Assembly: GCA_019309045.1 (NCBI GenBank)
Contig: JAFDGZ010000008.1
Coordinates: forward strand, 309-64,308
Direction of reading: 5' to 3'
Length of the DNA: 64,000 bases
From: Deltaproteobacteria bacterium
GTDB lineage: Bacteria > Desulfobacterota > Syntrophobacteria > BM002
Position 1 is the first letter of the stretch; the number at the start of each line of letters is the position of its first letter. The notes under the pieces were generated by a model. That model ran no database searches. It was not told the origin of the DNA and saw nothing but the letters and a program-made list of their open reading frames with translations. Both the position numbers and the translations under genes were made by a program. This document shows positions 1-64,000 of the stretch, one piece after another.

Positions 1-258
1 AACAACCGGACACTAGTGGGTATTAATTAAAACTTCACAATAGTCAAGCCAAATCGGTTAGTGCAGTTGATCTGAAATCCCTGTGGAGCAGCTGCCAACT
101 TGTGAGCCCCTGGTCTGCCTGGGCAACAAGTCCCCTCCGGAAAAACTCCCGCCAAGCAGCCCCTTGATCATGCAGCCCCGGGATACTATCATGGGGCAGA
201 GAATGGTTGGCCGGCAGAGTGCTGCAGACGTTTTGCAGCGGTGGCAGGAGGAGTTATT

Positions 259-795
259 ATGGCCGAGATAAAGAGCACCCTTGAGCTGGTCATGGAACGA
301 ACCAAGCATCTGAAGCTCTCGGAAGAAGAAAAGGCTGAGGTGCAGATGCAAGAGGCCCTGGCAAAGGTGCAGGGCCTTGTGCGGCAGCTTCAAGACGACA
401 CAGCCACTGTTGCGGATGTGTGCGCCCAGATCGAGGCCCTGCCTCAACATTTGCAAGCGCGCCTCAAGCGACAGATTGCCAGGCAGGTGTGCGACGCTCT
501 GAGCCCCGACCAGCAAAGCGAAGTGCTTGTCAACCTCCTGGAGACATTGCTGGAGCCCTCCTGGGAAGCTCCTTTCAGCCGGTTCAGGAAATGCTGGTCC
601 GAGTACAACCGCCTTCGCGAGGCTGAGAAGGAAAAGGTCACAAACAGCATTGTCGCCAGGCTGGCAGCTGCTGGTATACAGGGTTCGGCAGTGGTTCCCA
701 AGGTGGAAGACGATCCTGCCTGGAGGGAGCAGCTAGAAAATCTGTGGCAACCGTGCGAGCAGCACCTGGCAGCCCTGCGTCAGGCATTGCTTTGA
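259..795 (+). CDS. hypothetical protein (coiled-coil rich, no recognised domain)
   Basis: ORF 241..795. An in-frame ATG at 259 is preceded by AGGAGG at 246-251. No motif recognised in MAEIKSTLELVMER... Confidence 0.5.
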   Translation: MAEIKSTLELVMERTKHLKLSEEEKAEVQMQEALAKVQGLVRQLQDDTATVADVCAQIEALPQHLQARLKRQIARQVCDALSPDQQSEVLVNLLETLLEPSWEAPFSRFRKCWSEYNRLREAEKEKVTNSIVARLAAAGIQGSAVVPKVEDDPAWREQLENLWQPCEQHLAALRQALL

Positions 796-828
796 GATCC
801 TCTGGAAAAATCTCCTGCAAATACCAGC

Positions 829-1494
829 CTACAGCATACTGAAGAACATACTGCGAACCAGGTAGAAGTTTTCTTTGACGGCTGCCTTGCCCTGGACAGG
901 AGGGCCATGGCCGGGCAAGAGCAGTTCCACATCCAGTTCAGCCAGACGATCAATGGACTGCTGCAGCAAGGCGCCATTGCCTCCGGGAAGATCCGTGCGG
1001 CCGAGGCTTCTGTCGAAAATCACATCGCCTGAAAAGAGAATCTTGCGCTCCTGCCAGTACAGGCAGATGCTGCCGGGGGCGTGCCCAGGAGTATGGATTA
1101 CCTGCAGGGTATGGTTGCCCAAGCGCAGCTCGCCCTCCACCAGGTGCAAGTCGACGCGGTACTCTGGCAAGGCAAGCCCCATGGCGCGGAAGAGCTCCCT
1201 GCCCTGCTCCTCGATGAAGTGCTCAGCCTCAGGATGGAGCGCCACCAGGGTATCGCTATCGAGAAAATCCTCCACAGCTTCGAAATGGTCCGGATGTGGG
1301 TGCGTTGCAATGATGAGCTGGATGTCAGCCCGAGAGAAGCCATCCTCAGCCAGGGCTTTCTCGAGCTGGGGAAAGAGGTGGTGGTGGCCCGGGTCGATGA
1401 GGGTTACCACTTCACCGGCAATGAGATAGCTGTTGCAGTTGTTCTCAACCATACTTTCCCAGGGATAGTTATAGAGATCTTCTTGTAGCTGCAT
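829..1494 (-). CDS. MBL-fold metallo-hydrolase
   Basis: HxHxDH zinc motif (ATHPHPDHF) and later conserved His and Asp residues typical of the metallo-beta-lactamase fold. ATG at 1494 is preceded by AAGGAG. The longer ORF to 1554 would overlap the upstream gene. Confidence 0.8.
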   Translation of the reverse strand: MQLQEDLYNYPWESMVENNCNSYLIAGEVVTLIDPGHHHLFPQLEKALAEDGFSRADIQLIIATHPHPDHFEAVEDFLDSDTLVALHPEAEHFIEEQGRELFRAMGLALPEYRVDLHLVEGELRLGNHTLQVIHTPGHAPGSICLYWQERKILFSGDVIFDRSLGRTDLPGGNGALLQQSIDRLAELDVELLLPGHGPPVQGKAAVKENFYLVRSMFFSML

Positions 1495-1508
1495 TGGTCG
1501 CTTGCTCC

Positions 1509-3479
1509 TTACTGGTTCTCGCTGGTGCTGCTGCCAGAGAAATCCAGGAAACACTGCTCAACAGGTTCTGTCAGAGAAAGTGTAACCTTCATAACATCTC
1601 CTTCCAGAGAAGTATTCATCAGGTAGCCCATCTTCTGAAAAACTGCCAGGGCCTGGCGATTTCCAGGGTCGAGGTAGGTGACAAAACCTTCGATATGTTT
1701 GCTCTTTGCTATATTGATCAGCTGTTGCAGGAGCAGGCTGGCCACCCCCTTTCCCTGCCATTGTTGGCGCACAGCAAAGTCCACTTCAGCCATATTGGTT
1801 TCCTCATCCAGGAGATAACGACCCACAGCAACCACTGTTTCGGCAGCCAGTTCGCCGGTCACAGCTACCAGGCACATTTCTCGGTGATAGTCTATCTGCA
1901 GAAGCGCCCGTAGATCAGGACGAGGAAAAACCTTCATGGCGGAAAGAAAGCGAATAAAAGGCTTCTCTTGCGGCAGGGCATAGAAGAATTCCTGCAGGGC
2001 GCGCTCGTCAGTGAGTCGCACCGGCCGGAGGCGAATTTCCTCTCCTCCAGCAAGCACCTGCCGCAGCTGCCAGGTTTCAGGATATGGCTGTGGGGCACCT
2101 TTTGGCGGCTGCAGGTGCCGGTAAATGTAGTGAAGCCTCTGGGCAGCGCGAAACAGCTGCTCTCTAAACTTGGGATGGGCCAGTTCTATCAGGGCCAGAG
2201 CACGCTCCCGGATACTCTTGCCGTGGAGATTCACCGCACCGTATTCAGTGACAATGTAATGGACACCACCGCGAGTGTTGATTACCCCGGCTCCCTCACT
2301 GAGATGAGGCACGATTCTAGACTCTTCTTCGTCCAGAGTCGTGGATGGCAGCACTATAATACTTTTGCCATTCTTGGACAGCAGTGCCCCTCTGATGAAG
2401 TCCACGGCCCCGCCCACTCCACTGTATATGGTGTGGCCAACGGAGTCGGCGCATACCTGGCCGCTGAGATCCACCTGCAGAGCAGAGTTGATGCAGACCA
2501 TATTGTCGTTCTTGCTGATGACGAAATAGTCATTGGTATACTCTGCGGGGTAAAAGGCCACCATGGGGTTGTCCTCCACAAAGTCATAAAGTCTTCTGGA
2601 CCCCATACAGAAACTGGCCACGACTTTCTTGGGATGCAGGGTTTTTTTCCTGTTGGTAATGGCGCCCTTTTCAATGAGGTAGAGAAAGGCGTCTGTGAGC
2701 ATGTCAGTGTGCACACCCAGATCTTTTTTGTCAGCAAGGGAGTAGAGCGCTGCATTGGCCACGCTGCCAACGCCAGCTCTGATGGTTGAGCCGTCATCAA
2801 TGAGCTCGGCCACCTCCCTGCCTATTTCGTAGGCGGTGTCATTCATCAGGGGCGGCGGCATCTCCAACAATTCTTCCCTGTGTTCCACCACCGCATCGAT
2901 CTGATCTATATGGATATAGGCATCGCCGTGGACTCTGGGCATTCTCGGATTGATCTGGGCAATGACGATTCTGGCCTCCTCGGCCGCGGCTTTGACAATA
3001 TCCACGGAAATACCATAAGAACAATAGCCGTGAGGATCCGGGGGAGATACCTGGATGAGGGCAACGTCTATTGGACTGTGACCACTGCGGAACAGCTGCG
3101 GCACATCGTAGAGATAGATGGGCGTATAGTCGGCTCGCCCTTCGGCAACCGCCTGCCGCGAACCGGAAGCCACGAAGAAAGATTTCAGGCGGCATTTGTC
3201 TCGAAAGGCTTCCTCAGTAAAAGATGCCTTGCCGAGTGAGAGCAGATGGAGTATTTCCAGATCAGCCAGCTGCACCACCATGCGTTCCAGGGCCCGCACC
3301 AGATGCTGGGGCTCGCCGCAGCCAGAGCCGATAAACACTCTGTTGCCCCGGCGAATGCGGGCCATAGCTCTTTCTGCACTGGTCTTCTTCTTCTGATAAT
3401 CGGCAGAGAGGACAGCAGCATGGTCACCCCCAGGAGAAGCGTTTTTGCTGAGACTCGTTTGCGGACCACTTTTCATCAC
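1509..3479 (-). CDS. acetyl-CoA hydrolase/transferase family protein fused to a C-terminal GNAT acetyltransferase domain
   Basis: 656 aa. The N-terminal ~430 aa resemble the acetyl-CoA hydrolase/transferase (Ach1/Cat1) family, including the RVFIGSGCGEPQ region. The C-terminus has a GNAT-like acetyl-CoA binding segment (QGKGVASLLLQQLINIAKS). Confidence 0.75.
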   Translation of the reverse strand: MMKSGPQTSLSKNASPGGDHAAVLSADYQKKKTSAERAMARIRRGNRVFIGSGCGEPQHLVRALERMVVQLADLEILHLLSLGKASFTEEAFRDKCRLKSFFVASGSRQAVAEGRADYTPIYLYDVPQLFRSGHSPIDVALIQVSPPDPHGYCSYGISVDIVKAAAEEARIVIAQINPRMPRVHGDAYIHIDQIDAVVEHREELLEMPPPLMNDTAYEIGREVAELIDDGSTIRAGVGSVANAALYSLADKKDLGVHTDMLTDAFLYLIEKGAITNRKKTLHPKKVVASFCMGSRRLYDFVEDNPMVAFYPAEYTNDYFVISKNDNMVCINSALQVDLSGQVCADSVGHTIYSGVGGAVDFIRGALLSKNGKSIIVLPSTTLDEEESRIVPHLSEGAGVINTRGGVHYIVTEYGAVNLHGKSIRERALALIELAHPKFREQLFRAAQRLHYIYRHLQPPKGAPQPYPETWQLRQVLAGGEEIRLRPVRLTDERALQEFFYALPQEKPFIRFLSAMKVFPRPDLRALLQIDYHREMCLVAVTGELAAETVVAVGRYLLDEETNMAEVDFAVRQQWQGKGVASLLLQQLINIAKSKHIEGFVTYLDPGNRQALAVFQKMGYLMNTSLEGDVMKVTLSLTEPVEQCFLDFSGSSTSENQ

Positions 3480-3519
3480 TATATCTCCCAGCGGCTACCG
3501 GGTGGTATTCACAGCAGCA

Positions 3520-4326
3520 TCAGGTTTCCTCTGGTTTCTCGGCAGAGTTGTGCGGCAGCAGCAGCCAGAGGCAAAGCGCTGCCAGAATCATAGCAAGGCA
3601 GAGAAGCTGCCCCATTGAAAGAAAACCGAAAAAGAGACCGAGCTGCGGGTCTGGCTCTCGAAAAAACTCGGCCAGGAAGCGCAGGATGCCGTAGCCAGCG
3701 AGAAAGAGACATACCATGCCCCCAGACCACCTGAGGCGATTTTTCAGCAGCCAGAGAAGTGCGAACAACACCACCCCTTCCAGAAAAGCTTCATACAGCT
3801 GAGAGGGGTGCCGGGGCAGGGGTCCTCCCTCAGGAAATAGCATGGCCCAGGGCACCGAACTGGGACGGCCGAAGAGTTCACCATTGATGAAGTTTCCCAG
3901 CCGTCCCAGGCCGAGGCCAATAGGGGCGGTGATTATTACCACATCTGCAACCTCCAGCATGGGAAGGCCGGCGCGGCGGCAGAAAAGAATCCCGGCAAGC
4001 ACAGCGCCTAACAACCCCCCATGAAAAGACATGCCGCCGTGCCAGATGGCGATAATCTCCAGAGGGTGCTCCACATAGAAGGCATAATCGTGAAACTGGT
4101 AAAAGAGCACGTAGCCGAGGCGGGCCCCAACCACCAGACCGACAGCCAGATAAAACATGAAATCTTGCAGGCGCGAGCCATGGAGACCAAGTTTGCGGGC
4201 TCTCTCCATCCTCTGAATCAGCAGGTAGGATGCCAGGAAGCCCAGCACATACATGAGGCCGTACCAGCGCAGCTTGATGGGACCGATCTCGATAATGTTG
4301 GGATTGATCTTTGGATAGGCCAGCAT
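3520..4326 (-). CDS. lgt: prolipoprotein diacylglyceryl transferase
   Basis: N-terminus MLAYPKINPNIIEIGPIKLRWYGLMYVLGF and a multi-TM profile typical of Lgt. 268 aa. Confidence 0.9.
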   Translation of the reverse strand: MLAYPKINPNIIEIGPIKLRWYGLMYVLGFLASYLLIQRMERARKLGLHGSRLQDFMFYLAVGLVVGARLGYVLFYQFHDYAFYVEHPLEIIAIWHGGMSFHGGLLGAVLAGILFCRRAGLPMLEVADVVIITAPIGLGLGRLGNFINGELFGRPSSVPWAMLFPEGGPLPRHPSQLYEAFLEGVVLFALLWLLKNRLRWSGGMVCLFLAGYGILRFLAEFFREPDPQLGLFFGFLSMGQLLCLAMILAALCLWLLLPHNSAEKPEET

Positions 4327-4566
4327 GGGCAGTCAGTCTCCACTGCACAATGACCAGCCAGCAAGCTGGCTGTTGGGATTGTGCCCCAGCGGTCAACCTT
4401 ATTGTCCTCGGACAGTAACATGCAGTATCATAAGGAGATCTGAGCGTCAACCAATGAGGCACATCGCCACCAGGAGGTTTGCGGGGCGGCTGTCAGTGGA
4501 GCTGCTGCCCGGAAAAATATCTAGCAGGCCGCGGACACTCCTGGTTGCCACAGAGGAGAAAAGGTT

Positions 4567-4773
4567 ATGGCACCACTCGATCGTCAGCGAATAGAAGTGC
4601 TGCTGCACCACTGGCAGCACCACAATGAGGAACATGCCGATTCATTCGACAAGTATGCCCGGCAACTGCGGGAACAGGGCTGGGAGAAGATCGCCGCCTA
4701 TCTGGAAGAAGCCAGCCAGCTGAGTCGACAGACTGGCGAGCTGTTGAGGCGGGCACTCGCCGACCTTAGCTGA
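4567..4773 (+). CDS. small hypothetical protein (68 aa)
   Basis: ORF with no recognisable motif. It sits directly upstream of mobB in the same orientation. Confidence 0.35.
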   Translation: MAPLDRQRIEVLLHHWQHHNEEHADSFDKYARQLREQGWEKIAAYLEEASQLSRQTGELLRRALADLS

Positions 4774-4805
4774 GTTACCCAAGAGAACTGGAAAGGAGGC
4801 TGTTG

Positions 4806-5480
4806 ATGCCCAGTATTGTATCTGTTGTGGGCAAGTCTAAAGTTGGCAAGACAACCTTTATCGAGAAACTCGTGCCCGAGCTGCAGCGACGAGGATATCG
4901 GCTGGGTACTATCAAGCACGATGCCCACGATCACGCCGACATTGATCATCCGGGAAAAGACAGTTGGCGGCACCGCCAGGCAGGCGCCCAGACCGTGGCC
5001 CTCAGTTCACCTTCCAGAATCGCCCTCATCAAAGAGGTGCCGGAAGAACTGGATCTGGACAGCATCGTTGCCATGTATTTCCAGGATGAAGATCTGGTGC
5101 TCACCGAAGGCTACAAGGGGAGCAACAAGGCAAAGATCGAGATCTTCCGCAGTGAAGTGCATGAAGAGCTGCTCTGCACCCCGGCAGATAGACTGCTAGC
5201 TGTGGTGAGCGATGTGTCACTGCCTGTGGAGGTGCCCTGCTTCGACCTGGAAGATGTGGCAGGAGTAGCGTCCTTGCTGGAAGAGCGCTTTCTGCGTGCC
5301 GCCTCTGATACAACCATGATCGTCCGGCTGGACGGCAAAAGGCTTCCCATGAAATCTTTTGTCAGGGACTTTGTGGTGGGCGGCATTACTGGCATGCTTT
5401 CAGCACTGCGAGGCTACAGAACTCCCAGCAGGATAGACATAGCTATTCGCTTGCCGAAGCAACAGAGAGAATCCACATGA
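4806..5480 (+). CDS. mobB: molybdopterin-guanine dinucleotide biosynthesis adaptor protein MobB (with a C-terminal extension)
   Basis: P-loop VVGKSKVGKTTFIEKL plus a TIKHDAHDH segment typical of MobB. ATG at 4806 is preceded by AGGAGG at 4792-4797. It overlaps mobA start with an ATGA junction. Confidence 0.85.
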   Translation: MPSIVSVVGKSKVGKTTFIEKLVPELQRRGYRLGTIKHDAHDHADIDHPGKDSWRHRQAGAQTVALSSPSRIALIKEVPEELDLDSIVAMYFQDEDLVLTEGYKGSNKAKIEIFRSEVHEELLCTPADRLLAVVSDVSLPVEVPCFDLEDVAGVASLLEERFLRAASDTTMIVRLDGKRLPMKSFVRDFVVGGITGMLSALRGYRTPSRIDIAIRLPKQQREST

Positions 5481-6082
5481 TCGGAGTCGTCCTAGCAGGC
5501 GGCAAGAGCCGCCGTTTCGGCAGAAACAAGGCCCTGGAACTGTTCCAGGGGGAACGGCTCATAGAGCGCCAGGTCAGAACCCTCGGGCGGATATTTTCTG
5601 AAGTGATAATCGTCAGCAACACTCCGGAAGTCTATGTGGACCTCCAGGTGACCTTGTTGCGAGACATCATCCCTGAACAGGGGCCTCTGGGGGGCATATA
5701 TACCGGGCTGCTCTATGCTCGGGACAGGGGTATTTTCGTGGCCGGCTGCGATATGCCCTTTCTGCAGGCCGCCCTCATAGGTAAAATGGTGGAACTGGCT
5801 GCCAACTACGACGTGGTCATTCCAGAAAAGGAAGGCCGCCTGGAGCCCCTGCATGCAGCCTATTCGAGCCGCTGTCTGCCTCACATCGAGGGTATGCTCA
5901 AACGAAAAGAGCTCCAGGTAATCAGATTTTTCCCGGCCGTGAGGGTGTACCGTCTGGGAGAAAAGGAGTGCCAGGCAATTGATCCTCTCGGCATCTCCTT
6001 TTTCAACATCAACACCGTTGCTGATCTGTCCAGAGCAGAAGAACTCCTGCAGCTGCAGCAGAAGGCAACTGCCGGCAAATAG
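5477..6082 (+). CDS. mobA: molybdenum cofactor guanylyltransferase MobA
   Basis: N-terminus MIGVVLAGGKSRRFG (MobA nucleotide-binding motif). 201 aa. Confidence 0.85.
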   Translation: MIGVVLAGGKSRRFGRNKALELFQGERLIERQVRTLGRIFSEVIIVSNTPEVYVDLQVTLLRDIIPEQGPLGGIYTGLLYARDRGIFVAGCDMPFLQAALIGKMVELAANYDVVIPEKEGRLEPLHAAYSSRCLPHIEGMLKRKELQVIRFFPAVRVYRLGEKECQAIDPLGISFFNINTVADLSRAEELLQLQQKATAGK

Positions 6083-6184
6083 GGGGAAAGCAGACTGCTG
6101 GAAGCCATTTGCAGAGGAGAGACGAGATTCTTTCTGCTTCAATGTTTCGAGATCCACTGACTTCACCATCAGGCTGAGCACTGC

Positions 6185-7474
6185 ATGAACCGCAGAATAG
6201 CAACTCTTGAACAGGCGCTGGCACTGATAGATAAAGTTGCGCCAACTCTGGCTACCGAGGAAGTGTCACTCGATGCAGCTCTGGCACGGGTGCTCTGTGA
6301 GGAGATCAGAGCCAATCGCCACGAGCCTGCCTCGGCCAGAGCAGCTATGGACGGCTATGCCCTGAGAAGCGTGGATACCGCAGGCGCCAGTTCCGACCGG
6401 CCGCTTTTTTTTGAAATCGTCGGCAATGCCAGCGCCGGCCGAACGCCATCTTGCGAAGTAGGCCGGCGTCAGGCCACAGTAATATCCACTGGTGCGGTTC
6501 TGCCTCCGGGAGCAGATGCAGTGATACCTCATGAACAGGTGCTGCCTGCGCCCGGGGGCATCCAGGTCTCCTCTGCTCTGGCCGCCGGGGCCTGGACCAG
6601 CCAGCCCGGGGTGGATTTTCAGCAGGGAGAGCATCTGCTCAGCAAAGGCGCCATCCTGCAGGCTGCAGAGCTGACTGTCATTGCCGCCCTGGGCAGGAGA
6701 GCAGTGCTGGTAAGGCGGCGACCCAGGGTGGCGATTCTGGCTACCGGCGACGAACTTGCAGAGCCGGGCTCCACAGCACACCCTGACAAGGTGTTCGCCA
6801 GCAATCTGCAGACCGTTCTCCAGCTGGTGCGCATCTGGGGCGGCGAGGTGATCACCGCCGCAGTGGTGCGGGACACCCTGGCAGCGGTCGTCGCAAGCAT
6901 CGACGAAATGCGGGGATTGGACCTCATAGTAACCACGGGAGGAACCGGCAAGGGAGGCAAAGACTTCATTGCTGCCGCAGTCACCTCACTGATGGGGAAG
7001 ATACACTTCGCAGGAGTCAGAATGACTCCAGGCAAACAGACGCTTCTCGCCAGCCTGGGGAAGACCCTCCTCTTTGCTCTGCCGGGCAGGCCAACAGCTG
7101 TGTTTGCTGCTCTTCAAGAGCTGGTGCGTCCAGCTCTTCTGCGGATGCTGGGCCTTTCCTGCACCAGAGTGCCTGAAGTCAAAGCCACCCTCTGCCAGGC
7201 TGTGGAAAACAGCAGAAAAGAGATGCTGGCTCTGCTGCCCTGCCGCCTGACCTTCACAGTGGACGGAGCCCAGGTATGGCCGCTGGACCGCCAGGCCGGA
7301 GGGATGTTCGCCAGCATGCTGGCAAGCAATGCTCTACTACGGTTGGATCCCGGGGAAATCAGAGGCAGCGGCGAACAGGTTGCTGTGCAAATGGTAAATC
7401 TCGGTCTATCGGCGCTGTGCTACTTTACAGACAAGGGCCAGCAGATCCAGCAACGCCCCCCCTGCGGAAAATAA
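6185..7474 (+). CDS. moeA: molybdopterin molybdotransferase MoeA
   Basis: 429 aa. MoeA N-domain and MoCF-biosynthesis domain signatures (DGYALRS, GGTGKGGKD-like region). Confidence 0.85.
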   Translation: MNRRIATLEQALALIDKVAPTLATEEVSLDAALARVLCEEIRANRHEPASARAAMDGYALRSVDTAGASSDRPLFFEIVGNASAGRTPSCEVGRRQATVISTGAVLPPGADAVIPHEQVLPAPGGIQVSSALAAGAWTSQPGVDFQQGEHLLSKGAILQAAELTVIAALGRRAVLVRRRPRVAILATGDELAEPGSTAHPDKVFASNLQTVLQLVRIWGGEVITAAVVRDTLAAVVASIDEMRGLDLIVTTGGTGKGGKDFIAAAVTSLMGKIHFAGVRMTPGKQTLLASLGKTLLFALPGRPTAVFAALQELVRPALLRMLGLSCTRVPEVKATLCQAVENSRKEMLALLPCRLTFTVDGAQVWPLDRQAGGMFASMLASNALLRLDPGEIRGSGEQVAVQMVNLGLSALCYFTDKGQQIQQRPPCGK

Positions 7475-7491
7475 TTCACCAGAGTGCTGCC

Positions 7492-8319
7492 TCAGCTGCT
7501 GCCTGCCGTTTGCATTATGACGTTTTCGCGGCCGGTGTAAACCACCATGCCGCCTCCCCTCACCAGACCGACTACTGTTATGTTCAGATCTCGAGCCAGA
7601 TCCAGAGAGAGGCTGGTTGCAGCAGAACGTGATATCAGCATGGGGAGCTTCATTTTCGCCGCCTTGATCAGGATCTCCGAGGTGATCCGCCCGGTGGTGA
7701 CCAGGATCTTGTCACTGGTCGAGATATCGTTGAGAAAACATTCTCCGACAATCATATCAACCGCATTGTGGCGGCCGATGTCAGTCCGGAAAATCAGTAT
7801 CTCCTCACCTGCAGCCAGGGCGCAGTTGTGCACACCCCGAGAAAGGCGGTACAGCTCGGAGCGCTGATTCAGTTTGGACATGAGCCGGCGAATCTGTGCC
7901 ACGGTCACAGTGAGGGGCGAGCGAATTGCGCGGCTGTGGATCGAGTCCAGCACATGGTAAAAGAGGGTTCCTTTGCCGCAGCCAGAGGTGACAGTTCTCT
8001 TGCCCTGGAGTTCGACGGCGCTGCTGGTCTCTTCACTGGAAGAGACCCGGACCACATGCGTCTGCCGATCCACTTCCACGGCGGTGATGCTCTGCCGGCG
8101 GTGCAGAAGACCTTCCGACCTGAGAAAGCCCACGGCCAGGCTCTCCACGTGAGCTCCAGTGCATAAAAGGGTAACAATCTCCCGGCCGTTCAAAAAGATG
8201 GTGAGGGGAATCTCCCTTACCACTGTGGCTTTGCCCTGCCGCGAGCTGTCTCCCCGGATTCGCAGGGCCCCCACTTCTTGGGTGAGGTTGGCGGTAGTAG
8301 TGCAAGGGATCTCTGCCAT
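7492..8319 (-). CDS. fdhD: formate dehydrogenase accessory sulfurtransferase FdhD
   Basis: 275 aa. GRHNAVD motif and overall FdhD/NarQ family pattern. Divergent from the gene at 8727. Confidence 0.85.
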   Translation of the reverse strand: MAEIPCTTTANLTQEVGALRIRGDSSRQGKATVVREIPLTIFLNGREIVTLLCTGAHVESLAVGFLRSEGLLHRRQSITAVEVDRQTHVVRVSSSEETSSAVELQGKRTVTSGCGKGTLFYHVLDSIHSRAIRSPLTVTVAQIRRLMSKLNQRSELYRLSRGVHNCALAAGEEILIFRTDIGRHNAVDMIVGECFLNDISTSDKILVTTGRITSEILIKAAKMKLPMLISRSAATSLSLDLARDLNITVVGLVRGGGMVVYTGRENVIMQTAGSS

Positions 8320-8726
8320 GCAGACCTCATACTGACCTCACGGCCAGCAAAAACAGGCGGACACCAAGGGTTTTTTGCTTCGGACAACTCTACCATAACG
8401 GAAGAGACGGCACTTGTCAAAGAATGTGCTCGACAAATTGCCTTAATTTGTTAAGATAACAGAGAGTTGTTTGAACTTACGGCGGTCCTGCCTGCCAGCG
8501 GCTCCAGCGCCAGCAGCAACAGTGAAGCGTGCCCCTGCTGCGGCCAGCGGCAGGAGCACTGCCTGATAGACTGCCCACGAGGCATGGCGGCACACATTGC
8601 AGACGGCTCGCTTGCAGACAGCGCCAGATTGATCCGGGGCTCCGTATTATGTCCATGGGGCAGTAGCAATGAAGTGCAGACGGTTGTTTTCCTTTGACCA
8701 TAATCTGCAGCGGACTGGGCTGAAAG

Positions 8727-9371
8727 ATGCTTAAAGGAAGCACACTGGAGACTGTCTACTACCGGTTTCTGGGCAAATACCTGGTACCTTGCTGCGTATT
8801 TCTTCGTCTGAAGCCGAATCATGTCACCATCTTTGGTGCCCTTTCCGGCCTGGCAGCGGGTATATGCTTTGTCTTCAGCCCCTTGTGGGGTGGAGCCCTC
8901 ACCCTGCTCACCGGTCTTCTGGACACTCTCGACGGAGCGCTGGCTCGGCAGCTTGGCCAGGAAGAAAGACGCGGCGCCTTCATGGATTCGGTGCTGGACC
9001 GGTACACAGAGCTCTGCATCCTGGGAGGCATCTGGGCCTATTTTTACCGAGTGGGTGGTGCTACTCCGCTGATGACAGTAACCATCGTTCTGGTGCTGTT
9101 TGGCTCTCTGATGGTCAGTTACACCCGGGCCAGGGCAGAAGCGCTGCGGGTATCATGTATGGTGGGCCTGTTTCAGCGAGGAGAGCGCATTATTGCCATC
9201 GGCGTCACAGGCATGGTCAATTCCATAGTGAACCTGACTGCCAGGGCAAACGAAGCTGCGGTGCTCGGCCAGGACGCGGTGCTGATCGTAGTCCTCATTC
9301 TGCTGGCCGTAGGAACCAACCTGACTGCTCTGTGGCGCTTTTTTCACGTCTGCAACCAGCTGCGCTCGTAA
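8727..9371 (+). CDS. CDP-alcohol phosphatidyltransferase family protein
   Basis: D-x2-DG-x2-AR signature (DTLDGALARQ) and a multi-TM profile. Confidence 0.8.
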   Translation: MLKGSTLETVYYRFLGKYLVPCCVFLRLKPNHVTIFGALSGLAAGICFVFSPLWGGALTLLTGLLDTLDGALARQLGQEERRGAFMDSVLDRYTELCILGGIWAYFYRVGGATPLMTVTIVLVLFGSLMVSYTRARAEALRVSCMVGLFQRGERIIAIGVTGMVNSIVNLTARANEAAVLGQDAVLIVVLILLAVGTNLTALWRFFHVCNQLRS

Positions 9372-9425
9372 CAACAATCCAGACTGGTCGGTCCTCCTGT
9401 TCCATATCGAGCTCCGGCAGCCAGT

Positions 9426-10427
9426 TCAAGGCTCCTGGCTGGAGAAGCGGATGCCGCCTTCGCTGCCATCTGCGGCCTCCAGGGAAAAAACTTTGATGAG
9501 CTCCATCAGCGGCCTGCCAAAAAGAAAATCCATTTCCGCTGCTCTTTGCGGCAGGCTCTCGGCAAAAGAGGCCCGCCAATGAGCGTCGGCCTGCAGCATT
9601 GCCAACAATTGCTCGCCGCCCTGCCGCCCTCCAGTTTCACGGAACCGCTGACACGCCAGGTACAACTGCTCCACCCCGCAGCGCTCCTCGTGACTCTGGA
9701 GCAGATTCAGTACCTCCCTGTTCTGCTGGAACAGATCACGGCGGCTCAGCTTCCGTCGCTGCCACAATCGTTCCAGTTGCCCGGGATCCCAGCATGCCTG
9801 CACGCGGCACTGCAGGGGGCGATGCTGGTATAGGGCGCAGCGGCCACGGTCAGCCTGGTAAAAAATGCACTGAGTCGTTCCCTGCTGCTGTTTGACTTTT
9901 ATCAGTTCCACTGGCAGCCTTGCCAGCCTGCCTGCCAGGTTGAAGTTGACGAGTTCACCCTTTCTCAGGGTGTAGAGCTGGCCGGGCAAAATCACGCCCT
10001 GCTGCAGAAGATCCACATCTTCTGGATGCAGTGAGGGAGTGGATCTTCGACAGCACTCCCCACAGCGAATGCAATACGGCCTGCGCCGGTAGGCTGCCTG
10101 CACCATGAAGCTTCTCAGCTGCTGCCAACCGCGCTGCCGCTGAGCTGCATCAAACCTGTCCCAGGACCGCTGGAGGCTCAGATAGCATTCGTCTTGCTGC
10201 ACCTCGGCAAGGAGTTCCGCAAAACAGTCCGGGACGCGCAGCTCGGCAACTACCTGCCGCAGGGCCGTCTTCACCGCGGCCAGGAGTCCGCTGCTGGTGG
10301 TTGGCAAAACAGCCTGTTCTCTATCCATGAGCACTTGCTCCGGTGTGTACTCCAGGTACGGCCAGGATCTTTCGTCTTTCCCGCCCGCCGCCAGGCAAAG
10401 CAGCAGCAGGCGGCCTCCCTGGCACAT
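9426..10427 (-). CDS. hypothetical protein with a CxxCxxCC cysteine cluster (YkgJ/UPF0153-like putative Zn/Fe-chelating domain)
   Basis: CIRCGECCRRS motif and several further Cys residues. The longest ORF reaches 10547 and would overlap the recG 3' end. An internal Met at 10427 is chosen, so the start is uncertain. Confidence 0.45.
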   Translation of the reverse strand: MCQGGRLLLLCLAAGGKDERSWPYLEYTPEQVLMDREQAVLPTTSSGLLAAVKTALRQVVAELRVPDCFAELLAEVQQDECYLSLQRSWDRFDAAQRQRGWQQLRSFMVQAAYRRRPYCIRCGECCRRSTPSLHPEDVDLLQQGVILPGQLYTLRKGELVNFNLAGRLARLPVELIKVKQQQGTTQCIFYQADRGRCALYQHRPLQCRVQACWDPGQLERLWQRRKLSRRDLFQQNREVLNLLQSHEERCGVEQLYLACQRFRETGGRQGGEQLLAMLQADAHWRASFAESLPQRAAEMDFLFGRPLMELIKVFSLEAADGSEGGIRFSSQEP

Positions 10428-10512
10428 CAACAATGAGCCACCCTCCCGAGGGCGCAGCCTCTGCCTTTTCTGGTACCCCCCTGACAGCCGAGCTCCTCGT
10501 CCCCAGTACCCT

Positions 10513-12624
10513 TCAGCAAGTCCCAAGCAGTGCGGCTGCCTGCTCATTCTGACGCTGCAGCTTGCTCCTGATGGCTGCGTGCTCGGGCTTTTCTATCTCC
10601 GGATCCCTGGCTATCAGTGCCATAGCCGCTCGGCGAGCACCCCTGAGAATGCCAACATCACGCAGCAGGTTGGCCATCTTCAAATTAGCAAAACCGCTCT
10701 GCTGCACACCTGCCAGTTCGCCCGGCCCTCTCAGCCGCAGGTCTTCTTCGGCTATGCGGAAGCCGTCGTTGGTCTGCTCCATGATAGCCAGACGCGCTCT
10801 GCTCTCTCTGCCCCCTCCCTGGTGGACCAGAATACAGTGAGAGGGGTGTTTGCCGCGCCCCACCCGACCCCGAAGTTGATGCAGCTGCGAAAGGCCAAAT
10901 CTCTCCGGGTGTTCGATTACCATAACAGTGGCATCCGGCACATCAATGCCCACCTCGATAACTGTAGTAGCCACCAGCAGCTGAATCTTTTTCCGGGCGA
11001 AATCAGTCATGATTGCCTGTTTTTCCTCAGAAGACAGACGGCCATGCAGCATGCCCACCTTGATATCAGGAAAAACCTGGTCTTGTAGATGAGATGTCAT
11101 GCTTACCACATCCTGCAGTTCGGAATTCTCGGATTCCTCCACCAGGGGGTAAATGACATAGGCCTGGCGCCCCAGGAGAAACTCCTGCCGCAGCAGCTCA
11201 TAGACTCGCTTCCTCTCCCTGGCCTCCAGAACTACGGTTTGCACCTGCGGCCGTCCTGGCGGCAGTTCATCAATGGTGGATACCTCGAGGTCACCGTAGA
11301 GTGTCATAGCCAGGGTCCGGGGTATTGGGGTGGCAGTCATCACCAGCAGGTGCGGATTCACCCCCTTGCGCCGCAGAGCTAGACGCTGCAGCACGCCAAA
11401 GCGATGTTGTTCATCAATGATCACCAGTCCCAGCCTGTTGAAAGTGACCCGCTCCTGAATAAGTGCATGGGTGCCCACCACCAGGCTGGCTTCGCCCCTG
11501 GCAATTGCTTCGGTGCGGCTCTTTTTTTCGGCTGCGGCAATTCTAGAAGTGAGCAGCGTAAACGGTATGCCCAGGGCACGAGCATAGCTCGCCATATTGA
11601 AGAAGTGCTGCTGGGCAAGTATCTCGGTCGGCGCCATCACTGCAGCCTGGAAGCCATTGGCAATGACAATGAGGGCTGTCAGCAGGGCCACAATGGTCTT
11701 GCCGCAGCCCACATCCCCCTGCACCAGCCGATTCATTGCTCTGCCGCTGCTGAGGTCAGCTGCTATCTCTCGCATTACTCTTCTCTGGGCTGCGGTTAAT
11801 TTGAAAGGCAGGAGCTTGCCCACCCTGCGGAGGAAGTCCTTGTCGAGTGTCATGGCCTGGCCGGCCTCGCCACAAAGCCTTTGCCTGCCTCTGAGTATCT
11901 GCAGTTCCAGAAAAAAGAGTTCTTCGAAGATCAGTCGACGAAGTTCTGGAGACACTGTGCTGCTGGGGTACTTCTCAGGGCCTCTGCTGGGAAAATGGAC
12001 TTGCCGCAGGGCCGTCTGCAAGTCGAGCAGATCAAAGTAACGGCGGACAGCTGCAGGCAGCGTCTCCGGAACCCTGGGCACATAACAATTCACCACCTCA
12101 GCCATGAGGCGACGATAGGTCCTGCGGCTCACCCCTGGAATGGCGCTGTAGCGGGGAACAATGCCGCCTATTTCTTGTTGGCCGGCCTCCACTTCCTCCA
12201 CCTCCGGGTGGTGCATCTCCAATCTGCCGCCAAAGAGGCGCAGGGTGCCGCTCACTCGAACCTTGCCACGGACTCTGTTGAACCGCTTCACCAACCAGGC
12301 GCCATAATGGAACCACTTGGCCGTAACCAGCCCGCTGCCGTCGCTCAGAACCACCTCCAACAAACGCCGGCGCCGGTATTGAACTTCTTTGGCTGAGAAA
12401 ATGTTGGCCACAAAACTGACATACTCACCGGCACGGAGTTCGTTGATCCGTCTGCCACCACGGTGATCAACATAGCCCACAGGCAGATTGAACAGAAGGT
12501 CTTCCACGGTGGTCAGGCCTCGTGCCTCCAACTTGCGGGCCAGCTGAGGGCCGACGCCCTTGACGACCTGCACCGATTGCCGCAGGGGGTCTGCACAGAG
12601 CAGTTCAGATTGTTGGCCAGCCAT
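10513..12624 (-). CDS. recG: ATP-dependent DNA helicase RecG
   Basis: 703 aa. N-terminal wedge/OB domain, Walker A GDVGCGKT, DEQHRFGV box and the C-terminal helicase domain typical of RecG. Confidence 0.95.
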   Translation of the reverse strand: MAGQQSELLCADPLRQSVQVVKGVGPQLARKLEARGLTTVEDLLFNLPVGYVDHRGGRRINELRAGEYVSFVANIFSAKEVQYRRRRLLEVVLSDGSGLVTAKWFHYGAWLVKRFNRVRGKVRVSGTLRLFGGRLEMHHPEVEEVEAGQQEIGGIVPRYSAIPGVSRRTYRRLMAEVVNCYVPRVPETLPAAVRRYFDLLDLQTALRQVHFPSRGPEKYPSSTVSPELRRLIFEELFFLELQILRGRQRLCGEAGQAMTLDKDFLRRVGKLLPFKLTAAQRRVMREIAADLSSGRAMNRLVQGDVGCGKTIVALLTALIVIANGFQAAVMAPTEILAQQHFFNMASYARALGIPFTLLTSRIAAAEKKSRTEAIARGEASLVVGTHALIQERVTFNRLGLVIIDEQHRFGVLQRLALRRKGVNPHLLVMTATPIPRTLAMTLYGDLEVSTIDELPPGRPQVQTVVLEARERKRVYELLRQEFLLGRQAYVIYPLVEESENSELQDVVSMTSHLQDQVFPDIKVGMLHGRLSSEEKQAIMTDFARKKIQLLVATTVIEVGIDVPDATVMVIEHPERFGLSQLHQLRGRVGRGKHPSHCILVHQGGGRESRARLAIMEQTNDGFRIAEEDLRLRGPGELAGVQQSGFANLKMANLLRDVGILRGARRAAMALIARDPEIEKPEHAAIRSKLQRQNEQAAALLGTC

Positions 12625-12771
12625 ATCGACAATCTCCGCCGCTGTCAGTTGTTATCACAGAGGGATATTCGGCACAAGTACATCTCACGGCAGGGCATGC
12701 TGCCAGGATAGCTTCCGGCAGCAGCGCCTGTCCTCGTCCAGCAAGAGGACAGCTTTCCCCTGTTGCCGGGA

Positions 12772-14775
12772 TCAGAACAGGCTCAGCTGCTTTTCTCTGG
12801 AGGATTTTTTCTTGCTGCTTCTTGCAGCAACAGCCACCCTGTCCACATACTCCGGGGGGATCTCGCTGAGAAACCGGGAAGGCTCCAGCAGCACTTTCTC
12901 ACCGAAAAGGAACCGACGCCGGGCGCTGCTCAACACCAGGGTGTGCCGAGCCCGCGTCATGGCCACGTAGAAGAGGCGACGCTCCTCCTCCATTTCCTCC
13001 TTCTGCAGCTGCCGGCGCAGCAGCGGAAACAACCCCTGGTCCATACCACAGACAAAAATTACCGGGAACTCCAACCCTTTAACAGCATGCACAGTCATCA
13101 GAGAGACAGCATCTGCCCGGGGATCGTAGAAATCATTCTCCTGCCAGAAGCGCAAATCCTCCAAAAAGGCGGCAAGCGTCCGCTGGGCAGGCTCCGGGCC
13201 ATACAGAGGGGCAAGAGTTTGCAGCCACTGGTAGCTCTCCGAGGCAGTCGCACTGCGCTGGCCGAAATAATCGCTGAGTCCTGTCATCTTCCAGGCCCTC
13301 TCCAGGACTGTTGTCAACGGTTCCGTGGCAACAAGTCTCTGAAGCTCTGCCACAACGCCGTGCAATTGTTGGAAGCCGCCCTGGTAGCGCCCCGGCAGAT
13401 CGTCTGTCCGGCAGGACAGACAGAGCGCCTCCCAGGCCGAGCCCCCGGTGCCTGTCAACCGCTCGGCAAACCACTGCCTGGCCTTGGCACCAAGGCCCCG
13501 GGGGGGCACATCAAGGATAAGGGGCAAGTCGTCTTCACTGGAGGGATTGGCGGCAAAGTGAAGATACGCCAACAAGGTTTCTGCCGCCCTGGTAGCAAAT
13601 GGCGCCTTGCCGCCGACAGTCTGAAACGGGATGCCAGCCTGCGACAGCGCTTCTTGCAGAGGCCTGTTCTGGACATGGGTACGGTAGAGAATAGCAATAT
13701 CGCTGAAACAAAATTGGCCATCGTCAGGGGTGTCCACATAGTCTTGTTGATACAGGCGGTAATGACTGCTGCCACCGAGCAACCGCTCGATCTCTTCCAC
13801 CACAAAGCGCGCTTCCTGGAATTCGTCTCTGCAGCGAGCCACACGCAGCAAGGGCCCCTGGGCAGCAGCACTCCAGAGAGCGCAGCTCAGAGGATTGTTG
13901 TTCCGAGAAATTACTGCGGTGGCTGCAGCAAGGATTCGTTTGCTGCAGCGGTAGTTCTGCTGCAGCCTGATGACAGCTGCCTCAGGGTAGTCTTCCTGGA
14001 ATCTGTGGAAAATGTCCACATGAGAACCCCGAAAAGAATAGATCGACTGATCAGAATCCCCCACGACCCACAGATTGCGGTGGGCAGCAGTGATAACCTG
14101 CACCCAGCGATACTGGGCCCTGTTGACATCCTGGAATTCATCGACGAGCACCGCGGCAAAGGCCCGTTGATGTCGCTGCCGCACCTGCTGATCCCTGCTC
14201 CAGAGCTGGAGCAATAAACCTATGAGATCATCAAAATCGAGCAGGTCTCTCCGCAGCTTTTCCTGCTGATAGAGTTCATACAGGCTGGCGAACTCTTCTC
14301 CCTCCGTGGCTGCCAGCTCTTTGGCTGTCAACAGCTCTCCCTGGGCAAGGGAGATGCGGTTGCGCACCTCCTGGAGCTGCCAGCGGGGGCTGCTCAGGTT
14401 TTTCTGCTGGAGAATCTCTTTGATGAGAGCAAGCTGGTCTGCTTCGCTCAGGAGGCTCTGCTGACCGTGGTCCCCAGTGGCCTCTCGTAACAGTGCCCCA
14501 GAGAGAGAATGGAAGGTGCCGATTCTTGTTGTCTTGATATCCGGAATGTGCGGCAGCAGTGCGGCCAGCCGGCTCTTCATTTCATTGGCGGCTTTTCTGG
14601 TAAAAGTAACCGCCATGATCCTTGCCGGCGCAGCCTCCTTTTGCTGGATGAGATGGGCCAACCTGTAGACCAGAGTTCTCGTTTTTCCAGTGCCGGCTCC
14701 TGCCAGGATGAGCACGGGGCCATTGCCGTACTCCACGGCCTTTCTTTGGGCTGCATTGAGATTGGCAATCATCAA
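12772..14775 (-). CDS. UvrD/PcrA/Rep-family ATP-dependent DNA helicase
   Basis: 667 aa. LNAAQRKAVE, Walker A AGAGTGKTRTL and TFTRKAANEM superfamily-1 helicase motifs. Confidence 0.9.
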   Translation of the reverse strand: MMIANLNAAQRKAVEYGNGPVLILAGAGTGKTRTLVYRLAHLIQQKEAAPARIMAVTFTRKAANEMKSRLAALLPHIPDIKTTRIGTFHSLSGALLREATGDHGQQSLLSEADQLALIKEILQQKNLSSPRWQLQEVRNRISLAQGELLTAKELAATEGEEFASLYELYQQEKLRRDLLDFDDLIGLLLQLWSRDQQVRQRHQRAFAAVLVDEFQDVNRAQYRWVQVITAAHRNLWVVGDSDQSIYSFRGSHVDIFHRFQEDYPEAAVIRLQQNYRCSKRILAAATAVISRNNNPLSCALWSAAAQGPLLRVARCRDEFQEARFVVEEIERLLGGSSHYRLYQQDYVDTPDDGQFCFSDIAILYRTHVQNRPLQEALSQAGIPFQTVGGKAPFATRAAETLLAYLHFAANPSSEDDLPLILDVPPRGLGAKARQWFAERLTGTGGSAWEALCLSCRTDDLPGRYQGGFQQLHGVVAELQRLVATEPLTTVLERAWKMTGLSDYFGQRSATASESYQWLQTLAPLYGPEPAQRTLAAFLEDLRFWQENDFYDPRADAVSLMTVHAVKGLEFPVIFVCGMDQGLFPLLRRQLQKEEMEEERRLFYVAMTRARHTLVLSSARRRFLFGEKVLLEPSRFLSEIPPEYVDRVAVAARSSKKKSSREKQLSLF

Positions 14776-14839
14776 CTCCGCTCACGGCAGCCAGAGCTAG
14801 ATCTTAGCAGTGGCCGACCTTCAGCCAGACTCACCAGGT

Positions 14840-16171
14840 TCAAAATAGACCTAGCTGACCCGAAAGTTCTCTCCTTTCCTCGCCGTCAAACACCCGTATG
14901 GTGCCAAACTCCCCATCATAGCCAGGCGAAATGCTCACCTGCCCCTCTCTTACCTTAGCAATGCCTGCAGCCAGCAGATTGTAGCCAAGGCTTCTCAATC
15001 TTTGCAGCTCCTCCTCGACCAGGATGTGGTACTCATTGCCGAATCTGCTCAAGAGCTCCATATAGAGCTTGTCCACCTTCTTGCTGTTCATCCCCACCTG
15101 CTCTATCTCTGCGATGATTTCTGCCAGGGGTATGAGAGCTCGAAATGGCAGGGCGCCGGGTGGACGATGACCCGGGGGGAAATCTGCCAGCTCCTCCACC
15201 CGGTGCATCACCCCCACAGTGACAGGTCGGTTGCACCTGGGGCAAAGACCTCCTGCCTTTCTGGTCTCCTCGGGTGACAGTCGTATTTGACAAGAGCGGT
15301 GACCGTCGTAATGATATTTGCCCTCTTGCGGGAAAAATTCAATTGTCCCGAGGAACGCCCTGTTGTGCGGTTCGCAGATCGCCCTCATGATAGCAGCATA
15401 GGTGAGATCCGTGTCGAACAGATTTGCTTCCCGCATGAGCTTGGCCGGCGAATGGGCATCGGAGTTGGATATGAGGCGCACATTTGCCAAATCTGCCAGC
15501 CGCCAGTTCATGGGTGGATCCGAGGAGAGGCCAGTCTCTATAGCCGGAATGAGGGGAGTCAGCTCTTCAAAGCACTCCTGCAGACTGTCGAAACCGGATC
15601 TGGCGCCGAGTATGGAAAAGTGAGGCGTCCAGGCGTGCGCTGGCACCAGAACGATCTCCTCTGATACCTCCCTGGCAATCTTCAGGAGCTCCTTGGCGTC
15701 TAGACCCAAGATCGGCCGTCCGTCCGAGGCAATATTGCCGATGCGCGCCAGAGCTGCTTGCAGAGCCGCGGCACTTTGCATCTCCGGCAAGAAAAGGAGA
15801 CTATGAATTTTGCGAACCCGGCCGTCTTTTTTGTAGATACTGCTGATTTCAGCGCTCAGCAAAAACCGCACCGGGGAGCGGCAGCGCCCGGGAACGGCCT
15901 GATCGACTGCTTCTGCCAGATCCGCCCTGAGCTTATAGAGACCGGCTTCAGCAGGGACCAGTTTCTCTTGCAGTTCACTGAGCCAGCCAGGGTGGCAGCA
16001 GTCTCCTGTACCCAGAACAGTGATCCCCTTGAGCTGCGCCCAGCGGTGCAGCTGTTCAGGGATCATTGCCTTGCTCGTGGCTACCGAGTAATGGGAATGA
16101 ATGTGCAGATCGGCTAGGAAGCGCAAAAGATACTCCTCTGGAGGTGCGCAATAGAATTCATGGTCGTGCAA
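14840..16171 (-). CDS. EndoQ-like PHP-domain nuclease (TIGR00375-type)
   Basis: N-terminal PHP motif DLHIHSHYSVATSKAM followed by GITVLGTGDCCHP. C-terminal CPRCNRP zinc-finger-like cysteine pair. ~440 aa, matching archaeal/bacterial endonuclease Q architecture. Confidence 0.65.
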   Translation of the reverse strand: MHDHEFYCAPPEEYLLRFLADLHIHSHYSVATSKAMIPEQLHRWAQLKGITVLGTGDCCHPGWLSELQEKLVPAEAGLYKLRADLAEAVDQAVPGRCRSPVRFLLSAEISSIYKKDGRVRKIHSLLFLPEMQSAAALQAALARIGNIASDGRPILGLDAKELLKIAREVSEEIVLVPAHAWTPHFSILGARSGFDSLQECFEELTPLIPAIETGLSSDPPMNWRLADLANVRLISNSDAHSPAKLMREANLFDTDLTYAAIMRAICEPHNRAFLGTIEFFPQEGKYHYDGHRSCQIRLSPEETRKAGGLCPRCNRPVTVGVMHRVEELADFPPGHRPPGALPFRALIPLAEIIAEIEQVGMNSKKVDKLYMELLSRFGNEYHILVEEELQRLRSLGYNLLAAGIAKVREGQVSISPGYDGEFGTIRVFDGEERRELSGQLGLF

Positions 16172-16240
16172 GGTTGGCAGGTCGGGCCGGTTCGAACGGA
16201 CCCTACTGTAACGGAGATGACCGGCAAATGCAAGCCTGTC

Positions 16241-17437
16241 TCACATCGGCTGCAGTACCTGCAGAAAAGCACACTTGAGATATTCACTTTCAGGGTGACC
16301 CAGGAGGATCGGGTGATCCCTGGCCTGGGTAAACATGCCAAGGAGTCGAAGCTGTTTGCCCGCTGCCCGAGCCGCCCGCACCAGCACCTTGCGGAAGCGC
16401 TCCGAGCTGAGATGGTGTGAACAGGAGCAGCTTATGAGGAGGCCCTCTGGAGGGAGAAGCTTCATGGCCCTTCTGTTCAGATTGACATAGCCCTGTTCTC
16501 CCTGTACCAGTCTCGCCTTTGTCTTGACAAAGGCCGGGGGATCCAGAATGATGAGGTCGAAGCGTTCCTCTGTGTCAGCCAGGAAAGCAAAAATGTCCTG
16601 CCGTTCGAACCGACAGCAGTGTACCAGGCCGTTCTGGGCGGCATTCAGTCTAGCACCTTCCAGCGCCTGCGCCGAGACGTCCACCCCCACCACCTCGCGG
16701 GCACCACACCTGGCAGCATGCAGTGCCCAGGCGCCCTGGTAGCAACAGCCGTCCAGTACCCGTGCTGCTGCTGCCACCCTGTCAACCAGCAGCCAATTTT
16801 CACGCTGATCAAGGAAAAGGCCTGTCTTCTGGCCATTCAGTAGATCCACATGCAGGGAGAGCCCATGAATATCCACCCTGAGATCATCGGGGAGCCTTCC
16901 CCTTGCCACACCTTTCTCCAGTGGTAGATCTTCGAGCAGTCTTGCCGGTGCATCATTGCGTACAGTGATTGATGCTGGCCGCAGAACTTCCTGCAAAACG
17001 TCCAGCAGAGTCGATTCCAGGCGGGACATTCCCTGGGTCAGGGTCTGCAGCACCACATGAGAGGCATAGTAGTCTACAATGAGACCGGGGAGGAAATCTC
17101 CTTCAGAAAAGACCAACCGCAGCACCTGGGCATCAGGCAAAAATCGCCGCCGTCTTGCCAGAGCAGCCAGCAAGCGGCTTTTCAAGAAATCTCTGTCTAT
17201 GTTCACCTGCCGACGGCTGAGCAGACGTATGCTGATCAGAGAGTGCGGATTGAGGTGGCCGACTCCGAGAAACCTTCCCTGCCAGGAGATCACTCGCACC
17301 AGCAGGCCTGGTTCAATCCCCTGCAGTGAGTCATGGATTTCATTACTGAAAACCCACGAGTGTCCTGTGAGCAGCCGTCTTTCTTCGTTTTTCTTGAGCC
17401 GCAGTGTGGGTATGTTGTCAGTGGTTGGCACCGCCAA
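16241..17437 (-). CDS. rlmI: class I SAM-dependent 23S rRNA m5C methyltransferase (RlmI-like, PUA + MTase)
   Basis: 398 aa. N-terminal PUA-like region (LRLKKNEERRLLTGHSWVF) and a C-terminal Rossmann MTase domain (DLFCYTGGF-like, here VLDGCCYQGAW). Confidence 0.8.
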   Translation of the reverse strand: MAVPTTDNIPTLRLKKNEERRLLTGHSWVFSNEIHDSLQGIEPGLLVRVISWQGRFLGVGHLNPHSLISIRLLSRRQVNIDRDFLKSRLLAALARRRRFLPDAQVLRLVFSEGDFLPGLIVDYYASHVVLQTLTQGMSRLESTLLDVLQEVLRPASITVRNDAPARLLEDLPLEKGVARGRLPDDLRVDIHGLSLHVDLLNGQKTGLFLDQRENWLLVDRVAAAARVLDGCCYQGAWALHAARCGAREVVGVDVSAQALEGARLNAAQNGLVHCCRFERQDIFAFLADTEERFDLIILDPPAFVKTKARLVQGEQGYVNLNRRAMKLLPPEGLLISCSCSHHLSSERFRKVLVRAARAAGKQLRLLGMFTQARDHPILLGHPESEYLKCAFLQVLQPM

Positions 17438-17451
17438 CCTCGCTAGGAGGC

Positions 17452-17655
17452 TCAGGAAAATCCGGAACTGCTGCAGCCGGAGGCCGCGGCAGTGCCAGAC
17501 CCCGTAGAGGAAGTTGTGCAGGCAAAAGCTGACAGTAGACGCTCCACCTGCTCCGCCCCGCAGTGAGGGCAGCTGGGCGCGGGCTCGTCAGTTTTGAAGA
17601 CCAGAGTTTCAAAACATTCGTTGCAGGAGCAGCAGCGGTATTCGTATATTGGCAT
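17452..17655 (-). CDS. FmdB-family zinc-ribbon putative regulatory protein
   Basis: MPIYEYRCCSCNECFE...CPHCG is the hallmark FmdB zinc ribbon. ATG at 17655 is preceded by GGAGG. The longer ORFs listed are 5' over-extensions. Confidence 0.75.
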   Translation of the reverse strand: MPIYEYRCCSCNECFETLVFKTDEPAPSCPHCGAEQVERLLSAFACTTSSTGSGTAAASGCSSSGFS

Positions 17656-17916
17656 GACAAACCTCCCTGAGAACAAGCTTCGACAGTATAATAAACATCC
17701 TCGACAAATGATGCAACTGTCAAGAAACTCGGTAATTTGTAGATCCTGGCCCACAAGCCCCCTGGCACCGATGATAATTCTCTCCCCCAGGCACATCTGA
17801 GGGGACCGCATATCTGCAAAGCCTGGCAGACATTGACTTTCGCGATGAAATTTTCTATATAGATATCAAACAGTTCAATGGGCACTAATCTATAAACCAC
17901 GGCTTACAGGTCGTTT

Positions 17917-18903
17917 ATGCCTGCCAATCTGCCACCAGAGTATCTGGAAGCTGAACAGCGTCTGCGTGCCGCCAGGAGCCCGGCAGAAAAGATCAGCTGT
18001 CTAGAAGCAATGCTCACTGCTATGCCCAAGCACAAGGGCACCGACAAGCTCAGAGCCGCCCTGCGCCGGCGAATTTCCAAGCTTAAAGCCGCAGCTCAGA
18101 CCAAGAAGTCAATAAGCAAGAAGGAGTCTGCCTTCCGCATTGACAAGGAAGGCGCCGGACAGGTAGTGCTGGTGGGGCCACCGAACGTGGGGAAGTCGGC
18201 ACTGGTTGCCGCACTGACCAATGCCAACCCTGAAGTGGCTGACTTTCCTCATACTACCTGGCGACCCACACCCGGGATGATGCCTGTGGCCAACATCCAG
18301 GTGCAGCTCATTGACACGCCGCCCCTGACAAAAGAGTACGTGGAGCCCGAGCTGCTGGCTCTCATTCGCAGGGCGGATCTCATAGTGGTAGTGGTTGATC
18401 TGAACACAGATCCCATGCAGCACCTGGAGGATGTCATTGCTCTGCTGCGCGAACACCGCATAGCACCGCGTCGTTACCAGCAGCAATGCCAGGAACAGCA
18501 CCGCTGGACTTTTATGCCCTTCCTTGTCCTGGCGAACAAGAGTGACGATGAGACAAGCGTCGAGAATGAGGAAATCTTCCGGGAGTTGATGGACGAGGAC
18601 TGGCCGTTGGTTGCGGCTTCAGCCGCCACAGGACGCAACCTGGAGCTCTTCAAGCAGGCGGTTGTGGAACGCTTGGAAATCATCCGGGTGTATTCAAAAG
18701 CGCCTGGCAAAGAAGCTGACCGCTCTGCTCCCTTCATATTGAAAAAAGGCAGCACTGTGGCTGATTTTGCCGCAAAAATTCACAAGGATTTTCTAGAGAA
18801 ACTCAAGTGCGCCAAGATATGGGGTACTGCTGTATTTGACGGCCAGATGGTAAATCGCGATCACGTCCTCAAAGACGAGGACGTGGTGGAGCTGCACGTC
18901 TGA
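17917..18903 (+). CDS. Obg/DRG-like GTPase with a C-terminal TGS domain
   Basis: G1 motif GPPNVGKS, G3 DTPP and an NKSD G4 motif, plus a C-terminal TGS-like segment. 328 aa. Confidence 0.7.
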   Translation: MPANLPPEYLEAEQRLRAARSPAEKISCLEAMLTAMPKHKGTDKLRAALRRRISKLKAAAQTKKSISKKESAFRIDKEGAGQVVLVGPPNVGKSALVAALTNANPEVADFPHTTWRPTPGMMPVANIQVQLIDTPPLTKEYVEPELLALIRRADLIVVVVDLNTDPMQHLEDVIALLREHRIAPRRYQQQCQEQHRWTFMPFLVLANKSDDETSVENEEIFRELMDEDWPLVAASAATGRNLELFKQAVVERLEIIRVYSKAPGKEADRSAPFILKKGSTVADFAAKIHKDFLEKLKCAKIWGTAVFDGQMVNRDHVLKDEDVVELHV

Positions 18904-19089
18904 GCGCCTCCCTGCTACCTTATCGCTCCCATCCCCTACATAGCGCAGCTGACCAGGTTCTCCGCCTGTTTGCTGAGTGCAGTTGGGGTGCTGGCACTCG
19001 GCACATGATGGGGGCCGCTGACGGGATTTGCCGCGGTGCTCTCTCCGACTGCCGCTATAGCCTGCCGAGCATTCGTGATTTTTTTCTTC

Positions 19090-19118
19090 TTGACAGGTGT
19101 ACATAGACTGCTTAATTT
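19090..19118 (+). promoter_or_regulatory. sigma-70-like promoter (TTGACA-17-TAATTT) upstream of the sigma factor gene
   Basis: Seen in sequence: TTGACA at 19090-19095, a 17 nt spacer, TAATTT at 19113-19118, and a T-rich UP-like tract upstream. A second TTGACA lies at about 19139. Confidence 0.35.
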
Positions 19119-19217
19119 CCTATTTGGCTAGTAGTAGTTTGACAGAACTGGTAAGCTGGCTCAGCGACAGACCAGGTCTTGTGGGTGAAGTAAGAAAGAT
19201 GCTGGGAGTGAAAACGG

Positions 19218-20573
19218 ATGGCTTTTTGTATGGAGAACAAAACAGATAACGACGATGCCAATGAGGAAGCTTTCGACCGCCAGGCAGATGATCTAGGTGA
19301 CTTGCTCGGCAGAGGATTCCTGGAAGTGGAGTCTCTAGAAGAGCTGGGTTGCTTTGATCAGAACTCGGCTGCCGGTTGCGCCGATGGGCTTACTGATGCC
19401 GCTGAATGTGCTGCCGGCCCGCAGACTCTGCCGGACATGGCTGGAGAGCAAGGCCGCTGCAGCCCAGAGCAGTCTGCCGGGCCCTTGCCAGAAGCGGATG
19501 TGGAGGCTGAGGATCTTTTCCAGGAAGACCTGATCAGCTTCTATCTTCAGGAAATTGCTCGCTACCCTCTGCTTACTCCTGAGCGAGAAATGGAGCTGGC
19601 TAGAACTATCAAGGAAGGCCAGAGGCAGCTTGTGGACCTGCTGTGGGACAAGCGGGCCGCAGGGAGTGAGTTTGACGAAGTTCGGCAGCAGCTTCACGCC
19701 TGGGAAGGTGATTCTACTCTGTATCCCGGGCTCAGGGAGAAAATGGTGCAGCTCGCCAAAGAAGCACTCGGAAAGGCTGCCAGCAGAGAAGGAGCCTCCA
19801 GCGGGCACCAGGCCCTGTACCATGATGCTTTGCTGATTGCAGCCCGCATCGATGAAGCCAAAAGAGAGATGGTGGAGGGCAATCTACGACTGGTGCTCAG
19901 TATTGCCAAGCGTTACCGGGGCCGGGGGTTGAGTTTTCTGGATCTCATTCAAGAAGGCAATATGGGACTCCTCAAAGCAGTATCGCGCTATGACTATACC
20001 AAGGGCAACCGCTTCAGCACGTATGCGACCTGGTGGGTGAGGCAGAGTGTAATTCGCAGCATATATGACAAGACTCGTACTATTCGTCTGCCAGTGCATT
20101 TTATCGAAATGAAGAGCTTCTTTTTTAAGAACTTCTACGAGCTGGTAAAAGAACTGGGCAGAGAGCCCACTCCAGCAGAAATTGCCGAATACAGCGGTTT
20201 GTCTCTAGAAAAAGTGAAAATGATCATCCAGCTTTCAAACCGACCCATTTCCCTGGAGGCGCCCTTCGGAGGCGAAGACCAGAAGTTAGGAGATTTTATT
20301 GCAGACGACAACAGTGTATCTCCTCTGGAACGTGTCAGTGAGAAGGAGCTGGCCAAAGTGACTCGCGAGGTGCTTGGTTCGCTCAGCTCGAGGGAAGAGA
20401 CCATTTTGAAGTCGAGATTTGGCATTGACGGTAAACCCGAGGAGACCCTGAAGACAATAGGAAAACGCTTCAGCGTTTCCAAAGAACGCATACGGCAAAT
20501 CGAGAAAAAGGCGATACGAAAACTCCGCCATACTCCTCGCCGTGAACAACTCAAATGTTTTCTGGAAGAATAG
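19218..20573 (+). CDS. RNA polymerase sigma factor, sigma-70 (RpoD/SigA) family
   Basis: Regions 1.2, 2, 3 and 4 are recognisable (LIQEGNMGLLKAVSRYDYTKGNRFSTYATWWVRQ; C-terminal HTH). Acidic N-terminus. 451 aa. Confidence 0.85.
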   Translation: MAFCMENKTDNDDANEEAFDRQADDLGDLLGRGFLEVESLEELGCFDQNSAAGCADGLTDAAECAAGPQTLPDMAGEQGRCSPEQSAGPLPEADVEAEDLFQEDLISFYLQEIARYPLLTPEREMELARTIKEGQRQLVDLLWDKRAAGSEFDEVRQQLHAWEGDSTLYPGLREKMVQLAKEALGKAASREGASSGHQALYHDALLIAARIDEAKREMVEGNLRLVLSIAKRYRGRGLSFLDLIQEGNMGLLKAVSRYDYTKGNRFSTYATWWVRQSVIRSIYDKTRTIRLPVHFIEMKSFFFKNFYELVKELGREPTPAEIAEYSGLSLEKVKMIIQLSNRPISLEAPFGGEDQKLGDFIADDNSVSPLERVSEKELAKVTREVLGSLSSREETILKSRFGIDGKPEETLKTIGKRFSVSKERIRQIEKKAIRKLRHTPRREQLKCFLEE

Positions 20574-20912
20574 CTCGCTGTGGTCGCCGGGGGCCGATTT
20601 GCAGGTGGCTTGCGGAAGCCGCCGCTCTATCCCGGGCGCTCCATTGGAGATGGTTCTGCGGCATGCTGCAGAGGAGACTAGAGTGTCAGGACAAATTAAC
20701 CATTGACAAGATCCCAAGAAATGGACTATATGAAAAAGTAGTTGGAGGAAGAAACCTCCAGTAAGTCTACAAGAACTATACAGCAGCAAAACGAGCCACG
20801 AAGGCTTATCAGAATAAACGGTAAGGCTTGGTGGCTTTTTTCGTGTCTGGCCTCTGTTCCCACAGATGCGTAAAACAAGCCACAACCTTGCAACGACAAG
20901 AGGAGGTTGCTG

Positions 20913-21671
20913 ATGCGCTGGTTTGTTGCTCTGTTGACGGCTGTTCTGTTGTGTTCTTTCGCTTTGCCCGATGCCCGGGCTCATTTCGGCATGATTATCC
21001 CTTCTGATGAGATGGTCATGAAGGGCGACAGCCCAGTGGTGACTGCTCGTCTCATGTTCTGGCATCCCTTCGAAGACCACGGCATGAATCTGGACAAGCC
21101 TGCAGCCTTCGGAGTGGTGGTGCATGGCAACAAGCAGGATCTGCTCGGCACTCTAAGTCCTGACAAGCTTCAGGGGCATACCATCTGGAAGACGAGCTAC
21201 AGGATAAAGCGGCCAGGTATCTATGTATTTTATATGGAACCCAAACCCTACTGGGAACCAGCCGAGGATACCTACATAGTGCATTACACCAAGACAGTGG
21301 TAGCTGCCTACGGCGACGATCAAGGCTGGGATGAGCCCATTGGTCTGAAGACCGAGATCGTCCCCTTGAGCAGACCTTTTGCTCTCTATGCAGGCAACGT
21401 GTTTCAGGGAATGGTGCTGCTCAATGGTAAGCCGGTGCCGGGTGCTGAAGTGGAGGTGGAATATTTCAATGAGGCGGACACCTACTCGGCGCCCACAGAT
21501 TATATGGTAACCCAGACCCTCAAGGCGGACCCCAATGGCATTTTTACCTATGCCGCTCCGGTGGCAGGCTGGTGGGGATTCGCCGCCCTTAACACTGACA
21601 GCCGCCAGCTAAAAGGCAAAGATGTGGAGATCGGCGCTGTGCTCTGGGTTCGTTTTCACCAGATGAAATAG
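20913..21671 (+). CDS. secreted periplasmic protein, possibly a Ni/Co-uptake accessory (NikK/DUF4198-like) component
   Basis: Signal peptide [26 protein letters not shown] at 20913 is preceded by AGGAGG. It sits immediately upstream of cbiM. The family assignment is tentative. Confidence 0.55.
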
Positions 21672-21680
21672 GAGTTTCTC

Positions 21681-22295
21681 ATGCACATATCAGAAGGAGT
21701 TCTTTCTGCCCCGGTTCTGCTGGCTGGTGTTGTGTTTACGGCCGCGGGAGTGGCTGTAGGCCTCAAGAAGACTGAACCTGAAAAGATTCCGCAAGTGGCA
21801 GTGCTGACCTCGGCCTTTTTTGTGGCCTCACTGGTGCACGTACCCATTGGCTTTTCATCGGTGCATCTGGTATTGAACGGCCTCCTGGGCTTGCTGCTCG
21901 GCTGGGCCGCCTTTCCTGCTATTCTGGTGGCCCTTGCCCTGCAGGCCCTTCTTTTCCAGTTCGGCGGTCTTACCACCCTTGGAATAAATACCTTTAACAT
22001 GGCCTTTCCCGCTCTCGTCTGCTATTACCTTTTCGCCAGAGCCATCCCGCGCAAACGGGATGACCTTGGTCTGGTTCTGGCCTTTATGTGCGGCTTCATA
22101 GCCATTCTTCTCAGTGCGCTCCTGGTAGCGGCCTGTCTGGTATTCACCGGCGAATCCTTTATGGCAGCTGCCAAAGTCTTGCTGCTTGCTCACTTGCCAG
22201 TAATGTGTATAGAGGGAACCATTACCGCCTTCTGCTACGCCTTTATCAAGAAGGTAAAACCGGAGATGTTGGGAGTTACCCATGCAGCCAGCTAG
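21681..22295 (+). CDS. cbiM: cobalt/nickel ECF-type transporter substrate-capture component CbiM/NikM
   Basis: Hallmark N-terminus MHISEGVLS and a 5-6 TM profile. 204 aa. Confidence 0.85.
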   Translation: MHISEGVLSAPVLLAGVVFTAAGVAVGLKKTEPEKIPQVAVLTSAFFVASLVHVPIGFSSVHLVLNGLLGLLLGWAAFPAILVALALQALLFQFGGLTTLGINTFNMAFPALVCYYLFARAIPRKRDDLGLVLAFMCGFIAILLSALLVAACLVFTGESFMAAAKVLLLAHLPVMCIEGTITAFCYAFIKKVKPEMLGVTHAAS

Positions 22296-22305
22296 AGGGA
22301 GAACT

Positions 22306-22932
22306 ATGCAGCACATCTTGTTCTTGCTGCGGGCGGCGCTTGTTGTCTCGATATTTACTGTGCCACTGCTGCCGAAGCAGGCTCTGGCCCACAAGGTCAA
22401 CGTGTTCGCCTGGGTGGAGGGTGATACGGTCCAGGTGGAAGGCTATTTCAGCGGCGGCAAGAAGGTGCGACAAGGGTTGGTGGAAGTCTTCGATCCCGCA
22501 GGGAAAAAACTTCTGGAGGGCCGCACCAATGACCAGGGAGAATTTTCCTTCAAAGTACCGCAGAAGTCTGACCTCAAGATCGTCCTTACGGCCAGCATGG
22601 GCCACAAGAATGACTTTACCATTCCCGAGAGTGAATTAGAGGGCACAGCCGCAGTGGTCGATTCGCACAGCGGCCAACAGGAGCAGAAAAAACAAGCGGC
22701 CCCTGCAGCCGCCGCCGCCGACACGGCGACCGCCGTTGCCAGCAATGTGAGTGCGGAGCAGCTGCAGACAATAATGGAAAAAGTGCTCGACAGAAAGCTG
22801 GCACCGCTCTTCAGGCGACTGGGAGAAGAACAGGCAGCAGGACCCGGGCTCAGTAAAATAATCGCTGGAATCGGCTACATTATTGGTATAATGGGTCTGG
22901 CCATGTTCTGGTTCAGCAAGAAAAAAACCTAG
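22306..22932 (+). CDS. CbiN/NikN-like bitopic membrane protein with an enlarged periplasmic beta-rich domain
   Basis: N-terminal TM/signal segment, ~150 aa soluble region, and a C-terminal TM (IIAGIGYIIGIMGLAMFWF) as in CbiN. ATG at 22306 is preceded by GAGGGAG. Confidence 0.5.
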   Translation: MQHILFLLRAALVVSIFTVPLLPKQALAHKVNVFAWVEGDTVQVEGYFSGGKKVRQGLVEVFDPAGKKLLEGRTNDQGEFSFKVPQKSDLKIVLTASMGHKNDFTIPESELEGTAAVVDSHSGQQEQKKQAAPAAAAADTATAVASNVSAEQLQTIMEKVLDRKLAPLFRRLGEEQAAGPGLSKIIAGIGYIIGIMGLAMFWFSKKKT

Positions 22933-23063
22933 GGCAGCAAGGCTGTGCTCGGCCCGAGACGCCTTGCCCCAAGAGGGGAGTCCGCGGCAAAGCCGCGGCC
23001 TGTAAAGGGCACCGCCCTCGCTTCTCAGGGGCAAGCTGATGACACGGCAGCTGAATGTGAGCC

Positions 23064-23876
23064 ATGAAACGGATACTCACCATAGCGGGTTCTGATTCTG
23101 GAGGCGGCGCCGGCATCCAGGCCGACCTGAAAGCAATCACTTTGCTGGGCGGCTTCGGGATGAGCGCCATTACTGCTCTCACTGCCCAGAATACTGTAGG
23201 TGTAATGGCAGTCCACCAGGTGCCCGTGGATTTTATTGCGGCCCAGATCGATGCAGTTTTCACTGACATTGGGGTGGATGCAGTAAAGACAGGCATGCTC
23301 GCCAACAGCGACGTGGTCCAGCTGGTGGCTGAAAAAATTGCCTGGTATTCTCCAGAGGTAGTGGTAGTGGATCCGGTTATGGTTGCCAAGAGCGGCGATC
23401 CCCTGCTCGCAGAGGAGGCTAGAGATGCTCTCATCCAGCTGCTGCTGCCTCGGGCCACCATGGTAACACCAAACCTGCCGGAAGCATCTGTTCTCGCCGG
23501 CCAACAGGTAACCAGCGAGACAGAAATGCGCCAGGCTGCCAGAAAGATCCAGGCCGCTGGCCCGGCTCACGTGCTCATCAAAGGAGGTCATCTGAGCGGC
23601 GCAGCCCTGGACCTGTTGTTTGACGGCCAGGAATTCTATGAATTTCGGGCAGCTCGCCTAGACACCAAGAATACGCACGGCACCGGCTGCACTTACGCCG
23701 CAGCCATTGCCACCTTTCTTGCCATGAAAATGACACCTCGAGATGCAGTTTCACAGGCCAAACGCTTCATCACCGACGCCATCCGCCACGGCTTGCCTCT
23801 AGGACGCGGCCACGGTCCCACCAACCCTTACGCGGCTGTCATGAAGAGCAATGACGGCCAGGGCGCTGGAGAGTAA
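23064..23876 (+). CDS. thiD: hydroxymethylpyrimidine/phosphomethylpyrimidine kinase ThiD
   Basis: MKRILTIAGSDSGGGAGIQADLKA... is the canonical ThiD N-terminus. 270 aa. Confidence 0.9.
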   Translation: MKRILTIAGSDSGGGAGIQADLKAITLLGGFGMSAITALTAQNTVGVMAVHQVPVDFIAAQIDAVFTDIGVDAVKTGMLANSDVVQLVAEKIAWYSPEVVVVDPVMVAKSGDPLLAEEARDALIQLLLPRATMVTPNLPEASVLAGQQVTSETEMRQAARKIQAAGPAHVLIKGGHLSGAALDLLFDGQEFYEFRAARLDTKNTHGTGCTYAAAIATFLAMKMTPRDAVSQAKRFITDAIRHGLPLGRGHGPTNPYAAVMKSNDGQGAGE

Positions 23877-24273
23877 CTATCCTTTTCTCGAATCACGGCA
23901 GTTTCTTCTATTCTGTACTTCTCTAATATCTCTTCCTGGCAAGCCTCGAAGAGCACAAAGGGTGGTTGTCAACAAAACCGGGCATTTTCCAGCGGCCGCC
24001 GGGAAGAGCTGTTGTTACACCCAGAAAAACAGGATGAGTCTTGCCAGAACTGCTCTTGACAAAAAATCACCGATTCCCTAAGTACCAAAGTATTTGTGTC
24101 ACCACTTGACAGCGGCAACTACCTCTGTGCCAAAATGCCCAGGGGCTGGCAGAGGAAAGCTCCCCCCAGGAAACATCGCGGCGTATCTTCTGCCGCCGGT
24201 GGAGCTGTTCGGGGCTTCTGTGGCCCAGAGTAAACTTTATTTCACTGCAGGATTTGCCCAAGCGAGGTGTGCA

Positions 24274-25626
24274 ATGGGTCGACAACAGCAAAAGCGAGAG
24301 AAGGTGATACCTGGATTGTGGTTGGCAGTGGCTCTTGTTCTGATGATGCTGGCTGGCACAGGTTCAGAAGTTACAGCCAGTCAGGAAGAGCCGGTGGCCC
24401 TCACTCTCGAAAAGAGCATAGAGATAGCATTGCAGCGCAACCTCAGCATCAAGGTAGCTCAGGAGGGGGTAACAGTAGCCGAGCAACGCAAAAAAGAATC
24501 TTTCACCGAATTTCTGCCAAAACTGAAAGCGGAATACGGCTACCGACGTCCCAGTGAGAATACTGTCACTTTCGGTGGCATCAGTGTTCAGGCTGGAGAC
24601 AGAAATCAGTATAGATTCACTGGCACCCTGGAACAACCTATTTTTACCGGTTTTGCAATTCTCACCAACTATCAGTTGAGCAAACTCGGGCTCGATGTGG
24701 CGAAAATTCTCCTCGAACAGGCCCGGCAGGACCTCATCCTGCAGGTAAAAGAGGCTTATCTCGGCATTCAGAGGGCGGAGAAGCTCCAAGAGGTCGCCGC
24801 CCAGTCGGTGCGTCAGCTGGAAGAGGAAGTGAAAGTAGCAAAAAGCTTCTATGAGGTTGGCATGAAGCCCAAAGTCGACGTGCTCGATGCTGAGACTCGG
24901 CTGGGAGACGCCAAGGTACAGTACATTCGCACCGCTAACAATCTCCGGGTTGCCGAGGCCAATTTCAACACGGTGCTGCGCCGCCCCCTCGAGACCCCGG
25001 TAAAAATAGCGGATGTGCTTACTCCCAAGCCATACGACAGAACTTATGAACAGAGTGAAGCAATCGCCCTCAGCCACAGACCCGAAGTACTGGAAGCGCA
25101 GAAAAAGGTAGAGAGTGCAGAAAAGGAAATTTCTCTGGCAAAAAGCAACTTTTACCCGACCGTGACCTTTGCCAGCAACTACTATCGCCGGGGCAACAGA
25201 CCAAATGTGCAGGGAAGCAATTTTGTTGATCGGGAAAACTGGGACATCATAGCAGTGGCCAACTGGACTTTCTTCGAGTGGGGCAAGACGCTCTACTCGG
25301 TGAACCAGAAACGCGCCCAGTTGCAGCAGGCCAAAGACGCCCTGAAACAGGTGGAAGACTCGGTTCGTCTCCAGGTGAAAAGCGCCTATCTTACCCTGCA
25401 GGCTGCTAAGGAGGCCATTGTGGCAGCAAAGCTGAGCGTTGAATCTGCAGAAGAGAACTTCAGGATCAGTCAGGAACGTTACCGCGGCCAGGTGGCTACT
25501 TCAACAGAAGTGCTCGACGCCCAGACCAGGTTGACCACGGCCAAGACAAACTACACCAACGCCCTTGTTGCCTATGACCTGGCCAGGGCCCGCCTGATTC
25601 GCGCCATGGGTCTGGAGGAACTGTGA
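24274..25626 (+). CDS. TolC-family outer membrane efflux channel
   Basis: Signal peptide after the Met at 24274 (MGRQQQKREKVIPGLWLAVALVLMMLAG). Two tandem TolC repeat halves with coiled-coil segments. The 24094 start is a 5' over-extension. Confidence 0.85.
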   Translation: MGRQQQKREKVIPGLWLAVALVLMMLAGTGSEVTASQEEPVALTLEKSIEIALQRNLSIKVAQEGVTVAEQRKKESFTEFLPKLKAEYGYRRPSENTVTFGGISVQAGDRNQYRFTGTLEQPIFTGFAILTNYQLSKLGLDVAKILLEQARQDLILQVKEAYLGIQRAEKLQEVAAQSVRQLEEEVKVAKSFYEVGMKPKVDVLDAETRLGDAKVQYIRTANNLRVAEANFNTVLRRPLETPVKIADVLTPKPYDRTYEQSEAIALSHRPEVLEAQKKVESAEKEISLAKSNFYPTVTFASNYYRRGNRPNVQGSNFVDRENWDIIAVANWTFFEWGKTLYSVNQKRAQLQQAKDALKQVEDSVRLQVKSAYLTLQAAKEAIVAAKLSVESAEENFRISQERYRGQVATSTEVLDAQTRLTTAKTNYTNALVAYDLARARLIRAMGLEEL

Positions 25627-25815
25627 CCTCCAGGAACAAAGTGGCTGCCCTGGCAGCAGTAGCCAGGATATCGCATAGAAGTGAATGAGTTAATGGCTTG
25701 ATTTTCTTGCTTGAATGCCTATTGTGCCTGTGATAGGGTGTAGCCGCTCTTTGCTGGCGAGGAGCACTTTTTACAGGCGAAACCGCGCTGCATTCACGTG
25801 GGGGACCGGCAGCCC

Positions 25816-26535
25816 ATGGTTCAGATGTACCATGTGTTCAAGAGCTACGACGGTGAACGTTATGCCCTGGCAGATGTGACGCTCACTGTGGACAGGGGCG
25901 ACTTCCTCTTTCTCACCGGTCCCAGCGGAGCGGGCAAGACCACCTTGCTGAAACTCATATTCTTCGATGAAAGGGCCTCTTCCGGGCAGATCCTGGTAGA
26001 CGGCATCAATCTGCAGCGCTTGAAGCGTTCGAGGGTGCCCTACTTCAAAAGGCGAATAGGAGTTGTCTTTCAAGATTTCAAGCTGCTGCTCGACCGCACC
26101 GTGTTCGCCAATGTTGCCCTGGCCCTCGAGGTTGCCGGCAAGCCAAGGGGATATATAGAAAAAAAAGTTCGCCAGGTGCTGCGGCTGGTGGGATTGGCAG
26201 GCAAGGAAAACCACCTCAGCCGCAAACTGTCGGGGGGAGAACAACAGAGAGTGGCAATAGCCAGGGCCATAGTGGTCAATCCCATACTTCTCCTGGCTGA
26301 TGAACCCACCGGGAACCTTGACGAAGAAATCACCATGGATATCCTGGAGCTGTTCAGAGAGATTCACCTCAGAGGCACTACCGTGATCCTTGCTACTCAC
26401 AACAAGAATCTCATCAGCCGGGTACCGAGCGCCAAGATTGCCATGTTGCGAGGCGGAGCCCTGGTAGCTTCAGGATTGCAAGTGGGTATGCACCGCAGTG
26501 GCGCAGCTGTTGAAATGGCCGCCCAGGGGAGATGA
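25816..26535 (+). CDS. ftsE: cell division ATP-binding protein FtsE
   Basis: Walker [13 protein letters not shown] signature LSGGEQQR, Walker [13 protein letters not shown]. Immediately followed by ftsX. Confidence 0.85.
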
Positions 26536-26539
26536 GCAA

Positions 26540-27433
26540 ATGCGGCTGGGAATGGTGGGCTATTTCATCAGGAAAGCCCTGGAAAATCTGCGTTTGAAGC
26601 CTTTTCTCAGTCTGGTGACTTTGAGCACCATTACTCTCTCACTAATGATTCTGGGCCTTTTCGGCTTGGTGTACCTCAATTTGCAGCATTTTCTGCACAA
26701 CTGGGGCTCCCGACTGCAGGTGACTGCTTATCTGCACGATAGCGTCACCCAGGAGCAGGCTGAAAAACTGCAGCAAGAAATTGGCCGCTGGCCTGCAGTG
26801 CAGCAGGTGGTCTACGTCAGCAAATCGACGGCTCTGGCTCGTCTGCGGGAGCAACTGCAGCAATACGCCGGCATCCTGGACGGCCTGCAAAAAAATCCCC
26901 TGCCCGCCTCCCTGGAACTCAACCTGAATCCTGAGGCTGCTGGGGTTGACCATTTGGAAAAGCTGGTGGGTCAACTGCAAAAGCTGCCCCTGGTTAGCGA
27001 AGTTCAATATGGCGAGAGATGGCGCGAGCGGCTCAAGACCGTGGCAGACGTGGTAAAGCTGTTCGGCATCACTCTGGGAGGACTGGTTCTGGTGGCTACG
27101 GTGTTGGTGATTTCAAACACTGTCAAGCTCACCTTCTATTCGAGGCGACAGGAGCTGGAAATCATGCGTCTGGTGGGCGCTACTGACTTTTTCATCCAGG
27201 CACCTTTTCTCATCGAAGGACTCCTGCACGGCCTGGGAGGGGCCGTTTGCGCCTGCGCTTCCCTGTTTCTCTTGCTCCATGTTTTTCTCTCCCGCGTCCA
27301 TTTACCGCCGCTCCTGGGCATAGGGCCGACAACTCTGCTGCCAGTTTCGGCCATAGTCGGCTTTCTCGTCCTGGGCACCCTGCTCGGGGTGTTCGGCAGT
27401 GTAGTGTCCGTGCGGAGGTTTTTGCAAAGATGA
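26540..27433 (+). CDS. ftsX: cell division permease-like protein FtsX
   Basis: N-terminal cytoplasmic segment, a large periplasmic loop and 4 TM. ATG at 26540 is preceded by GGGGAG. Follows ftsE. Confidence 0.8.
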   Translation: MRLGMVGYFIRKALENLRLKPFLSLVTLSTITLSLMILGLFGLVYLNLQHFLHNWGSRLQVTAYLHDSVTQEQAEKLQQEIGRWPAVQQVVYVSKSTALARLREQLQQYAGILDGLQKNPLPASLELNLNPEAAGVDHLEKLVGQLQKLPLVSEVQYGERWRERLKTVADVVKLFGITLGGLVLVATVLVISNTVKLTFYSRRQELEIMRLVGATDFFIQAPFLIEGLLHGLGGAVCACASLFLLLHVFLSRVHLPPLLGIGPTTLLPVSAIVGFLVLGTLLGVFGSVVSVRRFLQR

Positions 27434-28644
27434 CCAGACTGTACTGCTCCTTGCTGTCGTTATTGCTCTGCCTGCTTGCGGCTGCCGCGGTGTGCTCGTC
27501 CAGTGAACAGGGCAGTTCCGCGGCTGCGGAAGCCCGCCAGGCGGAAATGCGCCGGGTTCGAGAGCGCATGCAGCACAGCCGGCAAAAGATTGAGTCTATG
27601 CAGCGTCAGGAACGCAATCTACTCGATCAGCTTGACCAGATGGAGCTGCGGTTGGAGAAACTCCGCGAACAGGTGGCAAAGCTCAAGGCAGAGCAGCTCA
27701 CCGTCCAGCAAGAAGTGGCACTGAAGCGCAAACGTCTGCAGGTGCTGGTCAGGGAGATGCAGCAGTTTGAAGCACTGCTGGGACAACGTCTTCGCGTACT
27801 GTACAAGGCAGGCCGTAGCGGCTATCTCGATCTGTTGACTTCTGCTGCGGACATGAGTGATCTGCAGCATCGCTGGGTGTACATGCGAACCATTGCCGAG
27901 CAGGACAGGCTGTTGCTGGAGACGTACAGACGACGGCAAACCGAAGAGGCGCAGCTCACCCGAAAGCTCCTGGCCCAGGAAGAACGGCTCTCTCTTCTGG
28001 TAAGAGATTTGGCCAACCAAAAGGAGGAAATGGAGAACATTCGGCGTCAGCACGTGGCCCTGCTTCAGGACGTGCATAATCGCGAGCAGATGTATCGCCG
28101 TTACCTGGCAGAACTGGAAACAGTTTCGCGCAATCTGGAGAAAGTGTTTGCCAACCTCCAGGAGCAGAACAACAGGCGCTCTTTGCCGGCCCCTCACCAG
28201 GGTGGCTTTGCCAGGCAGAAGGGGACTCTGCCCTACCCTGTCCAGGGCAGGATAATCACCCGCTTTGGCCGCAAGCGATATGATAAATTCGGCACCACCA
28301 TTGTCCATAAAGGGATTGACATGGCCACCAAGAAAGCATCTCCAGTAATGGCGGTTTATGGCGGCCAGATCATTTATCGAGGCTGGATTAAGGGATATGG
28401 AAACGTTATTATAATTGATCATGGCGACAAGTACTATACTCTTACGGCCCACCTGGGGGATATGGCCAAAGACGTGGGAGAAAAGGTGGAGGCCGGGGAG
28501 GTGATCGGCTACGCTGGCTACAGCGCTACTGCACGTTCAGCAGGGAGAATATATTTCGAAATTCGCCATCGGGGCCGAGCCCTGGATCCCCAGAGGTGGC
28601 TGTTGCCTGCCCTGGCCGGCATGAACAGCCCAGGCAGAGGATAA
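27429..28644 (+). CDS. EnvC-like murein hydrolase activator (coiled-coil + M23/LytM peptidase domain)
   Basis: Signal peptide MTRLYCSLLSLLLCLLAAAAV, long coiled-coil, C-terminal M23 motifs (GIDMA...HGDKYYTLTAHL). ATGA overlap with the ftsX stop. Confidence 0.8.
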
Positions 28645-28880
28645 GGGCATACAAATTGCAGGAAATTGTCTGAATCCAGACTTGTCATGACGTAGCAAAG
28701 CTATTCTGGGGCAGCACTAAAATGGACACGGTTGCCATTGTGCTCCAGTATAAGAAGCCACAGTTTTCACTGTCGTGGCAGGAACGACATTGCGGTTCGC
28801 AATTGCCCTCCGAAGAAACCGGAGGCCAGCAAGCAAACAGTGAGCAACAAATCATAAAAGCGGCCGCATAAGGAGGTTAC

Positions 28881-30212
28881 ATGTCAAGGTCAAAATTACA
28901 CTTACCCATTGTGCTTTTCTTGCTCGTGGTCGTTGTGCTTGTCATCGGCTGGGAGCGCTTAAGTGTACAGGACGTATCTGCAGAGGCAAAAGATGTCTAT
29001 GAACAGCTGCAGGTGTTCAGCGACGCTCTCGATATTATCCAGGAAAATTATGTCAAAGAGGTAGACCAGGAAAAGCTGATCGATGGTGCCATCTCCGGCA
29101 TGTTGAAAACTCTCGACCCGCACTCCTCATACCTGAATCAGGATGCCTATAAAGAACTGCAGGTGGAAACTAAAGGCAGTTTTGGCGGCATAGGCATTGA
29201 AATCACTATACGAGACGGGGTCCTTACAGTGGTTTCTCCTCTGGAGGGTACGCCGGCTTATGAATTGGGCATCCAGGCAGGAGACCAGATTTTGAAGGTA
29301 GACGGCGAACCCACCAAAGATATGTCCCTGATGGAAGCAGTGAAAAAAATGCGGGGGCCCAAGGGCACCAAGGTCACCCTTACCATCATGCGCAAGGGAT
29401 TTACCAAACCAAAAGAATTCACTGTGATCCGGGCAATTATTCCCATCAAGAGTGTGCGAGCCAAGAGCATGGGCTCCGGCATTGGCTATGTGCGCATCTC
29501 CCAGTTCCAGAGTACTACCACCAAGGACTTGCGCAACGCCCTGGATAGTTTAGAAAAAGAGCTCAAGCCCATGAGAGGCTTGATTCTGGACCTCAGAAAC
29601 AACCCGGGCGGTCTTCTCGACCAAGCAGTCAAGGTAAGCGATGAATTCCTGGACGAGGGACTGATAGTCTATACCGGCGGCCGAATAAAGAGTCAGGATA
29701 TGGAGTTCCGGGCACACAAGAACATGCATCCCCATCCTTACCCATTGGTTGCCCTGGTAAACGAAGGCTCAGCGAGCGCCGCGGAAATTGTGGCAGGTGC
29801 GCTGCAGGATCAAAAAAGGGCTGTGATCCTGGGAGTAAAGACCTTCGGCAAGGGCTCTGTGCAAACTGTTATTCCCTTGAGAAATGGCTCCGCCATCCGC
29901 CTGACCACTGCCCTTTACTACACACCGAGTGGTCGTTCTATCCAGGCCACCGGCATTCAGCCTGACATCGTCGTCGAGCGGCGACTGCCAACAGAAGCAG
30001 ACAACAAGAGTGCGGATTTCAAGGCAATCCGGGAAAAAGATCTCAAAAACCACATGGAGCAGAAGCAAGGAGCCGACGACGAAAATCGCCAAAAATTGGA
30101 CAAGGAGGCCCAGATTCAAAAAGAACTCGAAAAGGACAACCAGCTGGCTCGGGCTGTGGAGCTGTTGAAGGGCTGGGAGATTCTTTCACGCATAAAACAA
30201 GCCGGCAGTTGA
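28881..30212 (+). CDS. ctpA: carboxyl-terminal processing protease (S41A, CtpA/Prc-like) with PDZ domain
   Basis: PDZ segment (GIGIEITIRDGVLTVVSPLEGTPA), S41 catalytic region GSASAAEI ... TFGKGSVQ. 443 aa. Confidence 0.9.
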   Translation: MSRSKLHLPIVLFLLVVVVLVIGWERLSVQDVSAEAKDVYEQLQVFSDALDIIQENYVKEVDQEKLIDGAISGMLKTLDPHSSYLNQDAYKELQVETKGSFGGIGIEITIRDGVLTVVSPLEGTPAYELGIQAGDQILKVDGEPTKDMSLMEAVKKMRGPKGTKVTLTIMRKGFTKPKEFTVIRAIIPIKSVRAKSMGSGIGYVRISQFQSTTTKDLRNALDSLEKELKPMRGLILDLRNNPGGLLDQAVKVSDEFLDEGLIVYTGGRIKSQDMEFRAHKNMHPHPYPLVALVNEGSASAAEIVAGALQDQKRAVILGVKTFGKGSVQTVIPLRNGSAIRLTTALYYTPSGRSIQATGIQPDIVVERRLPTEADNKSADFKAIREKDLKNHMEQKQGADDENRQKLDKEAQIQKELEKDNQLARAVELLKGWEILSRIKQAGS

Positions 30213-30378
30213 GGCCACGACTGTCTCTTTCAGGTTCCTGTCATTTCCTGCGCTTTGCTGGACAACGGATTTGCTCTAGCAGAATGTGGTGCCTTTGAAC
30301 TGCAGAGGAGGTTCCTCCACAGGAAATGATGTTTTCAATAGCGCCGTCTCACTGCTCTGCAAGCATACCGACACATCT

Positions 30379-31590
30379 ATGGCATCTGGGAAAAGGCCTC
30401 GCCGAAAAAAGAAGAAGCGCACCCCTTCAGGCAAAGACCTTCTGCTAAAATGGTCTCTGGCAGCTGTGGCAGTTGTCATTCTGCTGCTGCTGTTCTTGTG
30501 GTTTGACGCCTCTTTTTATCAACAGCCTCCTGCCATACCTGCATATGAAGAGGTCCAGGTCAACGGCTTCACTTCGCTGCTCGGCGAAGTGGAGATAGCC
30601 ATCTACCATGGCCTCAGAGAGCTGGGCGTCAAAGAATCGCAAATTCGCTTCCGTAAAGTAGTACAGCGGTCTCGGGGGAATAGACACTGGGAATATGTTG
30701 AAATTGAAGTCCGGCTGAAACCGTCGCAAAACCTGGTGCAAACCCAGAATATCGTAACCAAAAATCTGCAAACTGTGAGCGGGGCGATTTCCTGGGAAGC
30801 AAACGGCAGAACACCCTCCAGCCGGGACCTCACTGTGCGAGTCATGGGCATGCTCACCCACAAAATCATCCTGACGCACAAGATTGAGCAGCCTCCTGCC
30901 AGGGCCCGGAAAAAACCAGCAGCCAGAGTTGCCATCGTAATCGATGATCTGGGATACGACCGCCGTCTGGCAGAAAAATTTCTTGCCATCAAGGAGCCTC
31001 TCTCCTTTTCAGTGCTGCCGCATGGCAGATTCAGCAAGACGATTGCCAGTGAAATCCATAAGAAGGGCAAGGAATTGATGCTGCACCTGCCCATGGAGCC
31101 TAAAGGCTTTCCTGAGGTCAACCCAGGACCTGGCGCCCTGTTGCTGGCAATGACGGACGAAGAGCTCAGGCAGCAATTGCAAGAAGATCTTGCTTCCTTC
31201 TCCTCTGTTGTGGGAGTCAACAACCACATGGGGTCACGCTTCTGCGAGCAGGCAGCAAAAATGAAAATAGTTTTGCAGGAGATCAAAAAGAGGAATCTTT
31301 TTTTCCTCGACAGCCGAACGAGCAAGGACACCACCGGGTACACTCTAGCGAAACAGCTGGGCATACCCTCTGCGGAAAGAAATGTCTTTCTGGACAACAT
31401 CCAGTCGCCCCGGGCAATTCGCAGCCAGTTGCGAAGACTGGTGCAATTGGCTCGGCTCAAGGGCAGGGCCATTGGGATAGCTCATCCCCATCAGGTTACG
31501 CTCGAGGTACTCAGCAGCGATTTACCCAAGCTGAAAGAGCAGGGAGTCGAACTGGTATTGGTTTCGCAGATTATCCACCCACCCACCTGA
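30379..31590 (+). CDS. divergent polysaccharide deacetylase family protein (YibQ-like)
   Basis: N-terminal Lys/Arg-rich tail plus TM. AIVIDDLGYD ... HLPMEP motifs of the YibQ/divergent polysaccharide deacetylase family. Internal ATG at 30379 is chosen. Confidence 0.7.
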   Translation: MASGKRPRRKKKKRTPSGKDLLLKWSLAAVAVVILLLLFLWFDASFYQQPPAIPAYEEVQVNGFTSLLGEVEIAIYHGLRELGVKESQIRFRKVVQRSRGNRHWEYVEIEVRLKPSQNLVQTQNIVTKNLQTVSGAISWEANGRTPSSRDLTVRVMGMLTHKIILTHKIEQPPARARKKPAARVAIVIDDLGYDRRLAEKFLAIKEPLSFSVLPHGRFSKTIASEIHKKGKELMLHLPMEPKGFPEVNPGPGALLLAMTDEELRQQLQEDLASFSSVVGVNNHMGSRFCEQAAKMKIVLQEIKKRNLFFLDSRTSKDTTGYTLAKQLGIPSAERNVFLDNIQSPRAIRSQLRRLVQLARLKGRAIGIAHPHQVTLEVLSSDLPKLKEQGVELVLVSQIIHPPT

Positions 31591-31863
31591 GGAGTGCCCA
31601 GAGCTCTACCTGGTTGGCCGTATTTATCAGGGCACTCAGCCCCAGATTGTCTCTCTTGACAATTTGTTATGATTTCCGTATGGTTAACTGCTCACTGTGA
31701 CTTTGGGCCGAAAAGCGTCACCAAGGCTCGATAAGGGGATCACTTGCGCTCTTGGCTGGCAGGGCTCTCCTGTGTGACAGCACCAGCTGCTGGAACCCTG
31801 GCACGCCAGGGAACACGGTGAGTTGTTTACACCTGGCCACCTGCCTCAACTTATTGGGACGTC

Positions 31864-32634
31864 ATGCAGGCAATCCTCACCGAGATCGGCAGACTTACCT
31901 ATCGTCTTCTCTTAGAGACAGGCCAGATAGCCATTATGCTGTTTCAGGCAGCCACATGGCTTGTACGTCCGCCTCTGAAGGTAGGCCTCATTTTCAAACA
32001 GATGGAATTTGTGGGGGTCAAATCTACCACTGTAGTAATTCTTACCGGGGCATCCACCGGTGCTGTACTCGCCCTGCAAACCTATTACGGCTTCACCAAG
32101 TTCAATGCGGAGACCATGGTGGGTGCGGTGGTGACCTTGTCCATGACCAGGGAGCTCGGCCCGGTACTCACCGGACTCATGGTAACTGCCCGAGTGGGCT
32201 CTGCCATGGCCACAGAACTCGGCACCATGAGGGTCACCGAGCAGATAGATGCCCTGGAAGTTATGGCGGCCAACCCCATAAAGCACCTGGTTGTGCCACG
32301 ATTGGTGGCCACTGTACTGATGCTGCCGGTGTTGACGGTAATGTGCGTCTTTATCGCCGTTGCTGGCGGCTATGCAGTTGGCGTCAATTTGCTCCACATC
32401 AATCCAGGACTTTTCATGAGCAAGGTCTATGATATGGTGCAGCCCATTGACCTGTTCAATGGCCTGATCAAATCGGCTTTCTTTGGGCTTATCCTCAGCC
32501 TGGTGGGCTGCTATAAAGGTTTTGCCACCTCCGGTGGAGCAGAGGGAGTCGGCCGTTCAGCCACAGAGGCCGTTGTGCTCTCTTCGGTCCTCATCCTGGT
32601 GAGCGACTATTTTCTTACAGCGCTGATGTTTTGA
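31864..32634 (+). CDS. mlaE: phospholipid ABC transporter permease MlaE
   Basis: 256 aa, 5-6 TM, with the conserved MlaE/Ttg2B pattern (EIGRLTYRLL...MVTARVGSAMATELGTMRVTEQIDAL). Confidence 0.85.
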   Translation: MQAILTEIGRLTYRLLLETGQIAIMLFQAATWLVRPPLKVGLIFKQMEFVGVKSTTVVILTGASTGAVLALQTYYGFTKFNAETMVGAVVTLSMTRELGPVLTGLMVTARVGSAMATELGTMRVTEQIDALEVMAANPIKHLVVPRLVATVLMLPVLTVMCVFIAVAGGYAVGVNLLHINPGLFMSKVYDMVQPIDLFNGLIKSAFFGLILSLVGCYKGFATSGGAEGVGRSATEAVVLSSVLILVSDYFLTALMF

Positions 32635-33410
32635 TGACTGAGGTCAACAACAATTCTAGGGTAGCAATCCGGGTGGAAGCATTGTACAAAACACTCGGGG
32701 GACAGCCCGTGCTCAGAGGCCTTGACCTTCACATCGAACGGGGAAAAACTACTGCGGTAATTGGTCAGAGCGGCTCCGGCAAAAGTGTGCTCTTGAAGCA
32801 CATCATCGGCCTCATGAAGCCAGACTCGGGAAAAGTTCTGGTTGACGGGGTGGACATTGCTGCCGTCAATAGTCGCCAACTCAATGAAATAAGAAAGAAA
32901 TTTGGCATGTTGTTCCAGGGAGGAGCCCTTTTCGATTCCATGACCGTTGCCGAAAATGTGGCTTTTCCCCTCAGGGAACATACGACAAAAGATGAAGAGG
33001 AGATCGCCCAGATTGTGGCAGACAAATTGCGGCAGGTGGGGCTCAAGAATGTGGAGCACAAAATGCCGTCTGAACTCAGCGGCGGCATGAAAAAGAGGGT
33101 GGCACTTGCCAGGGCCATTGCCCTCGATCCGGAGATCATCCTCTTCGACGAACCCACAACTGGCCTGGACCCAGTGACCGCAGACGCCATAAATGATTTG
33201 ATTATCACTACTCATATGCGGACCCAGGCCACCCTGGTGGTGATCAGCCATGACATCGAGGGGACCTTCAAGGTTGCCCACAAGGTTGCCATGCTCTACG
33301 AAGGACGGATCATAATGGAGGGAACGCCGGAGCACTTCCGGCTCAGCAACGACCCGGTGGTGCGACAGTTTATTGAAGGCAGGGCCGAGGGTCCTATAGT
33401 GGTGGTGTAA
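32631..33410 (+). CDS. mlaF: phospholipid ABC transporter ATP-binding protein MlaF
   Basis: Walker A GQSGSGKS, signature LSGGMKKR, Walker B ILFDEPTTGLD. Overlaps the mlaE stop. Confidence 0.85.
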   Translation: MMTEVNNNSRVAIRVEALYKTLGGQPVLRGLDLHIERGKTTAVIGQSGSGKSVLLKHIIGLMKPDSGKVLVDGVDIAAVNSRQLNEIRKKFGMLFQGGALFDSMTVAENVAFPLREHTTKDEEEIAQIVADKLRQVGLKNVEHKMPSELSGGMKKRVALARAIALDPEIILFDEPTTGLDPVTADAINDLIITTHMRTQATLVVISHDIEGTFKVAHKVAMLYEGRIIMEGTPEHFRLSNDPVVRQFIEGRAEGPIVVV

Positions 33411-33437
33411 GGGACCCGACTGATCGGAGACCAAGGA

Positions 33438-34877
33438 ATGGCAAGACTGACAACTGAGGCACGAGTGGGACTCTTTGTCCTCTTGGGCATAATCCTGCTG
33501 GTCTACATGTCCCTGAAACTCGGTGAATTTCATTTTGGCCGCAGAGGCGGCTATGAGATCTATGCCATTTTCGACTCCGCTGCCGGCCTCAAGCTCAACG
33601 TACCGGCTGAAATAGCTGGTGTGGAGGTGGGCAGGGTCATGGGGGTAGAACTCGAGGCCGGCAAAGCAAAGGTCAGACTGCGGATCAGACCAGGTGTCAA
33701 GCTCAGCACCGATGCCACAGCCACCATCCGCACCAAAGGCTTGCTGGGAGACAGATACATAGAAATCCAGCCCGGCACTCCCACTGCAGAGCCCCTGCCA
33801 CCAGGAGGGACTATCGTCCACACGGTGACTCCTCCGGAGATGGACCAATTGTTGACCAAGCTGGGACAAATAGGCGACGACATCCGCCAGGTGACCTGGA
33901 CTCTCAGCCAGGTACTGGGGGGTAAAGAGGGGGCGGCCAGCCTGAAACAAGTGTTTCGCAATATCCGCGAGCTCAGTGAGAATCTAAACATGGCCGTCAA
34001 ACAGAACATGGAACACTTCGATGCCATAATGGCCAATCTAGATCGCTTCAGTCATGACATCAGAGAGATGAGCGGGGAAAACAAGGAAGATTTCAAGATC
34101 ATTGTTGCCAACATGAAAAACACTTCCAAGCAGCTGGAAGAGGCTATTACAGCCGTGCGCCAGGTGGTGGACAAGGTAAACCGGGGCGAGGGCTTTTTGG
34201 GACGTCTGGTGAACGACCCGGAAACTGCGGCAAATCTCGACGCCACCCTTGCCTCATTGAAAGAGGTCTCAGACAAGATAAACAGAGGGGAGGGATCTCT
34301 GGGTAAGCTGGTCAACGACGAGGAGACCGTGGACAATCTCAATGAGGCCCTGGGCAGCATCAACCGCGTTCTCAGCCAACAGGAGCGGTTCAAGACCTAC
34401 CTGAGCTACCGGGGTGAATACCTGGTGGACGGCAGTGATCTCAAGTCGTACGCCAGCCTGAGAATTCAACCTCGGCCAGACAAGTACTATCTGCTTTCTG
34501 TGGTGGACGTGCCCAAACGCGGCGACCGCAGCGATGGTATCAAGGTGTCGGCGCAAATCGCCAAGCGCTACCAGGACGTTGTTCTCCGGGGCGGTGTTCT
34601 GGAGTCCACAGGGGGGGTTGGCCTGGATTACTACCTGCTGGACGACAGCCTGAAGTTCAGTTTCGAAGCCTTTGATTTCGAGGACAGCCCCCACCTGAAA
34701 TTGTATGCTGACTATACCTTCCTGCAACATCTGTTTGTCACTATGGGCTGGGATGATTTTGTGGGCAGCGAAGGCGACGCCTCCTTCTTTTTCGGGGCGG
34801 GAGTGCGCTTCCTGGACGAGGATATCAAGGCTCTGCTTGGCGGCGGGGCCACAGCTGCGGCTGCAGCCAGAAAATAG
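33438..34877 (+). CDS. mlaD: MCE-domain protein MlaD with a long C-terminal coiled-coil/repeat extension
   Basis: N-terminal TM plus one MCE domain (VGLFVLLGIILLVYMSLKLG...AEIAGVEVGRV). 479 aa, much longer than E. coli MlaD. Confidence 0.8.
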   Translation: MARLTTEARVGLFVLLGIILLVYMSLKLGEFHFGRRGGYEIYAIFDSAAGLKLNVPAEIAGVEVGRVMGVELEAGKAKVRLRIRPGVKLSTDATATIRTKGLLGDRYIEIQPGTPTAEPLPPGGTIVHTVTPPEMDQLLTKLGQIGDDIRQVTWTLSQVLGGKEGAASLKQVFRNIRELSENLNMAVKQNMEHFDAIMANLDRFSHDIREMSGENKEDFKIIVANMKNTSKQLEEAITAVRQVVDKVNRGEGFLGRLVNDPETAANLDATLASLKEVSDKINRGEGSLGKLVNDEETVDNLNEALGSINRVLSQQERFKTYLSYRGEYLVDGSDLKSYASLRIQPRPDKYYLLSVVDVPKRGDRSDGIKVSAQIAKRYQDVVLRGGVLESTGGVGLDYYLLDDSLKFSFEAFDFEDSPHLKLYADYTFLQHLFVTMGWDDFVGSEGDASFFFGAGVRFLDEDIKALLGGGATAAAAARK

Positions 34878-34898
34878 CCCACTGTCATATGATACTCT

Positions 34899-34924
34899 GC
34901 CGGCGGAACTGCCCTACCGCCGGC
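34899..34924. terminator. GC-rich hairpin between the convergent mlaD and 34950..35696 genes
   Basis: Seen in sequence: GCCGGCGG-aactgcccta-CCGCCGGC, an 8 bp perfect stem. There is no strong U-tract on either side. Confidence 0.4.
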
Positions 34925-34949
34925 TTCAAAGCAGCCATATGTTGCTCCC

Positions 34950-35696
34950 CTAACGATTCGAGGTGTTTTTCCCCTGTCTGAGTTTTTGCAATAGGCGCAA
35001 ATGCTCGGCGCGTCTTGAGTCCAGCTTTTCCCATTCGAGGCCTGCAGGCCGCAGGGGGCGCGGGCTGATCGCAATAAGACGGCTGGGCGTGACAACCACG
35101 TCTACGGGGACGTCATGTGCCGCAGTTGGGATGTGGCTGCAAATCTGCAAGTCGTCCACCAGAGCAGCAATTCTGCTCTCCTCCCCGAGGGAGCCAATAC
35201 TGAGAAGAATGGCAAACTCCAGGTCAAAGTAGCCTGAGCCCTTGCCCAGCCTGACTCCCTGCAAACTGACAGCCACCGCTCCAGTCACCAGCATATCCAG
35301 GCGGCCGATGGCTCGGCGCGTTGTGGCCAGTTTCTTGCCGAATCTACGCACTCCCGAACTGCTGGCAGCCCGCCGCCAGGTTCTGGGCCTGAGCACCTGC
35401 CCTTCGAGCAGGTAAAAGCCGTCACGCAGGCCTGGTGTGGCCATGATCAGCCTTTTGCCATCGGCTAGACAATTGAGCCGCACCTGCAGCAGGGCCCTGT
35501 CCGGCGTTGCCAGAACGGTAGCCGCCCTTCTATAGGCCTCGAGCCGCCGCAGCCTTTCTGCCGCCTTGTTCTGCCCGGGAAACAGGGGAATCTTGCCATA
35601 AGGATCTGGAGAAATCCCTCGAGACTCCAGCAACTCCCACACCTCATGCCTCAGTGCTGCCTTGCGCCTCGCCACAGCCGCGGTTGAGCCATTCAT
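34950..35696 (-). CDS. 5-formyltetrahydrofolate cyclo-ligase family protein (tentative)
   Basis: 248 aa. Overall resemblance to the MTHFS/5-FTHF cyclo-ligase fold. The assignment is weak and based on general pattern only. Confidence 0.45.
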   Translation of the reverse strand: MNGSTAAVARRKAALRHEVWELLESRGISPDPYGKIPLFPGQNKAAERLRRLEAYRRAATVLATPDRALLQVRLNCLADGKRLIMATPGLRDGFYLLEGQVLRPRTWRRAASSSGVRRFGKKLATTRRAIGRLDMLVTGAVAVSLQGVRLGKGSGYFDLEFAILLSIGSLGEESRIAALVDDLQICSHIPTAAHDVPVDVVVTPSRLIAISPRPLRPAGLEWEKLDSRRAEHLRLLQKLRQGKNTSNR

Positions 35697-35823
35697 GAAT
35701 TAAGTATTCCCTTGCAGATCAACTTCTGGTAACAAAAAACCCCTGCCCATGGAGCAAGGGTGTCAACCAATTTCTCCTTGACCACCAGTGAAACCAGGTG
35801 ATATAAGCAATTGCTTACCATGA

Positions 35824-35898
35824 GCCGGCGTAGCTCAGGGGTAGAGCAGCTGATTCGTAATCAGCAGGTCGCGGGTTCGAATCCCATCGCCGGCTCCA
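35824..35898 (+). tRNA. tRNA-Thr (anticodon CGT)
   Basis: Cloverleaf readable. Acceptor GCCGGCG/CGCCGGC, anticodon arm GCTGA-TTCGTAA-TCAGC giving anticodon CGU, T-loop TTCGAAT, 3' CCA encoded. One C-A mismatch in the T-stem. Confidence 0.8.
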
Positions 35899-35927
35899 AT
35901 GATATCAATAAGAAGGAATAGCACCCT

Positions 35928-36251
35928 TCAATAATGATAACGTGCTTGAATAAAATCGACTCTATCCCGGCTTACTACGTAGACCAGCCTATGTTCCTGG
36001 GTGATTCTGCGAGACCAAATGCCTGGTCCAAGAAACTTTAGTGGTTCTGGTTTACCCACCCCTTGAAAGGGATCACGCATTACTGCTTCTATGAGTTTAA
36101 GAATCCGAAGAGCTGTCCGACGGTCTGTTTCGACCCAGTAACGCAGATCCTCTCTGAACTCAACCTGGAATACAGCTTGCCTCTTTCTGCTGCTTTGAGG
36201 CGATCCCTTTCTCCGCTTACTCAAAGCCGACCTCGCTGCGAAGTTCTTCAA
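35928..36251 (-). CDS. yoeB: YoeB/Txe-family mRNA interferase toxin
   Basis: C-terminal WSRRITQEHRLVY...RYHY matches YoeB. The ORF begins with TTG at 36251 and overlaps yefM by 35 nt, so the true start is probably further downstream. Confidence 0.75.
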   Translation of the reverse strand: MKNFAARSALSKRRKGSPQSSRKRQAVFQVEFREDLRYWVETDRRTALRILKLIEAVMRDPFQGVGKPEPLKFLGPGIWSRRITQEHRLVYVVSRDRVDFIQARYHY

Positions 36252-36495
36252 TAGTTTGTGGTGTACCGATTCCTTGCCGAACTCGATTAAGAGCAGAGAG
36301 CAACCGCTTCGTATTGGCAGGTGAACGAAGCAAATGTACAGTTTCGAGCAGGCCAGCGAGTTCCTCGGCGGCTATCATAGCGACATCCTCACTTCCACGC
36401 CGTTGGATAATTACAACCTCTCTATTCTTGGTAACTTCATCAATTAAGGAAGCGAAATTTGCACGGGCCTTGGTGTATGTTGTTTGAATGGCCAT
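36217..36495 (-). CDS. yefM: YefM/Phd-family antitoxin
   Basis: 92 aa. N-terminal YefM/Phd fold pattern (TKARANFASLIDEVTKNREVVIIQRRG). Directly precedes yoeB. Confidence 0.8.
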   Translation of the reverse strand: MAIQTTYTKARANFASLIDEVTKNREVVIIQRRGSEDVAMIAAEELAGLLETVHLLRSPANTKRLLSALNRVRQGIGTPQTIEELRSEVGFE

Positions 36496-36512
36496 GATGG
36501 TCCCCTCATATA

Positions 36513-36533
36513 ATGTACAGTTTTACTGTACAT
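36513..36533. promoter_or_regulatory. putative YefM-YoeB operator: inverted repeat containing two TGTACA hexamers
   Basis: Seen in sequence: aTGTACAGttttaCTGTACAt, 18-38 nt upstream of the yefM start codon. The E. coli yefM-yoeB operator is built from TGTACA palindromes. Confidence 0.5.
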
Positions 36534-36762
36534 CTTGCAGCTTTAAATGTCAATGTTGTTGAGTTGCTTCCAGGAGTAAGCCCTTGATTTAAGAAAACAT
36601 GAGGCACAAGCTCAGATGACGACAAAGGATTTGCCTCCACCTGCTGGCTAGCCTTACCCCCGCCCAGTAGCCTTTCCATTGGGAAGCGCTGGAGATATAT
36701 CGTATCCGAGAGGCAGATACGACCAGTAGACTGTGCGCCTCAAGAAATTACCTGCTATTCTG

Positions 36763-39060
36763 CTACTTGTTCATGCAGACCCGCCGTACTTCGGAGAGGT
36801 CCGTGACTCCCTGGAGCACCTTCTGGATGCCGTCCTGCTTGAGAGTGGTCATCCCTTCCTTCCGCGCCTGCAACCGGATCTCCCCCACAGGTCGGCGAAG
36901 CTGGATCATCCGTTTTATCTTTTCGCTGCCAGTGAGCAGCTCGTGGATGCCCGTGCGGCCGAGGTAGCCCGTATTGTTGCATTTCTCGCACCCCACAGCC
37001 CTGTAAAGAACAAGGTCTGAGGAATATTTCACACCGAGGCGGCGGAAATCATCTATGCCATATTCTAGGACCAGGGTGCGAAAATCATCCTTGGAAGGAT
37101 GATAGGGCTCCCGGCAATGTTTGCACAGAATGCGGACAAGGCGCTGGGCCAGCACACCTAGCAGAGCATCGGCGAAATTGAAGGGATCCATACCCATGTC
37201 CAGGAGTCGGGTGATGGTCTCCGGTGCGCTGTTGGTGTGCAGGGTGGTGAGAACCAGGTGGCCGGTGAGCGAGGCCTCGATACCCATAGCCGCTGTTTCC
37301 TCATCGCGCATCTCGCCCACCATGATCACATCGGGGTCGCAGCGCAGAAAGGCCCGCATGGCCCTGGCAAAGGTCAACCCTATCTGGGGTTTGACCTGCA
37401 CCTGGCGAAGACCCGGCTGGGTGATCTCTACTGGATCCTCGGCAGTCCAGATCTTCTTACCCGGGGTGTTGATATGGGCCATTGCCGCGTGCAGCGTCGT
37501 GGTCTTGCCAGAGCCGGTGGGGCCTACCACCAGGATCATACCATAGGGATACTGGATAATCTGCCGGAAGAGTTCCAGATTCCTTTCAGTCATGCCCAGG
37601 TCCTTGAGGTCCCTGGTCTCTCCTGAAGTGAGGATCCTGAGTACCACATCCTCCAGACCGCTGGTAGTCGGCATGGTAGCCACCCGCAGCTCAATCTTTT
37701 TGCCAAATAGCTTGCCAAATCTGATCTTGCCGTCCTGGGGCAACCGTCGTTCAGCAATGTCCAGATCAGACATGATCTTGATGCGCGACACCACCGCCCT
37801 CTTGTAGCCGTAGGGGACAGTCTGGTAAGGAGTGCAGACGCCATCCACCCGAAATCTAATCTGCATGCTGCGCCGGCCGGGAAGCGGCTCGAGATGGATG
37901 TCTGATGCCCCTCTGTTGTACGCATCAACTATCATTTTGTTGACGAACTGAACCACCACATTATCGGTTTCGTGGACCAGTTCCTCTTCTTCCTGCTCAG
38001 CCTCGTTTTCTACTTCCAGTCGTCCGAGAATGTCGACTATGGAGGTCTGGGCGAGGTTGGACCCGTAAAAGTAATCCAGATATTGCAGGATGTCCTCTTT
38101 GAGGCCCACGCAAAACTCAATGTTGTTCGTCCTGAGAATGTTCCGCGCCATGTCCCGCTTCAATAGATGATTGGGATCGTCCATCAGCACAGTGATACAG
38201 CCATTTTTCTTTTCCAGGGGAACCCAGAGGTTGGATCGCAGGTAGCTCTCTTTCAGATTCTTGAGCAATTCTCCGGGGATGACATGTCTGCTGCTGAAGG
38301 GTATATAGCGCGTGCGGTAGAAATGACTTAGAGCTGTGCCCAGATCATGCTTGCTTATGGCATAATTTGACAGCAGAATCTCCTCCACGTTCATTCCCTT
38401 GCTGCAGGCCTTGGCAATGGCATCTTCGAGCTGCTCCTGGGTCAACAATCCCCTGCTGATGAGGTAGTCGAATTTGGTCGGTCGCCGTCTAGAAGTCTTG
38501 AGCTGGTGATAGAGGGCGTCACCGAGAACGCCGGAAATCTTCTGGGCCAGTTCTTCGTCGGCAGCTGAAAAGGGTGTGCCATCTTTCTTGTTGATCAGTT
38601 GCAGCACTCCCAGAGTGAAGCGATGAAAGCGAATTGGCACCACTAGCATCTGCTCGGTGCGATATCCCGTCTTGGCGTCCCATCTGCGATCGAACCTGAG
38701 CCGGGGGTGGATGCTTCTCAGCTCACCAACATCGTAAGCATTCTTGATATTGACAATTCTACCAGTCTTGGCCACATAACCGGCAACACTCCCCTCGGAA
38801 ATGGGCAGTCTGATTTCACTGATTTCGTGTCCCACCTTGAAGCGCGAGTAGATTTCTTTGGCAGCCACATCCACCACATAGACAGTAATTCGGTCTGCCT
38901 GGGTGAGGCTGAGGAAACGATCTTTGAGGTAGAGGATAATTTCATTGAGGCTGAAAGCGGAGTGCATTTCCTCTGAGATCTCATGCAGCACCGATCTGGA
39001 AGTAAGCGAAGTCTCAGCCTTGTGGAGGTGCGCATGTTCTCCTGCTTTTTTGACTGCCAT
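36763..39060 (-). CDS. GAF-domain-containing GspE/PilB/MshE-family secretion ATPase
   Basis: 765 aa. N-terminal GAF-like region, then a T2SE N-terminal domain, then the ATPase core with Walker A VVGPTGSGKTTT, His-box TLHTNSAPETI and a tetracysteine CxxC...CxxC motif. Confidence 0.85.
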   Translation of the reverse strand: MAVKKAGEHAHLHKAETSLTSRSVLHEISEEMHSAFSLNEIILYLKDRFLSLTQADRITVYVVDVAAKEIYSRFKVGHEISEIRLPISEGSVAGYVAKTGRIVNIKNAYDVGELRSIHPRLRFDRRWDAKTGYRTEQMLVVPIRFHRFTLGVLQLINKKDGTPFSAADEELAQKISGVLGDALYHQLKTSRRRPTKFDYLISRGLLTQEQLEDAIAKACSKGMNVEEILLSNYAISKHDLGTALSHFYRTRYIPFSSRHVIPGELLKNLKESYLRSNLWVPLEKKNGCITVLMDDPNHLLKRDMARNILRTNNIEFCVGLKEDILQYLDYFYGSNLAQTSIVDILGRLEVENEAEQEEEELVHETDNVVVQFVNKMIVDAYNRGASDIHLEPLPGRRSMQIRFRVDGVCTPYQTVPYGYKRAVVSRIKIMSDLDIAERRLPQDGKIRFGKLFGKKIELRVATMPTTSGLEDVVLRILTSGETRDLKDLGMTERNLELFRQIIQYPYGMILVVGPTGSGKTTTLHAAMAHINTPGKKIWTAEDPVEITQPGLRQVQVKPQIGLTFARAMRAFLRCDPDVIMVGEMRDEETAAMGIEASLTGHLVLTTLHTNSAPETITRLLDMGMDPFNFADALLGVLAQRLVRILCKHCREPYHPSKDDFRTLVLEYGIDDFRRLGVKYSSDLVLYRAVGCEKCNNTGYLGRTGIHELLTGSEKIKRMIQLRRPVGEIRLQARKEGMTTLKQDGIQKVLQGVTDLSEVRRVCMNK

Positions 39061-39453
39061 GTTACGCTCCCACTCAGAGGCGCCCTCTCAGATGCCAACA
39101 GGCGTCAGGCGCACTTTCACCATTTATGAGCGCAGGTGCTCTTCGAATCATGACCTTTCCCGAGCTGCACCTTGTAGACGGCAACCTGGCAACGGCACAG
39201 TGGTCAATCTGGCCAGCGGCCCACCTCTCTTCTAGCCTCACCCTCGGTCCGCATAGCCGGAGAGGAGGTGGAGTAGACAGAAAGAGCCGCCCCAAATATT
39301 GAGGCGTGGTCAAACTTTTGAGGCCAATTTCGACTTGGCAGGCCACAGCCTTCCAGACCTCGCAACGCTTCAGCAAACATTCAGGCATGCTGCCTGGTAG
39401 CAGCTCGTACTAGATATGCAATAATAACAGATATATGAAGAATTATCAAGCAA

Positions 39454-40308
39454 TCAGTTGCAGGGCGCCGTGAGATGGTTTAGTTTTTTTACGCATCTTT
39501 GGATGATTTTTGGTTTAATAACATTTACTTGCTTAAAGTAACCAGCCAAAAGTGCATTGTCACAAATGATATTTATCAAACGTGGGTAACCTCTGGAAAA
39601 ATTATATACCTCGCGAATCGCCTTTCGGGTAAAAATCTCCCTGGTGGCCCCTGCAAGATGCAAACGGTGTTCTATGTAGTCCTTTGTCTCTTGTTCAGTT
39701 AATGGTTCTATATTAAAGCTAACTTCGATTCTCTTTTGGAATAGAGTAAAATCCTTTTTCGTTAATAATTGCGATAGTTCATTTTGCCCTACCAGATAAA
39801 TGTTTATTGCCTTGCGATAACTCTTTGTCGTTGGTAAATGTGAATCAGTATTATGCAACAAATTATAATTAGAAAAAATAAGTAATTTTTCTAATATAGA
39901 AGGCGATAACTTGTGTGCTTCGTCAATAATCAAAATAACTCTTCTATTAAATTTACATGCTATTCTAAGAAATGAACTAAAATAGGTAATAAATTTGGAT
40001 TCATATTTAAATCTCTTGGCGAAATTAAATGAATCAGCAATTAAATTATAGAAAGACAGTGTATCTAGCGTAGGATTCGCAATAGTAGCCACAAAAGCAT
40101 CATTTTCCAGACCATTAATAAACGCATTCAATATGGTGGTTTTACCCGTACCAATGTCTCCAGTCAGGACTATCAGTGTTTTGTTTTTCTTATGAGCCTC
40201 CTGCAAAGTGGTCAATGCCTGGCGATGCTTGCTCCCGAGCCAGAGAAAATCTGGATCAGGACTTATCTGAAAGGGTAGTTTGTGCAAATTGTAATGGGAA
40301 CAGTACAT
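39454..40308 (-). CDS. MshM/ExeA(GspA)-like AAA+ ATPase (short form, ATPase domain only)
   Basis: Walker A GDIGTGKTT, Walker B ILIIDEAH, and the GQNELSQLL and RGYPRLINIICDNALL segments typical of ExeA/MshM. 284 aa. Markedly AT-rich. Confidence 0.8.
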   Translation of the reverse strand: MYCSHYNLHKLPFQISPDPDFLWLGSKHRQALTTLQEAHKKNKTLIVLTGDIGTGKTTILNAFINGLENDAFVATIANPTLDTLSFYNLIADSFNFAKRFKYESKFITYFSSFLRIACKFNRRVILIIDEAHKLSPSILEKLLIFSNYNLLHNTDSHLPTTKSYRKAINIYLVGQNELSQLLTKKDFTLFQKRIEVSFNIEPLTEQETKDYIEHRLHLAGATREIFTRKAIREVYNFSRGYPRLINIICDNALLAGYFKQVNVIKPKIIQRCVKKLNHLTAPCN

Positions 40309-40765
40309 GGCGCCGGGCCTGACGTCTCTTTAGGAACCTCACGGTGTTTTTGTGCGCCAGAGAGCAGATCTGTCTATTTCACCACGCCCCTGCAAACACT
40401 GGACTACACTGTGTCACACCCTCACTGCCCTGTCAAGCGCCCTGGTTTACAGTTGTAGCCGCTCGGGTCTGCTCCCCATGTCAATCAAGCCTGACTGCTC
40501 TGCAGTCGTGCTTTGCCTTGCAGCCTGCCCCTCTGCTTGGCCGCAGAAGTGGCGGGCAGTGACACGACATCAGTCAGCAACCAACAAGGCAGCAAGAACC
40601 ATTTATGGCAAACTTCCCGAGGATACCTACCGTAAGATACTATCGTAACTACTTGATTTATATACATAACAAAATATTGACTCGCCTCGAACCATCATCT
40701 TTCTGCCGACGCAGCCGATGGTACCTAAATACTCCCCGCGAGGGGCAGACAAGCTGACATAATTA

Positions 40766-41740
40766 TCAACAGGAGCTTGCACGTAACTCGCTGAGCAGTT
40801 TGTGAAAGGATTCAGAGGAGAAATAGACAACTTTTGTATGAGGACCAAAGGAAATTTCATCACCATCTGAGAGAAGATATTCTTTTTCAGGAATTAACTT
40901 ATTCTTGTTAACAAAAGTACCATTAGCTGAAGCAGAATCAACTAGATAACACTTCTTCTCAGACAAATTAAAACGGATATGGGCATGATTACGTGATACC
41001 AACTTATTATATAATATTATATCATTAGTATTTGCTCTGCCAATATAGATCGATATGTCATCTACATCAGAAGCTTGTTTTGTAATTTCTATTACAGTAG
41101 TACTCAGTGTCCTGGGATCTATAAGCACATTAGACTCATTCTCTGCTATTTTACCGTCGTCAATAATTTCTGTTGTAAATTGCAGAACAGAATTCTTATC
41201 AAAGATAGTCTTAGATTTTTCGACGAGAAATCCGCCTGGAAATATCTCTAAAAATTGCTGCTTTTGCATCTCCCCAAATTTCTCCAGGTAATAGCCAACG
41301 CTCTTGTGTATGCTCTCAACCGTTGCCCGAGATGCTTCAACTTGTTCAAATTGTCTGAAATTTTTGTCAAATCGTACGCCAAACCCACCATGTTCCTCAT
41401 CGATTCTCACTATAGTTCCCCTTCCCTGCAGCCCTATGGTTCTCTCCTGGCCAGTAAAATCGGGAGGGAGGAGGAATGTAATGACTACTGGCTTGCCGAC
41501 TTCACATGAGCGGTATTGACTGGTCTTGATGAAAGCTCCCCCCTGGCTGAGGTTCTCGCTCATTCCTTCTATTACCAGGTCGGTGGAATCAACGCAGTGC
41601 AGCAGCAAGGGAAACTGGCGCCCTAGTCGTCTCTCTTTTCGACGGTCAGTTCCATTCATCATGTTTGCTGTTTCATTTGAATGGCTCATACACGGCAACG
41701 TACCCCTTTCTGCACAGCGATCTCCTGCATGCGCGGGCAT
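40766..41740 (-). CDS. PilZ-domain (N-terminal) plus FHA-domain (C-terminal) fusion protein
   Basis: PilZ motifs RRKER and NLSQGG. FHA motifs GR...SRNHAHI...NGTFVN. The true start may be the internal MM at 41662/41659. AT-rich. Confidence 0.75.
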   Translation of the reverse strand: MPAHAGDRCAERGTLPCMSHSNETANMMNGTDRRKERRLGRQFPLLLHCVDSTDLVIEGMSENLSQGGAFIKTSQYRSCEVGKPVVITFLLPPDFTGQERTIGLQGRGTIVRIDEEHGGFGVRFDKNFRQFEQVEASRATVESIHKSVGYYLEKFGEMQKQQFLEIFPGGFLVEKSKTIFDKNSVLQFTTEIIDDGKIAENESNVLIDPRTLSTTVIEITKQASDVDDISIYIGRANTNDIILYNKLVSRNHAHIRFNLSEKKCYLVDSASANGTFVNKNKLIPEKEYLLSDGDEISFGPHTKVVYFSSESFHKLLSELRASSC

Positions 41741-42027
41741 GAATTATTGCCAGAAAAGTGGAGTCATCAAAACCGTGCACTCGCAAGAATTTTAAATATA
41801 TTACAAAATTCGATCAAGGTTACAAGGAAAAAATACATCTTCTCGTTGATTCTCATCCCCGCAGTTGAACCTACAGCCTGCAAATTTCCACAAAAGTTGG
41901 CGTGATAAGACAACCGTCTGTGCCGGCTGTCCCGGACAGCAATCCGCTCCACATACCAACTCACGCAGGCTGAGCTCTTATAGCAGGGATCTCCATCCCC
42001 CAGGTTTTTGGCAGAAAAATATGCAGT

Positions 42028-43101
42028 TCACAAGACCTGCCGTTGGTCGACTTCGTACTGTTTTATTTTATAAAGCAAGGCCTTATAGCTGATTTGCAGG
42101 ATACTTGCAGCTTTCTTGCGGTTCCAACCAGTCTCTATGAGAACGGATCTTATCAACTTGCTCTCAGCCTCCTGCACCGCCCTCCTCTTCACATCCTTGA
42201 GAGAAGGAAATTGTCTTCCAGCTGTTTCATCCAGAAGGCTTTCATCCGGCGAGGTGACAACTTTGGGCTTCTGCCGAGACTCAAGGACTCCCGACGCTCT
42301 CGCCATAAGCTCCGCTTTAACTGCAGGCCAGTCACCGAGAAGAATGAGGCGGTTGACGGTGCTCCTGAGTTCTCTGACGTTTCCCGGCCAAGAGTACTCT
42401 CGAAGGAACTGCACCACGCCGTTGTCATCAAAATGAAACCGGGGTCTTTCCACTCTGGCGGCAGATTGTTGGGCAAAATAGTGAATGAGAGGCTCGATGT
42501 CCTCTTTCCGTTCGCGAAGGGGCGGGATGTATATGCGAATTATGTTCAAACGATAATACAGGTCCTCTCGGAACAATCCCTGCTTGATGCGATGCTCTAT
42601 CTCTTGATTTGTGGCGGCAAGCACCCAGCAATCTACCTGGATGTCTTTTTTACCCCCCAATCTAGAAAACCGCAGATCTTGCAACACCTGCAGCATTTTC
42701 GCCTGGAGCGGCAGCGGCATATCGGCAATTTCGTCTAACAGAATGGTACTCTTGTGCGCCAGTTCGAATTTCCCTATCTTCCTGGCCTCAGCCCCTGTGA
42801 AGGCTCCTTTTTCATAGCCAAAGAGCTCACTTTCGAGCAGTTGTGCCGGGATGGCAGCACAATTAACTTTTATGAGGAGCCTGTTCCGGCGGTCTGACAT
42901 GAAATGGAGGGCATGAGCAACCACTTCCTTGCCAACGCCAGTTTCTCCACAGATCAGCACGTTGAGGTCACTATTGGCCACATGGCGAATAAGGTCTTTG
43001 ATTTTCCGGATAGGCTGGCTCTGGCCCACAAAAAAATGTTCGCCAAACTGCATGGTCGCTCCCAGTGGGAAATCCTTACTGCGATCAGTGACCTGTACCA
43101 C
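42028..43101 (-). CDS. sigma-54-dependent transcriptional activator (AAA+ plus Fis-type HTH, no N-terminal sensory domain; PspF-like)
   Basis: Walker A GETGVGKE, GAFTGA motif (EKGAFTGA), Walker B ILLDEIADM, C-terminal HTH (ASILQISYKALLYKIKQY). Confidence 0.85.
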   Translation of the reverse strand: MVQVTDRSKDFPLGATMQFGEHFFVGQSQPIRKIKDLIRHVANSDLNVLICGETGVGKEVVAHALHFMSDRRNRLLIKVNCAAIPAQLLESELFGYEKGAFTGAEARKIGKFELAHKSTILLDEIADMPLPLQAKMLQVLQDLRFSRLGGKKDIQVDCWVLAATNQEIEHRIKQGLFREDLYYRLNIIRIYIPPLRERKEDIEPLIHYFAQQSAARVERPRFHFDDNGVVQFLREYSWPGNVRELRSTVNRLILLGDWPAVKAELMARASGVLESRQKPKVVTSPDESLLDETAGRQFPSLKDVKRRAVQEAESKLIRSVLIETGWNRKKAASILQISYKALLYKIKQYEVDQRQVL

Positions 43102-43492
43102 ACCCTGTGGAGACTACTGCAACGCCAGGAAACGGCCACTTCCAAATATCTTAACACCCCGCAGTGCTAAGCGGCAATATATTACAGCTGCACCCATCTG
43201 AAAAACTGTTTTGCCCTGGCATGTGCTTCATCTGCCTCACAACGAACCCGAGCGGCAAGTGAGCTGTATTTCCCTCACTGTTGCCCTGTGCAGGTTTTCT
43301 CGCCTCACAGGGTCAGCAAAACTGCCTTCTCCTGACTAATGAACAATTGATTTTCACTGATGTTTAACTTATAGTATATTTCATATATTAACAGCAAAAT
43401 CAAAAGGTTAAAATATTGAGCAATCTACTTTCAAGAGCGAAACTGCCCTGGGCCTCTCTTGGGCATGCCCGTTTTGCAGGAAAGGATCCTGT

Positions 43493-43951
43493 ATGGCTGA
43501 CCTCTTCAAGAACTTGCGACCGTACCTTTACACAACCAGTCGCCTGGTCGCTGCCCTTATGATTCTTGTCACCTCTATGGTGTTGTCTAGCTGCGGCCCT
43601 GAAAAACCTGAAAAAGGAGTTGTGGAAATACCCTTTCGCACCATTACTGTCAACCCGGATGCAGTTGCCGCGCTGCTGCCGCTCGTCTCCTGCGGCCGAC
43701 AGCCAGCAGCTCCAGAGATCCCTGCTTCACTTGGCGTCTTGTTCACCTATCTTGCCACAGCCCAGGCGGCAAATCTCGTGGAAACTCGAGCACACGCCCA
43801 AGGCAAATGGCGAATGGAAAAGATCTATTTCCTCGACGACTGCGTAGCTGTACAAATGACGGAAGGCCACTACCTGGAGACTCTCTTTTTCGTTCAATTC
43901 AGCAAAGGTTGGAGGCTGGCCGCCAGAATCAGACCGCAAGATCATGAATAG
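43493..43951 (+). CDS. hypothetical lipoprotein
   Basis: Signal peptide with lipobox LSSC (MILVTSMVLSSCGP). No other motif recognised. Confidence 0.5.
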   Translation: MADLFKNLRPYLYTTSRLVAALMILVTSMVLSSCGPEKPEKGVVEIPFRTITVNPDAVAALLPLVSCGRQPAAPEIPASLGVLFTYLATAQAANLVETRAHAQGKWRMEKIYFLDDCVAVQMTEGHYLETLFFVQFSKGWRLAARIRPQDHE

Positions 43952-44083
43952 AGTCTGCCACTGGTTCCTCATGAAAAGCCGTGGCAGCATTGTATCGGCA
44001 CTGGGAACCTACTGGCCTCTTTTCGAATGTGCCTGGTATGGCATCAGCACCTTTCACGCCATCGGCTGGCCCTAGACTGCTTT

Positions 44084-44881
44084 TCAGGACAGCTCGAGAT
44101 ACTGGGTAATGAGACCATGTTCTCCAGAGGGTGCAGCAAGCAGGGGTTCAGCTACTTTCTGGCCGTCGAGAAAATCGTTCAGATGGAAAGTCTTGCCGTC
44201 CAAGTAGCGAATTTCACCGCCGACCGCCTCCAGCAAAATCTGACCAGCAGCCAGATCCCAAATGTGCACATATTTCAACAGAGCCGCCTCAGCACGGGCC
44301 GAGGCAACATAGCTCAGATGCGCGGCCGTGGATCCCAGGTTTCTGATCTTGCCCGGGAATGAAGAACGAAACTCGTTGTGGAAACGGGAATAAGTAAGCA
44401 GAACCGACTCATTGCTGGCAACGATTTCCGGCCTGGAGGTTAGCGGCGTATCATTCACCATAAGGGTGCGTCCAGCCAAGGCCTTGTACACATCTCCAGT
44501 CACCGGCATATGAAAAAGGCCCAGTATTGGCCAGAAATTTTCATACAATGCCAGTGAGATTCCCCAGATTGGAATACCAGCCTGGAAATTTGCCGTGCCA
44601 TCAACAGGGTCAACGATCCACTGGAACCCTTTGCTGCCGTGGCGGTAGGTGGTCTGAGTCGTCCCTTCCCCCAGAAGTCGGTGTTCGGGATATTGTCGTG
44701 ATATGGAGGTGCTGATAAAGTCTCTGATGACCCAATCCGCCTCTGTTACCAGGGCATCGTCGAATTTGACTTCGGGATTACCCTGGCCATAATATTTGAG
44801 CGCCAGCTTGCCGGCCTCTTTCACAAGTTCCTCAGCAAACTCCAGGAAGGTACTGGCCTCACCCTTTTTCCTTTCTCCCAT
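44084..44881 (-). CDS. inositol monophosphatase family protein (SuhB/CysQ-like)
   Basis: IMPase motifs: IVDPVDGT and WIVDPVDGTANF-like (here WIVDPVDGTANFQAG) and WDLAAG. Confidence 0.8.
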   Translation of the reverse strand: MGERKKGEASTFLEFAEELVKEAGKLALKYYGQGNPEVKFDDALVTEADWVIRDFISTSISRQYPEHRLLGEGTTQTTYRHGSKGFQWIVDPVDGTANFQAGIPIWGISLALYENFWPILGLFHMPVTGDVYKALAGRTLMVNDTPLTSRPEIVASNESVLLTYSRFHNEFRSSFPGKIRNLGSTAAHLSYVASARAEAALLKYVHIWDLAAGQILLEAVGGEIRYLDGKTFHLNDFLDGQKVAEPLLAAPSGEHGLITQYLELS

Positions 44882-45062
44882 AAGCCCTCCTCGTTCCGGG
44901 GCTCAATATACCACGACGTCTGCGGCCAGCCAAGGAAAATACCATTAGACAAATTTGTCCGGGCCACATCCCCTCGTATACGACGGCGCCTGGGGTCGCA
45001 GCCGGAGAACTGCCAGTGCTCTTTTGCTGGACGACAGCACTTTACTACTTCAGCTCAGTGGC

Positions 45063-45947
45063 CTACTGTTTCAGGAATTTTCTTACCTCAGGAGGAAGTT
45101 TTGCATGGCTGAGCAGGGCTCGACGTATAGTAGCGTCTCTCTGCCACTTCTGCCTCCGGGCAATATATTCGAGTGCTGCCCTCGGAGCCAGAGGCGAGCG
45201 TGCTACCTGCAAGACGAAAAAGCGTGAGATATTCGGACGGTGCAACAATCTGAGCAATACCCGCTGGTCTTTGCCGCTCAGGGCAGTGAGTTCATGCAGT
45301 ATCCTTCCTTCACTGTCGAGAAAAACCGCAGAAGTTTCTGCTTCGGAAAGTCTCCTGAAGGCTGTGCCCAGACATTCACGCGCCCTCTGGCGCACCTCAC
45401 TGGGCAGATTGATGTCCTGCATCAGGCGCCGAAGCTCCACGAAGGGAAGATAGCGAAGAATTCTGAAGGCCGTATCGTACGGCAGGATAGGGTTTGTCAA
45501 CAAACGCCTCTTTATGGCATGGTTGGCATACCATTTGCCTGTTCGGCTGATTTTTTCCAGAAGCTGTGGTGAGCGACAACGGTCTATGAGCACCAGAATT
45601 TCAGCCTGGGTAAGACCTTCGTTTTCCAGGAAGGCCATGAGCACCTGTTCGTCTGTTTCGGAAAGAAGTTGCTGGAATGCCTCGCGAGGCGCAATGCGAG
45701 CCAGCTGCCGGCGGGACCCCGCTGGTAGTCGCGGCCAGTTGCCAAGATAGTCTGGTCGCCAGGATTCGTTAGCACCTTTGTGGTCCTGCTGTTGCACAAC
45801 AAACTCCGTGCTCGAAGTATGAAAGCCAGCGGCTGCAGGCAAATCTACTGCAAGAACTGTGCAAACAGGAATTTGATTTGCCTCAATGGCAGAGCTGCCT
45901 TGGGCGCTCTGGGAACACTCCTGAGCCAGATTTCTCCTTGACAGCAA
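45063..45947 (-). CDS. hypothetical protein (alpha-helical repeat-like)
   Basis: 294 aa ORF with coding-like composition and no recognised motif. Confidence 0.45.
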   Translation of the reverse strand: MLSRRNLAQECSQSAQGSSAIEANQIPVCTVLAVDLPAAAGFHTSSTEFVVQQQDHKGANESWRPDYLGNWPRLPAGSRRQLARIAPREAFQQLLSETDEQVLMAFLENEGLTQAEILVLIDRCRSPQLLEKISRTGKWYANHAIKRRLLTNPILPYDTAFRILRYLPFVELRRLMQDINLPSEVRQRARECLGTAFRRLSEAETSAVFLDSEGRILHELTALSGKDQRVLLRLLHRPNISRFFVLQVARSPLAPRAALEYIARRQKWQRDATIRRALLSHAKLPPEVRKFLKQ

Positions 45948-46359
45948 AGATGCAGTTCGCGTAACCTACATACTCTGCAAGCGATACCTGTTGCCAGGTC
46001 CAATTAAGGCGCTCAGCGTAAGGCAACTTGTGATGAAGGGCAGGTGCACAGGCATCGCTGTGAGGGCGCACTCTTCGGCTGCTCGGGGCACAGACCGGAA
46101 ATTTGCAACTCCTTTTATTCCCCGCTGATAGCCCTGCTTGCTCTCTGCTCTGCTGTAAGTCGACGTGCACTGTGGGGAGCGGCACTGCCAGCTCGGTGTG
46201 GCCAGTTCTTCTTGAAATTGCCATGGCAGACCGCAAGGCAGCGCTCTCTTTATGCGTCTCCTACTTTGACCACTGCCAATTGTGCCACTGGTTTAGTTTG
46301 CGTCAGCACTGCCGTGTTATCAGGCGAGGGGCACCTGCTGCAAAGGAAAGGAGAAAATC

Positions 46360-46647
46360 ATGACAAAGACGCACACCAGATTGTTTTCCCTGGTCCTGGT
46401 CATTTGCTTCTGTACCGTGCTGTGGAGCGGCACAATCTGCGCCCAGGAGCAGGAGAAGATCAACATCAACACTGCTACCGTGGAACAGCTATCTACATTG
46501 AAACGCATTGGACCTTCATATGCCCAGAGAATTGTCGAATACAGGGCCGCCCATGGTCCATTTCAAAAGCCGGAAGACATAATGCAGGTCAAAGGGATCG
46601 GCATGAGGACCTATGAGGAAAATAAAGAACTCATAACTTGCGAATAG
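46360..46647 (+). CDS. comEA: ComEA-family helix-hairpin-helix DNA-binding protein
   Basis: Signal peptide plus NINTATVEQLSTLKRIGPSYAQRIVEYR...GPFQKPEDIMQVKGIG (tandem HhH). 95 aa. RBS GGAAAGGAG precedes the ATG. Confidence 0.8.
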   Translation: MTKTHTRLFSLVLVICFCTVLWSGTICAQEQEKININTATVEQLSTLKRIGPSYAQRIVEYRAAHGPFQKPEDIMQVKGIGMRTYEENKELITCE

Positions 46648-46937
46648 ATCAGGAAGATTTTCAACACAGCTGTCCCTCGCCCTTTTCACTTACTTTGTTG
46701 AGATATAGATCTCTACCCCAGATTCTGAAACTGCAGAGTGCTGCTAGTTTTTCATGGCAGACAAGCGAGCAGTTGCTGTGAGGGCCAAAGGAATTCCTTG
46801 TTAAAAGAGCTTGACAACCTTCCAGCAGTAACTATTCTGAACCGAAATCAAAAATGAGGCTTGAAGCGGCAGAGGCACACCGGTGCAAAGACCTGCCAGA
46901 GGGATTTCCAGCTTATATCTGGAGGACAGTTTATTCG

Positions 46938-48191
46938 ATGAAGTCATTCCAAGTACCATTTATCGATTTCAAGGCACAGTACCGCCAGATCAAGAGAGAG
47001 CTCGAACAAGCTTTCCAGGAGGTCATGGATTCTCAACTGTTCATCCTCGGTCCGCAGGTTGCCCGGCTGGAGAGGGCCCTGGCCAAATACTGCGGCTGTC
47101 AATACGCGGTCGGCGTGTCCTCGGGCACAGATGCCCTGCTTATTTCCCTGATGACCGCTGGCATTGGCCTCGGCCATGGCGTGATCACTACACCATACAC
47201 CTTTGTGGCAACCGCCGGGGCAATCGCCCGTGTGGGGGCAAGACCGCTTTTTGTGGACATTGATCCGGTGAGCTACACCATTGATTCCGGGGCGGTGCAG
47301 AGGTTCTTCGACCAGGAGTGCCGCTGGCATTCTGCGGAAGGTCGCTTGCAGCACAAGCGGACAGCTACGTGGGTCCGAGGCATCATTCCTGTACACCTTT
47401 ACGGACAATGTGCCGACATGGAACCACTTCTGATTCTCGCCGGAGAGTATAACCTGGTTGTTATCGAAGACGCTGCGCAAGCAATCGGCGCCGGGTATCC
47501 GTTCGAGGAAAAATCTGGCTGGGCACGGTGCGGCTCACTGGGCGAATTTGGCTGCTTTTCCTTCTTCCCCACCAAAAATCTCGGAGGGGCTGGCGACAGC
47601 GGCCTGGTGACGACCAGTAATAGAAAGACAGCGGAGACTCTCGGGATACTGAGAGTGCACGGCGCCCAGGGAAAAAATTACCATGTGAAACTGGGCGGCA
47701 ACTTCCGCCTGGACACCTTACAGGCCGCTATACTGCTGGCCAAGCTTGGCCATCTCGATGAATGGACAGTTAAGAGAAGAGCTCATGCAAAATACTACGA
47801 GACCCTGTTCTTGCAAGCCGGCCTTCAGGATAAAGAGCGGCTTACTCTGCCTAGGGCGGTCTGGGAAGAAGGCCTTCAGAATATGGCTGAAACAGGCAAG
47901 GAGGAACCGGGCCCACCCTATTATGGACACGTGTACAACCAGTACGTCATACGGGCTCATCAACGGGACGAGCTCAGAAGATATCTGGCTGAACAGGGTG
48001 TAGGTACCGCAGTGTATTATCCTCTGCCCCTCCACCTGCAGCCTTGTTTTTCTGAACTTGGCTATGATGAGGGTGATTTTCCGGAGAGCGAGAAGGCAGC
48101 AAGGGAAACTCTTGCACTCCCTGTGTATCCGGAGCTCGAAAAAGCACAACTGGACTACGTGGCGGACAGGATCGCAGCTTTCTACGAATAA
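46938..48191 (+). CDS. DegT/DnrJ/EryC1/StrS-family PLP-dependent aminotransferase (sugar aminotransferase)
   Basis: N-terminal FIDFKAQY...ELEQAFQEVMDS...LGPQV pattern and the PLP lysine region (FSFFPTKNLGGAGDSG). ATG at 46938 is preceded by GGAGGA. Confidence 0.85.
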   Translation: MKSFQVPFIDFKAQYRQIKRELEQAFQEVMDSQLFILGPQVARLERALAKYCGCQYAVGVSSGTDALLISLMTAGIGLGHGVITTPYTFVATAGAIARVGARPLFVDIDPVSYTIDSGAVQRFFDQECRWHSAEGRLQHKRTATWVRGIIPVHLYGQCADMEPLLILAGEYNLVVIEDAAQAIGAGYPFEEKSGWARCGSLGEFGCFSFFPTKNLGGAGDSGLVTTSNRKTAETLGILRVHGAQGKNYHVKLGGNFRLDTLQAAILLAKLGHLDEWTVKRRAHAKYYETLFLQAGLQDKERLTLPRAVWEEGLQNMAETGKEEPGPPYYGHVYNQYVIRAHQRDELRRYLAEQGVGTAVYYPLPLHLQPCFSELGYDEGDFPESEKAARETLALPVYPELEKAQLDYVADRIAAFYE

Positions 48192-48230
48192 AAGGGGCGT
48201 CCCCATCACCATGCTGGACGCCCCTTTTCT
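48190..48230. terminator. bidirectional intrinsic terminator
   Basis: Seen in sequence: AAAA-GGGGCGTCC-loop-GGACGCCCC-TTTTCT. It lies immediately after the DegT stop, downstream of the two minus-strand tRNA-Ser genes. Confidence 0.55.
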
Positions 48231-48236
48231 ATCCTG

Positions 48237-48330
48237 TGGCGGAGAGAGTGGGATTCGAACCCACGGTACAGCTTTCAACTGTACACTCGCTTAGCAGGCG
48301 AGCGCCTTCAGCCGACTCGGCCATCTCTCC
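48237..48330 (-). tRNA. tRNA-Ser (anticodon GCT)
   Basis: Reverse complement folds as a class II tRNA. Acceptor GGAGAGA/TCTCTCC, anticodon arm CTCGC-CTGCTAA-GCGAG, long variable arm, T-arm GTGGG-TTCGAAT-CCCAC, CCA encoded. Confidence 0.85.
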
Positions 48331-48353
48331 GGAAACTCTTATGTGACAGTGGC

Positions 48354-48446
48354 TGGCGGAGGGAGTAGGATTCGAACCCACGGTCCCGCTCATCACGGGA
48401 CAACGGTTTTCAAGACCGCCGCCTTAAACCACTCGGCCATCCCTCC
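48354..48446 (-). tRNA. tRNA-Ser (anticodon TGA)
   Basis: Reverse complement: acceptor GGAGGGA/TCCCTCC, anticodon arm GCGGT-CTTGAAA-ACCGT, long variable arm GTCCCG..CGGGAC, T-loop TTCGAAT, CCA encoded. Confidence 0.85.
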
Positions 48447-48597
48447 GGATGTTTCTTGCTATCATTTTCCCGGGAAAAAGTCAACTATTGCGCCTGATGC
48501 CTCCAGGAGAGATTCTGTTGATATACCAGTAAATTGTCAGTGCCTGGCAGCCAACAGCTGCCCGCAACAGTCCACTCGAGCAAACCTCCTTGGAGAT

Positions 48598-49560
48598 CTA
48601 TTCCTCCCACATATCAATTACTATCGTATAGGAAGTACAGCTGAAAGCGCCCGCCCACGGTTCCACAGCCACCCGGAAGTAGCGTGAATCATCCATGCCA
48701 CACATGCCGTCCCAGGTATAGATAATGACTTCTTCGTCGCATGCTGCCCCTTGCGAGGATTCTAAACTGCTGCACTGCTCGTCATACAGGTGGAGATCAT
48801 AGTCTCTGCAGTCAGCGCCCTGGGGGGGAGTCAAGCGAATTCGCACAGTTAAATCCTGGTCCATAAACGGTATGCAACCACTAGTCCCTTCTTCAGCTTC
48901 AAACCTGAAATAGTCCACGTCATCTTGCGGATAGATAGTCGCGGTCAAGGTGACCTCTCCATCCACCTCACGAATAGTTCCCAGATATGTAGTGTTTGCG
49001 CAAGTGTCATTGTATGAGGGGTCTAAGCATTGGGAACAGTCGGAGTCCTGTTCATCTTGCTTGCCGTCGCAGTCATTGTCGATGCCATCGTCACAGTCCT
49101 CAGAAGCCCCCGGATTGACGGCCGCCTCACTGTCGTTGCAGTCTCCATCCTGGGTAGACGTATAACCGCCCGAGGGGGCGCACAGACATCTGCCGCTGCC
49201 AGAAGTTCCATATCCGTCGTTGTCATTGTCCAGATAATACGTTGTGCAGCCAGTCGCACCCTCCTCGTCGATTTCTGCATCACAGTCATTGTCTTTGTCG
49301 TCGCAGCGCTCCTGGGCGCCAGGATAGACCTCCGGGTCACCGTCGTCACAGTCAACAGCAGCTTGGCCGCAGTTGTCCTGCTCGAAATAACCATCCTTGT
49401 CGGCATCGACACAAACCTGATCATCAGAATCCAGCAGTAGAGGAAAGATGATTTCAATCAGCGACGCCCCCCTGGCTTGAGAGAGTGTTTCCGGCATACC
49501 CACAAGAGACAAGCCAGACAACAAAAGGAAACCGACAATTACTGTTCTTCGCGTATACAC
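48598..49560 (-). CDS. secreted protein with tandem MopE-type putative metal-binding repeats (DCDD...PGA.E.CDG.DNDCDG)
   Basis: GTG start at 49560 with AGGAGG 5 nt upstream. Signal peptide VYTRRTVIVGFLLLSGLSLV. At least four Asp/Cys-rich repeats of the type described for Myxococcus/Methylococcus MopE. Confidence 0.65.
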   Translation of the reverse strand: MYTRRTVIVGFLLLSGLSLVGMPETLSQARGASLIEIIFPLLLDSDDQVCVDADKDGYFEQDNCGQAAVDCDDGDPEVYPGAQERCDDKDNDCDAEIDEEGATGCTTYYLDNDNDGYGTSGSGRCLCAPSGGYTSTQDGDCNDSEAAVNPGASEDCDDGIDNDCDGKQDEQDSDCSQCLDPSYNDTCANTTYLGTIREVDGEVTLTATIYPQDDVDYFRFEAEEGTSGCIPFMDQDLTVRIRLTPPQGADCRDYDLHLYDEQCSSLESSQGAACDEEVIIYTWDGMCGMDDSRYFRVAVEPWAGAFSCTSYTIVIDMWEE

Positions 49561-49764
49561 CCCAACCTCCTTTCCGACGCCGCATATCGAAATAAGACAT
49601 TTTATCCCTTGGTAGTTTTGCACCGCTTCACTGAGATGCTCAGACAAAGCAAATTTTGGGCCATCTCACCGGAGTGACAGGCATTATTTTAACTATTCCC
49701 GTTCTATCGAATTTATGCTACTAGAGAAAAATATTTGCAAAAGTCTGCGTATCGGGGGACTGCA

Positions 49765-50268
49765 ATGAACGACTTGATCGAGGTCATCAAGAGGCGTCGG
49801 AGCATCCGAAGATTTTCCTCTGAGCCGATCCCTGTAGAGATAATCAGTGACATATTGGACTGCGCCCGGTTGGCGCCCACGGCGATCAACATTCAACCCT
49901 GGCTCTTCGGGGCAGTCACCGACCCGGAGCTCAAACAACAGATTGCCCAGCTGGCTGACTATGGCAAGTTCATCAAGGATTGCGCCGTGTGCTTTGCAGT
50001 ATTTGCTGATTCTACCCAGAAATATTTCCTGGAGGACGGCTCTGCTGCCACGGAAAACATCCTGCTGGCCTGCACTGCTCACGGCATAGGCAGCTGCTGG
50101 GTGGCAGGACACAAAAAAGAGTACGCCGAAGCCGTCCGCAAGCTTCTCAATGTTCCGCAACCTTACACCCTGATCGCCCTGGTAGCGGCGGGTTATTCAG
50201 ATGAAAGACCCGCACCCAGAAAGAAAGCTCTTGATGAAGTGACCTTTTTCAACAGGTTTCAAGGATAA
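49765..50268 (+). CDS. nitroreductase family protein
   Basis: RRSIRRF motif near the N-terminus and overall nitroreductase-fold pattern (SCWVAGH...). Confidence 0.8.
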   Translation: MNDLIEVIKRRRSIRRFSSEPIPVEIISDILDCARLAPTAINIQPWLFGAVTDPELKQQIAQLADYGKFIKDCAVCFAVFADSTQKYFLEDGSAATENILLACTAHGIGSCWVAGHKKEYAEAVRKLLNVPQPYTLIALVAAGYSDERPAPRKKALDEVTFFNRFQG

Positions 50269-50381
50269 TGAATGGCCAGCCTCCAGGAGTGGCTCCCAGG
50301 TTGGCTAGAACCAGGCAACTACAGCCAGGCCATTGCACGGCACAACAGCAAAATTTGCCAGCGTGATATCCGGGGGTGCTT

Positions 50382-50960
50382 GTGAAGGTACTGTCTCTCT
50401 TTGGCGGTCCGCGGCAGAAAGGTAACACAGCCACGGTTCTCAGTTGGGTGGAGGAGGCCTTGCAGACTCGGGGACACAGGGTCCAACGGATCAATGTCAT
50501 TGACAAGAAAGTGGCAGGCTGTCTCGGCTGCAGCAACTGTCAGCAAGTCGCAGATGAACCCGGCTGTGTGCAAAGAGATGACGCCTTGTTCATCTTTGAA
50601 CAGATGGTTGCCTCCGATCTTATCCTCTATTCCTGCCCTCTCTACTGCTGGAGTTTTCCTGGCCAGCTAAAAGTCCTCCTCGACCGCCACTTCTGTCTGG
50701 TAACGGGCTATGACGTGGGAGAACCAGAATCCCTGATCCAGGAGCACCGCACTGCACTCCTGGTGACCTGCGCCGGTCCACTGGAAAACAATGCGGATCT
50801 CATCGTCGAGATGTTCCACCGCTTTGCAGCCTATCTTCTGGCCAGACCCGTGGGCGAACTGATTGTGCCCTTTTGCACCTCGCCCGAGGCCCTGGGTGAA
50901 GAGAGCCGTGCACAGGTCTCCGCCTTCGCTGCCAAGATCTGCAGCACAGAGGCCCTCTGA
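50382..50960 (+). CDS. flavodoxin-like / NADPH-dependent FMN reductase family protein with a CxxC-x2-C cluster (Isf-like)
   Basis: MKVLSLFGGPRQKGNT FMN-binding loop, compact Cys cluster GCLGCSNCQ. GTG start at 50382 after a GGGGG run. The start is uncertain (alternative GTG at 50376). Confidence 0.65.
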   Translation: MKVLSLFGGPRQKGNTATVLSWVEEALQTRGHRVQRINVIDKKVAGCLGCSNCQQVADEPGCVQRDDALFIFEQMVASDLILYSCPLYCWSFPGQLKVLLDRHFCLVTGYDVGEPESLIQEHRTALLVTCAGPLENNADLIVEMFHRFAAYLLARPVGELIVPFCTSPEALGEESRAQVSAFAAKICSTEAL

Positions 50961-50984
50961 AGCTGGCTGCTGCGCAGGCCTGCA

Positions 50985-52979
50985 CTAGTCAGCGGTTTCT
51001 CTTTGTTTTTGCTCCCAGAAAAATTCCTCCAGGGCCTCCAGTTCGAGAGCCGTTTTCTCCCACTGTTCATTCCATTTCTCCAGGTTGCCTTTCAAGTGCT
51101 GATATTCCCGGCTCAGTTCCTGCACACTGCCACCGTTGTGGTATGTCTCCGGCGCGGCCAGCAGAGTGCTCAATTCTTCCAGCCGCAAGGCCGCAGCATC
51201 GATCTGCTTCTCGATATCATCCAGCTTCTGGGTCAGAGGCGCCTTCAAACGGTAGAGTTCATTGCGCCAGTTGGCTTCCAGCTGTTTTCTCTTTTTGCTT
51301 TTCTTCTGAGCGCTGGCATCCTGGACTCTCGTGGGGCGAGACTCCATAGCACTTTGAGCAGGCTGAAGACGCTTCTTCCATATCTCTTCATAGTCATCGA
51401 AGTTGCCGGGAAAAGTCTCAACCCTGCCGTGGTTGACCACCATGATTTTATTGGCTACAGCATTGATGAAGCGGCGGTCGTGGCTCACGAAGCAGATGCT
51501 GCCAGAATACCCCTGGAGCGCCTGTTCAAGAACGCGTCGGCCATTGATGTCGAGATGGTTGGTGGGTTCGTCGAGAATGAGCAGATTCGTCTGCTGCGCC
51601 AGGAGGTGACACAACAGGAGGCGGCTCCTTTCGCCGCCGCTCAACACAGCCACCCGTTTTTCCACATCGTGGCCGCGGAAGAGAAAGGCTCCCAGCAGGC
51701 TGCGCAACTGGCCGTGTGCCATATCACCGGCTACAGAGCTCAATGATTCCAGAACAGTATGCTGCGGATTGAGCAGCTCCAGCTGCTGCTGGGCAAAATA
51801 GCCAATGACCACACCACGAGAGAGGTGCACCTGGCCACTCTCTGGAGCCAGAACTCCCGCCATCAGCCTGAGCAGAGTAGTCTTGCCGGCGCCGTTCGGG
51901 CCGATGAGGGCAAAGCGGTCCCCCCGCTGCACAGCAACATTGAGATGGCGATACACCACCACCTCGCCATAGCTCTTGCAAATATCCCGCAGTTCCAACA
52001 GGACGCGCGGTGCCCGCGGTGGCGGAGGAAAACGAAAACTGAACTCCAGGGGAGACGAAGGCGGTTGAATCCTTTCCATTTTATCAAGCGTCTTCAGGCG
52101 CGCCTGCACCTGCCGGGCTCTATCTTTGCGAGCCCGGTTGCGATCGATGAATCTGTTGATCTGACGAATCTGCTCCTGCTGCTGGCGATAGGCGGCCCAT
52201 TGCGCCTGCAGGTGTTTCTCTTTTTCCTCCAGATAGCGCTGGTAATTGCCCGGATAACTTGTTACCTGGCCATTTTCCACCTCAAGGAGCCGCTGACTGA
52301 TGCGGTCCAGGAAGGCCCGATCGTGAGATATTACCATGAGCGTCGAGGGGATGGTGCGCAGATACTCCTCCAGCCAGAGAAGGGAGTCGAGATCCAGATG
52401 ATTGGTTGGTTCATCCAGCAGCAGCACATCAGGTTCTGAAAGCAGGAGTCTGGCCAGGGCTACCCGCATGGCCCAGCCGCCGCTCATCTCCTCCACCGGC
52501 CGAGTCATATCCTGCTGTGAAAAGCCGAGGCCTGCCAGCACTCGCCGTGCTGTCGACTCGAGCTGGTAGCCGCCTAGGAGATGGTATTCTTCCAGCAGGC
52601 GGCTCTGTCTGGCGGCAGCAGCCATGGACTCCTGCTCAGAAAGCGGCCCGGCGAGCTTAACGGCCAGTTGAGCAAGCTCCTTTTCTATGGCCAGAACATC
52701 GCCGGCCACGTCCATAACCTGCTCGAGCACCGTCTTGCCGGTGAACTGGAGGACATCCTGGGGAAGATACCCGAAGCGCAGGTTCTTGGGCACTGAAATC
52801 TGCCCCTGGTCAGGGTGATCAAGGCCGAGGAGAAGCCTGAAAATGGTGCTCTTGCCGGAACCGTTAACTCCAATGATGCCCAGGCGTTCGCCCTGACTCA
52901 AGTGAAAAGAACAGTCCAGCAGTACATCGTGCTTGCCATAGGACTTTCTTACATTGCGGAATGAGATCATCTTGTTCAA
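50985..52979 (-). CDS. ABC-F family ATPase (tandem ABC domains plus a C-terminal coiled-coil; Uup/YheS-like)
   Basis: Two Walker A sites (GVNGSGKST, GPNGAGKTT), two ABC signatures (MSGGWAMR, LSGGERSR). No TM domains. 664 aa. Confidence 0.9.
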   Translation of the reverse strand: MNKMISFRNVRKSYGKHDVLLDCSFHLSQGERLGIIGVNGSGKSTIFRLLLGLDHPDQGQISVPKNLRFGYLPQDVLQFTGKTVLEQVMDVAGDVLAIEKELAQLAVKLAGPLSEQESMAAAARQSRLLEEYHLLGGYQLESTARRVLAGLGFSQQDMTRPVEEMSGGWAMRVALARLLLSEPDVLLLDEPTNHLDLDSLLWLEEYLRTIPSTLMVISHDRAFLDRISQRLLEVENGQVTSYPGNYQRYLEEKEKHLQAQWAAYRQQQEQIRQINRFIDRNRARKDRARQVQARLKTLDKMERIQPPSSPLEFSFRFPPPPRAPRVLLELRDICKSYGEVVVYRHLNVAVQRGDRFALIGPNGAGKTTLLRLMAGVLAPESGQVHLSRGVVIGYFAQQQLELLNPQHTVLESLSSVAGDMAHGQLRSLLGAFLFRGHDVEKRVAVLSGGERSRLLLCHLLAQQTNLLILDEPTNHLDINGRRVLEQALQGYSGSICFVSHDRRFINAVANKIMVVNHGRVETFPGNFDDYEEIWKKRLQPAQSAMESRPTRVQDASAQKKSKKRKQLEANWRNELYRLKAPLTQKLDDIEKQIDAAALRLEELSTLLAAPETYHNGGSVQELSREYQHLKGNLEKWNEQWEKTALELEALEEFFWEQKQRETAD

Positions 52980-53024
52980 GCTGGCGAGAAAAGGAGCAGC
53001 TTCTCCTCCAGATGCCCATGTTCG

Positions 53025-54227
53025 TTAGGCAGAGCAGGCTGCAGAAGGATCGGCAAAGTATTTTTCCAGAAGCCGCAGGTAGAGCTCCACACCCAGGCCG
53101 AGTACATCCTCGTCCAGATCAAAACGGCAGGTATGGAGCATCTGCCTGATGCCTTTTTCCTCATTGGCACATCCAAGATCAAAGCCAGCGCCAGGAGCAC
53201 AGCTCAGGAAATAGCCGAAGTCCTCACTGCCAAATTTTGGCCTCCGGTAGCGCACCCTTTCTTGTCCCACCATTTCTGCAGCCACCCGGGCTATGAAGCT
53301 GCTCACTTCCTGGTGATTGGTCATGGGAGGATAGCCATCACCCCAGGAGATTTCAGCGCCAAGGGAGTGGGCCTGACACACCCCCTGGACCACCTGTTCG
53401 AGTCTCTGCAGGGCCCATTGGCGAATTTCTGGACTGAGCGCCCGGATGGTGCCGGCAAGGTACATCTCGTCAGGGATTACATTGGTGGCCGTACCTGCCC
53501 GCACTTGCGTCACGCTCAACACCAGCCCTTCACCCGGGTCAGTGTTGCGGCTGACGAGAGTCTGCAGTCCGCTTATGATCTGGGCGCCCGCAGGCACTGG
53601 ATCCAGGCTGAGGTGTGGATATGCTGCATGAGCGCCTTTACCGACAATTCGCACCTCGAAAGAGTCCGCCGAAGCGCATGCCTCCCTCAGGTAGATACCT
53701 ACTGTACCGACAGGCAGCAGGGGCGCCACGTGGGCGGCCACAATGACATCCACCCTTGGGTTTTCCATGGCACCCGCTGAAATCATCTGCCTGGCGCCAT
53801 GGCCGCCTTCCTCACCGGGCTGAAAAATCAATTTTACCTTGCCTTTGAGCCGCTCGCGCAACTCAGCAGACTCCGACAGCAGCCGTGCTACCCCCAGCAC
53901 CATGGCCATGTGGGCATCATGGCCGCAGGCATGCATAACCCCGGGATGGCGCGAGCTGAAGGGAAGCTCATTCTCTTCCTGAATGGGCAGAGCGTCCATA
54001 TCAGCGCGAAGAGCAAAGGTCCGGCCTTCTGGCTGGTTGCCGCGGTACAGCCCCACCACACCTGTACCGCCAACGCCTGTCTTCACCTCGAGCCCAAAAC
54101 CTTCCAGGTACTCTGCCACCTTTGCCGCAGTGCGCTTCTCCTGGAAGCGAAGCTCGGGATACATGTGAAAGTCACGGCGAATGTCTTGCAGCCATTGCTC
54201 TATTTCCTTTACAGCACCACGCAGCAC
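53025..54227 (-). CDS. M20D-family amidohydrolase (hippurate hydrolase/aminoacylase-like)
   Basis: MYPELRFQE, ALRADMDALP and HACGHDAHMAM motifs of the M20/ArgE/DapE/ACY1 family. Confidence 0.85.
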   Translation of the reverse strand: MLRGAVKEIEQWLQDIRRDFHMYPELRFQEKRTAAKVAEYLEGFGLEVKTGVGGTGVVGLYRGNQPEGRTFALRADMDALPIQEENELPFSSRHPGVMHACGHDAHMAMVLGVARLLSESAELRERLKGKVKLIFQPGEEGGHGARQMISAGAMENPRVDVIVAAHVAPLLPVGTVGIYLREACASADSFEVRIVGKGAHAAYPHLSLDPVPAGAQIISGLQTLVSRNTDPGEGLVLSVTQVRAGTATNVIPDEMYLAGTIRALSPEIRQWALQRLEQVVQGVCQAHSLGAEISWGDGYPPMTNHQEVSSFIARVAAEMVGQERVRYRRPKFGSEDFGYFLSCAPGAGFDLGCANEEKGIRQMLHTCRFDLDEDVLGLGVELYLRLLEKYFADPSAACSA

Positions 54228-54298
54228 TGCAGCCCCCTCTCCTGTAAAAGCGTCCAGGACCAGAATCTTCCTCTTTATCTGCCGCCATTTCGCTCTCC

Positions 54299-54703
54299 TC
54301 AGGCCTGTTCCTCGAGAGCGGCCAGCAGTCTGAGTACTGCTGCTCTGCCGGTAGGGTGCTTAGGGAAGTGCTGTCGGCGGTAGTGATCGCATACAGGTTT
54401 TTCCACATACAGGCCCTCCGGCTCTCCAGTCCTGCCCATATCCATGATGCGGCTGCTCTTGTAAGTGCGAAACACCAGATAGTCGTAAATGGAAGCCTCA
54501 AAGGCGAGCCCCTGGATGTCGTCGGCCACGGCGAAAACAGAAGCCGGCAGGATCTCGTCTACCCCCACTTCCTTCTTGCCCAGGGTGATCCGCTCACCAT
54601 CAATGGCGGTGATAGTGCCTTTCTGATAGAAATGGCCCACCTTCCGCCATACCACATCGCCCACCTTGAAATATATCTCTTGTTGAGGTACATCATTTTC
54701 CAT
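54299..54703 (-). CDS. hypothetical protein (134 aa from the internal Met MENDVPQQEIYF)
   Basis: ORF with no recognised motif. The upstream 42-codon extension is probably not translated. Confidence 0.4.
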   Translation of the reverse strand: MENDVPQQEIYFKVGDVVWRKVGHFYQKGTITAIDGERITLGKKEVGVDEILPASVFAVADDIQGLAFEASIYDYLVFRTYKSSRIMDMGRTGEPEGLYVEKPVCDHYRRQHFPKHPTGRAAVLRLLAALEEQA

Positions 54704-55267
54704 GGCCGTGCATCCTTTCCACCCCTGCCTGTGTGGTGAACCTTGTTCGAGCAATCCAGCATTACGGGTGTCAGCCCAACCTCTGGCGCCGTCCCTGAAG
54801 GGGAGGAGCTCTGTTGCTGGAGCAACCATAATATATTGAAATTATAATCTATTTAATTATGTTTGTCCGGCGGCCCCATCAGATTGAAGAAAACTCCAAT
54901 ATGTCTTTCCTGCAAACCGTTCATTTTGTCCGCAACATTCTCTGCCATTCAGCCGCTTTTTATGAACGAGGCACAATGTATAACATAAATCCGCCTGGAG
55001 CAAAACAACCCCTGCCTGTTCCTCTATGAGTGCGGCTCGCTTAGAATAGCTGAAGAGATGTGGCCCGACAAGGTGGGCACCGCCCCTGCAGGGTTGACAA
55101 GTAGCGGGGGCAGCTCTAATTTTCTTATAGATAGCCACAGTTGCCCCGAGCTCCGGCCCTACAAGGAAGCAGTACTGATGACTCCCTCAGGAGAGTTGAC
55201 CATGGGGGCAAGACTCTGGGGCGCAGGGTTACGGCTGGATGCTATAATGATTGCTTGGGGGTGTGCC

Positions 55268-55657
55268 ATGAGCAAATGTGCAGAATGCGGTGCTGCTGTT
55301 GCAGAAGATGAAACATATGAACACCTGGGGAGAATCCTCTGTGAGGATTGCTACCTGGATGCCCTGAATCCACCCAGGGCATGTGATCCCTGGGCAGTTC
55401 ATACTGCCAAGAGCAGCATCCGACAGGGGATGCAGCTCACGCCGACGCAGCAGAGCATCCTCAACATGCTGAAAGAATCAGGGCCCCTTACTGCCGCAGA
55501 GCTGATGCGAAGGCTCCACCTCGGTGAAAACGACTTCAAGACTGCCTTTGCCACTTTGCGTCATATGGAGCTTGCTCGGGCCTTCAAGCAAGGCGAGCAG
55601 ATCTATTACACTGTCTTCGACTCGAAGAGCAGCAAGGCTGGCGCCGATGCTCAATAA
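55268..55657 (+). CDS. small zinc-ribbon plus winged-helix-like protein
   Basis: CAECG...CEDC cysteine pairs at the N-terminus. The C-terminal segment (LTPTQQSILNMLKESGPLTAAELMRRL) resembles a MarR/wHTH helix. The ORF 55058 start is likely an over-extension. Confidence 0.45.
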   Translation: MSKCAECGAAVAEDETYEHLGRILCEDCYLDALNPPRACDPWAVHTAKSSIRQGMQLTPTQQSILNMLKESGPLTAAELMRRLHLGENDFKTAFATLRHMELARAFKQGEQIYYTVFDSKSSKAGADAQ

Positions 55658-55738
55658 AATATGCCTGAGCCTGCCTTGCTGCAAGGTGCCGTTGGCTGTC
55701 CCAGGGCAAGCTCCCTGGCTGCCCAGGGACCAGCCGCT

Positions 55739-58700
55739 TCACAATTCTATTTTTCGCTGCAGAGCAGTAAAGTACAGTATGGCGTGGATCTCTGAGGCGT
55801 CAATCACGAGGCTCCTGGCAGCCATTTCTCGGTACCCCAGGATCTGGGGTCGGTAATGTTCTACTTCTCTAGCCAGGAAAGATTCTACCGTCTCGTTTGC
55901 TGCAGGTCTGCCTGTCTTGTAGTCCACCAGCCACCACTCATCGCCATCTGATACCAGGCGGTCTATTACTCCCGCCCGCACCTTGCCCGGGCCAGGACAG
56001 TCTTCCAGAGGAATCTCACAGTAAGACCTGGTGTGGCTCTCCCCCAGCAACCAGGCAAAGAAAGGCTCCTGCAGACAAGTCTGCACCTCGAGCACAATTG
56101 CCTGCGCCAGGTCAAAGGCTCTGGCTGCAGGGACCTTTTCTCTCACAAGGGCAGCGGCCACTCCCTCCACTGTGGGCAGCGGCTGCTGGCGGCCAAGGGA
56201 TTCGAGCATTCTGTGAATGACAACCCCTCTTTCCCGGGCATAGTCCTCGCCGCCCTCACAAATCGCCATTTCAGCAAGCTCTGACGGCTTCACCAGGCTA
56301 TAAGGCAGCGGTTCAGTTCTCAAGTACAGAGGCTGCGGCAGGGTGGACACAGGGCATCTTGGGCTGACACTGGGAGACGTCTGAGGATTCAGCAGCAGAT
56401 TGACAACACTGTTGTTTGCTGCTGCCAGCTGACCATCAGCCTCTAGAGTAATGCCATGGTGCTGGAGCAGCCATTGCAGAGGACTGCGCTGTCTCGGCTT
56501 GAGCCCCTTGGGCCCCCGACCACAGATGCCACTGAGACAAAGCCTTTTTTTTGCTCTGGTGGCAGCCACATAGAAAAGCCTCTTTGCTTCGGCAAGTTGT
56601 TTTCGCCGGCTGATCTCTTGCAGCAACTTGAACAGACGTACACTGCTGTCGTTCTGCTGGCGGCGGTCAGGAGCAAGGGCTAGCAAAGACTCACCATCGG
56701 CCTCCGGCAGCCGCTCCAAGAGATACGGCGGCCCCGAGCCAGCAGCACCACTCAGAGGATCCCAGTCCAGAAATGGCAGATATACTGTGTCGAATTCCAG
56801 GCCCTTGGCCCGGTGAACCGTCATCATCTCCACGGGTGCTGCGGCAATGGCAGGATCCACCGGCGAGTAAGCATTTTCCAGCAGCAGCTCCATCTCCTCT
56901 ATGGTCTCCTCGGCAATGCCCTTTTCAGCTTCGGCCAGAAGCTCCAAATAACGCCGACAGTTGGCGACTCCGGCAGTGGAGCTTGCGGCAGCCACCGCTG
57001 CTGGCCCATCCAGATCCTGCCAGACCCGGGCCACCAGGGTTGCCAGCTCCTGGCGTCCCAATCGCTGCTGCGCCTTGTGCATGGCATTCCACAGCTCGGC
57101 AACAGCAGGCAATTCTGCGGCTGCAGCACAGCACTTGGCACGCCAGCTGCTGGCAGCAATCTTCGCCACCTGAACAAAGTCAGCCAATGTCAGGTAGCAC
57201 CAGGGTGAACGCAGCAGAGAGGCCCAGGCCACATCGTCATGGGGTCGGCTGAGCGCCAGAGTTATCTGGTGGAGATGCTGCACCTCCGGCTGTTCAGAAA
57301 GTAACAAGCCCTCCTGCACCTGTACAGCAACGCCTGCCTGCTGCAGGGCAGCCATATAGACGGCCAGAGGAGTTCTGGCAAAGAGTAAAATCCCTATGCT
57401 GCCTCCTGAATCGCCTGCCTGCACCTGGCTGCGTACCATCTCTGCCAGCCACTCTGCTTCAGCTTTCCTGAGTGCTGCAGCCTCTTGTTCTTCAGAGAAA
57501 ATGGCCAGCGACAGCTGAGCTGCGTCGGCTTTTGAGATCGCCTTTGCCTGGATGAACTCTACCTCATCAGCGCTCGGATCAGGGTGCACCATGATGGTCT
57601 CGCCAAAAATCTGGTTGCACCAGTCCACCAGAAGAGGATGAGAGCGGAAGTTCGTTTGCAACTGCAAACTCTCCAGGGGAAACAACCCCATGCCAGCAAC
57701 AGGCACGCCCTGTTTTGCTTTGACAAACAGGGAGACTTCGGCATTGCGGAAACCGTATATGGACTGTTTGGGGTCACCCACAAGCATCAGTGTTCTGTGC
57801 GAATCTGCAGGCCATCCTGCGCAGAGATATTGGATCAACAGCCACTGGTTGCGGCTGGTGTCCTGAAACTCGTCAACCAGCAGGTGCTTGATCTTCTGGT
57901 CGAGGTAAAGATGCAAGTCGGCGGGATTCTCACGGTTGAAGATTCGCAGGGCGCCCTGCTCCAGGTCGATGTAGTCGAGCAGGAGTTGTTGTCGACAAAG
58001 ATCGCCATAGATGCGCACGGCCTCGCCCATTATCAGGACCAGATCATAGAGAGAGTCCAGATCAAGTTCTCCGGTCCCGGGCAGCGGCAGATCCTTGAGT
58101 CCATGCAGCAGCAGTGGAATTTCCGGGGGCAGCGTTGCCAGCATCTCTGCCCAGCTGCTCTTGTTGAAGCCCGCATAGAAGCCAGTCGCCGGACCCAGCC
58201 GTTTTCGCAGCGTGCCTGCCCTGGTTGTCATTACCTCAGCTGCTGCTTGCCAGCTGGGAAGCACCTGCCAGGAGCGAATCTCCAGCTCCGCTGGCAACAA
58301 TTGCCCGGCAGCGGCTCCCTTTTCATGCAGATGTCCCAGGAAGGCAGGCCAGTTCCTGCCCAAGGGGGTTGCTGCCAGGGCCCTGGCGCAGGCATGGAGT
58401 CGTTGCTGTACCAGCCTTGCCAGCCTTTGCTGCAGGACCTCTGCCAAGGAAGCCCTGTGTCGATGGCTGCCAATCAATTCCAGGAGATCCTCCAGCTGGT
58501 CTCTTCTGGCCAGCAGCTCAACCACATGGTGCTGCAAGGCTGCAGAGTCGTTGTTGAGTCTGAGCAGCCAGTTGACAACCGCCTGGCGCCGCGGTTCTGT
58601 CGAATGAAGGTCCAGCAGTTGATTGATGGTTTCATCTGCCGCCTCCCTGAGGAGAGCTCGCTGCTGCTCATCGCTCATTACTCGACTGCCAGGTGGAATT

Positions 58701-59149
58701 CCTGCCTCCAGAGGGGCTCGCTGTACCAACTCCAGACAAAAGCTGTGGAATGTCTTGACTTGCAGACCGTCCGGTGCTGCAAGTAATTGCGCTGCATGAC
58801 GTCGGCAGACTCGGGCGGCCTGGGCAAGCAGAACCCCGTCGGCGACATTGGCAGCCGCTGCACCGCGGCCAGCGCGCTCGAGAAGCTCCCTGAGGCGAGC
58901 CTTCATCTCTGCCGCCGCCTTGTTGGTAAAGGTGAGGGCCAGGATGTTGCCGGGGTGCTCCACTTCCGCCAACAGATTCAGGAAGCGGGCGGTCAGCAGC
59001 CACGTCTTGCCAGAGCCGGCAGGTGCCTCCAGGTGAAAGCTGCGCCGGATGTCCACCGCTGCCAGCCGCACAGGCTCGTCAGGAAGGATACTGCTGTTCA
59101 TCTCTTTATGACTATCCTCGTCTGCTGCGCTGGCAGATGGTTCTGGCAA
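55739..59149 (-). CDS. addA: AddA/RecB-like UvrD-family helicase with a C-terminal PD-(D/E)XK nuclease
   Basis: N-terminal Walker A APAGSGKTWLL and TFTNKAAAEMK. C-terminal nuclease motif GVIDRLV...LVDYKTG. 1136 aa. Confidence 0.8.
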   Translation of the reverse strand: MPEPSASAADEDSHKEMNSSILPDEPVRLAAVDIRRSFHLEAPAGSGKTWLLTARFLNLLAEVEHPGNILALTFTNKAAAEMKARLRELLERAGRGAAAANVADGVLLAQAARVCRRHAAQLLAAPDGLQVKTFHSFCLELVQRAPLEAGIPPGSRVMSDEQQRALLREAADETINQLLDLHSTEPRRQAVVNWLLRLNNDSAALQHHVVELLARRDQLEDLLELIGSHRHRASLAEVLQQRLARLVQQRLHACARALAATPLGRNWPAFLGHLHEKGAAAGQLLPAELEIRSWQVLPSWQAAAEVMTTRAGTLRKRLGPATGFYAGFNKSSWAEMLATLPPEIPLLLHGLKDLPLPGTGELDLDSLYDLVLIMGEAVRIYGDLCRQQLLLDYIDLEQGALRIFNRENPADLHLYLDQKIKHLLVDEFQDTSRNQWLLIQYLCAGWPADSHRTLMLVGDPKQSIYGFRNAEVSLFVKAKQGVPVAGMGLFPLESLQLQTNFRSHPLLVDWCNQIFGETIMVHPDPSADEVEFIQAKAISKADAAQLSLAIFSEEQEAAALRKAEAEWLAEMVRSQVQAGDSGGSIGILLFARTPLAVYMAALQQAGVAVQVQEGLLLSEQPEVQHLHQITLALSRPHDDVAWASLLRSPWCYLTLADFVQVAKIAASSWRAKCCAAAAELPAVAELWNAMHKAQQRLGRQELATLVARVWQDLDGPAAVAAASSTAGVANCRRYLELLAEAEKGIAEETIEEMELLLENAYSPVDPAIAAAPVEMMTVHRAKGLEFDTVYLPFLDWDPLSGAAGSGPPYLLERLPEADGESLLALAPDRRQQNDSSVRLFKLLQEISRRKQLAEAKRLFYVAATRAKKRLCLSGICGRGPKGLKPRQRSPLQWLLQHHGITLEADGQLAAANNSVVNLLLNPQTSPSVSPRCPVSTLPQPLYLRTEPLPYSLVKPSELAEMAICEGGEDYARERGVVIHRMLESLGRQQPLPTVEGVAAALVREKVPAARAFDLAQAIVLEVQTCLQEPFFAWLLGESHTRSYCEIPLEDCPGPGKVRAGVIDRLVSDGDEWWLVDYKTGRPAANETVESFLAREVEHYRPQILGYREMAARSLVIDASEIHAILYFTALQRKIEL

Positions 59150-61790
59150 AACAGTTCTGGCACCATCGCTGCTGGGAGCGTTGCCAACTCCCCACTGCCT
59201 CTGCTGTGGAGAAATTGCCCTTCTGCAGCTCCTGGGCGAGTTCTGCCAGGCGATCTTCCCAGATGTCCAGGAATGTCTGCCAGTCGCCGCTCTTCTTCTG
59301 CAGGTTGTCCAGCTTTATCTCCTTTTCCGATTTGAGCCTTATATATCCCGCCTGCATGGGCTGCGCTGCTGGCAGCCGCTCATTGGCAGGCTGCAAGCAT
59401 TCCTGCTGAAGGGCGCGCAGATAAGCAGGCAGCTGGGGCGCCCTGGCATGGTCGAATACTTCTGCCGCTGTGGGACTGCTGCCGGTTTTGTAATCCCAGC
59501 AGAAGAGCCCGTCAGTGGAATGCCGGTCCAGCCGGTCGATGCGGCCGGCAAAAGTGCACGGCCATCCTTTCAGCCTCAGACCTGTGAAGGAAATCTCTTC
59601 AGCCAGCCAGCGCCACCCTTGCTCCATCCTTTCTGCTTCCTGCTCGAGCCAGGCAGGGATCAGCCCCTGCGAACTGCTCAGCCAGCGCTGCCTCTCCACC
59701 CGCCAGTAAGGGCTGGCAGTCAGGTCAGCCACAGCTTGTTCCAGACACTCTTCTATGAAGGGCAGCATATCCTGCCAGCTGAGCCCCTTCTCAGGCAGCT
59801 GGGGCCGCAGCTGCCTGGTAATACAGGCCAGGGCCGCATGCAGCCGCTGGCCGCGCTCCTCAGCCCTGATGCCAAACTGGGGGATGGTCAGTGGTTCCAG
59901 GTCCAACAGGTGTTGCACCAGAAAAAGGAATGGACAGCGGCAGGCCGTGTCCAGCGCACTCACTGACAGCTGTTCCGGAAAGGAAACAGGCAATGGCAGG
60001 TTCTCTTCACCGAACTGCTCGGCTGGATATCGCTGCAGGCCGCGCCACATGGAGCGCACCCAGGGTGCCGCTGCCCAGACGGCACTCGGCTGCTGCCAGA
60101 GGTTGTCGACCACAGGCTCCCAGGCCTGGCGCCACAGCGGCGTAGGCAGCACTGTCTCGTGGCCCACCTGCTCCGGACTGCTCAGGTAAACTTCGCCAGC
60201 AGAAGACAGCAGCTGCTCCAGGGCTGCCCAGGCAAAGTCGTATTGGCTTTCCACGGTGGCACCCCGAATGTGCTGCCGTTCGCCAGGTTCAAGCAGGGGA
60301 AAAGAGCGCACCGGCTGGGGAAGCGCTGTGTGAGTCATGCCCACCAGGAAAAGCCGCTGAAAAGAAAGCCCGCGAGCTTCGATAAGGCCCATTATCTGAA
60401 TACCCGCATGTTCACTGGCTTCGACCTGCACAGTCTCCTGGCAGAGCGCCTGATGCAGCCATCCCTGAAAGGTGGCAGCGTCAAGAGAGAGGTCAGCCAG
60501 CTCAACCGACACTGAATGTAAAGCTTGCTGCAAGAGATTGAAGGCGACATGGTCCGCCTCTTCAGCCATAACGGGAAACTGCAGCCGCCGCCAGACCTGC
60601 TCGAGGAATCCTTGCCAGCCAGCAGCAGAACGAATTCCAGACCGGCAGACAGAGGCCAGCAACTCGCCAAGATCGACCTGCTCTGAATTGAGCAAGGGCG
60701 CGAGTTCAGGCTGCAGCTGTAGAGCCTGATTGAAGAGAGCATTTACATGAGCTGCAGGATCCTGCCGTCGCCATTGCCGGTCCAGCACCGCCAGCTGATG
60801 ACGCTCTCTTCGCCATTGGCCGTAGTAAGGAGACTGCAGCAGAGAGTAGATCAAGAGCCGATGGTTCTTTTCCATGGCAAAACGCAGGGGCAGAAGGGCT
60901 GCCCTGACCAAAGGGTGGCCAGTGAGAGGCTTCCCCAGGGTGATATTGTAGGTTGCCTCCCCAGGGGTGGCTGGCTGCGCCAGGATAGTGTCCAGGATCT
61001 TCTGTAAGGGCCCGGCATACTGCTCCAAATTGGGCACCACCACACCCACCGCACCGGGCCTCGTATCCTGGGAAAATTGGACAAGAAGCTCACAAAGATA
61101 ATGAATTTCCGCTTTCATATCGGGTAGAGAAAAGGCGCGAGTGCAGGGGGAACCTCGTCGTGGCAGTGGAAAGTATTCCACCCTGGTGTGCCTGGACAGA
61201 ACCCGGAAGAGATCCTCCTCGATGGGGGCCGGCTTTTCGAAGCCGGCCAACAAGACCGTCTGGGGAAGGGTCAGCCGCCCCTCCTGAATGGCCGCTGCCA
61301 TTCTCAGCGGCAGCTCCGCGGGATGCCACAGCTTCTGCTCTTGGAGGGCGGCCCTGAATTGCCGGCACACTGCGGCTCGCCACTTGGGCAAAGGCAGAGG
61401 ATAACTGCTCATCACCTTGGTGGGATCCAGGCGGTGGCGCACCATGGCGGTGTAGCTTTGCTCCAGCATGCGCAGGAGATTGAAGTCCAGAGACAGATCC
61501 TCGGGTGGCGGCTGCCGGCTAGCTGCCTCCTGCCAGAGTTGCAGCCGCCGCAACAAAGAGGCTGGCACTTCACTGTCCCAGAGGGAGGCATAGCTGCGCT
61601 GCAGCCAGTTGTTCAAACTCATGGCCTCGACTGTGAGCCAGCCGCGTCTTGCAGCGGCAAGCTGCTGCAGACGGTGGCGGTGTTTAAGCGCCCGGGCCAG
61701 GCGGCTGCCGGAGGTGACTACAAGGGTTCCGGGCCGCCACCTATCCAGCAGCATCTGCTGCCATGCCTCTGTTGGCGACACATGACTCAC
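59112..61790 (-). CDS. addB: AddB-like PD-(D/E)XK nuclease subunit with a C-terminal Cys cluster
   Basis: C-terminal GRIDRLDRH...WDYKTG nuclease motif followed by C...CQNCFARTIC (AddB Fe-S-type cysteines). Overlaps the addA start by 38 nt. Confidence 0.75.
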   Translation of the reverse strand: MSHVSPTEAWQQMLLDRWRPGTLVVTSGSRLARALKHRHRLQQLAAARRGWLTVEAMSLNNWLQRSYASLWDSEVPASLLRRLQLWQEAASRQPPPEDLSLDFNLLRMLEQSYTAMVRHRLDPTKVMSSYPLPLPKWRAAVCRQFRAALQEQKLWHPAELPLRMAAAIQEGRLTLPQTVLLAGFEKPAPIEEDLFRVLSRHTRVEYFPLPRRGSPCTRAFSLPDMKAEIHYLCELLVQFSQDTRPGAVGVVVPNLEQYAGPLQKILDTILAQPATPGEATYNITLGKPLTGHPLVRAALLPLRFAMEKNHRLLIYSLLQSPYYGQWRRERHQLAVLDRQWRRQDPAAHVNALFNQALQLQPELAPLLNSEQVDLGELLASVCRSGIRSAAGWQGFLEQVWRRLQFPVMAEEADHVAFNLLQQALHSVSVELADLSLDAATFQGWLHQALCQETVQVEASEHAGIQIMGLIEARGLSFQRLFLVGMTHTALPQPVRSFPLLEPGERQHIRGATVESQYDFAWAALEQLLSSAGEVYLSSPEQVGHETVLPTPLWRQAWEPVVDNLWQQPSAVWAAAPWVRSMWRGLQRYPAEQFGEENLPLPVSFPEQLSVSALDTACRCPFLFLVQHLLDLEPLTIPQFGIRAEERGQRLHAALACITRQLRPQLPEKGLSWQDMLPFIEECLEQAVADLTASPYWRVERQRWLSSSQGLIPAWLEQEAERMEQGWRWLAEEISFTGLRLKGWPCTFAGRIDRLDRHSTDGLFCWDYKTGSSPTAAEVFDHARAPQLPAYLRALQQECLQPANERLPAAQPMQAGYIRLKSEKEIKLDNLQKKSGDWQTFLDIWEDRLAELAQELQKGNFSTAEAVGSWQRSQQRWCQNCFARTICQRSRRG

Positions 61791-62803
61791 GGCTTCATAA
61801 CCTCACTGAGCAGCACTGTGGCATAGGAACCCTTTGGCAGAAAAAATGACAGCCGCAGCCCTTCTTTTTCCTGCTGCAGCTCTACTTCTCCCAGGGGAAT
61901 ACGGAAAACCCTGCGGCTCCCGGGCTGCCTGTTGAATATTTGCGGCTGCAGCCCGGCCCGCCTGAGAATCTCCTCCTCCAGGGTGCCGGGGACGCCCTGG
62001 GCACGCCTCATTTTCTTGCCCCATATGGGGCCGGTAGGGCTGATTTCCAGACGCTCCGCTCTGGGCTGTTCAACCTCCGGTTCAGTGACGGTAAAGAGGC
62101 CGCCCGTGTCGTGCTTCTTGGCGATGTCACCCAGAAGCACGCGGTTGAACAACTGCTGCTGCAGCCTCTCTTTCAGGGTCAGGTTGAAGAGCAGCGAAGT
62201 GGCGGCACTGATGAGGAGCCGGCGCTGGCGCGCGGAGCGCAGCCGCTTCCTGCCCACCAGGATGGCCAGACCATCCTCAGCATTGCGCCCGCCTGCACCG
62301 AATCTCTGCGGCCCGTAAAAATTGGGCATGCCTGCAGCTCGGAGGCGATCAATGACCTGTCGGGCGCGTGGCAGCGAGTCCGGGGCAGCGCCGCGTATGA
62401 GAACCTTGAAATTATTCCCTCGCAGGTGTCCCGTTCGAAGCTTGTGTCCATGATACTTCTGCGCCAGGACAATTATGCCATGCCGCTCGAGTTCACTGAG
62501 GCCGCCAGCAGTAACCTTTTTCCGCGGCAGTGAGATCCACTGCCTGCTTACTGCCTGCTTGTCTTTCCAGCCAGCCAGCCCCACCTCATGGTCCTGCAGC
62601 CCAAAGTGCTTGCGAAAAACTGCCACCTTGTCCAGGGTGGACATACCTCTGCTTTCCACAAACAGGAAGACAAAGTCCCCTTCACCAGCTGCTTGGTAAA
62701 GGGGGACCTCCTCAACCACAAAATCTTCGGGCTGCACTTTGAGCCGACCGCCAGTGCCAGGCAGATCAGCCGTCAGATAGATGCTGCCGAAAGTTGTCTC
62801 CAT
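61787..62803 (-). CDS. truD: tRNA pseudouridine(13) synthase TruD
   Basis: GLAGWKDKQAVSRQW (TruD catalytic Asp region) and overall TruD length and pattern. Overlaps the addB start (ATGA-type). Confidence 0.8.
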   Translation of the reverse strand: METTFGSIYLTADLPGTGGRLKVQPEDFVVEEVPLYQAAGEGDFVFLFVESRGMSTLDKVAVFRKHFGLQDHEVGLAGWKDKQAVSRQWISLPRKKVTAGGLSELERHGIIVLAQKYHGHKLRTGHLRGNNFKVLIRGAAPDSLPRARQVIDRLRAAGMPNFYGPQRFGAGGRNAEDGLAILVGRKRLRSARQRRLLISAATSLLFNLTLKERLQQQLFNRVLLGDIAKKHDTGGLFTVTEPEVEQPRAERLEISPTGPIWGKKMRRAQGVPGTLEEEILRRAGLQPQIFNRQPGSRRVFRIPLGEVELQQEKEGLRLSFFLPKGSYATVLLSEVMKP

Positions 62804-62888
62804 GCCTCCTCGCTATTGAGGCGGAATAGCTGCCGCTGAAACTGAGGTAAACTGTGAAAAGTCTGGCGATTCTTCCGGGCGACCCTTG

Positions 62889-63944
62889 TCAGGCCGGCAA
62901 CAATTCCTTCCAGGCCCTCTCATCCAGCAGCTCGACAATTGCCTTTGTCAATGCCAAGGTGGCCAGCACATCGTCCAGATGGATGAGACCGCTATGACTG
63001 TGAGCATAACGAACCGGTACAGAGAGAACCACCGTGGGAATGCCGCCGCGGGCCGCCTGGATTGCCCGGGCATCGGTGGCGCCGCTGCGCCGGACAGCCA
63101 GCTGGTGAGCAATATTGCGGCTGCGGGCGATCTCTGTGACCCACTGCCAGAACTGCCGATGAATTATGATGGAGGGGTCATAGAGTCTGATCTGGCAGCC
63201 TTTTCCCAGAACAGCCTGGGGATTGTCCCTGGTAATCCCCGGCAGATCATCCGCCGGGGCACCTTCCAGCACCACGGCAGCCTGGGGCTTTACCACCTCA
63301 ACCGCTGCTGCGGCGCCCCGGGAGCCCACCTCTTCCTGCACGGTGCCAACCCCAAGGACAGTATTGGGATGCGTCTCCAGTTCAGCAAGGACCTGCACCA
63401 GAATGGCGCATCCCACCCGGTCATCCCAGGCCTTGTTTGCCAGCAGTTTGCCGTGCCACCTGGCAAAGCGACTTTCTGGAGTAACAAGATCTCCCAGCCG
63501 TATACCCAGGGCTTCGACTTCTTCCGCAGACTGAGCACCCACATCCACAAAAAGCTCCTCCAGCTGCAGCCTGTCAGCTTCCTTCTTGAAATGCACCGGT
63601 ATGGAGCCAACGATTCCCTCGACAACTCCCTTGCTGCCGTGAATGTGCAGACGCTGCCCGGGCAACTGCTGCACCTGCCAACCCCCCAGGGCCTGCAGCC
63701 GCAAGTATCCCTGGGCAAGAATATCCTGTACCATGAAGCCCACCTCGTCCATGTGAGCCGTGAGCATGAGGCGGGGGGTATCTCGATCTCCCCTTCTTTC
63801 GGCAATAAGAGAGCCCAGACCATCGCGTCGTATGTGGCAGCAAGCAGCCAGCCGGGAGCGCATCAGGGCAGCAACAGGTTCTTCGCCGCCAGGTGGACCG
63901 GGCGTGCAAGAGAGTTCCTCCAGCAGTTGGATGATATCAGCCAT
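62889..63944 (-). CDS. M42-family metallo-aminopeptidase (FrvX/glutamyl aminopeptidase-like)
   Basis: M42 motifs: LTAHMDEVGFMV and GAPADDL (here GAPADDLPG). ATG at 63944 is preceded by GGAGAGG. The longer ORF start at 63971 is less likely. Confidence 0.85.
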   Translation of the reverse strand: MADIIQLLEELSCTPGPPGGEEPVAALMRSRLAACCHIRRDGLGSLIAERRGDRDTPRLMLTAHMDEVGFMVQDILAQGYLRLQALGGWQVQQLPGQRLHIHGSKGVVEGIVGSIPVHFKKEADRLQLEELFVDVGAQSAEEVEALGIRLGDLVTPESRFARWHGKLLANKAWDDRVGCAILVQVLAELETHPNTVLGVGTVQEEVGSRGAAAAVEVVKPQAAVVLEGAPADDLPGITRDNPQAVLGKGCQIRLYDPSIIIHRQFWQWVTEIARSRNIAHQLAVRRSGATDARAIQAARGGIPTVVLSVPVRYAHSHSGLIHLDDVLATLALTKAIVELLDERAWKELLPA

Positions 63945-64000
63945 GTTCACCTCTCCAGCTAGGGTGAGCAATCACAGCTATCAGACAACAAAACAGGCAA

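Follow-up and report, generated by a model that had tools for sequence, protein, structure and literature searches.

A PilZ-FHA protein family of uncultured Desulfobacterota and its possible role as the input of a sensor-less σ54 activator

What is the function of a protein that carries, on a single chain, a PilZ domain of the kind that receives c-di-GMP and an FHA domain of the kind that reads phospho-threonine, and to which of its neighbours is it tied? The question is raised by a gene found in a 64-kb stretch of DNA (hereafter the window, meaning the whole of the sequence analysed), where it lies between the genes for a σ54 enhancer-binding protein (EBP) and an MshM-like ATPase (Table 1). 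An earlier note on this DNA had recognized both domains from their motifs, had called their pairing unusual, and had proposed that it integrates c-di-GMP with Ser/Thr-kinase signalling. Here, the domains, the family, and the genetic neighborhood of the protein are considered in turn. Residue numbers refer to the 324-aa open reading frame (ORF) unless otherwise stated.

Table 1. Positions, in the window, of the features of the PilZ-FHA locus.
Feature	Position	Strand	Basis or remark
GAF-MshEN-T2SSE ATPase (PilB/GspE/MshE-like)	36763..39060	-	Pfam T2SSE 4.3e-125, MshEN 2.9e-11, GAF 5.6e-11
MshM/ExeA-like AAA_22 ATPase, GC 0.35	39454..40308	-	Pfam AAA_22 3.7e-16
Maximal ORF of the PilZ-FHA protein	40766..41740	-	324 aa, stop included; ORF list
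Predicted C-terminal helix after FHA	40772..40816	-	AF2, H283-297 of the 298-aa form; F312, F315, L316 conserved
FHA domain, aa 232-299	40844..41047	-	Pfam PF00498; Foldseek; residue alignment
Inter-domain region, aa 127-230	41051..41362	-	Conserved in alignment, without Pfam match
Invariant Thr (T190; T164 of the 298-aa form)	41171..41173	-	Alignment
PilZ domain, aa 32-126	41363..41647	-	Pfam PF07238; AF2 and Foldseek
NLSQGG, putative c-di-GMP-binding motif (D/N)xSxxG (N63, S65, G68)	41537..41554	-	Read from sequence
RRKERR with putative c-di-GMP-binding motif RxxxR (R34, R38)	41627..41644	-	Conserved in alignment
Shine-Dalgarno AGGAGA (41726-41721) and 9-codon GTG uORF (41715-41686)	41686..41726	-	Read from sequence
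Two σ70-like promoter matches (41817-41789 and 41770-41743)	41743..41817	-	Consensus matches only
GTGCACGGTTTTGATG, degenerate counterpart of the spacer element	41765..41780	-	Intergenic alignment and motif search
Bare σ54 EBP (AAA+ with GAFTGA, lid, HTH_8)	42028..43053	-	341 aa from family-consistent start; ORF to 43101

Two conserved domains and a family-specific linker

Both domains are present, each above its curated Pfam threshold. The PilZ domain is matched by PF07238 with 32.5 bits (cut-off 22.5; E=1.1e-7) and contains, inside the domain alignment, the two motifs from which it had first been recognized. R34 and R38 of the RxxxR motif are kept in at least 90% of 25 sequences and are invariant in a 91-sequence alignment, while in the (D/N)xSxxG motif no variation is seen at S65 and G68, and N63 is kept in at least 90% of sequences. 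When the N-terminal 119 aa (residues 27-145) are modelled alone, AF2 gives a six-stranded antiparallel β-barrel with a pLDDT of 81.8, for which Foldseek returns PilZ structures first: those of the BcsA PilZ domain, PA0012 with c-di-GMP, Alg44, VCA0042, MotI, MapZ, and YcgR (PDB ids of the top matches: 4i86, 8u0i, 4xrn/4rt0, 2rde, 5vx6, 5xly, and 5y6g). The domain is not a member of the myxococcal PilZ-like paralog domain TIGR02266, with which it scores 26.6 bits, under the cut-off of 68.7.

PilZ modules that do not bind c-di-GMP exist, such as the Xanthomonas PilZ and PA2960. The modest Pfam score, as well as a weak PilZ match in a sequence-profile search of the PDB (E=0.022), could be read as signs that the domain is here a degenerate protein-interaction module without c-di-GMP binding, which would leave an ordinary FHA adaptor. 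This is quite improbable, given that non-binding PilZ proteins have lost the RxxxR and (D/N)xSxxG motifs, whereas in this family both are intact and nearly invariant, and that the predicted fold matches c-di-GMP-bound PilZ structures. The PilZ domain is predicted to be competent to bind c-di-GMP. It has the β-barrel and the two motifs in common with the known PilZ receptors (YcgR, MapZ, PlzD/VCA0042, PA0012, MotI/DgrA, Alg44, and BcsA) and, like MapZ and YcgR, the protein is small and soluble and would be expected to act by binding a partner. In contrast to the window protein, the known receptors have neither an FHA domain nor a conserved 100-aa linker.

The FHA domain is matched by PF00498 over profile positions 2-67 of 67 (E=1.5e-18; 67.4 bits against a cut-off of 20.7), again with the named motifs inside the alignment. 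The residues of its phospho-threonine pocket (G234, R235, S249, H252, N273, G274, and T275) are invariant in the family and align with their equivalents in the FHA domains of Dun1 and Rv1747. The AF2 model shows the FHA β-sandwich with a pLDDT of 84-94, and a Foldseek search with the full-length model finds OdhI, GarA, Rad53 FHA1, the FHA domain of DgcB, and FhaA, all with a probability of 1.00; the sequence-profile search of the PDB returns the same set. By its pocket residues, the domain is predicted to bind phospho-threonine peptides. Similarity to the T6SS protein Fha/TagH and the T3SS protein YscD is generic: the Yop-YscD_cpl match (34.2 bits) overlaps the stronger FHA match, the score with TIGR03354 (32.1 bits) is far under its cut-off of 120.25, so that the protein is not a member, and no T6SS or other secretion-system genes were found among the neighbours in the window.

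Two independent folds are thus recovered, and the reading of the earlier note stands at both points where it had seen itself open to refutation, since neither domain is insignificant and the motifs do not lie outside the domain alignments. Its proposal of Ser/Thr-kinase integration, drawn from the intact phospho-threonine-binding residues, stays at the level of a suggestion; a motif scan of the 64-kb window revealed no Hanks-type kinase.

The region of about 100 aa between both domains consists of helices (pLDDT 81-88), followed by a conserved segment of low confidence with the pattern GFLVEKS...FDK..V.QF.T (pLDDT below 50 at residues 151-181 of the 298-aa form). A Pfam search of this region returned nothing but noise at E<=1. 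The conserved linker and the sensor-less state of the neighbouring EBP are two features that had been missed in the earlier note.

Family distribution and a candidate phospho-switch

The window protein belongs to a family of about 295 aa that comprises more than 100 clusters at 90% identity, has up to three paralogs per genome, and is restricted to uncultured Desulfobacterota related to sulfate reducers. The pairing of the two domains is therefore rare overall but not singular, as it defines a conserved multi-paralog family. Among 99 members scanned for domains, FHA was found in all and PilZ in 93, the six others being natural short forms; further variants have added TPR repeats or a second PilZ domain. 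The family is uncharacterised: a literature search found no paper in which PilZ-FHA proteins, or EBPs with a PilZ subunit, are described.

The short forms without PilZ retain the inter-domain region and belong to an operon whose make-up is tightly conserved and which also encodes an RsbW-like kinase, a STAS protein, and a PP2C phosphatase. These are the only kinase and phosphatase genes linked to the family. The linker contains a threonine, T190, that is invariant in 99 sequences and lies in the conserved segment that AF2 cannot order. The short forms keep its equivalent as VET[IT]SE, with E at position +3, as opposed to I, V, L, or A in the full-length members. T190 is a candidate site of phosphorylation, which the FHA domain of the same protein could then bind.

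These observations bear on a reading in which the protein would be a general phospho-adaptor gated by c-di-GMP, with a self-inhibition switch of the GarA/OdhI type. A kinase would mark the linker threonine, the FHA domain would bind the phosphorylated residue in cis or in trans, and c-di-GMP on the PilZ domain would shift the equilibrium, with targets differing by paralog (the EBP, cell-wall enzymes, or others). The nearest solved relatives of the FHA domain, OdhI/GarA and DgcB, bind their own phosphorylated tails, and the actinobacterial proteins GarA and OdhI, the closest solved FHA structures, share with the window protein a single C-terminal FHA domain placed after a flexible conserved segment with a threonine. 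The operon of the short forms, the aliphatic residue at +3 of the long forms, and the presence of up to three paralogs in differing contexts are also in line with such a switch. On the other side, no kinase could be assigned to the full-length proteins, PknB/PknG-type kinases included, the +3 residue differs between short and long forms, the distant 456-aa PilZ-FHA variants do not have the threonine, and this residue could be purely structural. Moreover, the long form differs from GarA and OdhI in having no ETTS motif, in its additional PilZ domain, and in its phylum, and it scores below the cut-offs of the equivalog models NF041660 (the NCBIfam OdhI model; 33 bits against 200) and NF049868 (FhaB; 33.9 against 125). 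A general adaptor of this kind is possible, if doubtful.

The remaining relative, the FHA-GGDEF protein DgcB of Bdellovibrio, likewise connects phospho-reading by an FHA domain with c-di-GMP. The structures of this FHA domain (6hc0/6hc1/6hbz; PMC6733907) are among the best sequence and structure matches of the window FHA domain. DgcB makes c-di-GMP upon engaging a phosphopeptide and so stands on the input side, whereas the window protein, which has no catalytic domain, would receive c-di-GMP on the output side.

Genetic neighborhood and the σ54 activator

The earlier note was right that the gene sits between a σ54 EBP and an MshM-like ATPase, but of the two only the EBP recurs beside homologs. 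This protein is a bare activator, with Pfam matches to Sigma54_activat (1.6e-65), AAA_lid_14, and HTH_8. The members of its family have 333-345 aa, and their AAA+ domain begins at about residue 7, without any N-terminal sensor. Besides the window, at least 15 other loci have the bare EBP directly upstream of PilZ-FHA, and no other neighbour recurs. This order, with both genes on one strand, is shared by the window, the homologous loci L017, L053, L055, L057, and L141/L142, and 10 of 80 metagenome loci. In an approximate NJ tree of the PilZ-FHA family, the EBP-adjacent loci are spread over at least two branches. Conversely, when six members of the bare-EBP family were picked only for their long contigs, the adjoining gene encoded PilZ-FHA in two cases, a lone PilZ protein in two, and a receiver-only protein in two. 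Small interchangeable input domains beside an EBP would be the expected look of a split activator.

From this synteny, the PilZ-FHA protein is proposed to be the trans-acting c-di-GMP input module of the bare EBP encoded upstream, a reading to which a probability of about 0.4 is given. The protein would be a soluble adaptor of about 300 aa, in which an N-terminal PilZ domain is joined by the conserved family-specific linker (about 100 aa) to a C-terminal FHA domain whose phospho-threonine pocket is intact, and would serve as the separately encoded input of an activator reduced to its AAA+ core and HTH. Binding of c-di-GMP to the PilZ domain would alter how the linker and FHA domain engage the activator or one of its partners in phosphorylated form. 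The altered engagement would, in turn, switch the ATPase of the activator and with it σ54-dependent transcription. Recognition of a phospho-threonine by the FHA domain might provide a second input.

Several observations count against this model. Most members of the PilZ-FHA family do not adjoin an EBP, being found instead next to an M23 peptidase and a Cys-rich PilZ protein, or next to a D-Ala-D-Ala carboxypeptidase and another PilZ protein; upstream of the closest homolog, P0002, lies an amidase-like gene. A Rosetta-stone fusion of PilZ-FHA with a σ54 AAA+ domain was found neither among the 150 best representatives of the family nor among the 120 best relatives of the EBP. The lone PilZ proteins beside other bare EBPs are not specific kin of this PilZ domain, their similarity being merely generic, and the variable linker of the EBP family has no conserved threonine that could act as a docking site for FHA. 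That the motif scan of the window found no kinase also weighs against it.

The proposed arrangement resembles known systems only in part. Sensor-less EBPs controlled in trans are known from PspF-PspA and HrpRS-HrpV, where, as in the window, an activator with only AAA+ and HTH domains is encoded beside a small regulatory protein. The recurrent adjacency of PilZ-FHA and the bare EBP fits this pattern, but the window protein has no homology to PspA or HrpV. c-di-GMP reaches σ54-dependent transcription by binding the activator, as in FleQ, VpsR, and Nla24. FleQ and VpsR are EBPs that bind the nucleotide themselves, whereas in the model proposed here it would act through a separate PilZ subunit; a σ54 activator is not a known target of PilZ proteins. 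Myxobacteria are known to have FHA as a fused sensor of EBPs, and in one diguanylate cyclase, DgcB, it is known as the input; fusions of FHA to EBPs in Myxococcus are said to have been described by Jelsbak et al. in 2005. A stand-alone PilZ-FHA protein acting with a sensor-less activator would be a third design, in which a detachable receptor also reads phospho-threonine. If the model is true, it would represent a new coupling of c-di-GMP to σ54 transcription, by means of a detachable PilZ subunit. Were the EBP link mistaken, there would still be a defined, unannotated family of putative c-di-GMP receptors with a new conserved linker.

A broader version of the model, which is unlikely, would see in Desulfobacterota a split σ54 activator, composed of a sensor-less AAA+/HTH protein with receiver, lone PilZ, or PilZ-FHA proteins as interchangeable inputs. 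The PilZ-FHA protein would be in this case a dual-input switch, with c-di-GMP and a GarA-like reading by the FHA domain of its own phosphorylated linker threonine jointly deciding whether the activator fires. Even though the organisms are uncultured, the compactness of the family, its clear motifs, a candidate partner, and simple mutants (R34A/R38A, R235A/S249A, and T190A) make the hypothesis of a PilZ-FHA input to the EBP directly testable in vitro.

The spacer between both genes allows for the opposite relationship, in which PilZ-FHA would be a target of the upstream EBP, transcribed from a σ54-type promoter, and would act on an unrelated phosphoprotein elsewhere. In most loci the spacer is about 265-290 bp long, and five of them (L017, L071, L098, L141, and L053) contain a conserved element, (A/T)G(T/C)A(C/T)-N5-TTGCA, at -129 to -143 relative to the start codon, with a spacing and a TTGCA that match the σ54 -24/-12 promoter. 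Yet the element has AG or TG in place of the near-invariant GG doublet. Its counterpart in the window, GTGCACGGTTTTGATG, resembles a -24/-12 promoter without GG and is degenerate in sequence (GTGCAC-N4-TTGAT); two σ70-like promoter matches also lie there, the second of which ends 3 nt before the ATG at 41740. The spacers of L055 and L057, of 46-99 bp, do not have the element. Scans for the canonical σ54 promoter (GG-N10-GC) were empty upstream of 15 of 15 PilZ-FHA genes, as well as upstream of the gene and elsewhere in the locus of the window. It is rather improbable that PilZ-FHA is merely such a target; as a feedback loop similar to that of Psp, the arrangement would be compatible with a PilZ-FHA input to the EBP.

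Downstream of PilZ-FHA, the two ATPase genes lie directly behind it on the same strand, which raises the option that the protein regulates both of them and thereby places a type IV pilus or type II secretion motor under c-di-GMP control. PilZ-FimX-PilB in Xanthomonas would be a parallel, and the larger ATPase has an MshEN-type domain, a module that binds c-di-GMP in MshE, although its score with the NCBIfam c-di-GMP motif model is 30.3 bits, under the cut-off of 38. The smaller one reaches 196 bits with TIGR03015, under the cut-off of 324.5. A functional link was rejected because neither gene occurs near any of about 130 homologous PilZ-FHA loci. In addition, PilZ-FHA is set apart from these genes by 457 bp of spacer and a weak hairpin resembling a terminator, the deviant GC content of the MshM-like gene suggests a separate ancestry, and no other pilus or secretion genes are found in the vicinity. 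Control of these ATPases by PilZ-FHA is thus highly improbable. Searches for RNA elements or repeats in this GC-rich spacer and in the spacer upstream of PilZ-FHA returned nothing credible.

Composition and start of the gene

The description of the gene as AT-rich holds for its 3' half only: the GC content is 0.34 in the last 100 codons (GC3 0.28) but 0.51 in the first 100. A drop of this kind is also seen in a few relatives (L053 and L004), but it is not a property of the family, in which the median GC3 difference is 0.03 (111 members). A recent chimera or horizontal fusion was rejected as the origin of the PilZ-FHA architecture, because the PilZ-linker-FHA arrangement is kept at 35-50% identity in more than 100 clusters.

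The doubt that had been raised about the annotated start at 41740 proved justified, since most homologs start in the alignment at the position of M27 (41662), while the 307-aa NCBI protein P0001, 100% identical to the product of the ORF, begins at M18 (41689). The true start is probably one of these two rather than 41740, and the likely coding sequence has either 307 aa (40766-41689, the form of the NCBI record) or 298 aa (40766-41662, the form of most homologs). The M18 start is preceded by a Shine-Dalgarno sequence and a short GTG uORF, whose TGA stop overlaps the ATG at 41689 (ATGA), so that translational coupling to this start is possible. The uORF arrangement is not kept in the homologs, which have an AAGGAA-type Shine-Dalgarno sequence before the ATG equivalent to M27.

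Domain architecture and distribution of the PilZ-FHA protein

The 324-residue protein had been described in the earlier note as a fusion of a c-di-GMP receptor with a phospho-threonine reader. Pfam detects both domains in the same ORF: PilZ (PF07238, E=1.1e-7, 32.5 bits against a gathering score of 22.5, residues 32-126) and FHA (PF00498, E=1.5e-18, 67.4 bits, residues 232-299), the latter overlapped by a weaker match to its relative Yop-YscD_cpl. Since both matches are significant and all the signature motifs fall within the respective domain alignments, the two-domain architecture is real. The PilZ motifs are RRKERR, which contains RxxxR (R34, R38), and NLSQGG, which follows (D/N)xSxxG (N63, S65, G68), while the FHA pocket is formed by GR (234-235), SRNHAH (S249, H252), and NGT (273-275). 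These residues vary little or not at all in alignments of 25, 99 and 91 homologs and, judged by them, both the c-di-GMP site and the phospho-threonine pocket are intact. The protein belongs to the PilZ and FHA domain families, with every computationally testable feature present. In NCBIfam only FHA- or PilZ-type matches below threshold were returned (FhaB, OdhI, TagH, TIGR02266), and the scores, all well short of the cut-offs, place the protein outside the OdhI/GarA, FhaB, TagH, and TIGR02266 families.

Structure prediction recovers the two folds, each with PDB matches. The AF2 model of the form starting at M27 (298 aa, pLDDT 73.7) runs from a β-barrel through helices and a disordered segment to an FHA sandwich and a C-terminal helix, and its PDB matches are the FHA domains of OdhI, GarA, Rad53 (FHA1), DgcB, and FhaA, the same set obtained in a profile search of PDB sequences. 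As FHA matches swamped this list, the N-terminal 119 residues were modelled alone (pLDDT 81.8, pTM 0.73); their best matches are all PilZ domains (BcsA, PA0012, Alg44, VCA0042, MotI, MapZ, YcgR), several of them solved with c-di-GMP. That the PilZ domain does not bind c-di-GMP is very unlikely.

The same architecture recurs elsewhere, defining a conserved family rather than a single case. Of the 114 clusters retrieved by a word-indexed search, about 95 contain proteins of 290-320 aa with PilZ and FHA, 35-50% identical across >88% of the length; their annotations go no further than 'FHA domain-containing protein' or 'FHA domain/PilZ domain'. When 1.84 billion representatives were searched exhaustively with a profile, a handful of full-length clusters (50% identity level) and several variants emerged: TPR-PilZ-linker-FHA (460-490 aa), one TPR-PilZ-linker-FHA-PilZ (610 aa), a more distant PilZ-long spacer-linker-FHA group (456 aa), and short linker-FHA forms. 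Among species-representative genomes, the family is confined to uncultured Desulfobacterota, in MAGs labelled Syntrophobacterales, Desulfobacteraceae or 'Deltaproteobacteria bacterium'; a single 'Shewanella' MAG contig with a member is probably a binning error. A single genome can hold up to three full-length paralogs and one short form.

A literature search found no description of a PilZ-FHA protein or of a PilZ subunit of an enhancer-binding protein (EBP). In the published record, FHA and c-di-GMP come closest together in DgcB, which acts on the c-di-GMP synthesis side (PMC6733907). PilZ-FHA represents a PilZ receptor whose output module is undescribed and whose partner may plausibly belong to a new class.

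Recurrent gene pairing with a sensor-less sigma-54 activator

The gene lies, as the earlier note had placed it, between a sigma-54 EBP and an MshM-like ATPase, all on the minus strand; a spacer separates it from the AAA_22 ATPase gene, which is followed by a GAF-MshEN-T2SSE ATPase gene. Neither ATPase adjoins any homolog at the 52 genome and 80 metagenome loci, and control of these pilus-type ATPases by PilZ-FHA is very unlikely. The two ATPase genes stand together without other pilus or secretion genes, and the MshEN region scores 30.3 bits, below the NCBIfam c-di-GMP-motif cut-off of 38. The ATPase/PilZ-FHA block is bordered by a tRNA gene and, immediately after it, two overlapping small ORFs resembling, by sequence, a YoeB/YefM-type toxin-antitoxin module, which could mark an island boundary.

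Features of the PilZ-FHA locus and of related loci (L-numbers) in other genomes and metagenomes
Feature	Coordinates	Strand	Remark
Sigma-54 EBP	42028-43101	-	
Degenerate spacer element	41765-41780		
PilZ-FHA ORF	40766-41740	-	324 aa
AGGAGA Shine-Dalgarno	41726-41721	-	
uORF	41686-41726	-	GTG start, nine codons, out of frame; includes Shine-Dalgarno; sequence reading
Spacer	40309-40765		457 bp, between PilZ-FHA and AAA_22 ATPase genes
MshM/ExeA-like AAA_22 ATPase	39454-40308	-	
GAF-MshEN-T2SSE ATPase	36763-39060	-	PilB/GspE/MshE-like
Toxin-antitoxin-like ORFs	35928-36251, 36217-36495	-	
tRNA gene	35824-35895	+	
Sigma-54-promoter-like match	49648-49663	-	TGGCCCAAAATTTGCT
ORF with MopE-type repeats	48598-49647		listed TTG start
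Loci with EBP upstream of PilZ-FHA	L017, L053, L055, L057, L141/L142		plus ten metagenome loci
Spacers (EBP to PilZ-FHA) with the conserved element	L017:1560-1837, L071, L098, L141:5027-5288, L053:9709-10000		
EBP with receiver-only or divergent PilZ-only protein	L056:4570-6026, L144:3496-5038, L143:3140-5002, L059:424-2290		

An EBP 63-72% identical to that of the window is found directly upstream of PilZ-FHA, on the same strand, at the loci listed; an approximate NJ tree of the PilZ-FHA family spreads these loci over two or more branches. The EBP family (333-345 aa) is unusual: its AAA+ domain begins at about residue 7 (MD.CDQLLIG.SQ), and GAFTGA, lid, and HTH_8 are present, with no receiver, GAF, PAS or FHA domain. 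Six members were picked solely for their long contigs, to avoid circularity: two have PilZ-FHA downstream, two a divergent PilZ-only protein (110-136 aa) upstream, and two a receiver-only protein (131-136 aa) immediately upstream. The sensor-less activator therefore adjoins a small signalling-input protein in all six, an arrangement that points to 'split' activators, a family whose input subunits would be interchangeable. The stand-alone receivers lie at gaps of 20-109 bp. At L056 the neighbours of the EBP also include an M23 peptidase, a cNMP-binding protein, and a bactofilin.

In the favoured reading, with a probability of roughly 40%, PilZ-FHA would be a trans-acting input subunit of this activator, passing c-di-GMP status, and possibly also a phospho-threonine signal, on to an AAA+ core without its own sensor. 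What the analysis establishes is an intact c-di-GMP site and phospho-threonine pocket, a conserved linker, and the recurrent pairing. In PspA-PspF and HrpV-HrpRS the activator is controlled in trans, and the logic would be analogous; the pair would also resemble a split version of the FHA-EBPs reportedly present in Myxococcus. However, the evidence is synteny only, no PilZ-FHA/EBP fusion occurs among the 150 best representatives or the 120 best EBP relatives, the linker of the EBP family has no conserved Thr, and the majority of paralogs do not adjoin an EBP. The architecture is solid and the EBP hypothesis lends itself to testing, but function is read from gene order only.

Alternatively, the EBP could drive transcription of PilZ-FHA. 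At the tabulated loci, the spacers between both genes share the element (A/T)G(T/C)A(C/T)-N5-TTGCA, about 130-143 nt ahead of the start codon, with a sigma-54 -24/-12-like layout and a perfect TTGCA, preceded by a conserved AT-rich block and followed by a GC-rich GGGGCGCC block. This reading is nevertheless unlikely: AG or TG replaces GG, the copy in the window is degenerate, and canonical sigma-54 scans found no promoter at the window locus or upstream of 15 PilZ-FHA genes. The best sigma-54-promoter-like match in the window abuts the listed start of an ORF carrying putative metal-binding repeats.

The linker and the contexts of paralogs

The linker of about 100 residues between PilZ and FHA is conserved to the same degree as the domains themselves (KNFKQFE, Y.LA.YLS, P.GFLVEKS, FDK.V.FQF.T, ARVIEI) and matches no Pfam family; part of it, although conserved, has a predicted pLDDT below 50. 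Its T190 is invariant in 99 sequences and kept in the short forms as VET[IT]SE, but missing from the distant 456-aa group. A self-binding switch like that of GarA, OdhI or DgcB, acting through this Thr as rival or complement to the input-subunit role, is possible but doubtful; what speaks for it are the closest FHA relatives (OdhI, GarA, DgcB) and the operon that places the short forms beside a kinase and a phosphatase.

This very tightly conserved operon (L033-L049, e.g. L036:5606-11886) encodes, by sequence reading rather than Pfam, an 841-aa ABC-type ATPase, a cNMP-binding protein, an RsbW-like kinase, an RsbV-like STAS protein, and the linker-FHA protein (~185 aa), beside a divergent HAMP-PP2C phosphatase. 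It looks like a partner-switching module ending in an FHA protein. The STAS phospho-site appears to be a Ser (DYISSAG), which an FHA domain should not read.

Other PilZ-FHA clades have different, equally well conserved contexts, identified in the same way. In one, an M23 peptidase, sometimes an 81-aa ORF, and a Cys-rich 157-aa PilZ protein precede PilZ-FHA (L001-L013, L027); in another, a D-Ala-D-Ala carboxypeptidase and then a 138-aa PilZ protein come after PilZ-FHA (L014, L020, L022, L062-L095). The second small PilZ is almost always present beside these cell-wall enzymes. Such neighbours, together with those of the EBP at L056, hint at a connection with the control of envelope or cell shape.

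Base composition and gene start

The AT-richness ascribed to the gene holds for its 3' part (GC 0.34 in the last 100 codons), but not for the first 100 codons (GC 0.51); GC3 falls from 0.53 to 0.28 between them, and the 3' half has GC 0.27-0.37 with GC3 as low as 0.13. GC is also low in the MshM-like ATPase gene, at 0.35 compared with 0.55 across the window. A low-GC patch spans 39450-41300, broken by the spacer (51-55% GC), in which neither an ORF nor an RNA family nor a repeat is convincing. The drop is not typical of the family (median 5'-3' GC3 difference just 0.03) and is common to few relatives (L053, L004); it could be a low-GC recombination patch or a lineage-specific trait.

The doubt raised about the start at 41740 was justified; this ATG lacks a Shine-Dalgarno and sits 3 nt past the -10 hexamer of a sigma-70-like promoter match. 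Both proposed internal alternatives have backing: the identical NCBI protein (P0001, 307 aa) begins at M18 (ATG 41689), and most homologs start at the residue aligned to M27 (MMNGTDRRKERR, ATG 41662), preceded by an AAGGAA-type Shine-Dalgarno that is degenerate in the window. The sole strong Shine-Dalgarno of the leader, AGGAGA, lies 5 nt before the uORF, whose TGA overlaps the in-frame ATG 41689 as ATGA. Such an overlap would be compatible with translationally coupled initiation at M18, a possible arrangement not conserved in homologs. The PilZ motifs are retained whichever start applies.
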